A DNA stretch of 64,000 nucleotides, from assembly GCA_900088475.1 (NCBI GenBank), contig FLMG01002747.1:1-64000 (forward strand), in the 5' to 3' direction. A model generated the notes under the pieces. The model was not told where the DNA came from. It saw only the letters and a program-made list of their open reading frames with translations, and made no database searches. The stretch's first letter is position 1, and each line of letters begins with the position of its first letter. Shown here piece after piece: positions 1-64,000 of the stretch. The translations under genes and the position numbers were made by a program. Source of the DNA: Hyphochytrium catenoides. Taxonomy: Eukaryota > Protista > Hyphochytriomycota.

Positions 1-119
1 TCTCTCGCTCTCGCTCTCGCTCTCGCTCTCGCTCTCTCTCGCTCTCTCTTTGTCTTTCTTCTTCCACCTCCCTTTGCTTCTTATCTTTCTGTTTGCTCTA
101 TTATCTCTCCATTTCTTAG

Positions 120-505
120 CTAAAAGAAATGCTTGGCCAAGAACTTAAGAGTGTGCTTTCAACTCTGTCAGAGAGGGAGAGAGACAGGTTTATCGAGGCA
201 AGCTTTTTAGCTTCCGTCCTCGAGAAACAGAGCCAAGGGTCAAAGAACGCAAGAGGTAAAGAGAACAGGAGAGAGGAAGAGATTGAGCAAATGAGATGGA
301 GAGAGTGAGAGAGAGAGACATTCAGGATAGTTGGGACAATGGCTTAAAAAGGAGAAGACGGCCATCTTTCCCTCCCCTATCTCTTTACAGTCTGCGGATA
401 TACGTGAAAATCTACTTGCAGACATGTATTAGCCCGGCTCTCTACCTTTCCCTCTTCTCACTGGATTCTCATCTTCCTTCGTTGTCACTTCTTTTGTTGT
501 TGTTG

Positions 506-576
<71 letters not shown>

Positions 577-3500
577 GCTATTTAGGTTACGCCCCTTATC
601 CAGTAACCCTGATTAGCAGAGAGCTGAAGGCCGTCCTGCGATATATTGAGAGGAGGGAGACAAGAAGAGAAAGAGACAAAGCAAAGGATATAACTCCGGC
701 GAGAGAATCCCATTACCAAGAGAGAGAGAGAGAGGAAAGAGAGACGAGAGAAGAGCCAGAGTCGAGAGAAGTAAAAGAGGAAGCACAGGAAGCACAGGGA
801 GCGCTAGATATGCGAGCTGCTGGCGGAACCATGGACGAAAGAAAGAGAATGCTACATGCTCACGCCCAAGCTCATGCCGCGCGGGTCAGTAGATCAGCGG
901 AGATCTGATAATGTTTGTGTGAGTGAGACGGACAGGCAGGCAGAGAGACAGATGGGAGAGAGACAGAGAGAGACACACACAGGAAGAGAGAGAGAGAGAA
1001 TGGGCAAGAGAGAAAAGATGGAGAGAGGGTAAGAGAGCTGAGAAAGAGGGAAGGATAGAGGAGAGAGAGGCCTGAGAATGAGAGAGAGAGAATAAGATGA
1101 AGAGTAGATTAATAGAGAGAGAGAGAGAGAGAGAAGCAGAGGAAAAAAAGCGATTGACTCTTAATATGAGAGAGAGAGAGAGAGAAGCAGAGAAAAAAAA
1201 CAATTGACCTCTAAGAGTCAATCGCTTTTCTCTAACTCTTCTTCCTCCTCCGTAGATAAGACAGAGACGACGGGAAGAGGCAGAGAGACACGAGATGGCC
1301 CTGCAGGAGTCAGAGCAAAGAATAGTTTCCCACCGGAGGAAAAAGGAAGAAGAAGAGAAGAGGGAGAGGGAAGAGAAAGAAAGACACCTTCGCGAGCTAA
1401 AGGAGTTGAACTTTATGATAAAGATGGATCTCGAGAGCCGCCGATGGCAGGAAGCTGAAGAGCTAAAGAAGAGAGACGACGAGGGTAAAAGAGAACGGGA
1501 GAGGAGAGTCAGAGAGCAAGAGGAGAGAGAGAGAGAAGAGAGAGAGAGAAAGTGTCTCCACCGGGAGGAACTGATTATGAGAAAGAGATGTGCAGTTGAG
1601 AGAAGGAGAGAAAGGCAAGAGACAGCGGCGCAGCAGGCGAAGAGACAGGAGCAGGAAAGGAGAGAGATTGTCTTGATGCTTCAGGTAAGAGAGAAAAGGA
1701 AGAGTAATGGAAGAGAAAAGCATGAGGCAGTTGAAAGAGTGACGTAGTGAGGAAGAGAGCAAGAAGAGTCCTCTGAAGAAGCTTTAGGTGGACAACGGAG
1801 ACTCCTGGAAGGGGTGCCAAAACAGAGAAGAAGAGGAAAGAAAGGGAGAGACGAAGAGAAAGGAGGAGGGGTGGAAACGCAGAGATAGATGGAGAGACAG
1901 CGAGAGTGAAAACTAAGCATTAAGCGAGAAAGTGAGAGCGAGAGAAACAGAGACACAGAGAGAACGCGAGGGGAGGCGCTCGAGAAGAAAAAGAGGGAGA
2001 TAGAGAGAGGAGAGTTAGAGGAAGAGAAAGAAGCACAAAAGGTCTAGATAGTCAACTAACGCAACGCCACTTTCTCCCGTAGGAGGACAAGGAAGCTCGT
2101 CAGCAGAGAGAAAGAGAGAGAGAGGCAGCTCAGTTTCACGCAGCAAACGCTACTGAGATAGAGAGGCTCAGAAAATGGAGAGAAAGCAAGAGCGAAGCTA
2201 TAGAGAGAGAGAGAATGGGCCAGGAAGAGAAGCAAATGCGGAAGTATTTGAAGCTAAGAAGAGAAGAGCAGGGAAGAGAGAAAAGAGAAGCTTTTGTGAC
2301 CAGGTATTGTCCTGTTTGGGGTCTCCTCTTTTGTCTCTGGCGTAGTTCTTAGAAGAGCTTCTTGTATGATACTCTCTCTCTCTCTCTCTCTTTCCTTCCC
2401 ATTACTCCCTGTCTTCCTCTCTCTCACTGTCGCTTTCTTGTCTCCATTCATCCTGTTATCTGGGTCGAACTATGTCTCTCTCTCCCTTCCCTCTCCCACC
2501 ATCTCCCACTCTCCCAGGTCTCCCTTTCTCTCTCTCCCCTTGGTTTTGACGCTCGTTTTCTGTTCAAGATGGCTTCAGGAGGATCGAGAGCGCAAGCGGA
2601 TGGCCTCAGAGGAGGCACACAGCAAAGCAGCAGAAGAGAGATGGAAACTCCTCCGTCTTAGCGCAATAGAGAGAGAGGAAAGAGAGCGGGGAGATATGGG
2701 AAGAGAAGAGGAGAGGACTAGAGCCTATCAGGAGGAAGAGAAAAGGAGGATGAAGAAAGCTCAGCAGCTGCAGGAAGTAGAGAAAGTCCAGAGGTTACTC
2801 CTGGAGACAGAAGAGAAGAAAGAGAGAGAAAAAATAGAGGAAGACAGGAGGAAAAGGAGGAAAAAAGAAGAGACAAGGGAAGTGATAGAGTCTCTATCAA
2901 TGCGGCAGGAGGAAGCAAGAGAAAGAGCACGGTTGCGGGCTATAAAGGAAGGACAAGAGAAAGAGAGAGAGACGAGAGAGAAAAGAGAGCGCTTCAAGAG
3001 AGAGAAAGAGGCCTTTCTTCAACGCCTCAGTGCCCTTCCTCAGAAGCAGTCACATCAGGACGAAAGTGATGGTGAGAGAGAGGGAGAGAAAGAGGCCAAG
3101 ATTCCTGTCAACGTTGGTACTCCTGCACAGGACGCGCAAGAGAGAAAAGCGGAGACGGCTACAGACCAGAGAGAGACGACTCAGGAGATTGACAAAGAAG
3201 AAGAGAGAAGGCGACAATTCTCCTCTTTCCTCGAATTGGCAGTGGGGAGAGAGAGGGATGAGCTTGTCTACGCCCTCTTAGAGACGTTAAGCGAGGAGTC
3301 TCTCTCTTTTGTCCTCTCAGAAGAAGTACAAAAAATGCTCTTGGTTATGAAGAAAAGGAGAGAAGAAGAGGAAAAGCAACTGAGATTCCAACGGACCAAG
3401 AGAGAAGAAGAAGAGAAGCAAAAGAGAGAAAGAGAGGAGACACAGCGAAAGGAAGAAGAGGATCGGAGACGGATTGCGGAGGAAGAAAAGAGGAAAGAAG

Positions 3501-5795
3501 ACAGGAGAAGAAAGGAAGAGGAAGACATGCAGAAAGAAGAAGAGGAAAGCCGGCAAGCAGACACAAGAAAAAGACTAGAAGAGCTAGAGATAGAGAGGAG
3601 AAGAAGACAAGAGGAACTGGAGAAGGCTGAAGCTGAGAAAAGGAAGAAAGAGGAAGAAGAGATCCTCCAAAGAGAGAAAGAGAACAAGCTGAAGAGAGAG
3701 GAAGAAGAGAGAATTCTGATGCACGAGAGGCTCACGAGAGAAGAAGAGGAAAGGAGGCACAGTGAAGAAGCAGAAGAGGAGAGGAGGAAAGAAGAGGAAG
3801 AGCAAATGAAGAGAGAAGAGAAAGAGAGACAACTCAAGAAAGAAGAAGAAGCCAGATTAAAATTGAAGGGAGAAGAGAGACTAGGGAAGGAGGGAGACGA
3901 GAGAGAGAAGACGAACAAGAGCGTTGAGGAAACCTTGTTTACGCTCCACGTCACTCAATCTTTGGCCGAGGAAGAGGTCCAACGCATCTTCGACGGTGCA
4001 GAAGAGCCAGCTCTCTCTCTCTCACTCTTTCCATCTCTCCCTCCCTCTTACTCACAGGAAGAAGAACCTCTCACCTCCTCTGTTTCCTCTCTTGGGGTCT
4101 CTTCCTCCATAGTGAACCCTTCTTTAACCTTTCCGGGCTCTCGGCCTGAAGCAGCTTCAAAGAACGAGGGAGACGCTGCTGTCTCTCTCTCTTCTACTCT
4201 CTCTTCTGCTGTCTCTTCTACTCTCTCTTCTGCTGTCTCTTCTGCTGTCTCTTCTACTGTCTCTTCTTCTCTCTCCTCTTCTCCTTCGTCTCTCCCTACC
4301 AAACGCTTGATCGCTCATCAGGAAGCAAACTTTAAGGCACCTCCGACCTTTACTCCTTCAGCTGACAAGGATGGGAAGGTGAGTCTTCTTTCTTTTTCTC
4401 GTTCATCTTTCTTTGGTTCTCTTCTAAATATTGTGGTCTCTCTCTTTCCCCCTCTCTCTCTCTGTCTGTTTCTCTCTTTTTCTCCCTCTCTCTCCTCGAT
4501 CTCTCTCTCTCTTTCTTTGCTCTCTTTGCGTCCCACTCGTTTGTCCCCTCGTTCTTCTCTTCTTCATTCCCCTCGGGGACTGTGGTGGCTAGTTCTATTT
4601 TTTGAGCCCCTGCCTCTTCTCAACCCTCTTTCTCCCTTCCGGTCTTTCTCTCTCTAGCTCTCTGCCTCCAGGAAGTTCAGAGCTTTGGCGAAATTGGCGG
4701 CGGTCATTCCTCCTCCTGGTAAACTAAGGAGATGTCCCTTCCCCCCTGTCTCCTCTCTCTCTCTCTCTCGCTGTCTATCTCTCTTTCTCCAGCCTCCTAT
4801 CGCCGCAAATCTACCCCTGCCATCCTGCTCTCTTTGCATGGCCACGACGCTGCCTAACTCTAATCCCTTCCTCTCTCACTCTCTTTCTTTTCTTTGATCA
4901 GCCCCTCCTCCGGTGCAGCCTGCGGACCCTAAGGAGGTGGAGGCAATGAGCCATGAAGACATGGCCTCCAATGTTTGGAGGAAGAGGGAGGCGGAAGGTC
5001 ATTCCTTGCCGTCCTCTCTCTCTCTCTCTCTCTCTCTCTGGCTCTCTCTCTTCCTCTCTCTCTCTCTCTTTTGTTATCTCTCAGCCTCTTCCTCGCCTCT
5101 TATCTATATGTCTCTCTGTCGTTCTCTGATAGCTCTCTCTCTGTTCTCTTTCTTTCTTTAATATGTTTCACTCTGGACGTCTTTGATATTCATCGCATAT
5201 TTCCCGTTGTGGGCCCTCTCATCTTCTTTTCATGTCTAATGCCTTCCATACCTCTTCTTCCGTCATTAAGTCGTCTCTCTCTGAATAAGACTCTTGTGGC
5301 TTGACTTGCTTCTGATCTATCTGTCTCTCTCTCTCCGCCGTTGTCCTTTTCCTCTTCCGTCTCTGTTTCCAGGATGGCGTCTCGCAAAGATACTTTGGGA
5401 TCCCTTCGAGTTGGCCATGTTCAGAGAGGTGGCAGGTAGAGCACAACTACTCTCTCCAGACCCCCTCTTTCTGTCCCTTTCTTCTCTGTCGGTCTGTGTC
5501 TCACTCTTTCTTTCTGTCTCGCTCCGCACTCTCTCTCTTTCTCTCCCTGTTTCTCTCTTTCCGTCTCTCTGTCTCTGTGGCTGTCTGTCTCTTTCTCTGT
5601 CTTTCTCTCTGAGGCTTCACCATCTCTCCTAAGATGTCCGTTATGATTTAGGACTAGGACCGTGTCGCTTCGTTTACCTTGACTCTGTTTCAGGCGTTGT
5701 TTCCCGTTTGCATGCATCACCCTTTTTTTTCTCTCTTCTCTTCATAACGTTCTTATTTTATATCTCTCTTTTCTCTAACTTTTCTTCTGTCCCCT

Positions 5796-5833
<38 letters not shown>

Positions 5834-8102
5834 CGTCTCTGTCTCTCTCTCTCCCCCCTCCCTCTCCCTTTCTCTCTCTCTCTCTCCCTCGCCCCTTCTG
5901 TCTCTCTCTTCCCTCTCTTCATAGGCTGGCACTGGGAAGAATGGTGCCAGGCCACTGTAGACACAGTGATCCGGCGCTTTGGCCTTCGACAAGTCTCTTC
6001 CTTTCCTCTCCCGGTGGACAAGCTCCTGCACTCCAGTCAGGCGGAAGATCCGTTGGATCTCTCTTCTGAAGATCTTCCCACAGCTGAGGAACTGCTGATG
6101 GTCGATGTGGAAGAAATCAAGCAGATGCAGTCCTCAGCCAGAGTGACGAAGATCATTGAGCTGCTGCATGTAAGGGCGAGGAAGGAAGAGACAGAGAAAG
6201 GGAGAGAGGGAGAACGGAGAGGAAGGAACAGAAGAAGTGGGAAGAGAGGGAGAAAATATCCTTGAGATTTATGGAAGTGTAAGGACGAGGAGAGAGAGGC
6301 CGGGCGAAATAAAGCGAGAGAGAGAGAAAGAGAGAGAGAAGAGAACGACTTAAGGGGCAAAGATGTTTGAGGGTGACGACAAAGCCTATCCACAGGCCAC
6401 TATTGAGATAGAACAGTCTACTATACACCTTGTACCCCGGGATAAGAGAAAGAGAGAGAAAGAGAGAGAGACTGTGGAAAGACAACACCCTCGTCAGTCG
6501 AGCAGCTTTCTCCATTATCGTACCTTTGTTGACTGTCTTTTCTCTCTCTCTCTCTTTCATGTCTCTCTTTCTCTTCCTCTCCTTCGACACCCAGCCAAAG
6601 TATTCGGCTGGATTGTCAAGGTATCACAGGCTGCGGGATAAGCTGAAGGAGGTGGCGAAGAGAAAGAAAAGAGGAAAAGTGACGAAAGCCTCAGAAGAGA
6701 AGAGAAGTGATGAGAAGGGGGAGAAGCCAAGAAAAAGAAGGGGAAGACGACCGCTCCCGCCTTCTTCTATATCCTCCGCTTCTCCAGCTCTTTCTTCTCC
6801 TTCTCCTGCTGGGTCTGTCCCTCCCTCTTCGCCAGCAGAGCGATTGAGAGAGAAGAAGCCACAAGAGAAGAAGAGAGAGGATACGAAAAGGAAGAGAGAA
6901 GAAGAAGAGGAAGAAGAGAGCGAGGGAGTGGAGGAAGGCAGTGACTCTCATGGTGAAGAGGAGGGAGAAGAAGACTCAGGAGAAGAAGACTCGGAGGATG
7001 AGGACTCAGCGAGCAGTGAGGATGACCGGGAAGAAGAGAGAGAGGACGAAGGAGAAGGAGATCCTTCCCGTCCTGCCTCTTCCTCAAGTCTGCGCGCTCG
7101 CCTCGAGGCGTCAGAAAGAGCTCTCCTTCCCCTGGCTAGGCATCTGGCGTGGTCTTACGTCACGCTGTGGAGAATATCGGCAGAGAAGCTGTTCCTGAAG
7201 AGAGGCATAAGGTGAATGCTGCATTGTGCTTCATCCCTATCTTTTCTCTCTCTCCTTCTTTCTCTCTCTCTTTGTCCTTCTTCCTTCTCTGGTTATTCTC
7301 TCCTTTCCTCGCTCTTCTTCTTTCTCCCTCGCCCTTCTCTCTGATGTCTGTCTCGGAGACTCTCTCTTCGGATCTTCTATGACTGGCGCTCTGCGGTTTC
7401 CGTGTCTGCCCTTCACCTCTCAATTTTGCTCTCTCCCTGCTTTGCTCTCTTCTTTCCGTCAGTTCTCCATATCTATCTCTTGGACTTGACATCTGTGGAG
7501 CTCTTGTCCGTCTCGACCCAAAACTATCTTCTGTTCCTTTCTCTCCCGCTCTGGGTCTCAATTTTGTCCTTTTCTATCAATGAGCTCTCTCTCTCTCTTT
7601 TTTTTGTGCTCCCTCTCACTCCTATCTTTTAGCAATCCAGAGATTGTTGGCTTGGTTTCTATAGCGACCACAGGGCTAGAGCTAAGCTCACTCTCTCTTC
7701 TCTCCTCTCTCTGTTGCTCTCCTTTTGATTGCTCTTCCTGATTATAGGGCGATGGCTCTGGCTGTGGAGCTCTGTAAGGCAAAGGCTGAACTTCAGAGCC
7801 TCTTGGTCGACCTCGCTGGCTTCTATGAGGAAGCAGGTGGGGAGAAAATTGGCTTCCCTCTCTCTCTCTCAGTCTTCTTTCTTATTCTTTTTCTTTTCCT
7901 CTTTCTCTCTCTGACTGCCTGCCACTTGCCTCACCTGTGTGGCACTTTCTGCCTTCGAAAACTAGGGAAATTTCGCAAGGCGCTGGACATTTTCTCCAAG
8001 TTTATTCCACAGTATCCCAAGTATAAAGGTCAGCTGTCAGGTCACTGGCCTCTGCTGGGATTTCTCCTTTCACTCTTTCCTCTTTCTCTCTCTTTCTCTC
8101 TA

Positions 8103-8175
<73 letters not shown>

Positions 8176-9922
8176 TCTAAATCCCTATGGCCTCGTCTTC
8201 CTCGCAGGCGCCTAGCCTTTCCTCTCCATGTGGCACATTTTATGAACCTTGCTGCCTCCTTAACACGCTCTCTCTCTCTCCGTGTTTGTCTCTCTCTCTT
8301 GGTCTCACTTTCTCCAAATCGCTCATTCTCTCTTCTAGGCATACGGCTAGTGATCGCTCGCTCCGCGGTGATGATGCTGCGGGTTGGGAAGTACAAAGAG
8401 AGTGCCAAATACTTCTTCCACATCCTCGAAAGTCCGCCGAAGCCCTTCCAGAAAGATGAACTTCAGGTTGTCCCAGGAGGAACGTGGCGGAAAGAACAGG
8501 AGGAGAGAGAGAGACGGAGAGAGACAGAAATATTGACAGAAAGAGAGAGAGCAGAAAACGAGAAGGCACTGTTATATGCAGTTTGCTTCGCCTGCTCATT
8601 CTCCTCGGCCTCTCTTCTCCTCTGGTCCCTGGCTCTTTCCTTTACTACTCTCCACACCCTCTCTTTCCGTTCTTCTGAGCTGTGTGACTATTCTTCTCTA
8701 TCTCTAACACTCTCTCTATTGCCTCTCTCTCTCTTTCTCTCTATTCGTTTCTCCTTTCTCCGGCGAAGCTGTTGATCTCTATGGCCTATGAGCTAGATGG
8801 GGACCAAGAGATCGCTGAGGCGACATATCACGAGGCTTACGCCCAGAGAGTGGACAGAATAGGACTTCCAGGTAACAGCTTGGAGACTTGGCTCCTGATA
8901 ACAAGCAGCTTTGGCCACGCGACAGATAGAAGGGACTACACTGCATCGAAGCTAACTTGGCCCAAGAGAGAGAGAGAAAGAGAGAAAGAGAGAGACACAG
9001 AGAACTGAGACACACAGAGAGAGACAAAGAAAGAAGATGAATGCGAGGAAGATAGCGAAGAGAGCGAGATTAGGCAGGGAGCCATAGAGGATGGAAGCGA
9101 GAGAGATGAGAGCCACAGATAGAGGGAGATTGCGTAGTTGTGAGAAAGAGAAAGAGAGAGGAGGTATGAGCTCGAGTGAGATGGTACTGGTACAGAAAGC
9201 GCAGCAATGCCAGCAGCCACAAAATATGGTTTCATCCTTGTCCTTTCCTCTGTACAACTCTAACTCTCTTTCCTATGCGTTGTCTGGTCTGCTTCCTGTT
9301 CTCACTTCCTTTCTCAGGAGTTCTGGGGCTCTCTTCAGCGGAAGCGTGGCATCGTTCCTCTCGCATGTGGCTGAGTCAAGCCGAGGAATGGGAGAGGAGG
9401 AGGGAATTCTCTATCGCCGAGCTGGCTTATGAGAGATACCTGAAGCTTGTTGAGGGAGGAGAACAGTGCGATATGCCGCTGGAAACGCTCTGGATGAAGA
9501 GAGCGGTACGTACGGGTGGGAAAGATGAAGGCAGGAGAAAGAAGAAAGGAGGAAATAGAGCTTGATGAGGTGGAAGAGGAGTGGCCAGATAAAAAGAGAG
9601 ACGGACGAGAAAGGAGAGTGTTATTTTTTCTTTGCTCTCTAGAGGAAATGCCCCCCGGTCTCTCTCCCTGTTCGCTTAGGCATATGGATGACGAAAGTTC
9701 TCATCATTAAGATGCACACGTTTTAACTCTCTCTCGTTTGTCGCTCTCTCTCTCTCTCTCTCTCCGTCTGGATTGAACTTGTGGCCTCAGCTCTGTTACT
9801 ATCATATGGACAAGCAGGAGCAACTGCATCTCTGCATTGATAAAGCACTCGATCTCAAGAGTTTCTTCGACAGAGCGAGAGAGAAGCTCGCACATGCAAC
9901 CAAAAGAAAGAAGGGACCCTAG
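120..9922 (+). CDS. Large multi-exon protein, 5'-partial: long E/R/K-rich coiled coil, Ser-rich linker and C-terminal TPR-like helical repeats
   Basis: GT-AG-bounded exons join in frame (e.g. 587-885, 1256-1684, 2569-4378, 6595-7211, 9318-9505, 9791-9922 ending TAG). C-terminal exons read TPR-like: KFRKALDIFSKFIPQYP, GKYKESAKYFFHIL, EIAEATYHEAY, AELAYERYLKL. Some internal boundaries are approximate. Confidence 0.7.
509..575. repeat. (CT)n microsatellite, intronic
   Basis: Near-perfect CT dinucleotide run. Confidence 0.95.
1146..1229. repeat. 18-bp perfect inverted repeat inside an intron
   Basis: aaaagcgattgactctta (1146-1163) is the exact reverse complement of taagagtcaatcgctttt (1212-1229). 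Confidence 0.9.
4176..4272 (+). repeat. 12-bp coding minisatellite encoding SSTL/SSAV repeats
   Basis: Tandem tcttct(a/g)ct(c/g)tc units; translation VSLSSTLSSAVSSTLSSAVSSAVSSTVSSSL. Confidence 0.85.
8096..8175. repeat. (CT)n microsatellite, intronic
   Basis: Long CT dinucleotide run. Confidence 0.95.
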
Positions 9923-10524
9923 AACCTACCAAGGCCCGAGCAAGAGCACCTGAGAAAGATATTATTAAGTACAGATAGCAGCTCTCCACCCCAGAGAGAG
10001 AGAACCACATAGAAGAGCTCTGAATCTGTCCTCCGAAGGGAGTCGAGAACGAGGAAGAGAGATACTCTTGACTACTAGGACGAGAGGGAGAGGTGACGCA
10101 CTCCCTCATCGCAGCTATTTATTCAATATTTATTACTCCCTTTCCTAGTTACGGCGGTACCAATGGCCGTCACCCGAGGAGTCTCTCCGGAATGAGAGAG
10201 GCATGAAAAGACAAAGACAGAGAAACACAAGCTCTCGTGCAAGGCGAGAGAGAGTGATGCCTTCAGACAACTGTGGTCTTTCTCTTCAGACTGAACCATT
10301 GCTAGCTTTTCCCCTCAGACTTGAATCTTGGGTTACGGGAGGGGAAACAACAAGACGCTGAAAGAGTTGAGCGGACAAAGAGAGCTAGAATGGCCGGAGT
10401 AGTCTCTTTTGCTGCATCCCTCCTCCAGCTGAGTGCGATACTCTTAACGAAAAGAGGCAGAGAATAACCCTTCTCTCCTGTTCTTCCTTTTCCTCTCGGT
10501 CTGTAGAGCACCAGAGCCAGAGTC

Positions 10525-13500
10525 TTAGGCATTCCTGTCTCGGTCCTCTAAGTGGAGGTTTTCCTCCGTCTGTGACTGCAATAATCGACGTCGTGAGAGA
10601 GCAAACACTGCTTCTAAAGCACTTTCCTCCCTCCGCCCGCTGTCCTCGTCCTGGACTTGTCTTTGAACCGCCCGGAAAGGAGAGATAGTCCTTGTTGTCT
10701 CGATACTGCTAGTTCTTTGTCTGCTACTGGTGATGGACGAACTAATCGTGGACGAGGAGCGTCCTCTATCCGCTGTAGGGACTGCGTCTCCTTCTCCTCT
10801 GACCGGAGGAGAGGAGAACGACGCCACATTCGGAGGTCTTCCATAGGTGAGTGAGCCAATCTCTCTTGGTTGGTCTATAGATACTCTCCCGCTTTGAAGA
10901 GCAGGCACCTCATGGCGATTCCAGAAGAACATCATAGAATGAAACAAAAAGAGAACCGTCGAGATCAGGACTAGGTAAGAAAAGCCAAAGGGAAAGGAAA
11001 AGAAGTAGATGTGAAAGAGAGAGAAGTAGTAGAACATCGCACGAGGAAAGAACCGCACACTGGTCCTAGTCCGCACACTCACTACAGAGAAGAGCTCACA
11101 GAGCCAGACAAGAGAAAGAACCATAAATGCGAGTAGCTGATCGTTGAAGAACTCGAAGAGGAAGAAGAGAATGCCCACGACGATCGGGACGAAAACTAAG
11201 CTTTCTACCACGTGCGTGAAGATCAGAGGGCCGTAGGGAAGACGGTTCCTCACATGGTGCTGAAGGAGAAAAGTGAACTTCAGCATTCTCTCTTGGGTCT
11301 CTCTTAACGTGAAAGAGATGAGTGTCGTGATCGTAAAGAAGAGAAAGAGCGTCGTGATGAGCACGCCCAGCTTAAAGACGAAGAAAGTCTCTCCACTGGC
11401 AGTGGATGCTCGGAACTCGGAGGCGTAGTTGAGACTGATGAGCTCTTTGGAAACAGCGTTGTAGAGAAAGCCCCTTCCTCCATATAAATGTATGAGGTTG
11501 TTCACAATAATCGTGTCATAGCCAATAACGTTCTCCAGCAGGATCTGGAGGAAAGGGCCGCCTACAATGGCGGGCGAAAGACAGAAACGAGGGATTTAGA
11601 GAAGGAAAAGAGATATGCTGTCAGACAAGCTGGGCAGACGGCCAGAGCCAGACCTATTATCCGCCCCACCTGTGACTGTTTTTGGGAGAGAGAAGCAGCG
11701 AACGCGAGCGAGATAGAAGAAAGGAGAGATGAACAGGACAAGATAACTCTGGAAGACATGAGAGAAAGTCCGTTAAGGGTATCCAACTCTGCATTCAGGC
11801 CGATCATACAATCTGGAGAGGTCATCATGGGGAAGGAAAGGAGACGAAGAGCGGCAGGAGAGAGAATTCTGCGAGACAAGATGAACTCACTCACCAATGC
11901 AGTGCTGATCACTTCGTAGAGTGATCTTCTTGGTGGTGACTCCATGAGAGGCTCTCAGCGTCTCTCTCATGACTAGATAGCTCTTTTCGAGGCTGAAGAG
12001 GTATGTAGGACGCGATATCAGCAGGTCCACTAGGTTCTCATGAAGTCCAGCAGCTGAAGGGCAGACGGCTTTCTTTTCTGCCATATTCTGCAGGCTCTGT
12101 CCAAGGTCACCCCATCCATAGTCAGTGCATTTGGTGCACTTTCTTTCTTCTTCCTTTTGAGGTTGTGTCTGGCTTTCTCCGTCGTTGCAAGGGAGACGGC
12201 GGCTCACAGACCCAAACGCTGCAGGGCTCCTGGCCCACTCTAGGGCCTCTACAAAGGAACGAAGGATGCTGTACAGAATCCAGGTCCCGTCATTTACTGT
12301 AAGAGGTCCTGCTTCTCCCCTCGTTCCCCCGTTCCCTGGTGTGACTTCTCCTCTTTGCCCTAACATTCTCTTTGACAGATCTGTAGCGACACGACTGAAG
12401 CGGCCATCGATCTGCAAAAGCAAGAGCAAGGTCATGGTCATACAGAGGAATCATAGACAAGGTAACAACACAAGGGGCTCGTCAGAGTAGTGGATGAAGC
12501 TTATCTTCACGATAGGCCGTCTACATAACAAAAGAGGACCGGGGATAAAATGAAGAGGTAAAAAAGACAAATTATTTATCACAATCTAGCTCATACGCAA
12601 GGCCTATGCATGGGAGCCGGTGTCAGAAGCTGGACGTGCCCAAGGCACACCAAGACTACAGGGAGACAGAGAAAGAAGAGAGCAACAGGGAAAATGAGCG
12701 TGCCAAAGCTTTGTTAGGCCTTACTCTGATCTCTAGAATGTGAGCCGTTAGTGGGTCACTACTCCGCGAGCTGGACAGGTTACTTTGTAGCGCGGGGCCC
12801 AAGCAGCCTGGACTTCCCAATGGGCTTATAAAGGAGAGATGCAGGTACGCCACAAGAAGGACAGAGAGAAGAGCGAAAAGGAGGACACTATATTCCATAG
12901 CCCGTCGGAACTGTCTCCAGCAAAACGCCCCGTCAAAGAAGAAAGGGTGGAGGGGTCATGGGTAGAAAGGAAGATATGTTGTCGAGAAGGAAAAGGAATG
13001 CAGGCACAACGGCGGAAAAAGGAGTCAGTCAAGTACCACGGGGACCGTGTTAACGCCCGCTGTTCTCCTAACCAGTCCTGTTCAGTCTTCCGGATCTCTC
13101 GCCTCTCTCTCTCATCATGGCATTGTCTCTTCAATCTCTCTATCTGCTCTCTCCCGAAAAAATCTTCTCTCCTCCTATCTTCTCCCGTTCCTCTTGGTGG
13201 GCTCCACTCTCCCAGTAGAAGCCATCATAGACGATAAGACCAGGAGCTTTTACCTTGGGGCCAATGTACTTCGTCACCGTCGAGACGAAGCGCGTGTGAA
13301 GCCTAAAGAAAACCTGCTCCATGCCTCGTGACGTGTCAAAGTTCACATAAGTCAAAGGCGTAGATGGAGGGAGCTCCCATTCCCCACTCTCTCCCTCTCT
13401 TTCCGTCTCGCTCCTCCTATCATCGGCTCCTGCGGCAGCCCTAGCTCTAAAGGTCCCCATATTTCTGTCGCCGGAAGGCTGGCCCCCGATTGGTCCCGGA

Positions 13501-13733
13501 GTTCCATATGATTGGGACAGTGCGCTTGCCCATTGGTTGCCACCAATTTGCAGCGGATGAGAGGCGCTGACAGCCTCTAAAGAGGAGTAAGAGAGAGAAG
13601 GAGTTGAAGAGTCCGAAGTGCCAGTCAGCTGCCCGCCTCCGCCAGAGGAGACGGACGCGCTATCTTCCCCTATTGCAGGCCCTGCCATGCTTGGCACTGT
13701 GCGGCTAAGGTTACCAAAGTAAATGGAACTCAT
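10525..13733 (-). CDS. TMEM259: Membralin (ER multi-pass protein), about 4 exons
   Basis: Spliced product contains MEQVFFRLH...RAMEYSVLLFALLSVLLVAYLH, YLFSLEKSYL...CIG|GPFLQILLENVIGYDTI, and the conserved core FTLRETQERMLKFTFLLQHH...HVVESLVFVPIVVGILFFLFEFFNDQLLAFMVLSLVWLCE. Start codon uncertain. Confidence 0.9.
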
Positions 13734-14519
13734 AGCTTTCTGGCATAAGATCTCAAGTTCCCGTGCAGGTCATCCTCTAAGTGCGCCATCCCTGAAGTGG
13801 GTTTAGCCCTGAGACTTATAAAGAGACGAATCTATTCAGCTGCTGAGTATCAGAGGAACCAAACCCGGTCGTCCACAAACCTTAGGAAAGAATAGTTTGC
13901 GATCCTTCCACCTCCACTATCGGGATAATTGGCGGTTGGAAGTGGAGAAGCGTGGCCAGCCCCAGAGCTGGAGACGGCGACAATGGATTTGTTGTGCCTT
14001 TATCTACCCGCAACTCAGCGGCATGTCCTGATGGTTTTGCCTTCCTCCTTCCGCCCCTCAGCCTTCTCATGTGACTGCTTCCCTATCTCTTGACGATGAC
14101 TGTTCCTCTTGCATGGACAGGAGGAGCATCAGAGTGCACAGCACACAGCAGGAGGAGTCAACAGGTCTCCTAGCGATGCTGTTGACCTTCTAAACTCCTG
14201 CTCCGTGAAGATGAGAGCCGCCAGGCAGCAGCAGCAAAGATCAACAAAGAAAGACAGACAGTCCGTGTACAACCGGCAACACGGTACATCCAGCCCCTCG
14301 GAGATATCAGAAGAGAAGGAAGAGCGAGAGAGAGAGAGAGGAAACAGAGAGGAAGAGAAATGTACTGGGCAGAAGGGGAAAAGGACAGGACAGAGGAGAG
14401 ACAGAGAGAGACAGAGAGAGAGAGATTGCCGGGAGAGAGATAAGCGGGGGACAGAAGAATGTTCCTGTCCAGATAGCCCATTGAGACCCATAAGGGTAAA
14501 CAATCTAAAGGACTTTGTA

Positions 14520-16045
14520 TAAATACATAAAAGATTCTACTCTTTTATAGGCTTGGTGTTAAAATGGCCTTTTATTCTGTTATAAAACTACTCTTTTGGA
14601 GGGAATTGAGGAAGAGAGTGCGTACTTGTTTACATAGTACACTGTACCTTCATAGTGTAACTATCAGTTATATGACGTCTGAGGTAAGTACTGTCAATCA
14701 GTTCCCTAACCAGTCCCGACCTGACTGCTCCTCAAGTACAAGTACAATTTTGGGAAGTAGTTCCTAGCCTTTACATACAATAGAATGCTCTATATGAAGA
14801 AGGGTGAGAGATAACTCTGTTACCCAGGAGACCTTGCATTACATCCTACACCCCCTTCTCGGTTTCCAAATAGAGCATTTGGCATAACCTCACATAAACT
14901 TTGCAAAATTCCTTATATACCATGACGTTATCGAGGACATCGACGAAGGACCGAACCGAAAGGGTGACGCACATCAGGAAACTTCTTCTCTTCCTCACCC
15001 TGACAAGTACCAAGTCTCTCTACTTATCAGAAGTAGAAAATTCAACACTTATACTTGGGTTCTGCATGATGAATTGACTCACATCCGCCTCGTCACGTCC
15101 CCTTACTTTTACAGTATACATATTCTACAGCCACTAGCCGTGGTGGTATCTACAGCCCAGTAGTGCAGGGAAAGGTGCGGGCAGGGAACAGCCAATATTC
15201 TCTGTCCTGCAATGACGTAAGGCTGGAGATGGTAATCCATAGTTTTCCCTTAGTCTGTGCAATGAGAATGTGGTCCTGGGTCAGCCAGCTTCCAGGAGCC
15301 GTTGCTGCAGGGCTTCTATCTCTCGTGGAGTCAAAAGGGGTCAAAGGGGGTAGTAGTAGTAGTCTGTCTCTTATTTGGCGTGTGAAGTCTTGGGTAGTAG
15401 TAGTAGTAGGCTTTATATCCTCTTGTTTTCTTGGGTTACTGGTTGCTCCACTTGGTAGTTATTCACCTAATTGTACCAGTAAAGGTTCTACCAGTGTATT
15501 TGTACCAGTAGGCAACACACCTGGTTAGGCGTACTAGGACGACGGGTCAATAAGTGTCGCCTTGAGGCCAAAGCTAATAATACGTAACGCTACGGCTAGA
15601 CATTAGACATACAGAGGCCACAAATCATCTCCAGTCTCCTCCTTCAGTAGTCTATAGATAAAAAATGAGGAGAACTACTACTAGTCCTTCAATAGGCCAT
15701 AGTCGATGTTCTGACGGAATAAAAGGATGTGACAGTCACAAGACTAAGCACATGTTATCTGTTATGGTTCCCTCGCCCTCCGACGCCGCTGCTTTAGAAG
15801 GATTACTGCGTACAATAATGAAGAAAGTCTCATCGCTTTCTACGTGTCGTCGTGCTCCCACTTTGCCCCTCATCACCCGGCGTTCAGTCTGCGTCGCTAC
15901 TCCCCTACATGCATAGCTTCGGACTAAGAAAGGTTATCTCACTAGTCAGTCTTCCTCCTGTGTAAATTTTGTACGTCACAGCGCGAAGATGCTTTCCAAA
16001 CTAGTCGTCCAAAGTTAAAACCCTTTGATAATCCACAGCGCTTTT
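14520..16045 (-). pseudogene. AT/TpA-rich decayed coding relic of unknown identity (possibly TE- or virus-derived)
   Basis: Composition shifts away from the GA/CT background. A minus-strand frame (about 15680-15100) reads protein-like (FIYRLLKEETGDDLWPLYV*CLAVALRII...WLTQDHILIAQTKGKLWITI) and is interrupted by TAA/TAG stops. No diagnostic motif was recognised. Confidence 0.3.
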
Positions 16046-17802
16046 TTATGGCTCGTTTACTCTGTTCCCCCTTCTCCTCTCTATCCCGCAGTCTCCTAGA
16101 ACTATCTCCCGCCGTCTCCCATCCCTTCTTTTTCGCGCTCTCTCTGTCGCCATCTCTCTCTCACCTTCTCTCTTTANNNNNNNNNNNNNNNNNNNNNNNN
16201 NNNNNNNNNNNNNNNNNNNNNNNNNNNNNNNNNNNNNNNNNNNNNNNNNNNNNNNNNNNNNNNNNNNNNNNNNNNNNTTCCTCCCGCTCTCGTTCACTCC
16301 TGTTCTCTGTGTTCCCCCCTCAAATCAATTCCTCTATCCCCATTGCCTCTCGAACTCTCTACATCTTATTCTCACTCTCTACTTCGCTAGACAACCGCAG
16401 AGCCTGTAAAAAAAGTTCATATTTAAAATTGTAGGTGTTCATGTAGAACTGAACTCCTTTAACCTCTAAGAAAGTCTTTCCTCTTTCTTAATCCTGGTAG
16501 GTAGCTAGAAGTGGGATTATATATCTAGAGATGAACGAGGAAGATCCGGGCGAAGAAGGCAGAAGGGAGAGAGGATGGTGTGAAGAGAGAGTTGAGAGAG
16601 ATATTCCAAGCAAAAAAAGGGAGAGGCTCAGGCTTGGGTCAGTAAATTATCGCCAATATGAAAGGAGCAGACAGAGGAGAAAGAGAGGGACCTACATTCC
16701 TGCCCTGCTCCTTTTTTTGATAAAGATAAAGCTTCGGTGCTCCAGAAGCCCGAGAGAACGCGGGGTGAGTGAAAAGAAAGGAGGAGTCAAGGGAATAATA
16801 ACGGACGAAGGTCAGTGGAAGAAAAAAGAAGGTGACAGGTTTATGACAAGTTGAGTTTGAGTCATAAATAAGAAGAGGATAATAGGGCTACTAGGGCTAG
16901 GGCCGAGAAAAAGAAGGAGATGCCACCAAGGGAGAAAGGAGAAAAGAACAGACACTAAGATAGATCTCCTGCATCTTATTCGCGGTCTCCAACGCTGCAA
17001 TGCACTGTCTAAGCAGGATCCATGGTTAAAGGTAAGAGAGACTTCTAAATAAAGACAGCGAGAGAACAAAGAGAATAGCTTGAAACGGGAGAACAAAGAG
17101 AATAGCTTGAAACGGGGACCGGAGAGTGAAAGAAGGACATTTCGATCGAGGCATCCGAAGGATCGTAGAGAGGAACGCCAGAGAAACGATAGGAAGTGTA
17201 GTGTGAGGCAGGATGCACTTTAACGAAAAAAAGCTCATCGTACGGGCACAAGAATAAGCTACAACAGCTCCGACGCTCAAAAAGATTGCAAGTGGTTTCT
17301 TGTTCATGCTTGCCCGGCAGCGCAGTCCCTAGATGGTGCAGCTGGCGGTAGATCTTACTCCCGCGGCGCATGGATGTCCCACCAAGTGACACACCTCTCC
17401 TCCCCTAGAACTCGTCGCAGCAGATAATTTGAGTGAGATGATGCAGAAGGAGAAGAACGTGTGTTGTCCACTCTAACAGCGACCTTGTTGTTTTCCATGT
17501 CTCTCGTCGGTGAAACCAAACAGATCTATAAGAATCACAACTTGCGCGGAGATGTCGAGCTAAGGGGAGACACTATAGGCGGTGATGTGCCTGGTCTTGC
17601 AGGGCTAGGTGAGAGGAAGGCAGTCGCCGTTCTTCTTTCAGCTATTCCTAGAAGGGGAATGTCAATGAAGTGCTGAGCCCAATAGATGATCTTATAACTG
17701 ATCAAGCTCATTCCCAAAAGTTCCACTCCCTACCAAGCACTCCTCCCCGGATCCGTCCGCTTCCAGCTTACTACGTCAACAAAGAGCATCACGACCTCCA
17801 AG

Positions 17803-19043
17803 ATGAAGATTGCTCTTTTGTACTTCACAGCAGGCGCACTGCTGGCGCAATCTACTCTGGCAGCCCAAGGGGGTCTCCGTGAGCCTGTTGACAACTTTGA
17901 TGACGACGCTCCTGGCATTGTTGGAGGCAGTGAAGCCCCTAGGAATAGATATTCTAACTGGACCGTGGGCCTTCTCTCTCCTGACTTCAAGGATGGACAA
18001 CAGCCTTTTTGCGGTGGCTCCTACATTGGCAAGAACATTGTGCTAACAGCTGCGCGTATGTTGAAAGCTTCATTATCTCTATTCCTATCGCCTTGGGCCC
18101 CCTAACAACTCTTCGTTTTTGTTCTCCATGTCCGTGACTTGGTATTCTCAGACTGCGTTGAAAGTGGCAGCGGCCTGACCAACATCAGGGTAGAAGGCGG
18201 GCGATTCGACTGGACCAGCACTACTGAGAAGGGTGTCAAAATGACTGTCAACAGGATCATCATCAACCCGAGCTACAGCAAGAAAGCCCCTCAAGATAGT
18301 GATATCGCTATTCTTAGGGTTTCTGGAGGAGACGACCTGAGCTTCTACCCCGAGTTGGACGACGGCAGCTTCTCAGCCGAGACAAAGCGCAGAACCTTTA
18401 AGATCATTGGGTACGTAACTAACCGAGAGTTGAACTGATGGGGAGAGAGAATCTGTCCATGAGACGTAGTGAGTCCAGGCAGACCTATAGAAGAGAGGAC
18501 AAGTGAGAGTCCTCGCATTGACTGTGCGTATTCCTGGTCTTCAGGTGGGGTCAGACTTCCGAGACCAGTGACGTTGTTCCAAGACTCCGTCAAGCGATAG
18601 TGGACCTCACTCCTGAGGCTGAGTGCAAACGGCTCTACAACGATGAGGAAGGCCGCAGAATCACTTCAACCATGATCTGTGCGAAGAGACCAAACATTGA
18701 CACCTGCCAAGGGGACTCAGGTAAATGAGACTATGCACGAACAATGGACAGCAAATAGAGAACTCCGAAGAGAAAATGGGTAAAAGCGGATACAAGAAAT
18801 AGAGAATTGAGCTCTCTTTGGAATGCGTCTGCAAGAAAAGCTAACCTCACTTGGTTTAACGCAGGCGGACCAATGTTCGTTGACAACGCTGTGCCCGTAC
18901 TGGTGGGACTCACTTCCTGGGGTGATGGTTGCGCCCGAGCCCCTCCAGGAGTCTACAGCCGCATCTCCGCCCTGCGCACGTTCGTGGACAGGACGTTGGG
19001 CTGTTCATCCGGCACTACTTTCACCGGAGGCAAGTGCCAGTAA
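17803..19043 (+). CDS. Secreted trypsin-like serine protease (S1A), copy T1; exons 17803-18055, 18152-18410, 18545-18720, 18865-19043
   Basis: Signal peptide, acidic propeptide, IVGG, CGGSYI..LTAAH|C (His codon split by intron), DIAIL, G|WG, DTCQGDSG|GP, SWGDGCA, PGVYSRIS. Catalytic triad and S1 Asp intact. Confidence 0.95.
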
Positions 19044-19861
19044 ATCAGGGAAGGGATGTCTAAAGACAGGCGGAGGCCAGCAGCGGGAGAAGAAGCAGGA
19101 GGATAATGTGGGCTGTGGAACAGAAGGGAAAGACACGAGAATTTTTTGTTGACGTCTCTTGGAAAGAGTGAACGCCAATGGGGAAGTAGGGCCCATAGTT
19201 TTCTTATTGATGGCTGGGAAGGCTGTCCCAGTCTTCCTATTTTATAAAAAAGCAAAAGTAAGGCTGTATTATTTGTCAACCCCATCACTATTTGCTGCGC
19301 TCTCTCTTCTGCGCTTTCTACATAGTCCTTGCTTACTTATAAGTCGAACCTGGCAAGACTTGTCCCCTTTCTTGGTCAACTTTCATTCCTTGGAGGCGTT
19401 ACTTGTCGGTCGCTTGAATCAGGGAAACTACTAGCTCCAGTACGAGTCTACCTTCTCAAACTATTCATACTATCTTCTGATAGCAATGTCAAAAGCCAAC
19501 AACTATCCAGCATAACATCCTGTGAGCTACGCAGCATAAGTAGCGCTGCGCTATTCACTTTCCTACGTCACATAACCACGTGCTATAACTCTACTGGGCG
19601 CAGGCGCCGTCGTTCCCATCAGGTCCATGCACTGGTTTTCATCATCTCCAGGCTACCAGGCTAGGCCATTAAAGCTACGAGTACATAACTACCTAGAAGA
19701 CAGTTCATTAGTAAAAAGGCCAATCTATCCGATTATTCTGTTCGCAGGCTCCTTGTTGATTGATTGCATATCTTGTTGATTGATTCCGTACAGCAGTCTG
19801 TCGCATGACGTCATCATAGGAGAGTCTCACGCTGAACATGCCCAATCGTCAGACTGAAGGA

Positions 19862-19880
19862 GGTTAGGGTTAGGGTTTAG
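19862..19880 (+). repeat. Short interstitial telomere-like repeat (TTAGGG)2-3
   Basis: ggttagggttagggtttag. Confidence 0.5.
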
Positions 19881-20342
19881 CAATCAGCTGGTGCTATTCG
19901 GAGAATCTCTGCCATCTATGAAAGGAAACAGAAAGTAGGATAGTTCTACCACGAATGCGCAACNNNNNNTTTACTGACCTGGCCTCCCATATTTCCCCAT
20001 ATCTTCGCAGCCTGACCAGATATTTTCGTATTTGACACATGGCTATATTCGTCATATGATAGGGAATTAGGCGGTGTATACGGCATAAAAGTGTTCCGGA
20101 TATTTCAGTTTGAAAATCTGCCCCCAGTCTTGTTGTAGTTGACTCAGATAACTGTTGTTAAAAGAGTACGGCTAGTCGAGAAAGACTGGTCCTGGGAGAG
20201 CCAGAGCCAGTAAATCAAGGCGAAGAAGGAAAGCGGAAAGTAAAGAAGGTCAAAGATAAGGAAAGAGCGAGTCCACTTGCTGCATGAAGTAGAACTACGG
20301 GAGGAAGAACAAGTGTGTGTGTCTAACTTCATCGACCAAAGC

Positions 20343-20383
20343 AGGTAAAACGGTAGTGGTCCAAACCTTCTACCGTTTTACCT
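20343..20383. repeat. 14-bp perfect inverted repeat (hairpin)
   Basis: aggtaaaacggtag, 13-nt spacer, ctaccgttttacct. Confidence 0.9.
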
Positions 20384-21077
20384 CAGCGCCCGGCAAAATT
20401 TAGTAATAGTGTTATTGCACGTAGGACCTAGCTTGATATAGCCTAACAAGTTGATACATAGTAATGCTGGAGGCTGTGGCCATATTTTGGTCGTGATGAC
20501 GGCCTTCTCCGTCAGAACCTTGCTCCCGCTCTTTCCTATTTTCCGCTTCACACCTTCGGCAAGGCCACGCAGATTCGTTACCGGTGCCAGACGTTCGTTC
20601 TCTCCTTATTACTTCTCTTGACTTTTTTCGGAGAGATGAAGCCCTCTCGTGCCTCCTTCTTCGCTCGATTTCGTACTATTTGGCGTATCTCTTCCTCCCG
20701 GATATGCTCTCTTTCTCTCTCTGTCGGGTTCCGCCTTTCCTAGAATCCGCGGTTCGAGTTGTTTGCCAGACAATGATCCTTCCCTAGAAGAAGAAGGAAG
20801 CTGAACCAAGCCTCATCCCTGAATGTTACTGTCTTCGCTTCTCTTCTATGACCTCGGTTGGACTCACTGCCTCCTCTCCGGTGCGGTCACTGTCTCCTCT
20901 CCGTTGAAGCAGATCTCCGAGCGGTCAGTGACGAGTTCCGGTACTCACCACTCACTTCCAAATATCCTCACTCCAGAGCAAGCACAGCATCTTCCAAATC
21001 ACCAGCAGACGAAACAAACGCCAACCACAGACGAAAGTCTACAGCCCTTGGCAGGTCATCACTTTTTATCATCACAA

Positions 21078-21866
21078 ATGAAGCTTTTCCTTCAGTCTTC
21101 GGTGGCAGCGCTGCTCCTGCTTGCAACCTCATCTCTCTCAGTGGACGGCGCTCAAGCGGCTCCGTCAACTCTAAGGGGCACCTTCGGTGGTGAGTCTCCA
21201 TCCTGCTCTTTGGAGTGTAGAATTGAGGCTTCCAAGTCGAGGCTCAATGACGGTGACGACTGGAAGAACGATGCAACGTTTCAGACGATAGTCTCAGCTG
21301 CGGAAGAGTCATGGGAGTATTGTGCAATCAATATCTGCGGATCTGGCATCAATACTGAGAAGTACTGCCTAATGCATGTATGCGATACCCTACAGCGGAC
21401 TGTCGATAACCCTAGGGCTAGGGACTGGAGTCTTCTGAACTCCATCTGGAAAGTCCGCAACTATCACGTCTGCCAGAAGGAAAAGTGTGGTCTCTCCGAT
21501 ACGGAATCTTCAGCTTCTAAGGTCTGCAAGAGCGAGGCAAGGAAGGCAGAGCCACCAAAAAATTATCCTTTCAACGTCTGCTTCTCCAACTTTGTGAGCA
21601 AGATGGCCATCGAGACAGAGCTTTGTGTACATAAAGTATGCCAGAGCGGAGTGATTGGAGAGAGGGAGAACTGCAAAGCTAGTCTCTGCGAGAAGATCGC
21701 TATGGACCCTCAAGCCAAGTTTGGCAAGCTTGCTTATGCTTCTTCCATGGACATGGATACCCTTAGAGCCATGTGGAAGGCGTTCACCTATGAGACTACC
21801 TGCCTTAAATCTTTTCCTTGTGATGGCCGCGAGCCAGCGACTGCCGTGAAGGGCATAAGCGCTTAA
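21078..21866 (+). CDS. Intronless secreted cysteine-rich protein (262 aa, 16 Cys, two internal repeats), function unknown
   Basis: ATG 21078 begins a clear signal peptide (MKLFLQSSVAALLLLATSSLSVDG). Two roughly 100-aa repeats each carry 8 Cys. The upstream in-frame extension from 20823 is probably UTR. Confidence 0.85.
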   Translation: MKLFLQSSVAALLLLATSSLSVDGAQAAPSTLRGTFGGESPSCSLECRIEASKSRLNDGDDWKNDATFQTIVSAAEESWEYCAINICGSGINTEKYCLMHVCDTLQRTVDNPRARDWSLLNSIWKVRNYHVCQKEKCGLSDTESSASKVCKSEARKAEPPKNYPFNVCFSNFVSKMAIETELCVHKVCQSGVIGERENCKASLCEKIAMDPQAKFGKLAYASSMDMDTLRAMWKAFTYETTCLKSFPCDGREPATAVKGISA

Positions 21867-22270
21867 GCCCATGCTTTGACCCTCTTTAACCTCTTTTACG
21901 CTCCTATATCTTGCTAAGCTAGCTATCGCACTATAATACCAGGTCTTTATCCAATTGACCCAATATTGCCCATCTTCCGTGCCATCGTTCGAGCCAGAAT
22001 CGGAGAGAGAGACTTATACTGAAGAGAAAGTAGAAGGGAGAAATACATATGTCAGCTCTTAAGCTGTTATTCCTCTCAAGATCTCCGCCGCTATAATCCA
22101 ATGGCTGCTCAAGCGCTCACTCCGGCACAGACTAGCCTTCATCCAGTCCTCGAAGTTCATAGAGGGGCAACCCTTCACAGAGTTATTCTTTTGATAAAGC
22201 TCACAGACAGATCAATGCTCTTCAGACTGGAAACTGGACTTTTGGAGAGCAGTAGTATAAAGGAAGTCCT

Positions 22271-23217
22271 TTAGACCTTTTTAGTTTGACAATGGCCGCC
22301 AGTAAACGTGGTGCCCGGAGCACAGCCCACAGTCTTATCAATGAAAGAACGAAGGACAGACACTCTAGCATATACGCCGGGTTGAAGAGATGCACAGCCT
22401 TTTCCCCAAGACGTCAGCCCGACAATTACTGGCACTTGACTGTCGACAAACATTGGACCGCCTTCAAACGAACAAGAGAAGAAGTGACGGTCAGACTTAG
22501 TGCGGGAATCTGCTCTCTTCCCTTCCTTCCCCTCCTTCATACTTTGGTTGTCCTTTCTGGATCTTTTACAACTCTCTCTTTTCTCTCTCTCTTTCTCTCT
22601 CTCTCTCTCCCCCCTCCTTTTCCCCATTGTCACTCGTTGTATAAGTCTTTCGGCCGCCATTTGGTCAGATGTTCTGTCTGTTGCATCTGGCTCCCACTGC
22701 CCTTTCACTCTATTTTTTCCGTGCCTCGTTATGGTCATCTAACCTTCGGAATAAGCTCTTCCATTGTTCTCTATCTCTTGTCATGTCGTTCTCTCCCCCT
22801 CATCGGATAAGCAGCATACCTGAGTCACCTTGGCAGGTATCCACCCCAGGCCTGCTTGCACATATCATCGTGCTCGTGATGCTCTTTTCGCCAAAGTTTG
22901 GGTCCTTAGCAAACGACCTTTTGCACTCTGCTTCAGTCACCAGCTCTACCTCTGCCTGCTGAAGCTTGGAGCTGTAGGCAATAACGCTACTGGCGCTGCG
23001 TTCACTTTTATCTTTACTTCCCCAGCTGTAGAAGAGGGAAACTTGGTCATTATCATTGGCTGATATGCCATCGTGAGGGACATGATAAGGGCAAACGAAC
23101 CGACGAGGTAGAGACAGGGTCAACAGCGTAGAAGGGAGAAAGGACAAGGAAAAGGAGAAGGAACTAGGGTAAGACGAAGGGAACAAGAGGAAGAATGACA
23201 GATAAATAGAGACAAAC

Positions 23218-23248
<31 letters not shown>

Positions 23249-23929
23249 TGAGAGAGAGAGAGAGAGAGGATGGAATGGGAGAGTTAACTGAGAGAAAGGC
23301 CTAGCCTGTAAAGCTGCTGTGAGCATTGTCTCACGGTCCTTACCCTAAAATCTTGAAGAGCCTGGGCTTGGCCTCAGAAGAAGCACTGCCGTCGTCAAGC
23401 TCAGGGTAGGAAGGTAAGTCTTTGCCCCCGTCGACCTCCAGCAGCGCAATGTCGTTGCCAGTGATGACGTTATTATATTTAGGATGAACGCTTACTCTCC
23501 TCACGGTGAGTTTGACAACTTTCTCATTCTGGTCTGCCCAGTTGTGTCTCCCAGCTTCCCATCTCATTGTGCCTAACTGCCGACCAGCGACACAGTCTGC
23601 GCGTAGAAAGAGAAGCAACGTGCATAAGCAACGGTGTGAAGTCAGCAAAAGGACGCAGCTTTTATTCACTTACGAGCTGCTGTCATGATGAGATTCTTCC
23701 CAATGTATGTGCCGCCGCACAGTGCTCGCTCATGAGTTCCATTGTTCAGAACCATGCCAACCATCCAGTCCGAGTACTGGAAGGGAGGAGCCTCCTGTCC
23801 GCTAACAATCGAAAGATCGCCATCATCTTGAAGCTCCTCTATTGATCGGAACGAGGTAGCGGTGGCTGCTGAGCCGAGCGAGGAGGAGGCAATAAGAAGA
23901 GAGAGGAGAAAGGAGACTTTCGAGGCCAT
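22271..23929 (-). CDS. Secreted trypsin-like serine protease (S1A), copy T2; exons 23929-23674, 23596-23344, 23025-22820, 22461-22271
   Basis: Signal peptide, IVSG, CGGTYI..MTAAH|C, NDIALL, G|WG, DTCQGDSG|GP, SWGKGCA, PGVYARVS. Same three intron positions as T1. Confidence 0.95.
23219..23268. repeat. Compound (GATA)n + (GA)n microsatellite in T2 intron 2
   Basis: About 7 GATA units followed by a GA run. Confidence 0.9.
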
Positions 23930-24214
23930 TCTATTTAATAGCAAACATGGAAAGAGGGCACCAGCACAGGAGACGAAGCAAGGAGAGAGCGGCGGATGGC
24001 AGAAATTGCTGGCCCGACTTCCGTCAGTACTTATTTAGCATTATATATTAGAAGACTGTGGACTTGTGAAGGGTGCTTGTTGTCCTCGCTTTCGACAAAT
24101 GAACACAGTCGCGAAGCTCCGCCACAGGCAGATCGGTGAGAGGGGAGAGATACGAGAGGAAGAGGAGCGATTAGATAGGCGGAATCCAGAGAGAGAGAGG
24201 CAACGAGACAAAAG

Positions 24215-24224
24215 GGAGAGAGAG

Positions 24225-24281
<57 letters not shown>

Positions 24282-24305
24282 GGGAGAGAGAGAGAGAGAA
24301 AGAGA
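24215..24305. repeat. (GA)n microsatellite upstream of T2
   Basis: Long GA dinucleotide run. Confidence 0.95.
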
Positions 24306-25280
24306 CGCCAGATGCATTGCGAATAATCTGATGGTTACTTCTCGAGCTCCCTTCATTTTGTCTCCCCTGCACTAGGAAGTACTTTGAAGCTGCACGAGCA
24401 TAGGAAAAGAGTCCGGGGGCCTGCAAGAAGTCCAAGCTCTTCGTTCGTTCTCAATGGATCAGTAGTAGTTCAGCGTTGTTGAGCCTTTGTACTCCGCGAC
24501 GGCATGAAAGTTGACAGGTTATGGACAAGGGTTTAGACAAGCGGTCAGCCTAAGAGTTAAACCTCCGACCGGATGCGTGACTGACCAGTAGAACGACGCT
24601 AGCAGGGTCTTAGGAGTTAGGAACCGTCAGTGCCACAGGATCTATGTATTATAAGAGGCTAGCAAGTCGACATCGAGGAATAAAGCTGTTATGATTTGGC
24701 CATTTATTCTCTGCTGCCAGCTTCCTCCAGAGCTTCCTCGTACATAGAACTACGCTTTCCTCGAACTCCAGAGCTGGCTACGGCGTTGCGGCTTGGAAAT
24801 ACCTGCTGGAACCTTTCTCTCGTGGGGCCCATAATAGGATATCAACTGCGGAGAACGTTGGCCCCGAGCAGCATACTTTCCAGTTCCATCTTGGCACCTC
24901 CGGACTGCAGAGGGGGCTGACATGGAATACACTATGCTGCTCTTCATAGAACTACTGCTCAGTAGAGATCTTGGAAGCTTCATGTTAACTGACCATCGTG
25001 GTCCCTTTTGCCGATCAAAGCTGCTGTCGTTGAAGAGACACGTGCGTGAATGATAACAACTCTGCCAATACCCGCCAGTTGGTGCGACAGAATGACGTAT
25101 AGCACTAGGAACTAGCTTCTCCGAGCATGGCGCCTGAAGATGCTGTGCCAGGTCCAAGGCGCTTATGCAGCAAAACTATTGGGAAGCCGTCTAGGCAGNN
25201 NNNNNNNNNNNNNNNNNNNNNNNNNNNNNNNNNNNNNNNNNNNNNNNNNNNNNNNNNNNNNNNNNNNNNNNNNNNNNNNA

Positions 25281-26650
25281 CTACTGGCACTTGCCATTGT
25301 TGAAGGTGGTACCGGGGCCACATCCCACGGAGGCATCAATGAAAGAGCGCAGAGCGGAGACGCGAGTATAGACTCCTGGCTGTTCTCTCGCACACCCGAT
25401 GCCAAAAGAAGTCAAGCCCACAATGACAGGAATAGAGCTATCTACGAATAGTGGTCCACCTACGTTAAGACGTGGTCAGACAATGTCACTTTCAAGCTTC
25501 TTTGCCCGATCTTACTCTTACCTGAGTCGCCCTGGCATGTGTCAATACCGCGCCTGTTGGCGCAGATCATCATCGGAAGAATCTCATCCTCGAACCTCGT
25601 GCCTTCATAGAGCTCAAGGCACTTCTTTTGAGGTACCAGATCGACCTCCGCTTGCTGCAGCTTTGGTGTGATAGCAACGGGGAGGGCGTCGCGTCTTCTG
25701 GTTGATCCCCATCTATAAGTAGATAAGATGGCGAAAGGAAGGAAAGAGAAAAGCGAGGATAAGCTCGTATCGGTGGGAGATCTCGGCATCAAGAGAGACT
25801 ACTGGCGGTGTGACCACAAGGATAAGGAATGAGAAACATGGTCAGCTATAAAAAGCAGACTTGTGAACGAAAACAGAGGAAGACAGATCAGACCGGAAGA
25901 AAGAGAATTGAAAGGCAGTTCCTCACCCTACGATCTTGAAGATCCGTGGCTGGGCCTCGCTAGAGGAGTTTCCATCATCGAGAAGAGGATACCAAGGAAG
26001 ATCCAGGCCGCCTTTTACCTTGACAATCGCGATGTCATTCTGGAAGTTATAGTTATTGAACTTAGGATGCACTATGATTTGCTCTGCTGACATCTTCACT
26101 CCTTTTTCAGTTGGCTCTTCCCAGTTATGTCGTCGAGCTTCAAATCTGAGCGTGTCCGGAGAGCGCCTATTGACGCAGTCTACAAAGCCACGCAAGATGA
26201 GTACCAGCCAGAAGGCTTCTAGCAGGGTTCGAGACGGAAGGCCAGCCTAGCTTGCCATAGAACTTTCAAAGCGTAAAGGAACAAGGTTAGCAGCAAGGAC
26301 TCCAAACCCTGAGGAGCGCGAAGTAACAAGAAACAAAGGAAAGGGACAAAGGCCTTGATCCACGGCCAATGTCAAAGGAAAGGGACAAAGGCCTTGATCC
26401 ACTTACGTGCAGCGATAAGGATAGTATCTTTGCCAATGTATGAGCCTCCACACCAAACCAAATCAGTCGTCCCATTGTTACGCAGCATTGCCACCATCCA
26501 ATCGGTGTACTTGAATGGAGGAGCCTCTTCTCCGCCCACCACGGCCGGATCCACATCAGAGTCAAAGGCCAGCCCTGCTGCCCATTGAGGGAGCAGAACC
26601 CCGATGAGGAGCAGGAGATGGACAGCGAGCTGGCAATTCTTATAGATCAT
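25281..26650 (-). CDS. Secreted trypsin-like serine protease (S1A), copy T3; exons 26650-26407, 26179-25927, 25712-25522, 25459-25281
   Basis: Signal peptide, VVGG, CGGSYI..LIAAH|C, NDIAIV, G|WG, DTCQGDSG|[38 protein letters not shown]. The stop lies just before the N-gap. Confidence 0.95.
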
Positions 26651-27527
26651 GTCTCACAAGGCCGCTTATCTGACGTTGAGTAACTGAGGACTTTCGTCGC
26701 TGAGAAGGCTCACAAACCGCGAGTAGTGCAGGATTGGCAGAGTAATGACTAATGGGACAAGCAAGTCAGCATGTAAGAGTCTCAACAGCCCTTGCGAGGT
26801 CGCTCAACATATTCTGTGGAGAAAGTCATAGAAGATCTGTCGATCCTAGCAAGAAGCCCTGCTTTTGTCTCGCACTATTGCCTTGCGTAGGATTGCGGGA
26901 CGCTGACAACCAAAGCTTGTAGGAAGACATCGTTGAGGGTAACATAAGAAAGAACTCGTCCCTTTGTCATTTGAACAATTTTCATAGCTCATCATTCTAC
27001 ATCTTCAACGATATGTTCGGTGACTGGGAGTGGTGGCTGACCGATGAGTGGTCACTGCCATTTGGTCCACGAAGAGAGCGAGCTGCGCTGTCCTTGAGAA
27101 TTTGAGGCATGGATGCAACCTCTAGACCATCAGTGAATAAGCATGACTGAAGGTGTCCTGCCTTCAGTCTCCGCTTCGTTTATTCTCTCTTATTACAGAG
27201 ATCCCTGATGTTCATCACTGAGGTTTGCCTGTAGCTCTACTGTTTAACCGTGTATGGAAGGGTTGGCCTGATCAGAGGGAAGAGTAGAGCATACTCTCTC
27301 TCCGAGACAGAAGCACGGGCATTACCTTATTATTAGTTATTCATTAGAAGGATGGGGCGTAGGACGATGGGGACTGAAGAACATAAGGACAGGAGATCCG
27401 GAGCCCCTGCCAGGCAAGCAGTACCAGGCTTCGACATCCGTTAATCTTATCATCTGCTGCTGCCTACGATTTAGGGTTATGTTGTTCTTATTCTGTTATA
27501 AGAAGGTGCTCTTAGACCATCAGGGAC

Positions 27528-27836
27528 ATGGCTCCTCACGCTGCTACTCCCACCGCGATCTTGACTTTATGCCGTCCCTGGCAGAGTTACTTTAGCCCTG
27601 GAGACAGCACAGTCACCACGTTGTACGAGGAGGGCGCTGAGGTCTATATCTCAGGTTTTAGCTGTCACAACGAGAAAGATGATGACTAGAAGTAGCAGAA
27701 CCTCTGAACGGTATAAGATTAGAACTACTGTTTCCTTGTTCACCAACAAGGATGCCTGGAACTGAAGACATAGAACTACAGGGATACGTTCATCCAGCTA
27801 TGGAGCTTCTGGAGCGGTGAGACAAGTGCCTCGTAG
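27528..27836 (+). pseudogene. Decayed ORF, possibly a ricin-B (QxW) lectin fragment
   Basis: One frame reads EEGAEVYISGFSCHNEKDDD*K*Q...QQGCLELKT*NYRDTFIQLWSFWSG. Reading TAG as CAG/TGG restores Q-K-W; CLEL...IQLW resembles beta-trefoil repeats. Confidence 0.25.
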
Positions 27837-28251
27837 TCGTACTATTCATAGCTCTATTTTTAAGGCCCAAGGATTGGGGTGACTGTCATCATCGGTGATG
27901 GTCTTGATGAGAGAAGTAAGTGGGAAGGAGCCACAATCTCTTCCCAGCATTACCTGGACCTCCATAAATGCCCGTTCGTTTCATGCGCCAAGTTAGCTGT
28001 TGGCCAGTCTATCACTTCTTGCCAAGCTAGTGAGTCGAAGTCGCGTTGAAAGCAGCCACCCGTACGGCTACTCAGCACGAGGAGCAGGAGGAAAAGAGAA
28101 TTTTGCATCTTTCCTGCCATCGCCACAAGCTTTCCTCTCTATTAAGGCACCAGCAGACCTTGACAGACGTGAGATATCTTAAAGGTGCGAAGAGAGCAAT
28201 ATACCTAGCATGCCAAGGGCTGCTAGAGATCAGCGGTCTCCTCTTCCAGCG

Positions 28252-29439
28252 ATGAAGGCGACGATGGTGTGCCTTCTCGCTCTATTCTTGGGACTCCACA
28301 CCTACGCCTATGATGAGACGGCGGATCCGTCCGTGGTGAACGGACAAGAAGCGCCTCCTTTTAAATACACGGACTGGATGCTTGGCCTCATCAAGCTAAG
28401 AGCCAACAGCTCCAACTACAGGGCAAGCTGTGGAGCATCCTACATAGGAGACAACACGGTCCTCACAGCTGCACGTAAGACAAAGATGTCATTGCTAGTA
28501 TCTGTCTTTCAGCGAAACGGAATGGTGGTCCGCATTGCATTCTATCGCGTTCCCTACTTCGCTTACAAGCCCTGCTCTACGACCTCTTTTCCTTAGAGTT
28601 TCAGCCTCAGTCTCTCTCTTCGCCTTCATCCATGTTGCTCATCCACCTTTTTCCTTTTAGACTGCGTGGAGACTGTACGGAACATCAGCAGGCTGAAGTT
28701 TGAAGCGAGGCGACACAACTGGAACGATACAACGGAAAAAGGCGTTCTCTTACACGCCGAGCAGATTGTCATTCATCCCCAGTACAATAGCTCAACTCTG
28801 GAATATGACGCTGCTATTGTCAAGGTGAATGGAGAGCTACAGCTCACGTCTTATCTGGAGCTGGACAACGGCTCCTACTCTGATGAGAGCCAGCCAAGAG
28901 TCTTCACAGTCTTGGGGTGAGTTGTTCCCCTTCATAATGGATTGCATGCATTTGAGCTCTTGCTCTCTGTTCGTTGCTTCCTAGCTTTTATGGCCTATGC
29001 AGTCCTCACTGTCTTTTTCAATGTCTGCCCGCCTTGGACCGCCTTTTGACCTGCACTTTGGAAACCTAGATGGGGATCCACGCTGAAAGTAGTCCAAGGC
29101 CAAAACGAAGTGCTGCTCAGCCCAACTTTGCAGCAAGCAGATGTAGAGCTTGTGTCACAGACCAGTTGCCAGGAAAGTTATGCCACAACTGCATGGGATA
29201 TCCTTCCTTCCATGCTATGCGCTAAGAGGCCAGAGATCGACTCTTGTGACGGGGACTCAGGAGGTCCTCTCTTCCTGAATGGCAATCCACGTGTTCTGGT
29301 CGGGCTTGTTTCTTTTGGCAAGGGCTGTGCTCAGCCAGAGCCTGGGGTGTACACTCGGGTCTCCGCCATCAGGTCTTTCATTGATGGGACGATGGGCTGT
29401 CCATCGGGAACGTCCTTCACTCAAGGGAGATGCCAGTGA
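28252..29439 (+). CDS. Secreted trypsin-like serine protease (S1A), copy T4; exons 28252-28474, 28661-28916, 29070-29439
   Basis: Signal peptide, VVNG, CGASYI..LTAAH|C, YDAAIV, G|WG, uninterrupted [25 protein letters not shown]. Only two introns. Confidence 0.95.
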
Positions 29440-29907
29440 CTTGATAACAAAGGGCCTCTGAGACTTCTCTCCTTGAGTGCCAAGTTTGGGTTGGGTCTCT
29501 AGGACTAATATACAGAAGCCACGCTCGTGCTCTGCACTCTTCGGAGCGAGACAACCTAACCCAGTCCTGTCTACTTTGGCTGGCAGGCATATAGTAGGCG
29601 AGGTTAAGGATTGAGAGAAGCAGCGCGAGAAAGGAGAGCGCTTATGGGGCTTGGATGTATTATAGCTGCTCTCTTCTGACTTAGTTTCCAATCGTCCTCA
29701 TATGGCAGTCGTGATAGCCAAGTAGGGTTTTTGCAGTTTCGCAGTAGTAGGGTTCGCGGATCAGTAATGGACAGGAACCTAGCGCAAACAAGACGTCAGC
29801 TGTCTTGCCTGCTGGGGTGGTGTCATTCCTGTCATTGCAGTCCCATCAAGTCATGACTCTGGCAGGTTCAGGTTAATCTATCTCTTAATGCATTAGTCAC
29901 GCCCAAT

Positions 29908-30660
29908 TGTTGAACGTTGACCCGATGAGGTGGGCTGGAGGCCTACCGTAGACTAGCTACTACTGCCTGTCTGGTCTCACTGTGCAACATAGAACAGTTT
30001 CCAACCAACTCTGCCATCTCATCAGGTTATCAGAGGCCCACTCTTCTTATACCAGACATCTGCCATCATGGACTCCTCCACGTCTTCCCTCTCCACTTCC
30101 ATTGAGAAGCTGACAGGAGCCCTGCAAACGGGACTTTGGTTTCGGCGCTTCATTAGCTTGAAGTGATGTGATATCCGTCTTGAGGTTACCGCATCCAAGA
30201 TCAGTATCTCCTTAATGACCAGGGAATCATGCGTGGTCTCTGATGATACCGTGATCAATCCTCCTTCAAGTTTGTCCACCACCAGTCGGGCTTTGGTTCA
30301 CTCTCCTCCTGCTGTCTGTCTGGTCTCACAGCCATCACGCCGGCTGCAGGACAGATTCTGATTGTCTTTAGCTCCATCATTGCTCCCATGACCTTGTGGC
30401 CTTCTTTTCTGAAGCTTAGACTGATCAAAGGAAAGGTATCTACGTAGGGAGTGGAGAACTCTTTTCGCTAGTACGAGGTGCTCCAGTTCGTCCTGTCCCT
30501 ACCTGCACAGCTAAAGAAAGATAGAAGTAAGATCAGCCCAGGTGAGACCATAGCGAGGACTGCGCTAGTCGAGGACTTTATTCTTGACTTTGCTGCCTCA
30601 ACATGTAGGCTACGGAGGCACACCGACGGTGCATGTAGACGTGGAAGGACCATGAAGTGA
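29908..30660 (+). mobile_element. Degenerate Ty1/copia-like LTR retrotransposon fragment (putative LTR, PBS, gag relic)
   Basis: TGTTGA at 29908 to TCATCA at 30024, followed immediately by ggttatcagaggccc (tRNA-iMet PBS-like). ATG 30068 reads MDSSTSSLSTSIEKLTG (copia gag-like start). 30594-30636 gives a CX2CX4HX4C knuckle (CSTCRLRRHTDGAC) if one extra C is removed. No pol or 3' LTR seen. Confidence 0.5.
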
Positions 30661-31401
30661 GGTGAAAAAAAGAAGACAACAAGGCACCATCCGGGCACAG
30701 TCGATAGACAGTAGAGGACGAAGCGACTGTGAAGAGTGAAGAGTCACAATCGTGCGGCCGGGCTGAGTTAAGCAGTGCGGTGGTCAAGCAGACCGCCTTA
30801 TACTACGCAGCCTGAGCAGCACAGACCAAGAAGTTTAAACATCGTGACTTCGGCGAGACTTCCTCTCCATCTTATTTCCACCTCTCCACCTTTCTATCCC
30901 ATAGATCCATAGATCCTCCCGCCTCCATCGCATGCTGCAAGCACTCCCATCTCAACAATTGTCCGACCCAGGTCCGCTTGGCCCTCAATTCCTTGACATC
31001 GAACACGCCGTTACCTCTCCAGTCTTCAGTCTGCTAACGCGCGGGATGCCGCCCAAAATTGACGAGGAATGGTTGACAGCTGAAGCCTGACTACTGGGCG
31101 CCCGCCCATACAGCCGATGACCAGCGCTGCTATGGCTGATGATGTGGTTGAAGGGAAGGATAACGAGAGAGTGAAGAGGCGGACAAATTTCCTTGTTTTC
31201 TCTCTCGTCATTTTTGCTGGGAAAACGTAGCCGTTAGCGGCATTCAAAAGTTGCCAGGCAGTAGTAATGCCAAAAGACATGGTCTGACTCATAGAGATGC
31301 GGATTATTATTGGTCTTCTGGTGATTCTGATGGGGGAGGAAGAGATCTTTCTTCTGATTGAAGCTTCAGTCTGTCTTGGCTCTTCTTCCCTGTATCGATC
31401 T

Positions 31402-31408
<7 letters not shown>

Positions 31409-31469
<61 letters not shown>

Positions 31470-31482
31470 GCTCTCGCTCTCT
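31409..31482. repeat. (CT)n microsatellite upstream of PGM2
   Basis: Long CT run. Confidence 0.95.
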
Positions 31483-31713
31483 TCTTCCCTCTCATGTTTT
31501 CTGTCCTCTTTTCTTCCGCATCCTCTCGCTGCTATGGCTGGCTCTTGCCAACTCGCAACCTTCCCTATCAGAGCCTGCAGTTCTTTGTTTACCCACTAAA
31601 TAGCCGCAGCGCACCGCGCATTTCAAGGAGGACAGCCAACAGCCTAAGAGCTCGAAGTCTGAGAGACAGTTCGGAAAAGGTAGAGGAAGAGAGGTCAGAA
31701 GACACCGAGATCA

Positions 31714-34700
31714 ATGGCAGCCTCTCCCTCGCTCTTCAGCTTCGCTGAGCAATGGACCTGCTGGGATCCCAATCCCACGACGCGGCGCGTAGTTGAGCAG
31801 GCCCTCCAGACCAAGGACGAGAAGACGTTGAACAACCTCCTCTCCTCGCGTCTAGAGTTCGGCACAGCAGGACTGAGAGGCCCCATGGGCGCCGGGTCTA
31901 ACAGAATGAACGACCTTGTAGTCATTCAGACCACTCAGGTGAGGAGAGGCGGACAGTAGTTAGGCCGTCCTTGCGCATGAGATAGTGAACGAACGCCTGA
32001 AGGCAGGTGTAGAGTCAGGTAACCTTGGTGAGAGAGAGGAATATTTTGGAAGGAAGGTGTCAGTCGTCATTGTCCGTCTTGGGCTCTTTCTTGACCCCAC
32101 TCTTACCTCCGAACTTGATCATTTATCCATCGCTCTTGCCAGGGCATCATCAAATATCTGGATGCTACCTTTGGGCCTGAACGAGCAAGATCAATGGGCT
32201 TTGCTGTGGGATACGATCATCGAGCTCAGGTTGGGCTAACGCTCTGGTGTCTCTCTCGCCGTCTTCTCCCACTCTCAACTGTGTGCGACGCTTCTTCCCA
32301 ACCTCCTCGCTCTTCGCTCGCGTCTAGTCACTTCAAAGGAGTTTCCTCGAGATGGCCTAAGAACTGCTGCGAAATGCTTGTGTCTCTTGACCGCTATGGC
32401 CCGCGACCTTGGAATAGAGTGTCTCTGATGACCACAATTCTCTCTCTCTCTCTCTCTGTTTAGTCTGGCTGCAGCTCCAAGCAGTTTGGTCAGTATATCG
32501 CAGCTGTACTGCTTTCTCAGGGTTTCAAGGTTTATCTCTATGAAGGATATGTGGCAACACCGTTGGTGGTAAGGCTGACTGACTACCCCATCGCTCTCTC
32601 TGCACTGTCTCTTCCTCTTTCCGCGCCTTGCGTTCATCATTGCCAGACTTCTCCCTAGGTCCCCCAGTCGTCGTTGCACTCTTCACGCTCTGGCCACCTC
32701 ATATACTAAGATATTCCCTCCTTATATCGCCTTGCACCACCTATTCATTATAGCCATGGTGCATTGAACAGAAAGGTTGCTGTGCAGGGGTGATGGTGAC
32801 AGCCTCCCATAATCCTAAGCAAGATAACGGATACAAGCTCTATTGGAACAACGGGGCACAGATTATCCCGCCACACGATGAAAAGATTGCCAAGCTAATC
32901 CTAGAGAACCTTGAGCCTTGGCAAACCTATGACATCTCCTCCCTCAAGAAGGGACAGACCAGTGGCAAAGGAGAACTCCATATGAAAGAGATGAGTGCTT
33001 TGATCGAGAGCTACTTTGACGCGCTAAGAAGTCGACTATGCAGATACTATGAGGATAACAAGGTGGGCGTCTTTTTGTGTGGAAGAAAACCTACTTATCG
33101 AGCGAGCTGACGCTTGGAGGTCAGAAGCACCCCGTCCCTCGGACTCCATTATCTCTTCTCTCCCTTCCTCTTGCAAACTATAATGCGTCGAGTCCGTCGG
33201 GTGACGAAACCTTCTTTTGCTGTTCCCCCTTCTCGCCTCGTAGAAGAGCGCCTTGAAGATCACGTACACTGCCATGCATGGAGTCGGGCACGCCTTTAGC
33301 TCACGCTCCTTTGAGAGCTTTGGCCTGCGTCCGTACATAAATACAGAGGAGCAAATCAAGCCCGACCCTGAGTTCCCAACTGTTAGCTTTCCGAACCCGG
33401 AAGAGGTTTGTGCTGCGCTGCTTCCCTCTGTTTTCGTCTACCTTTATTGCCATTAGTGCAGATGTCAACGCCTCTGCTTGATTCCTGCTCTCTCGTCTCC
33501 AACTTTCTTATCTCCCTCCTCTCCTATGGCAGGGTAAAGGCGCACTTGCATTAGCCATAAAGACGGCAGAAAGAGAAGGAAGTCCATTTATACTCGCAAA
33601 CGATCCAGATGCCGATCGCTTGGCTGCAGCGGAGAAGCTGGATGACGGGACGTGGAAGATTTTCTCTGGAAATGAGTTAGGAGCTATATTGGGGCACTGG
33701 CAGTGGAAGGAATGGCAGAAGGTTGTTGACAAACTCCTGTTCTCTCTGCATCCGAGATCCCCTTGGCACCCTGTTTTTGTTGTCCTTGGTTTGCTCTAGT
33801 CCTATAACTCTCGGTACCGCGTTCTGCTATCCTCCATTCTCAGTTAACCATTGGTACCAATATCCTGGCACCATCTTGCATCGCATCTCACTTGGTCGTC
33901 GCCCCTGCTGTGTGCTCGCCCGGAGATAGGCGCACCCTGGCCTGTCGGGGAAGGATGTGTACGTTATCTGCAGCACCGTCTCTTCCAAGATGCTGCAGGC
34001 CATCGCCAAGAAAGAAGGATTCAACTTCGTTGAGACGCTTACTGGGTATGAAGCATGCTCCATGTCGACATCAGTCCATGGCCCTCTGAAGCTATCTCTT
34101 TGGTCTCCATTCTTGCGTATCTGGCATATACTTCTCGCCTGATGTTCTCCCAGGATTAACTTGATGGTGGCTTCTTAACTTTCTGCAGATTCAAATGGAT
34201 GGGAAATGAGACAGACGGGTTGCGGAAGGCAGGGAAAACAGTGATCTTCTCGTTTGAAGAAGCAATAGGCTTCTGCATTGGCGATATCGTCAAGGATAAG
34301 GTTCGAAGGCTGGTCCTACTCCAGTTGCCCCAATCTCTTCCTTATTCTGTCTTTGTAGTGCTAAGTCGTACTGCAGATTTTCTTCGTCTTTTCTCAGAGT
34401 CATCAAGTCTGAGTGCACCTAATGGCTGTTCTCTTTCCATTTACTCTCACGCAGGACGGAGTATGCGCCGCTGCGGTTCTGGCGGAAATGGCCAATCAGG
34501 TGAGTAGGGCACGCTCAGTGCTAGAACAGAAAGCTCATCAAGGTCACTTGTGCCTTGATGGAGAGACCTAGCATCCTCCCCTGAGCTTGAGTGTCTCTAA
34601 CACGTGATGCCTCTATCATGTCACTGGCATTCGTATCAGGTAAACTCACTCATGCCTTTCACTGATGTCTGTTTATGCATTTTTCTGCAGATCTACAAGG

Positions 34701-35737
34701 CAGGGTCAACGCTGAATGCGTATCTTCAAAATCTTTACAAAGACTATGGATACTTCGTGACGTTGAATAGCTACGTCAAGTGCTACCAGCCTCCAGTGGT
34801 GGACGCAATATTCAAGAGGCTTAGAAATGACGGTAAGCCCCAGCACTAGCACTGCTCTTTTCTCTCTTCTCTCGCAGGAGCGCAGCCTTTGATATCGATT
34901 GAGTAGGGAGATGGACGTGTCTCGCTCCCTTTCTAAAAGCTCTATACCCAGAACCTCCGTGTTACTGTCTAAGAGCGCCTCTTTTTGGCTGATAGGGCAC
35001 TACTGGCACGTCTGTGGCAGTCATAGCATCCGTTCGATAAGGGATCTTACTGTGGGATTCGATAGCTCGAAGAAAGATCTAAAGCCAGGTAAGGGGGAGA
35101 AGGAGGTGATAGACTGTTAGACGGCCCCTCAGCAGCAGGCGATAAGGTGCAGATGAGCAGCGATTGCGAAGAGCGCGAGAAGTGTTTAGATAATAGGGGA
35201 CATGACAGTTGACGGGGAAGAGAAGAGAACGATGCGGTGGTGGTGGATGATGTCTTTCTTACGCCATGGTCCTTATGTTCCCTACATCTGTGTCGTCTCT
35301 CTCTATCCAGTCCTCCCAGTATCCTCCTCTTCTCACATGATCACCTACGAGTTTGCAAATGGCGCTATGATAACCCTAAGGACCAGCGGCACAGAGCCCA
35401 AGCTCAAGTACTATTGCGAACTGGCAGGGAAGGTGAGTGCTGCCACTTAACGAGAGACCCTACGTGCATGAAAGCAGGAACGTAGCCCCCGGGTTTGAAG
35501 GATAGAGGAAAAGAGTGGACGAGGGCGAACGTGCTTAGTGCGAGATCGACCGCAGTGGACCAGGGATGCACGGAGGAGGATGCAAGACAGAGCGGGATTC
35601 TAGATAAGGCAGCTCATGAACTTTGTATGCAGGAACTGGAGGAGACGACGAGGGAGCTCGCGACGCTGGTCCATTCGGTAGTTGAAGAGATGCTCCAGCC
35701 TGACATTAACGGCTTGGAGAGAAGAAAGGATGAGTAG
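31714..35737 (+). CDS. PGM2: Phosphoglucomutase-2 / phosphopentomutase (alpha-D-phosphohexomutase), about 13 exons
   Basis: [29 protein letters not shown] (phosphoserine loop), [31 protein letters not shown] (metal binding), TLTG|[24 protein letters not shown]. Confidence 0.95.
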
Positions 35738-36344
35738 GAAGGCTAGCTTATATGGCACAAGAAGCCCTGCTAAGTAATGGAAATAGTCGGAATCGTCCGT
35801 CTCCTCTTTGTTCCTCTTCCCTGCGCTCAACAAGCCAACCAAAAAAGGCAGCGACTGGCAGAGACTCGGCGTGGACCCTTTGCCTCTTCCTGAACGATGT
35901 CCGCATGCTAGCTGCTCCTTGCCTTGCACGAGGAGGCCAAAGAAGACAGCAGGGGCGAGCGAGGACATTAGGAAGCTTCTTGGCAGCAGGCACACAGAGC
36001 AGTTATAGGCAGTGTTCGTCGGCTGGCAGCGGTTAGCGGCTAGTGGGCGAAGGATCTGCCCTTTCAGGAGCAGAACTTTCTGATTGTTGCTGCTGCTTGT
36101 GACACGGTGGAACGAGAAGGAAGGCTTTCGGAAGAGAGAGAGAGGGAAAGAACCTCTGCACATTGACAGAGAGCAGAAGGAGAAGAGATTTGACGCAGGG
36201 GACGGAGGCGGAGAGAGAGAGAGAAGGGAGCTAAACGAACGTAAGAGGACTGTGCCGAGGCTGTGCAAGGCTGCAGCGCAGAGCTTGGTCCCTTACCATA
36301 AAAGGAGAGAAGAGGGTCACACGCTCCAGTTAGAAGACGGCACC

Positions 36345-38683
36345 ATGGCGTTCTCTCTCCTCCGGCGGATGATTGTCTACCCTTCCCATGCCACATTCAG
36401 CTTGCTGCTGAGAGGCAGAAGAGGTCTTGCTTCTGCTGCTGGAGTCTCAGAGACGAAGAATAAGAAGAAGCGGTCGACACCTGCCACCCGATACTTGATT
36501 GTGGATGGCTATGCTGCAGAGGGGAGATTAGAGCTAAAGGCTGGAGGTCGTCGCCCTTCCCATCTCTGTTTAGCTCTCTCGACTGGCTATCTGTCCCACT
36601 GCATCATTTCCTCATTCTCTCTCTCTGGATATATACGTATGTGCCCTTCTGTCTCTTCCGGGTTCTTCTCTCGTCCTTGTCTCTCCGCGACAGGCACTCT
36701 CTCCAGCGTAACGCTTTCAAGTCTCTTCTTTTTCTGTTGGTCAAACGCTCTCTACCGGACCGTCAGATTGAGGCCCATCCATTTCTTTGACAGTGTCCCT
36801 GATCGTCCACTGGCTCTTTCCCACCGTTGAATCCACTGTCCGCTGGGCTATGGTTGTCTCCTGTCTCTCTGGCTTCCAGATCTCACATGCACTATTCCAA
36901 TGACTGCGTAGGAGCTTCGCCAGCACACATTCTTTTCGACCAGATGCTGCAGCGCTACACTCCTGGTCCTACAGAGTGTGACGTGCTCTTTCCGTCTGAC
37001 CCTGGGTACAGAGAGCCAGACCTTCATAAAGTAAGGGAACTTCTCTCTTTTCTCATTATTCTCTTTTTCCTCCTCTCCTCTCTTAATCTCTCACACTTCA
37101 CGTCTTATATCTTTGGCTTCTCTGTCTCTCATCTTGTCTCTCCGTAAGCCACCCATCTTGTGCTTTGACGCTCGATGTCCTCGTCTTTCAAAACTCTGTC
37201 CCGATCTTATCTCTAACAATGCCAACGTCTGCAGTATCACGGCGTAGCTTGGACGGGATGCTCTTTGTGCATCTATTCAGAGGAAGAACGGGTCACTCGG
37301 CAGATCGAGCTCGCAAGGAAGATCTTCGGACTCGGTAAGGGAGACGACAGACACTTCAAAGTCTAACACTAACGTGCTCTCTGTTCTCGTTGTCTTGCTT
37401 CGACGACAAGATCATGTGCCCACCTGACTGCTTAGCTTTCTCTCCCTCTCAAGTTGCTGCCACGGTCTGACTCTGGCCTGGCGTTCGCAACCATTCTTTT
37501 TGTTCCCTCGCCCTAGCAGGCTTTGGGTCATATTATATGTGACGACGAAGCTATTTTATCGCATTCGCAGAGCCTCCTGTCAGATCACAGAGCTCGTTCT
37601 CCTTCTTTCCCTCAAATGTTCCTGTCAAGTTGATAAGACATCCCTTGATAGATTCTCATCGGTGTCATCTTCATCTTCTTTCATGGCCGATAGCTCTGCC
37701 CCCTGCCAATGACAGACATGAACTTTCGTCTTCTTTTGTGCTCAGGCATCCCTCAATTTGGTAGCTGTTGGGCTGTGCAGATAGCAGTTGCAGCTTCCGG
37801 TGGCCGCTGCGCCAAAAATCCTGCTGGTATATATTCCTAGGCATTTTCTGCTTCTGGACTCTCTCCCATCTTCCACAAGGTGTCTCTCAATCTCCATTGC
37901 CCCACTGCTCTAAAGAGGTTAGCCCTGTTGCACTCCTTCGGCATTCTCTCCTTTAGTCAGAATCAACTCTCTCACGTTGTAACAATATCTAATGTGTCCT
38001 GTCCTGTCGGTACCGCCCGGCCGTCCCCCTGCGCACATATGGGATAATCTCCGTTACGTAGGTAGAGAAATGGGTTTCGCTCGAAAAATCGCTCTCACTC
38101 CTGAGGGCCGAGGCCATCCTCTTTTTCACAACCGCTCTTCTGTCTTTGACGCCTTCACATCGCATGAGGACGAAGTCACACATACAGCTCCAGGAACTAT
38201 TGTCTTGGCGGGGAACCCGTGGACCAGAGTTCAGGCCGCAGTAGTCAAGTACCTCAAGGCAAGACCGCAAGAACAAAGAGAGAACAGACCAGCAGTGGCT
38301 TTCCGTTTCTCTATGCCCCGCTCCCTACTTGCTAATTGTCTTTGTTGCCCCTCTTACTTCCCCAGCCTATTGCTGAACTATGTTTCTCCTGCTAGGGCGA
38401 GTTCTGGGGTCTCCAATATCATCCAGAATATAACCTCAAGGAGTTGGCGCGGCTTACCTATTGCAGAAGAGAGAAGCTGACACGAATGGGATTCTTTCGC
38501 AGTGTGGAAGATGCCGAGGAGTACGTCAGAGAGCTTGAGGAGCTGTATGAGAATCCGAAGAGGAAAGACCTGCGATGGAAGTATAACATTGATGATGATG
38601 TCCTAGAGGATGTGGTGAGGTGCAATGAGGTTATCAACTGGATTAACTTTCAGGTATCCCCTTATAGACAGCAGAAGCTTTAG
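36345..38683 (+). CDS. Stand-alone class I glutamine amidotransferase (GMP-synthase-like GATase domain) with a putative mitochondrial presequence, 6 exons
   Basis: Spliced product: YLIVDGY, GVAWTGCSL, IPQFGSCWAVQ (nucleophile Cys), GREMGFARKI, FTSHEDEV, FWGLQYHPE (His-Glu). N-terminus is Arg-rich and acid-free (...RGRRGLASA). Confidence 0.88.
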
Positions 38684-38889
38684 AATAGGGAGAAAAGAAG
38701 CTTTAGGGTAGGGAGAAAAGACGGCCAAGAACAGCGACAGAAAGAGTCATAAGGAATGCAAATAAAGACAGTGGAGCCTTTTTAACGACCGATCGGGAGA
38801 ACTGTTAGGTGTAAACACTATGGGCAGCAAATAATGGAGGAGAAAAGGTAAAGAGATGAAGTGCCCTCTGTCCTAGCGTCTGCTGTTTG

Positions 38890-40113
38890 CTAGGACACTG
38901 TCTTGACCTTGAGAGAGTCTCTTAGTGTCAACGCTCGTAGTAAGCATTCCTCGACTCCGTCACAGAGGTCTCCTTCAGTCTGTCTTCTCGTCAGCACTTC
39001 GGAAGGGAGAAACCATCGAGCGTCTAGCGCATCGTCTGCCGGGAAAAGGGATGGAAGTGGCGTAGGAACCTCAGTCATGATGTGAGAGATTACATAGTGG
39101 AAATCAACCACATGAGAAGTCATGCTGCGAGTGATGGCATCCGTCGTGTAAAAGAAAAGATAGTTGTCCTTGAGGTCAACCTGGAAGAGGGTGATGGGAG
39201 AAGTAAGAGGCGGAACATCATCGGAGGGTTCTCAAAAAACTATGGAAGAGGGAGAAAAGAGGAAAAAGGTATAGAAGACCAAGGGTCATTGACGATCAAG
39301 CGCTAGGAGAAGAATTGGCACATGTCAGCCAAGGAACGACCATCGACGAGGATAGAGCAGCTGGAAGAGGAGGGCGAGTCAGGAGAGAGCAGACACACGA
39401 AGTAGAAACTTCATTTGGAAAGCAGAGCAGAAAGTAGAGTGTGAAGTGATATGGAAGAAGCAGCGCTTCTCTAAAAGAGAAGAACCGGCGATGGTCAGCT
39501 CGCGACAACCTCAAAAGGTTGGTCGCCCGACCTGATGCGGAGGCCAATGAGGAGAAAAGAACGTTGGAGAGGGAACTTGAGCTGACCTTAAGTCCTGTCT
39601 CTTCGAGTAGCTCTCGTTGTCCTGCATCCAGCGTACTCTCTCCCCATTCTACCTTGCCCCCAGGGAAAGCCCAGAGGCCAGCGGCGGGAGGCTTTTTCCT
39701 CCTGATCAGGAGAACTCTATCGCCACTAAAGACCGTCACCGCCACGCCCACCTTGGGAGCCTTGGTAGCTTGACAAAAGCCATCAGAATACTGTTAAGCT
39801 CCACCTATCCTCCGCTTACTTCTGCCCCTTTACCCACTTACACTCTGCTATACCATGATCATCGAGTCATGCAGCGCTCTTTGCCGTGACTTGTGCTACT
39901 TCCCTTTGACCGCTTACAGCTAGTGTCTACCGCTATGACAGCTCCAGACGGACTAATCCTACCATTTATATTCCTCGCTTGACTCTTGAAAGCTGTGGTG
40001 TCTCCAGTATCCTGACCTAGCGTCTTTCCGCAAGAGGAACTCATGAACGCGAGACCTCTCACCCTTCGACCTGACAGAGCCGATCCTCTAAGAGCAGCCC
40101 ACCAACACGCCAT
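38890..40113 (-). CDS. Nudix hydrolase (MutT/ADP-ribose pyrophosphatase-like); exons 40113-39963, 39768-39587, 39180-38890
   Basis: Complete Nudix box GGKVEWGESTLDAGQRELLEETGL; PKVGVAV..VLLIRR..WAFP; C-terminal FHYVI..ADDALDARWF. Exon 1 is less certain. Confidence 0.88.
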
Positions 40114-40907
40114 TTATCATCGTCTGCGCTGTACACTGCAAGGTCAGTCACTACTCCCTCACAGAAGCTACTAATAAGAAGACATCTCAACTGTCATGGG
40201 CATGCAGCAGGCTTGCCCCTTGCTTGGCAAGGCCCAGATCTCAGATCCCAGATTCCACATCGGGGAATATAGAGATCATCGCCCCTGCAGATCTTCATCA
40301 CCGTGAAGCTTTTGATCGCTCCGAAGACTGCAAACATAAGGGAAGCTATCCCTTCACACGGGGGTCAGAATAGCGCTAGTAACTCAGTACAAAGACCTAA
40401 TATACCGTCCAAAGGGGACAAGATACCCCATTTCGTCGCATCCTTCAAGTTAGCTACCTCTTATATTCATATTACACGGTGCTTATACTTGTTCTCCTAT
40501 TTCTGAAGACCAATGGAAGTATTATAGGCTAGTTGTAATGTTATAACACTGAACAAGGAGCCACGTTTGACCCAGTATATTCGTATATGTAGAGATTTTG
40601 TGCGCGAAATGGTGAATGTCCTTTAGCTTGTTCGTGGATTATCCTCACGTTTCCAAGAGCTCGAGCTCGAGTGTCTGTGCGAAGCTCTGGTGATGGGAGA
40701 AGAGCAGGGCATACAGAGACTGGCAGAGCTTTGCCTAACAGGAGAACTGATAGAGGAGGATCCACCTTATCGAGCCTGGCGGGCAGCTAAAGCTTGTCTA
40801 TTGAGATTGCAGCGGCAGCCACGGTCGGGGCTCAGAGACCGTCGACTTGTGCAAATTCTAGCCTTTGTAGCCCGCAACTTGTTCGTGTCATTGCGTTTGG
40901 GGAAAAG

Positions 40908-43900
40908 ATGAAGAACCGCATGACCGTCGTAGATGTCAAGGTGATGGTGGAAGAGCTGAAGGAGAAGCTCGTTGGCATGCGGTGCGCGAATGTCTATGAT
41001 TACAATCAGAAGACCTATATGTTCAAGATGGCGCTGCCAGATAAACCGAAGATCTTCCTGCTCATGGAGTCAGGCATTAGATTCCACGCCACCGACTATG
41101 CCAGGTGACTGCCGCTCTTCTGCAGCGTTGCATTGGTCTATAAGAAGTATCACCGTTCCTCCCAAGTTCGGAGCTGATGAGAATATGTTGCTCCTCAACC
41201 GCGCCTGTGGAGCCTAGTATCTGCTTTTTTATAGAGCGCCGATAAGTCTTTGAGGCTTGGCTCACCCTCTTTGGCCCTCCCATGCTTTTCTTGCTCTTGG
41301 CTTAGGACCAGCCTTACGATCTTCTGAATGTCTAACCACTTCTCTACTAAAAACTCTTTTGGCAGAGAGAAATCAGACATCCCGTCAGGCTTCAGTATGA
41401 AGCTCCGTAAGCACATCCGGACCAAGAGATTAGAGAATGTACGACAATTTGGGATGGACCGCGTTGTCGATTTCCAGTTCGGTCTAGGAGAATCTGCCTT
41501 CCATGTGATACTGGAGCTTTACGCCTCAGGGAACATCATCCTCACAGACAGCAACTATGAGATCCTGAACCTGCTTCGAACCCACAAGTACGAAGAAGAT
41601 GTCGCTGTGGCGGTCCGTCAAGTGTATCCCATCTCTCATGCTGCAGATGGAAAGATAGAGCACATGCTGGAGGGTGAAGAGACAGACGACCAAGGCAAAA
41701 GAGTTTACCTCTCTGAGGAAGAGGTTGACGCTGCTGCCAGTCTGGCAGATATAATAAAGAGCATAAGTCCCACGCTGCTTGTGCGCTGGCTGCTGAAGAG
41801 AGCTTCAGAAATGTCAGCAGGGAATAGCGGAAACGCCAGGCAGGAGATTGATGCAGACAGTACCACTAAGGACAAAGGCAAGAAGCAGAAGGACAAAGGG
41901 AAGAAAGATTCTGAGAAAGCAAAGAAAGAGCAGGATAAGAAGCAAGCAAAGAAGCTAAACTTGAAGCAAATACTCTCATCCAAAGGCTCGGGCGTAGAGG
42001 CTTTTGGCCCAGTCGTGGTGGAGCATTGCCTCGTCTCTGCAGGTGAGCTTCGCCGCAGCTAAACCCTCTCCTATTCTGAAGCATCNNNNNNNNNNNNNNN
42101 NNNNNNNNNNNNNNNNNNNNNNNNNNNNNNNNNNNNNNNNNNNNNNNNNTCTACTTCCTTACTTCTCCGCTCAAGTCGGAATAATCCTCCCCCTTGAATC
42201 CGCTTCTTGACAACTGGACAACAGCGTCAACCCTTCGTCTCTCATCATGCGCTTGAATCAGCCGCTAAGAATGATCCCACAGGTCTCAAGCCAAACTTGA
42301 AGCTCACGAAAGCTGAAGATATTCCTGAGGAGAATGCAACGAAACTCCTGGAAGCACTTAGAGCCGCCCCGAGGCTTATAGAGTCGTTAGGGTCAGCAGC
42401 CAAAGATACTTCCTCTTCTCATTCTTCTTCGAGAACAGAGGGCTTCATTATCTTGACGGACGTGGTCAATGATTCTCAGCAGGTATGTCTGGCAGGTGCT
42501 AGTCTCCTCTTTTTACGTACGGGGGAGCTTCGAAGAGGACAGCAGAGCGACGACTGCTCAGCAAAGCTCTATTTATCGTCGTTATGGTTGGCGTTACAGC
42601 GTTCTGTCTCTTGGCAGCTCCTTACGGCGCTCTCAACAGGCGCGAATTGAATCGATGGACGGATCAAAGTTAGGAAAGGAGCAAGAGGGCGAGAGCGCTT
42701 TATATGAGGACTTTGTCCCTTACCTGTTTGCTCAATACCACGGTATGTTAGAAGGCTGTACTACCTAAAATTGCTTTGGAACGTCCCTTCGGACTGCTGC
42801 CACTCTGTGATCTCTTTAACATCATTTGCATCTAATCTTTACCTTGATTGACAGCCTGCGCATCGATGTTAATTCACCTTTCTTGATAAACAACCCAGGG
42901 TGCAAGTACATCCAGTTCCCTTCTTTCGGTGCCGCCGTGGATGAATACTTCTCTCGCATTGAATCTCAGCAGGCAGCAGTTAAGCGAGCGGCGGCAGAGA
43001 AAGCAGCCTTGCAGAAGGTATAGTTTGAAAGGGCTTCCCTCTTGCCATCCCTTCTCTATCCAAAGCTTGTATAGCTTCAATGAGATCCATGTACCTCTAT
43101 GTTAGACTGTATCTCATGCATTATAGGGAAACAAAGAGCATCTGCATCTCAGCACCTCTTAAACATTTCCCCATTGACGAGATTATGTTGGAGTCGGTCT
43201 TTTATGGCCGCGTTTGGCTCTCGTTGCTCAACGGGCTGTCTGACCTTTAACATTCTTCGTGAAGGTGGAGCGTATCCGTCAGGACCATCAATCCCGTATC
43301 AAGTCGCTAGATGAGGCTCAGAACGAGCTGAAAAGGAAGGCTTATCTTCTGGAGTACCATCAAGAAGACGTAGAAAAGGCTCTTTTAGGTACTGTTGCTT
43401 TATCTACCCGCATTCACTAGTGCCCCACTTCGCCCTCTGCTGTCTTTTTAAGCTTGTTTCTGTATGATCTTTCTTGTCTCTTAATGTGGCGCGTAAGGGA
43501 AGAGGGCATTAAAGTCACCGACATGTGGCTAGTTGGGACCTGATAAGAGAGAAGAATGGAAGACTTCTTCAAAGCGGGTGAAGAGCAGTTTAAAGATGTG
43601 TGAGATGTGTGCGAGATCCGCGATGGAGATGGACGAGGGGAGGGAGTTTCCTTGTTTTTTGCAACTTTTTATCGTCTCTTCTGCGGGATATCGTGTCGCT
43701 ATTCTCGCTGTCCTTCGTCTCTTACCATTCTCCAAAGTCCTGCGCAGTGCAGTGGAACATGGGGTTAATTGGAACGATCTATGGGAGATGGTGAAGCAAG
43801 AGCAGAAGAGTGGGCGCAACCCCGTGGCCAACCTTATTTTTAAACTCAAGCTTGCGGAACGGAAAGCTACCCTGATACTGGTAGGACAGTGAAAGAAGCC

Positions 43901-46900
43901 TAAGGTCTCCTGTAGATTTGCAATGTGCTTCCCCAGAAAAAATGCTTCTGTGCATCTTCCCTTCCATGGATGACAATAACCTCTGGCCGGCTCTTCTCTA
44001 GGTGGATGACGAAAGCGAAGGTGACGCCCCTGCGGTCCTGGTAGATGTAGATATATTCAAGTCCGCCTTCGCAAACGCTAGAGACCAGTACTCCTCCAAA
44101 AAAATTGCGGCGGTAAAGGCAGAGAAGACAAAACAAGCCTCGGAACAGGCCATTAAGCAAGCTGAAATAAAGGCTGAGAAAAGCTTGGAGGAGCAGGTTC
44201 GTCGTCCATTGTCCTTTGCTTTGCTAGACTCCTCTGGTTAGCCTCATCCTCAAAACGTGAGAGGCTTTGTGCCTTTTTTGTCTCATCAAGTTTCGCGGCC
44301 TTGCGGGACTTACACCGACGGCTATGCTACTTGACGCTGTTCTTGGGGACATATATCGCTCGAATTTTTCATTGATCTGTCTGGATTGGGCGCCTTAGCT
44401 CTTCTTCCCTTTGTTCTCAAAGTGTCCAGCCTTCGAGCTTCCTTATGGTTTGGGTACCTGACCCTCGTACTCCCAGGAAAAGAAACGCACCATCCAGCAA
44501 CTACGGAAAGTCTACTGGTTTGAGAAGTTTCATTGGTTTATTACTTCGGAGAACTATCTAGTGCTGTCAGGACATGATGCCCAACAGAACGAACTTCTAG
44601 TGAAGCGTTACATGAGGAAAGGGGATGCCTACATACACGCTGATTTGCACGGAGCTTCCTCCTGCATCCTGAGGAACATCAACCCCAGTCTCCCTTTGTC
44701 GCCTCTGGCTCTCGAAGAAGCAGGGGCTCTCGCAGTGTGCAGGAGTGCCGCTTGGTCTGCGAACATGTCAGCAAATGCGTGGTGGGTCCATCCAGATCAG
44801 GTAACACCCATATCCATGAGCCACAGACAGAGAAAAACTGAGGCCCTTCCTGTCCTGGCTTGTCCGTAACTGCTTCACATCTCATCCCTTTTCCCTGGAC
44901 ATCTGAACCCTTTTTCGGTACAAGAAGTAGATCCTAACAGCAGCTGGGACTGTAGGTGTCTAAGACAGCTCCGTCTGGAGAATACCTTACGACCGGTAGC
45001 TTTGTTATTAGAGGAAAGAAGAACTATCTCTCACCAGTCAAGCTGGAAATGGGGCTGGCACTCCTGTTCAAGGTTTTTCATTGATAAAGGCATCTACCCT
45101 TGTGTCGTCCTACATCACATCTTTCTTTCACCCCTGTCTGTCTCTGCACAGTATCAGGTGCTGTAGGCATTTCTAGACTAAGTAGATCCCGTCGTCTATG
45201 ATGTCATCCCATATAATAGGTTGATGAGACCAGTGTGCTTCGCCATCTGGCAGATCGACAACCCCGAGGTTTAGCGGATGATGAATCCACTGTTGAAAGC
45301 TTAGCACGCGGAGTTCAAACTCGCCAAAGTAAGACAGCTGTCGCTGCTCATGGTATATTGACCTTATTCCCGCTCCATCTACAGTTTTGTTCTCTTGGCA
45401 CTTTCGTACGAAATCTCTGCTAGCACTTTCACTCTTCTCTCCTCTTGCGCTAGTCTTTCCTATCCCAAAGGTGGTGCCTAGTCTTCAAGTTTCTCAGTTG
45501 CCTTAGCACTTCCTTAACTCTAAAAGTAGATCTAGCAGGCGCAGAGGAAGACGAAATGGACGACAGTGAGGAGACTAATGTAGCAGAAGGGGAAGAAACA
45601 TCTCTAGAAACGGACGAAGCTCAAACAGCCGGCGAACACACGGAGGTCCTAGAGAAGAAGGGGCTGACGAGCGACCAAGCAAAACTAGTTGAGAATACTC
45701 AGGGTCTGCAGTTAGAGGACATGGAAGAGGAAAGAGAACACGAAAGAAACGAAAAAGAGGGAGGAGATGGTGACAATGACGAGGAAGAAAGTGTGCCGGA
45801 AGCTGGAAGGAGCGAGTCACAAAGCGGAGATGACGAGGAAAACGGCCTAGTCGGATCCCGAAATGGGGGAGAGGATAGAAGTGGAGGAGAACAACAAGGA
45901 AACGACGGGAAAGGAAAGAGAATATCTGCCAAAGAGAGAAAGTTAATGCGCAAGGGTCTGACCTTAGAACAAGCTAGAGAGCATGTAGCACGGCAGGTCA
46001 AAGAGCAAGACACAGACGATAGAACCGTTGCTTCAGTCACAGCGAATACTTCCGAGCCCAATCTAGCCCAGAAGAGAGGAAAGAAAGGAAAGATGAAGAA
46101 GCTCAAGAAATATGCTGATCAGGATGAAGAAGACCGTCTGCTCATGATGGAAGCACTAGGAAACCCCTCGAAGAAAGATGAGGAGAGAAAACAGAAGGCC
46201 CAGGGAGACGGTCAGAAAGGAAGATTTGAAAAGGGTAACAAAGCAGTAGTTCCGCCGTCTTCAGAAAGCGCTCAGACTGACAAGCGGGAGGGAGCGCCTG
46301 AGGGCTACAAGCGACCTTCACGGGCCGAAAAGAGAATGGCCAAGGTAGGTCAGAGAAGAGAACAGCTAGTTCGGTGCACTATGCCTGGTATAATTGCACA
46401 GGATAAAGTATCTCTCTCTCAAGCTCCTCGATCTACCCTCCGTCTCCGTCCCGTCCTCTCTTTTCCCTCTCTTTCCTACGGATTTGGTCCGCTCTCACAC
46501 CCTACACTCCCCAGGAGAAAGAGGAGGAAGAGGTCAAGCAGATCTTGGAGGAGGAGAATGAAATGGTAGAGCTCCCAGAAGGAGAGAAAGTGGATCTTCT
46601 CCATTTCTTCATTGGCACCCCTCTACCTGAAGACATGTTGCTCTTCGCCCTTCCTGTATGCGCTCCGTACTCGGTTGTCAGGAACTATAAATACGCTGTG
46701 AAGCTTACACCTGGGACAGGAAAGAAGGTATTTGAAAGCTTCTTGTTTCTTTCTCTTTTATCTGCTGCCTCCATTGGTCGCTAACCCTCTTTCGTTGTTC
46801 TGGTCCACTTTTGCCCGTGGTTGTCGTCGGATAGTCTTCTCTCTCCGTATCTCCGTGGGACCACCCGTAACACATCCGCTCTCTCTTTTCCACCACTGAC

Positions 46901-47162
46901 ACTTTTCTGATCCTGCTTTGCTCTCAAACTCCTTCCCTTTTTCTCCATCTTGTAGGGCAAGGCAGCCAAGCAGATTATGGAGCTCTTCACCCGGTCGCCA
47001 GGCATAAGCAAGCGAGAGAGGGAGCTTATGCATGGTATCACGGATAACGAGATGGTCTCGACCATCATCAGCAATGTAAAGGTATCGGCCCCAGGTTTGC
47101 AGGCGATGAAGAGCAATCAGAAGAAGCAACAGAAGCAGAAGGCGAAGAGTAAAGGCAAATAA
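40908..47162 (+). CDS. NEMF: Ribosome quality-control subunit NEMF/Rqc2 (NFACT-N, coiled coil, NFACT-R, NFACT-C)
   Basis: [153 protein letters not shown]. Confidence 0.96.
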
Positions 47163-47671
47163 CTCCGTTCAGCTAATAGCACAAGAGATTCCAAAAGAAG
47201 TAGATGTCAGAAAGAAGTATTTGTCAAGCTTGAGAGTACGTCGGCGAAATTTTTGAGAAGAATGTGCAAATGTGGACGGTGAGATGCGACTCGCTAGTAG
47301 ACGGAACGAGTCCTCCAAGAGAGCAAAGCCATGCAGCGCAGCTTAGGAGAGAGTTGGAACATGAACTATCAATAACTTGCGAAATGGAAAGCAAAGTGGA
47401 AAGTGGACCCAACAGACAGGATGCAGGGGTCGCCAGTTTCATGATGACTGCACCTAAGACATTGACAGCAGCTCATGAAGGGACACCAGAACTAGCCGAC
47501 AAAGAAGAGAGAGAGAACCTTCATAACTAGGAAGAAGCCTTTCAGCAGAAGCATCCACCAATCAAGCTGAGAATTATAGAGACTGACTTGAAGTGGAGAC
47601 TCTATGATATGCTATGGACGACAATCAAAGCTATTGATGTTTACAGGACTATGTACAATGCTCTTGCCTCT

Positions 47672-49656
47672 CTAGGAGTGTGTCGGCAGGACGTTGAAGA
47701 AATGATACACCTCTTCCTCATCCAAAACGCCGACCTCAGTGCCGCACTCCCCACAGCTCACGCGGCGGACCCCGTCTTCAGCAGACTTTGCACATACGGA
47801 CAGTAGAGAGGAGAGTTAGGGGGGAAAACCAAGGAACCTTCAAGAGAGGATGAGCATCGGCAGAAGGCATGTACTAAGAATGAGCCATGTCACGGAGGGA
47901 GAATACTGTAACAGTGAGCTCGCCTTATAAGTAGACACAAGCTAACGCAACTTTCTCAGCTTAGACCAGCGAAGATGCAGGAGGAGCACGAAGTGAAATA
48001 GATGGGAAACCTGTGTCTCAGTGGACTCGTCATCCTTCTTCCGCTTGGTTGCTCCCTTTCGTTCTCCGTCTCTCGTCTGAGCGCTCGGTCTACCTCCCAC
48101 GTGGCAGTTAATAGCAAAGACAGCACGCCATTGATTGAAGTACCGCTCATGCCTAAAAGCTCCATATCAATCAGACTAAAGTCATCAAGTTGGTAGGAAG
48201 GCAAAGGAGAAGACTCAAGGCTCAACGCGCGGCTAAACATGAACTGACAGCAAACTGTTTGCTTTTGTCAGGAAGGGCAATGCGGAAGTGTGCAAAAAGG
48301 CGGGACGCATCACTCTTTACATTTGGCAGTCCATGCAAACAATGGAAAAGCAGCAAGGGCAGCTCAGAACCGCGTCCGACGCTTCAGGCTTCGTCTCCGC
48401 CTTTGAGACTCCAGCACCTGAAAGAAGGGAAGGTCCATGGTAGAAGAAAAGGATAGAAGAGGAAGAGGAGTCAGAGGACCAAGGAACCACAATATTCGAG
48501 ACATAGAGACATGGGGACAGAGCAGTAGACATAGAGACATTCGGGCGTGGCGGGAAAGATAAGTAAGGGGAGACAGACGGATAGGAACAGGCCATGCACC
48601 GCAAGGTGGGGTTGCCCAGCAGTATGGGGATAGTCAGACGCTACTTACGCAGCTCCCTAGCCACCCATGCAGCGTCCTCATCGTCAAGCTCTTCTCCATA
48701 GAGCTCATCAGGGCCCTCAAACATAAACTCCTTCTTCTTCTTCTTTCCCTTTTTCTCTTTCTCTGGCTCATTGAATCTAGGAGGCAACGGCGCACCTCCC
48801 TTAGCAGGGCCAGCGCCTCTTTCTGCACCTATACAGACGAAGAAACCGTCAGGTCCTTGTCCTTGAAGTGAATTTTCTTCTTGCCCAGTGTCCCCTTACC
48901 CTTGTCATCCGATTTAGTCTTACTGGAAGAGCTACTACGAGGGCCTACAATAGTAAAGATGGCAGATGAGAAGAACTCGACAAGGTCGAAGAGACAGAAC
49001 GAATGCAAGGAGGTAGGGATTGCGGGAGTCAGACGGAGGAGGACAGGGTAGCAATTTCTGATGTCAAGCAGAGGAAACAGATACATGTGCCGAGAGAGCG
49101 GAAAGGATGACGACGCAGGGAGCAAAGAAAGAGACGGCCTAAGGCCAAAAGCCTTTACCGTCCTTTGCGCCTAAATTCCACCGTCGCGGCTCCGCGCCAA
49201 CCGCGACATGTCCTGCCGCAAGGCTGACACTGTCTAGCGAGGCTTCTAGGGACTTTAGACGTGACTGTAACTGCCGGCGCAGCGCATCCTCCTCTTTTCT
49301 CTCCCTCGGTTGCTCTGATATCGCTGCTTCATCTTCATTTCTCTTAAACGAGAGACCATCAACAACAATGAGGCGAGGCCTGAAAAAATTATGGTAACAA
49401 AGAGACCTCACCACTGTCGTTCCAGGCTCTACGGATGAAGGAACAGAGCTCCCTGCATCATCCGTCCGGCGGTACTTAGAGGGACCTACGCCATGACAAG
49501 CAGGACAGGGATTCTGAGCCTAGAGAGAACTAAAGCCAATGGGTGTTGGAGAGTGTAACCTGAGCCGGCGAGCCCAGTTGGTCTGGTTTGGCCCTCTTCT
49601 GCATCATCCACATCGCTGTAGTCCGTCGCACTGTCCTCCTCTTCATAGTAACTCAT
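47672..49656 (-). CDS. EAPP: E2F-associated phosphoprotein (EAPP) homolog, multi-exon
   Basis: Spliced exons give DELYGEELDDEDAAWV, SDAVLSCPCCFSIVCMDCQ|MHERYFNQWRAVFAINC and VSCGECGTEVGVLDEEEVYHFFNVLPTHS*, the characteristic EAPP C-terminal domain. Confidence 0.9.
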
Positions 49657-50216
49657 TGCACGTACCAACGTCTTGCGAACATTAGCTTATGCATGGCATC
49701 TCTAGAACAGAACGAGCGCCTGCCGTAGTGCGTAAAGTTGGGCAACTGCACCCAGACGTCAAGCTCCACCAGCCCAAGAAGCTTGTCAGTTGGCAGATCT
49801 CAATAAATAATGGAGATTCTGTGTTGGCAATGGTCTAAGTTGCGAAGATTCTGCGAACAGCAAGGACACTCCGATCCCCAATAATGGCCCAATTCCTATT
49901 CTAATAACAAATATATTGGTTCCAATTTACGATTTTGGTAAGAATGCTCCAAAAGACCTGCTGTAAAAGGGATCGGAGGATGATTGTGAAGCTTCATGAA
50001 GCTCATCGCCCCCCTGACAGTTGCTATTCAAGGTGTCAAGCTGCCTCATTGGCACCATAGAGGAGGACTCTGCGGATTGTGAGAGAACGAGAAAAACAGA
50101 TATAAGACGCTTAGCTGCCCGTCCATGTCAAAAGACAAGATCTGGCCTTGAGCTGGCGGGCAGTGAAGAAAAGAAGTGACAGGACGAGTGTGATTGAGAC
50201 TCTTGATCGACCCCTA

Positions 50217-51190
50217 ATGGCGGTGAAGACAGCCTCGACGGGTAAGAGTCTGCTAGAGTTCAGCTCCTTGCTCCTACAGATTGATCTCTAATGGACTTGT
50301 TTCCTTAGATTATGAATATATGAAGCTCGCGTGTGAGCAAGCTCGGCTTTCCGTGCCTGTAGAGACTGCGTAAGTGGAGATCTCTTTTCCTTCTTGCCTT
50401 AGTAGGTTCTTCTCTGCTGTCGCTTCCCTTAGAGTAACCCAATTACTACTACCGCAGCTATTGTGTGGGCTGCGTCATTGTCAGCGATGAGGGGAAAGTA
50501 GTCTCGACTGGATTCAGTAGAGAACTTGAGGGCAACACTCATGCGGAAGAATGTGCGTTGAAGAAGCTGGACGGCAAGGTATATGGATATTAATGGTCTC
50601 TTGTCTGCAGCCTTCTTGTCCAGCTCTCTGCCTAGATTGTCTCTCTCTCAGCCAAGGTATGCGTCTTAAAGATCTTGCCGACAGGCGGAAAGGACGACAG
50701 TCTACTCCACAATGGAACCCTGCAGTAAGCGACTTTCAGGGAATCGGCCTTGCGTAGAACATATCATAACGACAAAGGTAATATCTCAACCAGCGATAGA
50801 CGGGCGAGGGAGAATGAATATGGACAATAAAGCACGGACAGGAGAAAGAGAGAGAGAGAGAGAGCGAACATGGCTCTAAAAGCGTAAGAAGACAGTTAAG
50901 AGGGTATCAAGGGAGGGAGCGAGGAGAGAATAGGCGATCGAGCGCAGCAGAGGTTAGTATCCTCAGAACGAAGAGGAGAGCTCAGAAAAAACTGCTCTAT
51001 CCTCCAGGTCCGCAGAGTAGTCGTTGGCGCTCTGGAACCTGCAAACTTTGTGAAGTGCGAAGGGATACAGATCCTAAGAGATGCAGGAATAGAAGTGGAT
51101 CTCTTGCAGGGCCTTGAAGAGGAATGCCTCGCGCCCAACAATCATATACTGAAGCCAAAGGCGGAGATTATTGACTTGGAAGAGAAGTAG
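50217..51190 (+). CDS. Stand-alone Zn-dependent CMP/dCMP-type deaminase, Rib2-like (riboflavin-pathway DRAP deaminase), 5 exons
   Basis: Spliced: MAVKTAST|DYEYMKLACEQARLSVPVETA|YCVGCVIV..STGFSRELEGNTHAEECAL..|VYSTMEPCSKRLSGNRPCVEHI|VRRVVVGALEPANFV. HAE and PCx8C zinc motifs present. Missed by the ORF track because the exons are short. Confidence 0.88.
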
Positions 51191-51622
51191 GAGAGAGTGA
51201 AGCACACATAGATAAAACAAGAGGAAGAGAGAGAGGGAGACAGACAGACAGAAACAGAGAGAGAGAGAGGCAGAGAAAGGCTAATCCTTGCCGAGAAAGA
51301 GAGAAAAAGAGAGCAGCTGCGGATCACAGAGGAGACTCTACGACGACTTATCCAGCTAACAAGAAGTCCAGAAGTGGAAGTTAAGGGACACGAGATAACA
51401 GGGAAGCGACGGGTCGAAGAAACCACGCAAGCCGGCCCCAACCCTGACGGGCTCGTGACGGACAAAAATCTTCCTTGCAAACTTGAGGGTGTCGCATTTA
51501 TGGTAACAATAAGGAGCTGCAGGAGCGCCCGGAAGACGGCTACACCAATAAATAGTGGAAACGAGGGAAACAAGTAATGAAACAAGGGACAATTAGCACC
51601 ACCACACTTTGTCCCTGTAACC

Positions 51623-53759
51623 TTAGAGTTCTGGGATTGGCCGCAAAGAAACAGAGGATGGGCAAAGCTCCGCCAGCTCTGTGGCCACGATAGCAGGAGA
51701 AGGTAACTCCGATACATATAGGACGTTCCAAGGTGCATAGATCTTGACTCGAGTGTTACTCTGAAGGTTATTTTTCTCCGCCCAACTGCAATTACAGGCA
51801 GGAGAAATGGAAGGAAAAAGTAGCCGTGGTGAACACGAGAAAGATGAGTGCAGCGAACCAAGGCGAGAAAACTCAGAAGAACAAATAGAGGTTAGAATGG
51901 GCGAGGGTAGGTGCAGTTATAGGACCACAGCACTTTCAACCGCCTCATCACTGCTCAACCAAGGAACAAACAGCCATGGGGTGAATTCGGTAAGCATAAA
52001 GTTCTAACCTGTAGTCAAATAATACGGTGACGTAGGAACCTACACACTTGAGAGTCTTGTCTACGGAAGACGCAAAGTCTGTACTGTCTCCCTCCCTTGA
52101 TTCGGCCGTAATGGCTTCATCATTCGCATCATAGACGTCATGGAGGTAGCACCAGGCGGCATAATGGCGCGAAGAGTCCACACGACCCCTAATGATGGTA
52201 ATAGCCAACCATGGCCGTACCCGAGGGTTGTCCAGAGACGAACGATGGCTGGCCTGCACAGAGATTTATCGATGAGGTGAGTAGAATCGGGATGAAATGT
52301 ATGGACGGCAATGACAAGACTGGAAGGTAGCAAACAGGGATTAGTGTCAGACTCACCGTAGCAGAAGAGGAAAAGAGAGCGATATCTCTCTGCCTACTTC
52401 GACTTGAGCGCCCCAAAATAGCAAGGGGTCCTGAGAGAAATCTGGATGGACTGTTTCTCTTTCGTTTCTTGGGGCTCGGAGTGGTTTGCTGTCCAGTGCC
52501 ATTGATGCTTCTGGTTAAAATCGGCGAGTGACCAGCCGCGCGGCTGCGCAGAGCTCTTCCGCCTGATNNNNNNNNNNNNNNNNNNNNNNNNNNNNNNNNN
52601 NNNNNNNNNNNNNNNNNNNTTACCGGGACCGAATTCTCATCACTGAAGTCACAAATTTCGACAGCACTTCGTCTCTGATGGGAACATGACCAACATTGAG
52701 GGGCGTCAAAGAACAAGAGTCAGTTGAAGTCAATAATGGGCCAAAAGGAGAGCGGAACAGGATACAATGAGCATAGTAAGGGAACAACGATCCAAAGAAG
52801 TTCAAAATGGAGAAATGAAGATATAGGGACTTCCTATCGCACTAGCTGCTCTAATTTTCAGCGTACCCGATTGGACGTAGGTAGGGGAGTGATAGGAGCA
52901 GGAGACCGGGTCGCGGCGGGTCCAGTCGAGGAAGACGCTTTTGCCAGTAGCTCAGTGAACTTCAGCCTAAAGGATAACCGAATGCAAATGATCAGCCTAT
53001 CAAACTTCAAGCCATACATTCAGAAAGTCTTTTGGGAATGGCACGCTGGAAGAAACATTCACTATTGCTTTGTAATGGACAAGCGACGTAACAAAACAAT
53101 CAACGTTGTGGAGTGGAGCCGATAAAAGAATGAAAAGATAGAGGGCGGTGATGCGAGCCAGCGTGAAAGCCTAAACAGGGCGATAACATAAGACCATGGT
53201 CGCACCTAGGCTGCGAAGCACTAAGTCGTCTAAGGTCGACAGATCTAGCTTTAGTGTAACTCCCTGCGCCTTTCCCTTTAGAGCACCCAATGCCTGAGGA
53301 AGTCTTTGCTGCGAGACGGGAAGAACTTCTCACCAAACCACTGCCCGTCCGCAGCCAGTGAGCCGGACGGTCATTGATAAGCTCAAGAGATCCTGCGAGG
53401 GTGGCTCTTCTTCTGTGTTGGCTTCCCCGTCCTTTTTCCTCCTGAGATGCCCGATAGTAGGCTTGGCTACCCTCCGACTGGGAGGCGGAGCTTATTCCGG
53501 AGTAAGAATGTCTCTTGGGTATNNNNNNNNNNNNNNNNNNNNNNNNNNNNNNNNNNNNNNNNNNNNNNNNNNNNNNNNNNTTGACATCGAAAAGGTACTG
53601 ACTTTCCGCGGCGTTGATGTCACCTCTTTGGCCAAGGGTGCTTCCTACGCCAGAGCTAGCAGTCTCATCTGCTTGGTTCTGAGAGAGAGAAAGATGAAGG
53701 CTATAGTTATCATCCTCTTGTTCAGCATCTTCATCCTCTTTCGGTTCAGGTCCTGCCAT
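51623..53759 (-). CDS. SPIDR-like (DUF4502 / OB-fold) protein, multi-exon, spans two assembly gaps
   Basis: Disordered N-terminus, then RFLSGPLAILGRSSRSRQRDIALF|..LAITIIRGRVDSSRHYAAWC..GSYVTVLFDY|SWAEKNNLQSNTRVKIYAPWNVLYVSELPSPAIV. Motif order resembles SPIDR as recalled (GGLAERL..., VKILE..., VLF...VRIFPPW...PVIL). Confidence 0.55.
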
Positions 53760-55708
53760 ATGGGAGAGATAAGGGAGGTCTATTACGAAGTCGAACGGCA
53801 CTAACATAAGTGACAGGACTGGAAGAGTAAGATTGGTAGTAAATGCCCTTCTGGGTCCAAGCGCAGCTACCTAATTTTTTGTCACATACCAAGTTGCATT
53901 ATAGATCGCCGCTTCAAGGCACGGCGGCTCTTTCTGACGCCAAATGACGACCGCTTTGTAGCCCTCCCATTTGTAGACTGCTGTTGCACAGATTCGCTGT
54001 CGTGAATTGACTCTTCCGCATCGTGAGACTCCTAAAGCCAGAAGTTGTTAGGACTTGAGATAGCACTAGCATGGATATGGAATTGTATTTACCGTGTAAG
54101 AGTATGTCTCCTCCAGGTACCCCACGGAGCCCTGAGGCATCTCCTCGCGGTCATGATCATAGAAGATTTGTTCATCTAGGTCACAAGCGCCACGATAAGG
54201 GTCTCATAGTAAACTGGAGCAGCCAGGAAAGGTTCACACATACCCTCAGATTCATAGTCCTCTCGGTTGGACTGCAGGGAGTTCATGAGGACTAATGACT
54301 TATTTGCGTTGCATGCGGGCGGTCGACGGTTTGGGGTGGACTAATCAGTGTTGTGGTATACCAAACGCTTCTGCAGAAACTATTTCAGCAGGCTTTCTAT
54401 GAAGCACGCGAAGGCTTCCCTTACCAAAAAAGAAGCAGGATGCCATGTTCTGTCGTTTGCAGAGCCTTTTTCAATAGGCTTCAATTTTCTCGCACTTCAG
54501 GATGACTGGAATGCGAGCATCGTCATACGTGGTCACAACACGCACTCTATCAGAAGAGCAAGCCGCACCAGCCATAATAAGAGAGGCAGCTACTGCCGAC
54601 GCATAATCTCCACTTCTTTTCGTTTTTCCTCCATATCCAGCCCAGAAGCTGATTTCTGAAGCTCCGCTGGCCGATAATCTGCAGAGAGAAGACGCTGTTG
54701 CCGCAATTTCCATCACAGACACGACCAAATTGACTCTATTCTCTGTGTAAATGCTTCAGACAGGACCGTAAACGCTTTCAAGGTCGGAAATTCGGCCTCT
54801 GCAAAAAATCGCCATTATTGAAGCTCTTTTTCCCGCCAAATTGTGGTAGCTGAGATACACGCTTTCTTAAGTGCGTCGTACACGTTATGTGAAGTATGTG
54901 TTGCAGTACAACGGGAAACAGTTCACTTCATCCGTTTCGTCTCGGGACATCAGCCATCACCACGGCACGTCTTCACCTACTCCTTCATCATCATCTTCTG
55001 TCATAATAGTGGAGGTTGCCACCGGCCTCCAGCAGATCCGGGCCATTGGAAAGAGGAGGCGCTGTGCAGATGCTTTGTCACCACCACATCAGCCTTCTTG
55101 TCGCTGCTCATCGAGTTGTTGTCTGTGGTCTTGGTTGTTGCCAACAAGTAGTAGTGTGTCCTCCCAGAGCAACAGGGTAGAGAAGAATCATACTTCTTTC
55201 CTCCACTTCTTCTGCTCAAGCCTCTTCTTCTGCTCAAGCCTCACCAATACCCGCATACTCCTCCCTCATCCTGCAATCATTTGTTACTGCGGCTTTTGTC
55301 GCCTGGTCCTCCACGGGCCCTCGCCGGACGTGTGGTCTCCTCACGCTCCCGATGCCTGCGTCAACCGACTTGTTCTATCATTCGTGATTACCGTTCCTGT
55401 TTGTTACTAGTAGTGCATCCAACAGCAATGCGCCCTGCTTCCAGACTTTAACCTCGGACAGAGGTGGCACAACGTGGCCGACCAAATGCTGTAGCTGAAG
55501 GCTAGGCATTGGCTCGTATGCATGAGGTTGCAAAAGTATAGTCTATATTAGGCCGACCACTATGTTGGAAGGAGTTCAGTGAAAGCATGGAACATCATTG
55601 GAACGTGCGAATAAAGGCGGATGATAGTATTCCGTCCTAGTATCAACAGAAGAGCTACGTGGTGACGACAAATGGTTCTCCTCTCTTGAGCGGCAGCAAC
55701 AATCACAG

Positions 55709-57040
55709 ATGTCCCAAGATAGTGAGGACCAACCCCTTCCCTGCAACGGGTCAAGTCATCCCAGGATGAAACCTTCAGCGACAGAGGAGCAGCCCTTAGG
55801 CTTCAGTCAGTTCTCAGCATTACGTTCAGGTCAGGTGGTCAGGAATAATAAGGGATCAAGTGAATCAACGCCCAGAACGAAGGCACGATTTTGGAGGTTG
55901 TCATTCCTCGGCAGTGCTTTCAAGTCTATATCGTTTTGGGCCTCATTGCTCAATCTTTTAGGCTCGGTGGGATATATTGCAGCAGATTTTGCTCGAGGAT
56001 ATATTGGAGAGCATGCCGCCTTCTCTGGTGCACTTTATATAGTCCTCGGCTTTAGCTTCCTCTTTGATGCAGTTCTTTACTTGCTCAGCTGGTACCCAGC
56101 ATGGCCAGAAAGACTTTATCCGGACTTTGCAGCAGAGGCTATCAACATTCTAGGCAGCTGCATATATGCATCGACGTCTATCATGTACCTTAAAGAGTAC
56201 AATCCTAACGAGAAGTTCGTGCTTATCGACGCAGTCATAATCTTGGAGTACATCGCAGCCGTTCTTTTTCTGTTTGATTCTCTTCTCTATGGCGTGCCCT
56301 GGTTCAGAGAGGCATGGCAACCATTCGTCGAACAGAGAAAGCTCGTGATAGAAAGGAAGAAGGAGAACAAGGAACGGGAGGAAGTGCCACTGCCTACTGC
56401 CACTTCCAGCAGTAGTCAAATAGAGAAGAGCGGCAGCAATAGAGGCATGCATCAACAACGTGCCATCACTGCTGCCCCGCAGAAAAAAGACATGGAGACT
56501 TGTATGGGTGGTGGGCATACGAGCAATGGACTAGTTGCTATTATTATGGCCTCAATTTGCAGCATAGGATTCTGGGAGAATGCACTGAACGTGCTCCCGT
56601 CACTTCTCTACGTCACCGGCGGCACTCTGGGTGTGTTCGTGCAGTTTTTTGAGGAGAAGGAGCTAGGTAAGTTTGTCGTCAACCAGAACATCTCTTGCCC
56701 TCAGGCCGCCAACTTGGAGCATTTTACCGCTTTTCTACGGAGCCAGAAGATCTACTATAAGGACGTCCGAGTGCCAGAAAGGTCACTATTTTGCAGGGGA
56801 GGAGAACTGCATATTGACTTGTTGAGATTAGATCATAAGGATATGAAGACCCTAGGGATCACCAACCCCAAGGTTGGGTTTGCGAGAGCCCTTCGTCTGG
56901 CTTCTCAGGTCTATGTGGTTGGTGACGTGCTGTGGTTCCTGGACGCGTTGATCTCCATGTTCTGCTGGTTCCGGAGCGTACGCAACTTATTTAAGGATAA
57001 GAAGGTCAAAGAAGGAAGCATAGCTAGTGAGGAAGCATGA
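55709..57040 (+). CDS. Intronless 6-TM membrane protein with threefold hairpin repeat (YrhK-like) and a SAM-like loop; paralog 1
   Basis: 443-aa ORF. Repeats LLNLLGSVGY..FLFDAVLYLLSW, INILGSCIY..FLFDSLLYGVPW, LNVLPSLLY..WFLDALISMFCW. Confidence 0.85.
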   Translation: MSQDSEDQPLPCNGSSHPRMKPSATEEQPLGFSQFSALRSGQVVRNNKGSSESTPRTKARFWRLSFLGSAFKSISFWASLLNLLGSVGYIAADFARGYIGEHAAFSGALYIVLGFSFLFDAVLYLLSWYPAWPERLYPDFAAEAINILGSCIYASTSIMYLKEYNPNEKFVLIDAVIILEYIAAVLFLFDSLLYGVPWFREAWQPFVEQRKLVIERKKENKEREEVPLPTATSSSSQIEKSGSNRGMHQQRAITAAPQKKDMETCMGGGHTSNGLVAIIMASICSIGFWENALNVLPSLLYVTGGTLGVFVQFFEEKELGKFVVNQNISCPQAANLEHFTAFLRSQKIYYKDVRVPERSLFCRGGELHIDLLRLDHKDMKTLGITNPKVGFARALRLASQVYVVGDVLWFLDALISMFCWFRSVRNLFKDKKVKEGSIASEEA

Positions 57041-58895
57041 TGGAGCCTACAATGCTCTATTAGCTTGGTAGAAGAGGTGTGATAGCCGCAAAGTAAAAGA
57101 AGGAAGGTGGCCTCGCAATCGTTCTTTGGATGCGACAATAACGAAAGACGCCTGTCCATCCCTGACTTCTTGTCGTGGTAGAGTGCCTGTACTTAGAGAT
57201 GGCTAGTTATGAGACTGTTATATTGTCCTATTTGTGGTGCCTCTCTTGATAGTGTACTGACTTCTATTGTTCCTGCTACTACGCTACTAGGGTGAGCCTC
57301 CAACGCTACTCTTCATTCGCTGAGTTCTCTCTGTTCCCACTCTTCTACCATCTTCCTTTCTAGCGCTGCGGGGCGCGAGAATACTCCTGCCTATAAAGCC
57401 CTGGCCAGAAGAGTGAGAGCAAAAGTGACTGGAGCTTCTCCTCATCATGATCAGCGCCGCCACTGAAGGAGAAGCGAGACAGTAGTAGAGAAATGAAGGT
57501 AAAAGAGATTGGGAAGCTAATAAATCAAGTCTTTAGTATCGCTGAGCACAATGATGATGTCCAGGAAGGTCAACCGATCAGCCCTGACCTGCTGCCATCA
57601 CTGCCCCTCTTCCTTCAAAAACTAAACTAGGATTCTTCTTCCTTCTCCAACATTAATAGTGAGGCAGGAGGAGGAGGAGAACGCGTTGAAGAGTCAACCA
57701 GAGCTTTGTAGCTTCTCGTCTCCTCTTCACCTTTCTTCGTCTTCTCCTTCTTCTTCTTCTCTTCCCGCCTCTTTCTTCTTCTTCTTCATCCACTTCTTCT
57801 TAGTAGTAGTAGAGCTAGCAAGGCCAGCTGTAAGGCCTTAGTAGTTTTCCTAGTAATAAAAGAATGGAGAAGGAATCGATATTCTCTCGTCCGTTACAGG
57901 CCGGGCTGATGCCTGGACCGTTAGCGGCTCTCCACAGGAATGTAGGGATGGATCTCCTTGGAAACTTCAAGTGACCCATCGCCTGGCACCTTCTTCCCAC
58001 GCTGTCGCTCCACTAGCAGCAGGGAAGGAAGGACCCGACTGGAAACAGTCACCGACAGATGAGAGAGAGACAGAGCGAAGAGAGAGAGAGTGAGAGAGTG
58101 GACGAGAAGAGAAAGAGAGGAACAGAGAGTGTGAGAGAGAGAGGAAGAGAAAGTGTGAGAGAGAGAGGAACAGAGAAAGACAGGGGAAGAGAGGAAGGGA
58201 GAGAGAGAGGAGACAGAGCCAGAGAGAAGACACATGAGAGAACACAGAGCAACAAAGAGAGAGAGAAAGGGCTGAGTGGTGCACAGACACAGCAGCGGTT
58301 GGCAGGCAGGTTAACCAACAGTCTCATAGAGAGGTACAAGAGAAAGGCTGATCCTTCTTAGAAAAAGTCCGTCAATTTCCAGTGGTCGTAGAGGCTAATA
58401 ACTAAGAAAAGGAGCAGAACATGATTCCGTTGACACCTCAGCACACCGCCTGCTGGATCTCAGGCAGCTAATCGCCTTCTCCTCAACCATGAGAATGGCT
58501 CTTGAAGAGGGAGGTAACTGATTATAATGATGGACTGTGGTGCATCTCGGCAGTAAAGAAGTAGTAGCGAGCCCAGCCACCCACACAAGCAGAAAGTGAG
58601 GCCACCATAGGATGGTGAGGACGCTTTGATAGAGATGATAACGTTGTTTTGTCTAGATGTCTCTTACTTCTCTTTGTTCCCGCTTTCTCCTCCAGTATGA
58701 AAAGTTACCAGGCCCTTTTTGCTAGTCCTGCGCCGCCGTTGTGCAGAAGTAGTAGAAGTTAGAGCACAGGGTCGCACGCTGATGAGAAACACTGACAGCG
58801 TCATGTCCAGACAGAATTGAGCATTAGTTGTCCTGCTCCTCATCACGCGACGGTCGTTATCACCCTGTCATAATGGACAAACGCCGAGATCTACA

Positions 58896-60239
58896 ATGCG
58901 GGTAGGCCATCGCCGGAAGACCGAGGCCGAGGTCTGCTGGTCCTTCCAGAAGCTTGGGACCTTGGCCTTCTGGAACTCGCTTCTCAATGTTCTGGGTTCA
59001 GCAGGTTATGTGGCCCAGTGGGCGGCCATATTTATGGTCAATGAAGAGGAAGTCTTCGGCTATTCCCAAAGATTCATTACGCTGGTGCTGGCTTTCATTG
59101 TCTTGGTTGACTCACTTCTATCTCTCTCCCTCTCACTCCGGGGCCCAGCTGGCCCACAGCCTTTCTTCCCTGACCTTGCTGCCGCGCTTCTAAACGTCGT
59201 CGGGAGTATTATCTATGGCGTAACGGCGGTTATGACAGACGAGGGATATATTCTTCTACTAGAGTACATCGCTGCGCTTATCTTTCTGATAGACTCAGTC
59301 CTATACTGCATGCCTTGGTATGAGGACGCTGGAAAGAAGATAGACAGTGGAGAGAAGAAAAGAAGGAGCTCTTCCTCTCCTCTCAGTATCCGACGTCATC
59401 ATGGTGATATTCACAAGACTGGCAAGAGAAAGAAAGAGCAAGCATGGGAATGGAAGACTCTGTTGTCTTCCTTAACCTCCTTTCCCTTTCTTCGAATCCT
59501 GGCGTCTGAAGCATTGTCTCTTGAGTTCTGGGAGCATGCGCTAAATATTCTTCCTTCCTTACTCTACGTTTTAGCGGGCACGTTGGGACTTTGGCTCTTC
59601 GTGCTTCAAAGAGGTCAGGATTTTTATCTCTGGTATCTTCTAAATTATCGATGCACCTCGCGAGGGAGGCCTAGAAACCGGCTTTCTCTCTCTGCCCTCG
59701 TCCAAGGAGCTGGAGAAGGGAGAGAGAAGGGGTCTCGCCGTCAACGTTGCTTCTTCTCCAGAGGAGAGAAGACGGTCACCAACGTCATACTTTACGCAGA
59801 GACACTTCAAGCACTGAATCTATGGGTCTACGTCCTGGCAGATACACTCTGGCTTTTAGATGCTTTTCTTATAATGCAGTCGAGTATCCAAAGTGCAAGA
59901 GAGGAAGAGAGAGAAGTAGGTAAGAGGCGAGGGCAAGTCGAGAGGAAGAAAGAACCAACGGATGGCAGTCTGAAGGCAGATACTCTACATCTCTTTCCGA
60001 TAGCGCTTGACAGCCAACAGAGGGATGGGAAAGAAGATTTTCGCCTCTCTCTCTCTCTCTTCCATCATGAAGAAGACAATACCGTGGCGGCTAGAACTCG
60101 AAAGAGACCAGTGCAGCAAGCACCTGAGCTCTCTCGCTCTTCTTGGCCAAGATATGAGACCGTTGGGGCCCCTTCCCTCCCTATCCCTTATCAACCCCAG
60201 GGCACTCTGGCTTTATCACCTCCTTCTCTATTCACCTGA
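58896..60239 (+). CDS. Intronless 6-TM membrane protein, paralog 2
   Basis: 447-aa ORF colinear with paralog 1: FWNSLLNVLGSAGY, PDLAAALLNVVGSIIY, LEYIAALIFLIDSVLYCMPW, FWEHALNILPSLLY, YVLADTLWLLDAF. Confidence 0.85.
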   Translation: MRVGHRRKTEAEVCWSFQKLGTLAFWNSLLNVLGSAGYVAQWAAIFMVNEEEVFGYSQRFITLVLAFIVLVDSLLSLSLSLRGPAGPQPFFPDLAAALLNVVGSIIYGVTAVMTDEGYILLLEYIAALIFLIDSVLYCMPWYEDAGKKIDSGEKKRRSSSSPLSIRRHHGDIHKTGKRKKEQAWEWKTLLSSLTSFPFLRILASEALSLEFWEHALNILPSLLYVLAGTLGLWLFVLQRGQDFYLWYLLNYRCTSRGRPRNRLSLSALVQGAGEGREKGSRRQRCFFSRGEKTVTNVILYAETLQALNLWVYVLADTLWLLDAFLIMQSSIQSAREEEREVGKRRGQVERKKEPTDGSLKADTLHLFPIALDSQQRDGKEDFRLSLSLFHHEEDNTVAARTRKRPVQQAPELSRSSWPRYETVGAPSLPIPYQPQGTLALSPPSLFT

Positions 60240-60661
60240 ACGCTTACTGACTGGGAGGGCGCCTTCCCCTTAACGATCATGGACGTAGGATAGGTCGAAT
60301 GCAAAATTTTCTTCCTTGACCTCCGAGCTACGTATGGCCTACCAAGCGTCGAACACGGGAAAGAACGCATGCAAGGACGGCTCTCCCTCTGTCGCATCGC
60401 TTCCTCTCTTTCTATCCTCTTGCTTCTTTGTTTATTATTGAATCTCTGTTTCTCTTTAACGAGGGCCCAGCTAAGTTCCTAGCAATCAGCTGTCCGAAGC
60501 TTAGTAAATCCTGTCTTCCCTGCTATAAAATATATAAACCTCGTGTATCTTGGTCTTCTCGCTGTACCTCTCTCTCTCCGATCGTTTAGTTCGTTTTCCC
60601 TTACTCTGTTTGACGCTATTGTCTCTTCTTGCCAAGTCTCGCTCTTGTCTATTCTTGCCAA

Positions 60662-60813
60662 GTCTCTCTCTTCTCTCTCAGTCTCTCTCTTCTGTCTCGG
60701 TCTCTCTCTTCTCTCTCAGTCTCTCTCTTCTCTCTCGATCTCTCTCTTCTCTCTCAGTCTCTCTCTTCTCTCTCGGTCTCTCTCTTCTCTCTCAGTCTCT
60801 CTCTTCTCTCTCG
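60662..60813. repeat. Minisatellite: 8 x 19 bp, organised as 4 x 38 bp
   Basis: Unit gtctctctcttctctctc(a/g); the terminal base alternates strictly A,G,A,G across the eight copies. Confidence 0.9.
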
Positions 60814-61420
60814 GTCTCTTGTATGATATCTGCTTTGCTGCGCTTCCGCGTCTCTCTTTCCTCTTCTCACTCCCTGCTTTCTATCCCCTAATCTCTCTCT
60901 GTCTTCATCTGCTCTCTTCTCTCCCCTCTCAGGTGGGGAAGGTACGGCAGCTCTAAACCAGGGAAAGGCACGCCATCTGATTCTCCAGCATCCGTTACTG
61001 AAGTGACCGCTAACGTGCGGCTCCTCGCTTCTCAAGGCTCCGCCTCAAGCTTCGTCTACTATCAATCTCTCCTCTCTTCTCCTACTTCTTTTAGCCCCTC
61101 TTAGCTCTTCTATTTGGCTCACTGTCTCTCTCTCTCTTTTCTCTCTCCGTCGCCTCTCTCTGTCCTCTTCCTAGTCTGTCCTCTCTCTCCCTCCTTATGT
61201 CTGCCTGCCTCTCTCTCTCTCCTCACTCTCTCTCCACTCTGTCTCTCTCCTTCTCTCACTCTCTCGGCCCCACATATCTCTTTACTCCTTCTTCTAGGGA
61301 GTGCCACCTTCACTCCTCGGTCCTCCGTTTCCTCTCTTGTCTTTGGCTTCAAATATTGATATTCCCGCATTCCCTTCTTCCCCGCGATATTAGGGACCGC
61401 ATGATCTCTTCGAGTTGCTG

Positions 61421-62392
61421 ATGAGCACCAAGGAAGAGAGGAAGACCAAAGCAGGGCCATTCTCTCTCGCTCTCTTCTTTGCTGCTTCTTCCAAGCCTCC
61501 GCACCCTGGCCTTCTGGAGCTCTCTTCTTGATATCTTGGGCTCTGCAGGCTATGTGGCCCAATGGGGCGCCCTCCTTATGGTCGATGAAGAGGAAATCTT
61601 CGGTTATTCTCATAGGTTTGTTACGCTGGTGCTGGCCATGCATGATAATGCTTCTTAACTCTCTGTTCTCTCTCTCTTCCTCTTTATCTCTCTCTCTCTT
61701 TCCCTCGATCTCTTTCTCTAGCTCTCTATCCTGCTTAGAAATACTGGCCGAAGTGCTCAACGTCCTCGGCAGTGTTCTTTATGGCATAACCGCGGTGTTG
61801 ACTCAAGAGAGAGAGACTCTCGTCCTCGAGTACATTGCATCGATTGTCTTCCTCGTAGGTTCTCTCCTCTACTGCTTCACATGGTACCATCAAGTAGAAC
61901 ATGTGGCTAGAGACTGCCGCGAAGGGAAGAAGAAAGATAGCGAAAGCTATCAGGGCGTCGTGAAGAGAGAAGGGAACCTGGGAAAGGGGAAGTTCTCTCT
62001 TTCCTCTTCTCTCCATCTCACCTCCCCTTCGCCATTTAGCTTAGAGCTCTGGAAACATGCGCTCAATGTCTTTCCTGCCTTTCTGTACGTCCTTGCGGGA
62101 AATGTGGGACTCTGGCTCTTTATGCTGCCGGGTAATGGCGACACTGAGCCTCGACGTCTAGGTAGACAAGGAGGAACTTTTTGTCTGTCTCCTCTGCTGT
62201 GTCTTCACCCTTCGGTTAGCCTCCTCTCTGGTAATGATGCTTTGTCTTCCGCTCTGCCTTCTCGGTCTCTCAGGTCCTCTTCTCTCTTTCAGCTACTCTT
62301 GTCTCTCTTTTCCATACATTAAAGCTTTGTCTCTTACGTCCACTCTCGATTCTTTCCTTCTCTCTCTCTTCTGCAGGCCTGTTGACTTCATT

Positions 62393-62430
<38 letters not shown>

Positions 62431-62846
62431 TTGGAAAAGGACCCTTCTCTCTCAGAAACGAGGAAGAGAGTTGTCCCATAAATGCAAACAATAGTGATCC
62501 GCTCCTTTGGTATCTCTTGACGCACGGCATTCCCCTGATAGCTGAAAGAGGAAGAAGGACAAAAGTAGCCGCAGCAGCAGCAGTCTCTCTCCCTTCTTCT
62601 CTCTCACAGGACTATAGACAAACAGTAGAGAACGCCGTCTCTCAGCACAGAGTCTCGCTTGAAAAAGGGAGTCTAGGGCTTTATGTGCTAGCTGACTGTC
62701 TCTGGTTCTTGGGAGCGATGCTCTCACTGCACTCAAGTATGACAAGTGCTAGAGAAGAGAGAGAGGGACAAGGCCAAGAAGAAGATGACAAGCTAGAGAG
62801 AGATGGGACTAGATCAGCTATGGTCTATAGTTACACTCCATTGTGA
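61421..62846 (+). pseudogene. Paralog 3 of the 6-TM family, frameshifted
   Basis: TLAFWSSLLDILGSAGYVAQWGALLMVDEEEIFGYSHRFVTLVLA closely matches paralog 2. A CATG-CATG duplication (61637-61644) shifts the frame, there is no in-frame ATG upstream, and TM5 and TM6 lie in different ORFs. Confidence 0.75.
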
Positions 62847-63367
62847 GTTTGCAAGGAAGTATGGAGAAGACCCTGTCTTACCACGGGGAAGGAAAGAGTT
62901 GGTTTCCACTCAGGGCAAGCAGCCAACCTCATCACACCGGAGAAGAAAGACACGAACCCAGCTTCATCACTACCGACAAGAAGAGAGAGAGAAACAGAAA
63001 GCGCGGAGGATAAAATAAGAGTGATATGATAGTCGGAAGAAAGAGGCGGAGAAGAGAGACAAGAAGGGAGAGAGAAGCTGGAGAGAGAGAGAGCGGGAGC
63101 CCGCGCAGACGTCACACTTCAGCTCAAAGGTTTGCCGTTTTATGTCACTTGGACACCTGCAACTAACCTCCGCTGAATGTCCTTCGTTCCACCTTCTTGA
63201 CCGTGTGGCCGTAGTTAATATTACAAAGTACTTCTCGACGGCTTATCGTGCTATCGACCTTTTGCCGCTAAATGGCTCTTCCTTTCTCTTTCTCGCATCA
63301 CTCTTATATCGGACCTGCTCTCCGTGCCTCTATGTCTCTCTCCCTCTTTCTGGCTCGTTCCGCAAAC

Positions 63368-63841
63368 CTACTGCATCTTCTCTTGAACTACAGCTGTTTG
63401 CCCAACGATCCGGCCCATAACTCCCTGCGCCGCTTGCCCTACGCCATGAAGAGATTGGTGAAAGATGTAGACTCCTGCCCACACAGCGCTAGACACGAAG
63501 ATTCCCATCATCCGTAAGCCAAAGTCCAGTCCGCTCTTCACCATGGGACGCACGGAGGAGAAAGGGCAGAAGAGAGACGTGATGACCTCCGATGGGTTAT
63601 AAAAGTCTTCCTGAGAGGCAATGACCCATCTTAACGCTTGTCTCTTCTCTTTTCCTTCTTCTCCCGCTTCTTGTTGTTCTTCTGGTCGTAGAAGTCTGAG
63701 AGTGAAGAGCGAGAGGACCCTAATCTCTGTCTTGGAAGGGAAGAATAGAGGATGGATGTGATACCGCACTTCGGTCATGACTGTAAGTTTCTCCCTGTCA
63801 ATGACTGCAACCGAGGATGGCATAAAGAGGATGGTCAGCAC
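63368..63841 (-). CDS. 3' part of a putative NTF2-like (SigF-like) protein; 5' end unresolved or beyond the window
   Basis: SVAVIDREKLTV..PLFFP..IRVLSLFTLRL..RWVIASQEDFYNPSEV resembles the beta-rich NTF2-like family with an I..QED.Y motif. In-frame stops lie immediately upstream, so it may be disrupted. Confidence 0.45.
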   Translation of the reverse strand: MLTILFMPSSVAVIDREKLTVMTEVRYHIHPLFFPSKTEIRVLSLFTLRLLRPEEQQEAGEEGKEKRQALRWVIASQEDFYNPSEVITSLFCPFSSVRPMVKSGLDFGLRMMGIFVSSAVWAGVYIFHQSLHGVGQAAQGVMGRIVGQTAVVQEKMQ

Positions 63842-63924
63842 TCAGGTGAGATCAACTACTAAGAAGCGTTAGGCCACATTGAAGAGCCGATGGAGACGAG
63901 CCAAAAATAGGAAAGAAGAAGAAA

Positions 63925-63959
<35 letters not shown>

Positions 63960-64000
63960 AAACGGAAAGAGGGCATGAAAGAGTGCTGAATGGGACGTGG

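Follow-up and report, generated by a model that had tools for sequence, protein, structure and literature searches.

A tandem array of six-helix membrane proteins in Hyphochytrium catenoides, a probable divergent branch of the YrhK-like superfamily with a candidate intramembrane polar ring

A 64,000-nucleotide stretch of the Hyphochytrium catenoides genome (hereafter the window) carries a six-helix membrane protein gene in three tandem copies. They arose by an old tandem duplication or triplication specific to this lineage; two of them are intact and one is frameshifted. On the evidence of sequence comparison, the family to which they belong is very probably a divergent branch of the uncharacterized YrhK-like superfamily (Pfam PF14145). 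Our best guess for its function, which we put forward tentatively, is a pore or carrier for cations or protons. Taken as a whole, an account that joins the tandem triplication, a six-helix protein of the YrhK branch and this proposed pore mechanism is the explanation that we favor on balance.

The three copies follow one another head to tail on the + strand, with start-to-start distances of ~3.2 and ~2.6 kb, and copies 1 and 2 are paralogs sharing 29% identity over 386 columns (BLASTP, E 1e-35). This arrangement agrees with the original prediction of three same-strand paralogs about 3 kb apart. Copy 1 (55709-57040, + strand), delineated from the ORF list, BLASTP and helix prediction, is an intact single-exon ORF of 443 aa with six transmembrane (TM) helices. 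Its first hairpin comprises TM1 and TM2 (55922-56098, +) and its second TM3 and TM4 (56114-56311, +), including a conserved TM4 Glu. The third hairpin (56558-56980, +) consists of TM5 (56558-56659), a long loop that found no sequence match in Pfam or the PDB, and TM6 (56894-56980), in which both a G-D and a D-A motif are present. Asn occurs in TM1, TM3 and TM5 and Asp in TM2, TM4 and TM6, and this copy is the nearest of the three to the family profile (220.6 bits).

Copy 2 (58896-60239, +) is likewise an intact single-exon ORF; its 447-aa product shares the six-helix layout of copy 1 and has ~100 C-terminal residues outside the conserved core. Hairpin 1 (58956-59141, +) holds Asn31, Tyr38 and Asp72, and hairpin 2 (59163-59327, +) holds Asn100, Ser104, Tyr107, Glu123, Asp133, Tyr137 and Trp141. 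Hairpin 3 (59514-59894, +) is formed by TM5 (59514-59615, +), with Asn217 and Tyr224, and TM6 (59808-59894, +), with Asp316 and Asp322. Both ORFs align collinearly with compact homologs, P0004 among them, so copies 1 and 2 are intronless, as had been proposed. The companion proposal, that neighboring conserved genes have several introns each, held in part: a split was shown for one gene only, in which the ORF at 41328-42062 covers just positions 63-214 out of the 456 in the NFACT_N profile.

Copy 3 (61491-62768, +) is frameshifted and survives in pieces. The first piece (61491-61655, +) contains TM1 and the first half of TM2, and its counterpart of Asn31 is Asp. The second, in another frame (61717-62142, +), contains hairpin 2 and TM5, with the hairpin-2 Asp changed to Gly. 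The frame changes again before the third piece (62646-62768, +), which contains TM6 and has Gly in place of the D-A Asp, yet retains the Asp of the G-D type. As assembled, the copy has a +1 insertion near 61636 within TM2, followed by a TAA at 61656-61658, and a second frame change, possibly an intron, between TM5 and TM6. Asp is altered at all three sites, to Asn, Gly and Gly.

Phylogenetic analysis places the three copies in a single clade with the topology (1,(2,3)), with SH-aLRT values of 97 and 97. The age of the duplications is reflected in dS values of 0.8-1.8, and copy 2 compared with the pieces of copy 3 gives a dN/dS of 0.14-0.26. This lineage-specific tandem clade, together with the decay of the frameshifted third copy, supports the birth-and-death expansion envisaged in the original prediction. 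A retrocopy or horizontal origin, raised there as well, is in our judgment highly improbable. It was suggested by the contrast between the single ORFs of copies 1 and 2 and the split conserved neighbor, but the genome also has two canonical YrhK genes at other loci, and these too are single ORFs. GC content is ~0.48-0.50 in each 2-kb segment from 54 to 64 kb, no different from the flanks (0.45-0.52 across the whole window), the dS values describe an old clade of tandem duplicates, and tandem arrays come from unequal crossing-over, not retroposition. The closest protein-language-model clusters, moreover, are eukaryotic.

Both intact proteins contain six hydrophobic helices that form three helix pairs, a sequence-based assignment with which the AF2 helices agree. 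The odd helices carry the motif N-x-x-[GP]-S-x-x-Y and the even helices x-x-D-[AS]. The hairpin consensus described earlier is found in all hairpins of both intact copies, with hairpin 1 of copy 2 as the sole lapse: here V stands for F/W three residues before the Asp, and the trailing Trp is absent. Sub-alignments of the hairpins, compared with hhalign, gave E values of 1e-5 (hairpins 1 and 2), 1e-4 (1 and 3) and 3e-3 (2 and 3), with Asn, Gly/Pro-Ser, Tyr and Asp all in register. The internal threefold repeat, another element of the earlier claim, therefore exceeds chance.

The family is rare and uncharacterized. A full HMM profile scan of 1.84 billion proteins identified 86 relatives at E ≤ 1e-3, 35 of them at E ≤ 1e-10, and all 86 are unnamed, in keeping with the expectation of an uncharacterized family. 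Word-index homology searches with copy 1 and the copy 2 core as queries returned no relatives, and metagenome searches for the family gave no match. Both motifs repeat up to three times per protein among the relatives, whose best-conserved positions are the Asn, Tyr and Asp. Across 58 aligned members, the three Asn sites are conserved in 28/58, 54/58 and 46/53, the three Tyr sites in 55/58, 48/58 (with Phe in 9 more) and 51/52, and the three Asp sites in 40/58, 39/58 (with Ser in 11 more) and 42/51, which supports the Asn and Asp conservation foreseen at the outset. Two additional acidic positions are conserved, a TM4 Glu (38/58) and a second TM6 Asp (46/52). The long homologs have no recognizable additional domains, and no informative domain fusions were found among the family members.

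All of these key residues lie within 65 degrees of the center of the conserved face of their own helix, which places the conserved Asn, Tyr and Asp on faces predicted to be buried. Lys plus Arg are denser on the side of the termini (0.121) than at the hairpin tips (0.074), a bias seen in 56 of the 58 members; both termini are predicted to be cytosolic.

YrhK-like proteins are found in bacteria, archaea and eukaryotes, and range from the single-hairpin YrhK of B. subtilis to three-repeat 'YrhK family proteins' of ~240-270 aa in bacteria and rotifers. Canonical multi-repeat members have three PF14145 stretches each, and canonical three-repeat genes are also present in the H. catenoides genome. 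The three-hairpin design is thus not new; multi-repeat YrhK proteins have it as standard, whether in bacteria, in rotifers or in H. catenoides itself. PF14145 was the only Pfam family matched repeatedly, by 14 of the 58 members at E ≤ 0.01 (best E 1.1e-6), all below the curated cut-off of 26.1 bits. Copies 2 and 3 scored 11.7 and 16.1 bits, also under that cut-off, copy 1 had no match, and the individually checked homologs reached at most 25.5 bits. Copy 2 had no significant BLASTP similarity to either of the two canonical YrhK proteins that this genome encodes.

A profile comparison with canonical YrhK in hhalign gave a probability of 97.5% and an E value of 7e-12, with the three hairpins collinear. 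The reversed canonical alignment still gave 96.3% and 1.6e-9, so the score mostly reflects a generic helix pattern, and we downgraded this match as proof of kinship in favor of a decoy-controlled model. This model, built from 47 canonical YrhK hairpins, was run against 88 family sequences and against reversed and shuffled decoys. The family median was 7.4 bits; 16/88 sequences scored at least 15 bits, the highest 40.7, whereas the reversed decoys had a median of 0.2 with 1/88 scoring at least 15, and none of the shuffled decoys reached that score. The difference between the family and the reversed decoys (Wilcoxon p 4e-14), together with the sub-threshold PF14145 matches, bears out the proposed relationship of the hairpin unit to YrhK-like proteins. 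Individually, copy 1 scored 16.0 bits and copy 2 only 3.6. In the nearest protein-language-model clusters (scores 0.86 for copy 2 and 0.91 for P0004), 15-32% of members carry PF14145.

The AF2 model is a six-helix up-and-down bundle with a pLDDT of 79.9 and a pTM of 0.76, in which 10-residue blocks of the TM helices are mostly at ~90 pLDDT or above. VIA-align found its best match in TMEM45A (PDB 7oqz; Z 12.5, rmsd 3.8 Å, 181 residues), and also aligned the model with the designed six-helix barrel 8qad (Z 11.1, rmsd 2.9 Å over 142/145 of the 8qad residues), with SatP 5ys3 (Z 10.0, rmsd 3.3 Å, 162/188 residues) and with UreI 3ux4 (Z 9.9, 174/180 residues aligned). All of these matches fall below a Z of ~13, a range that the tool describes as common for helical bundles. 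Foldseek against the PDB returned no match with either model, a search of PDB sequences with the family profile turned up no relative, and neither the window proteins nor the two family members compared with NCBIfam had a match there. The six-TM topology predicted earlier is supported by the model, whose bundle superposes on 8qad, SatP and UreI, in each case at modest Z.

Charged or polar rings within the membrane usually mark an ion site. In the pore mechanism that we propose, packing residues of the canonical YrhK motif would have been swapped for polar ones, Phe for Asn in the first helix and Gly for Asp in the second, which would set three Asn and three Asp on the buried faces. There they would be joined by a Tyr triad, one more Glu in TM4 and one more Asp in TM6. 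The six helices would be packed like a barrel about a pseudo-threefold axis, with the buried Asn and Asp predicted in the cytosolic half of the bilayer. The Asn/Asp ring may then bind cations or protons and select for them, with the Tyr triad as a constriction. The most specific version of this idea is a new class of cation or proton channel, a small single-chain six-helix barrel of pseudo-threefold symmetry with a selectivity ring of three Asp and three Asn and a Tyr-triad gate, evolved from YrhK hairpins by the conversion of packing Gly and Phe into pore-lining Asp and Asn. We regard this version as doubtful.

The same residues may instead be structural, with interhelix hydrogen bonds among Asn, Asp, Ser and Tyr replacing the canonical small-residue G-S packing in a non-conducting scaffold, regulatory subunit or sensor. 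Asp sits exactly at the canonical packing Gly and Asn at the Phe, the Asn and Asp of each hairpin lie at similar depth on adjacent helices, and helical bundles commonly give fold matches as strong as these. Among the family members, Asp frequently gives way to Ser and the hairpin-1 Asn to Tyr or Gln; the Asp to Ser replacement would suit polar packing no less than an ion site. Set against this, five conserved carboxylates in a small bundle would be a heavy energetic cost for mere packing, 27 of 51 members are acidic at all three Asp sites, and the model superposes on barrel-type single-chain pores. A purely structural role is to us possible, though rather unlikely.

It appears improbable that the protein is an enzyme acting within the membrane, such as a lipid hydrolase or transferase, with the buried Asp, Glu and Tyr as catalytic or metal-binding groups. 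Conserved buried carboxylates and tyrosines close to the cytosolic leaflet would suit such an activity, and the top fold match, TMEM45A, is itself of uncharacterized function. A threefold-repeated polar set, however, points to a symmetric site and not to a single asymmetric active site. The conserved set is without a His or a Lys/Arg partner, and searches of Pfam, NCBIfam and PDB sequences gave no match to an enzyme family.

Under the pore reading, this branch would turn the glycine-serine helix contacts of YrhK into a conserved charged and polar ring within the membrane, and it offers a concrete hypothesis, testable by mutagenesis, for an orphan superfamily. If true, the new channel class would provide the first functional handle on the entire YrhK superfamily. 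The compact homologs, at ~260-320 aa, would be small proteins on which to attempt structure determination and electrophysiology. Should the polar residues prove purely structural, the locus would be no more than an ordinary expansion, within one lineage, of an orphan membrane protein.

Comparison with known systems begins with canonical YrhK, which shares with this family the two-helix hairpin unit, the three units per chain that yield six TM helices, and, in matching register, a first-helix G-S-x-x-[YF] motif. The function of both groups is uncharacterized, and we found no functional data in the literature for any YrhK-like protein. The two differ in that the second-helix G-S of canonical YrhK is D-[AS] in the family, whose first helix keeps [GP]-S, and in that the Phe three residues before the first-helix G-S is Asn. 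The family also adds the conserved TM4 Glu and TM6 Asp and has long, variable TM4-TM5 and TM5-TM6 loops.

Beyond this superfamily the likenesses are those of fold. UreI is a six-helix single-protomer channel fold whose channel is lined by aromatic and aliphatic residues and whose solute is neutral; UreI/AmiS gave no sequence match in Pfam or PDB sequences. For TMEM45A, the top structural match, we know of no threefold repeat or Asn/Asp motif, and DUF716 had no Pfam match in the window proteins or the 58 family members. TMEM45A is also described as poorly characterized (PMC13056615). SatP, of the AceTr (GPR1/FUN34/YaaH) family, is a single-chain six-TM bundle that superposes on our model, without a Pfam match in the window proteins or the 58 members and without a PDB sequence match to the family profile. 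Its yeast relative Ato1 has been modelled with both termini inside the cell, and the central constriction of SatP receives one residue from each of three helices (PMC8379382). The mechanism proposed here would resemble SatP as a single-chain six-helix pore with a three-helix central constriction. SatP is an anion channel with a hydrophobic constriction, whereas the putative ring of this family is acidic; by analogy, its Asn and Tyr triads could play a part similar to that of the SatP constriction.

The window carries three paralogs in tandem on the forward strand. Copy 1 (55709-57040, 443 aa) and copy 2 (58896-60239, 447 aa) are long open reading frames, and copy 3 was recovered by a six-frame search with copy 2 as three pieces (61491-61676, 61642-62136 and 62616-62837), giving start-to-start spacings of ~3.2 and ~2.6 kb. 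Copies 1 and 2 share 29% identity over 386 columns (BLASTP, E 1e-35), and hydropathy predicts that each intact copy has six membrane helices, with which AlphaFold2 concurs. Across the 61 Mb assembly, the search with copy 2 recovered only copies 1 and 2 and the fragmented third copy, and a family profile found the same three and no others. The spacers at 57900-58400 and 60500-61450 consist of extended low-complexity sequence rich in CT/GA, which in several frames would encode runs of Ser-Leu or Glu-Arg, and strand skew is strong at 60-62 kb (GC skew -0.275, AT skew -0.335). The TM5-TM6 loop of copy 1 (56657-56905) had no Pfam match and no PDB sequence match even at E <= 10. Elsewhere in the window, an ORF at 41328-42062 (+) matched the NFACT_N profile over positions 63-214 of 456 only (E 9e-15) and probably represents a single exon of an NFACT (Tae2/NEMF-type) ribosome quality-control gene with several exons, and an ORF at 63368-63841 (-) falls just short of the cut-off for the SigF NTF2-like domain (PF24840, 24.9 versus 25 bits).

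In the intact copies, the odd helices carry N-x-x-[GP]-S-x-x-Y and the even helices x-x-D-[AS], after which Tyr and Trp usually come. Only hairpin 1 of copy 2 departs from this, lacking both the aromatic before the Asp and the trailing Trp. Compared with one another by hhalign as sub-alignments, hairpins 1 (TM1-TM2), 2 (TM3-TM4) and 3 (TM5-TM6) matched pairwise at E 1e-5 (1 with 2), 1e-4 (1 with 3) and 3e-3 (2 with 3), with the Asn, Ser, Tyr and Asp positions aligned. Judged by sequence, the three hairpins are detectably homologous, so that the original observation of tandem three-hairpin, six-helix proteins sharing these motifs is confirmed by the BLASTP paralogy, the helices and the hhalign repeat.

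Word-index searches with the window copies yielded no relatives. When 1.84 billion representative proteins were searched with a profile built from the three copies, 86 reached E <= 1e-3 and 35 of them E <= 1e-10 (best score 99.8 bits). Those with retrievable records are all unnamed or ‘hypothetical’, derive mostly from metagenome or run assemblies and fall in clusters of 1-4 members; two metagenome searches for the family gave no matches. This acidic-ring family is rare, and the only hint to its host range is that its nearest language-model clusters are eukaryotic. Individual relatives carry as many as three instances of each motif, and a compact homolog, P0004 (284 aa), has all three hairpins complete.

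Conservation was counted in 58 aligned members unless another denominator is given, with copy 2 numbering. Asn31, Asn100 and Asn217 are conserved in 28/58, 54/58 and 46/53; Tyr38, Tyr107 and Tyr224 in 55/58, 48/58 (plus 9 Phe) and 51/52; and the ring residues Asp72, Asp133 and Asp322 in 40/58, 39/58 (plus 11 Ser) and 42/51. Both the Asn and the Asp, on whose conservation among homologs the earlier proposal had staked itself, are therefore conserved in this alignment, as are two residues it did not mention, Glu123 in TM4 (38/58) and Asp316 in TM6 (46/52). The ring sites are acidic at all three positions in 27/51 members, at two in 15, at one in 6 and at none in 3. Since no key residue in any helix deviates by more than 65 degrees from the centre of the conserved face, these residues are predicted to be buried rather than lipid-facing. 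By residue count along the helices, the Asn and Asp of any one hairpin sit about equally deep, in the termini-proximal half of the membrane. Both termini are predicted to be cytosolic, because K+R density is higher on their side (0.121 versus 0.074 at the hairpin tips; higher in 56/58 members).

Matches to the Pfam family YrhK (PF14145) were weak, below the 26.1-bit cut-off, for copy 2 (11.7 bits) and copy 3 (16.1 bits), and Pfam gave none for copy 1. The genome also contains two canonical three-repeat YrhK genes, useful comparators for the acidic-ring branch, each a single ORF with three PF14145 stretches: one on contig C305 (locus L006:1216-2460, - strand, 65.4 bits) and one on contig C2920 (locus L009:1144-2160, + strand, 38.1 bits). 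Proteins of rotifers and bacterial ‘YrhK family proteins’ have this layout too, so that three hairpins and six helices are the usual arrangement of a multi-repeat YrhK protein. Copy 2 had no significant BLASTP match to the genome's two canonical proteins. Aligning the family with the canonical alignment by hhalign gave 97.5% probability and E 7e-12, collinear over three hairpins, a value on which we do not rely because the reversed canonical alignment scored nearly alike (96.3%, E 1.6e-9).

In a decoy-controlled test, a model built from 47 canonical hairpins scored 88 family sequences at a median of 7.4 bits (16 at >=15 bits, maximum 40.7), their reversed versions at 0.2 bits (1, maximum 16.2) and their shuffled versions at ~0 bits (0, maximum 3.2). 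The difference between family and reversed sequences (paired Wilcoxon, p = 4e-14) upholds the proposed YrhK-like resemblance of the hairpin unit; copies 1 and 2 scored 16.0 and 3.6 bits. PF14145 was the only Pfam family matched repeatedly (14/58 members, best E 1.1e-6), and it occurs in 15-32% of members of the nearest language-model clusters (scores 0.86 for copy 2 and 0.91 for P0004). Based on these three lines of sequence evidence, we place the family as a divergent branch of the YrhK-like superfamily missed by Pfam's model. Since the two canonical helices resemble each other, individual matches can be read in more than one hairpin phase. As for YrhK function, searchable papers mention the gene only as a hypothetical operon member.

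Phylogenetic analysis of 62 family members groups the window copies in a single clade and pairs copy 2 with copy 3 (SH-aLRT 97 and 97), and synonymous divergence among the copies is high. They are a tandem expansion that is old and specific to this lineage, in which one member is decaying, and their tandem arrangement indicates unequal crossing-over. The original interpretation stands as regards the YrhK-like unit and the birth-and-death expansion, which fits this clade, but not as regards a retrocopy or horizontal origin, which found no support: the canonical YrhK genes are likewise intronless, the composition matches the flanks, and the array is tandem.

Nucleotide alignment of copy 3 with copy 2 reveals a +1 insertion near 61636, in mid-TM2, after which the frame ends at a TAA (61656-61658) and the remainder of TM2 lies in another frame. 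The frame changes again between TM5 and TM6, which could reflect an intron gained in copy 3 or a second disruption; this change spans ~500 bases of CT-rich sequence (62143-62645). All ring Asp residues are replaced (by Asn, Gly and Gly), while Asp occupies the site of the hairpin-1 Asn. The hairpin-1 pair (61509-61511 and 61657-61659) thus appears swapped, through two single transitions within a frameshifted copy. The swap was not found among the 58 aligned homologs, and it could hint at mutual contact between the two residues. Despite the lost ring Asp, the copy 3 pieces show a dN/dS of 0.14-0.26 relative to copy 2 (dS 0.8-1.8, near saturation), so copy 3 must have been constrained through most of its past; either it became a pseudogene recently or it bears an assembly indel.

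An AlphaFold2 model built with the 58-sequence alignment reached pLDDT 79.9 and pTM 0.76, with most 10-residue membrane-helix blocks at ~90 or more and the TM4-TM5 and TM5-TM6 loops poorly predicted. Foldseek found no match in the PDB. An exhaustive VIA-align search, in which Z below ~13 is common for helical bundles, returned TMEM45A (7oqz; Z 12.5, rmsd 3.8 A, 181 residues aligned), a designed single-chain antiparallel six-helix barrel (8qad; Z 11.1, 2.9 A, 142/145), SatP (5ys3; Z 10.0, 3.3 A, 162/188) and UreI (3ux4; Z 9.9, 4.2 A, 174/180), followed by GPCRs and rhodopsins (Z <= 9.2). The close fit to the six-helix barrel and to SatP and UreI, both single-protomer six-helix channels, suggests that the modelled fold is an up-and-down barrel of three hairpins.

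The SatP monomer has six helices, and three conserved residues, F17, Y72 and L131, form the central constriction of its pore; in its yeast relative Ato1, both termini are modelled inside the cell (PMC8379382). By analogy with SatP, a central path would be lined by the Asn and Tyr triads (TM1/3/5) and the Asp triad (TM2/4/6), with the carboxylates conferring selectivity for a cation or proton and the Tyr ring forming a constriction. We put forward this cation/proton path tentatively. The main rival, that the polar residues replace G-S packing with inter-helix hydrogen bonds, seems only slightly less likely, and the frequent Asp-to-Ser replacement is compatible with both. An intramembrane enzyme is improbable, as the polar set is repeated symmetrically and no enzyme family was matched.

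This locus adds a new acidic-ring variant to a known, uncharacterised group of YrhK-like proteins, and the ring gives a testable ion-site hypothesis. Compared with canonical YrhK, the first helix retains G-S-x-x-[YF] while the family Asn replaces the canonical Phe, and in the second helix Asp-[Ala/Ser] takes the place of the canonical Gly-Ser.
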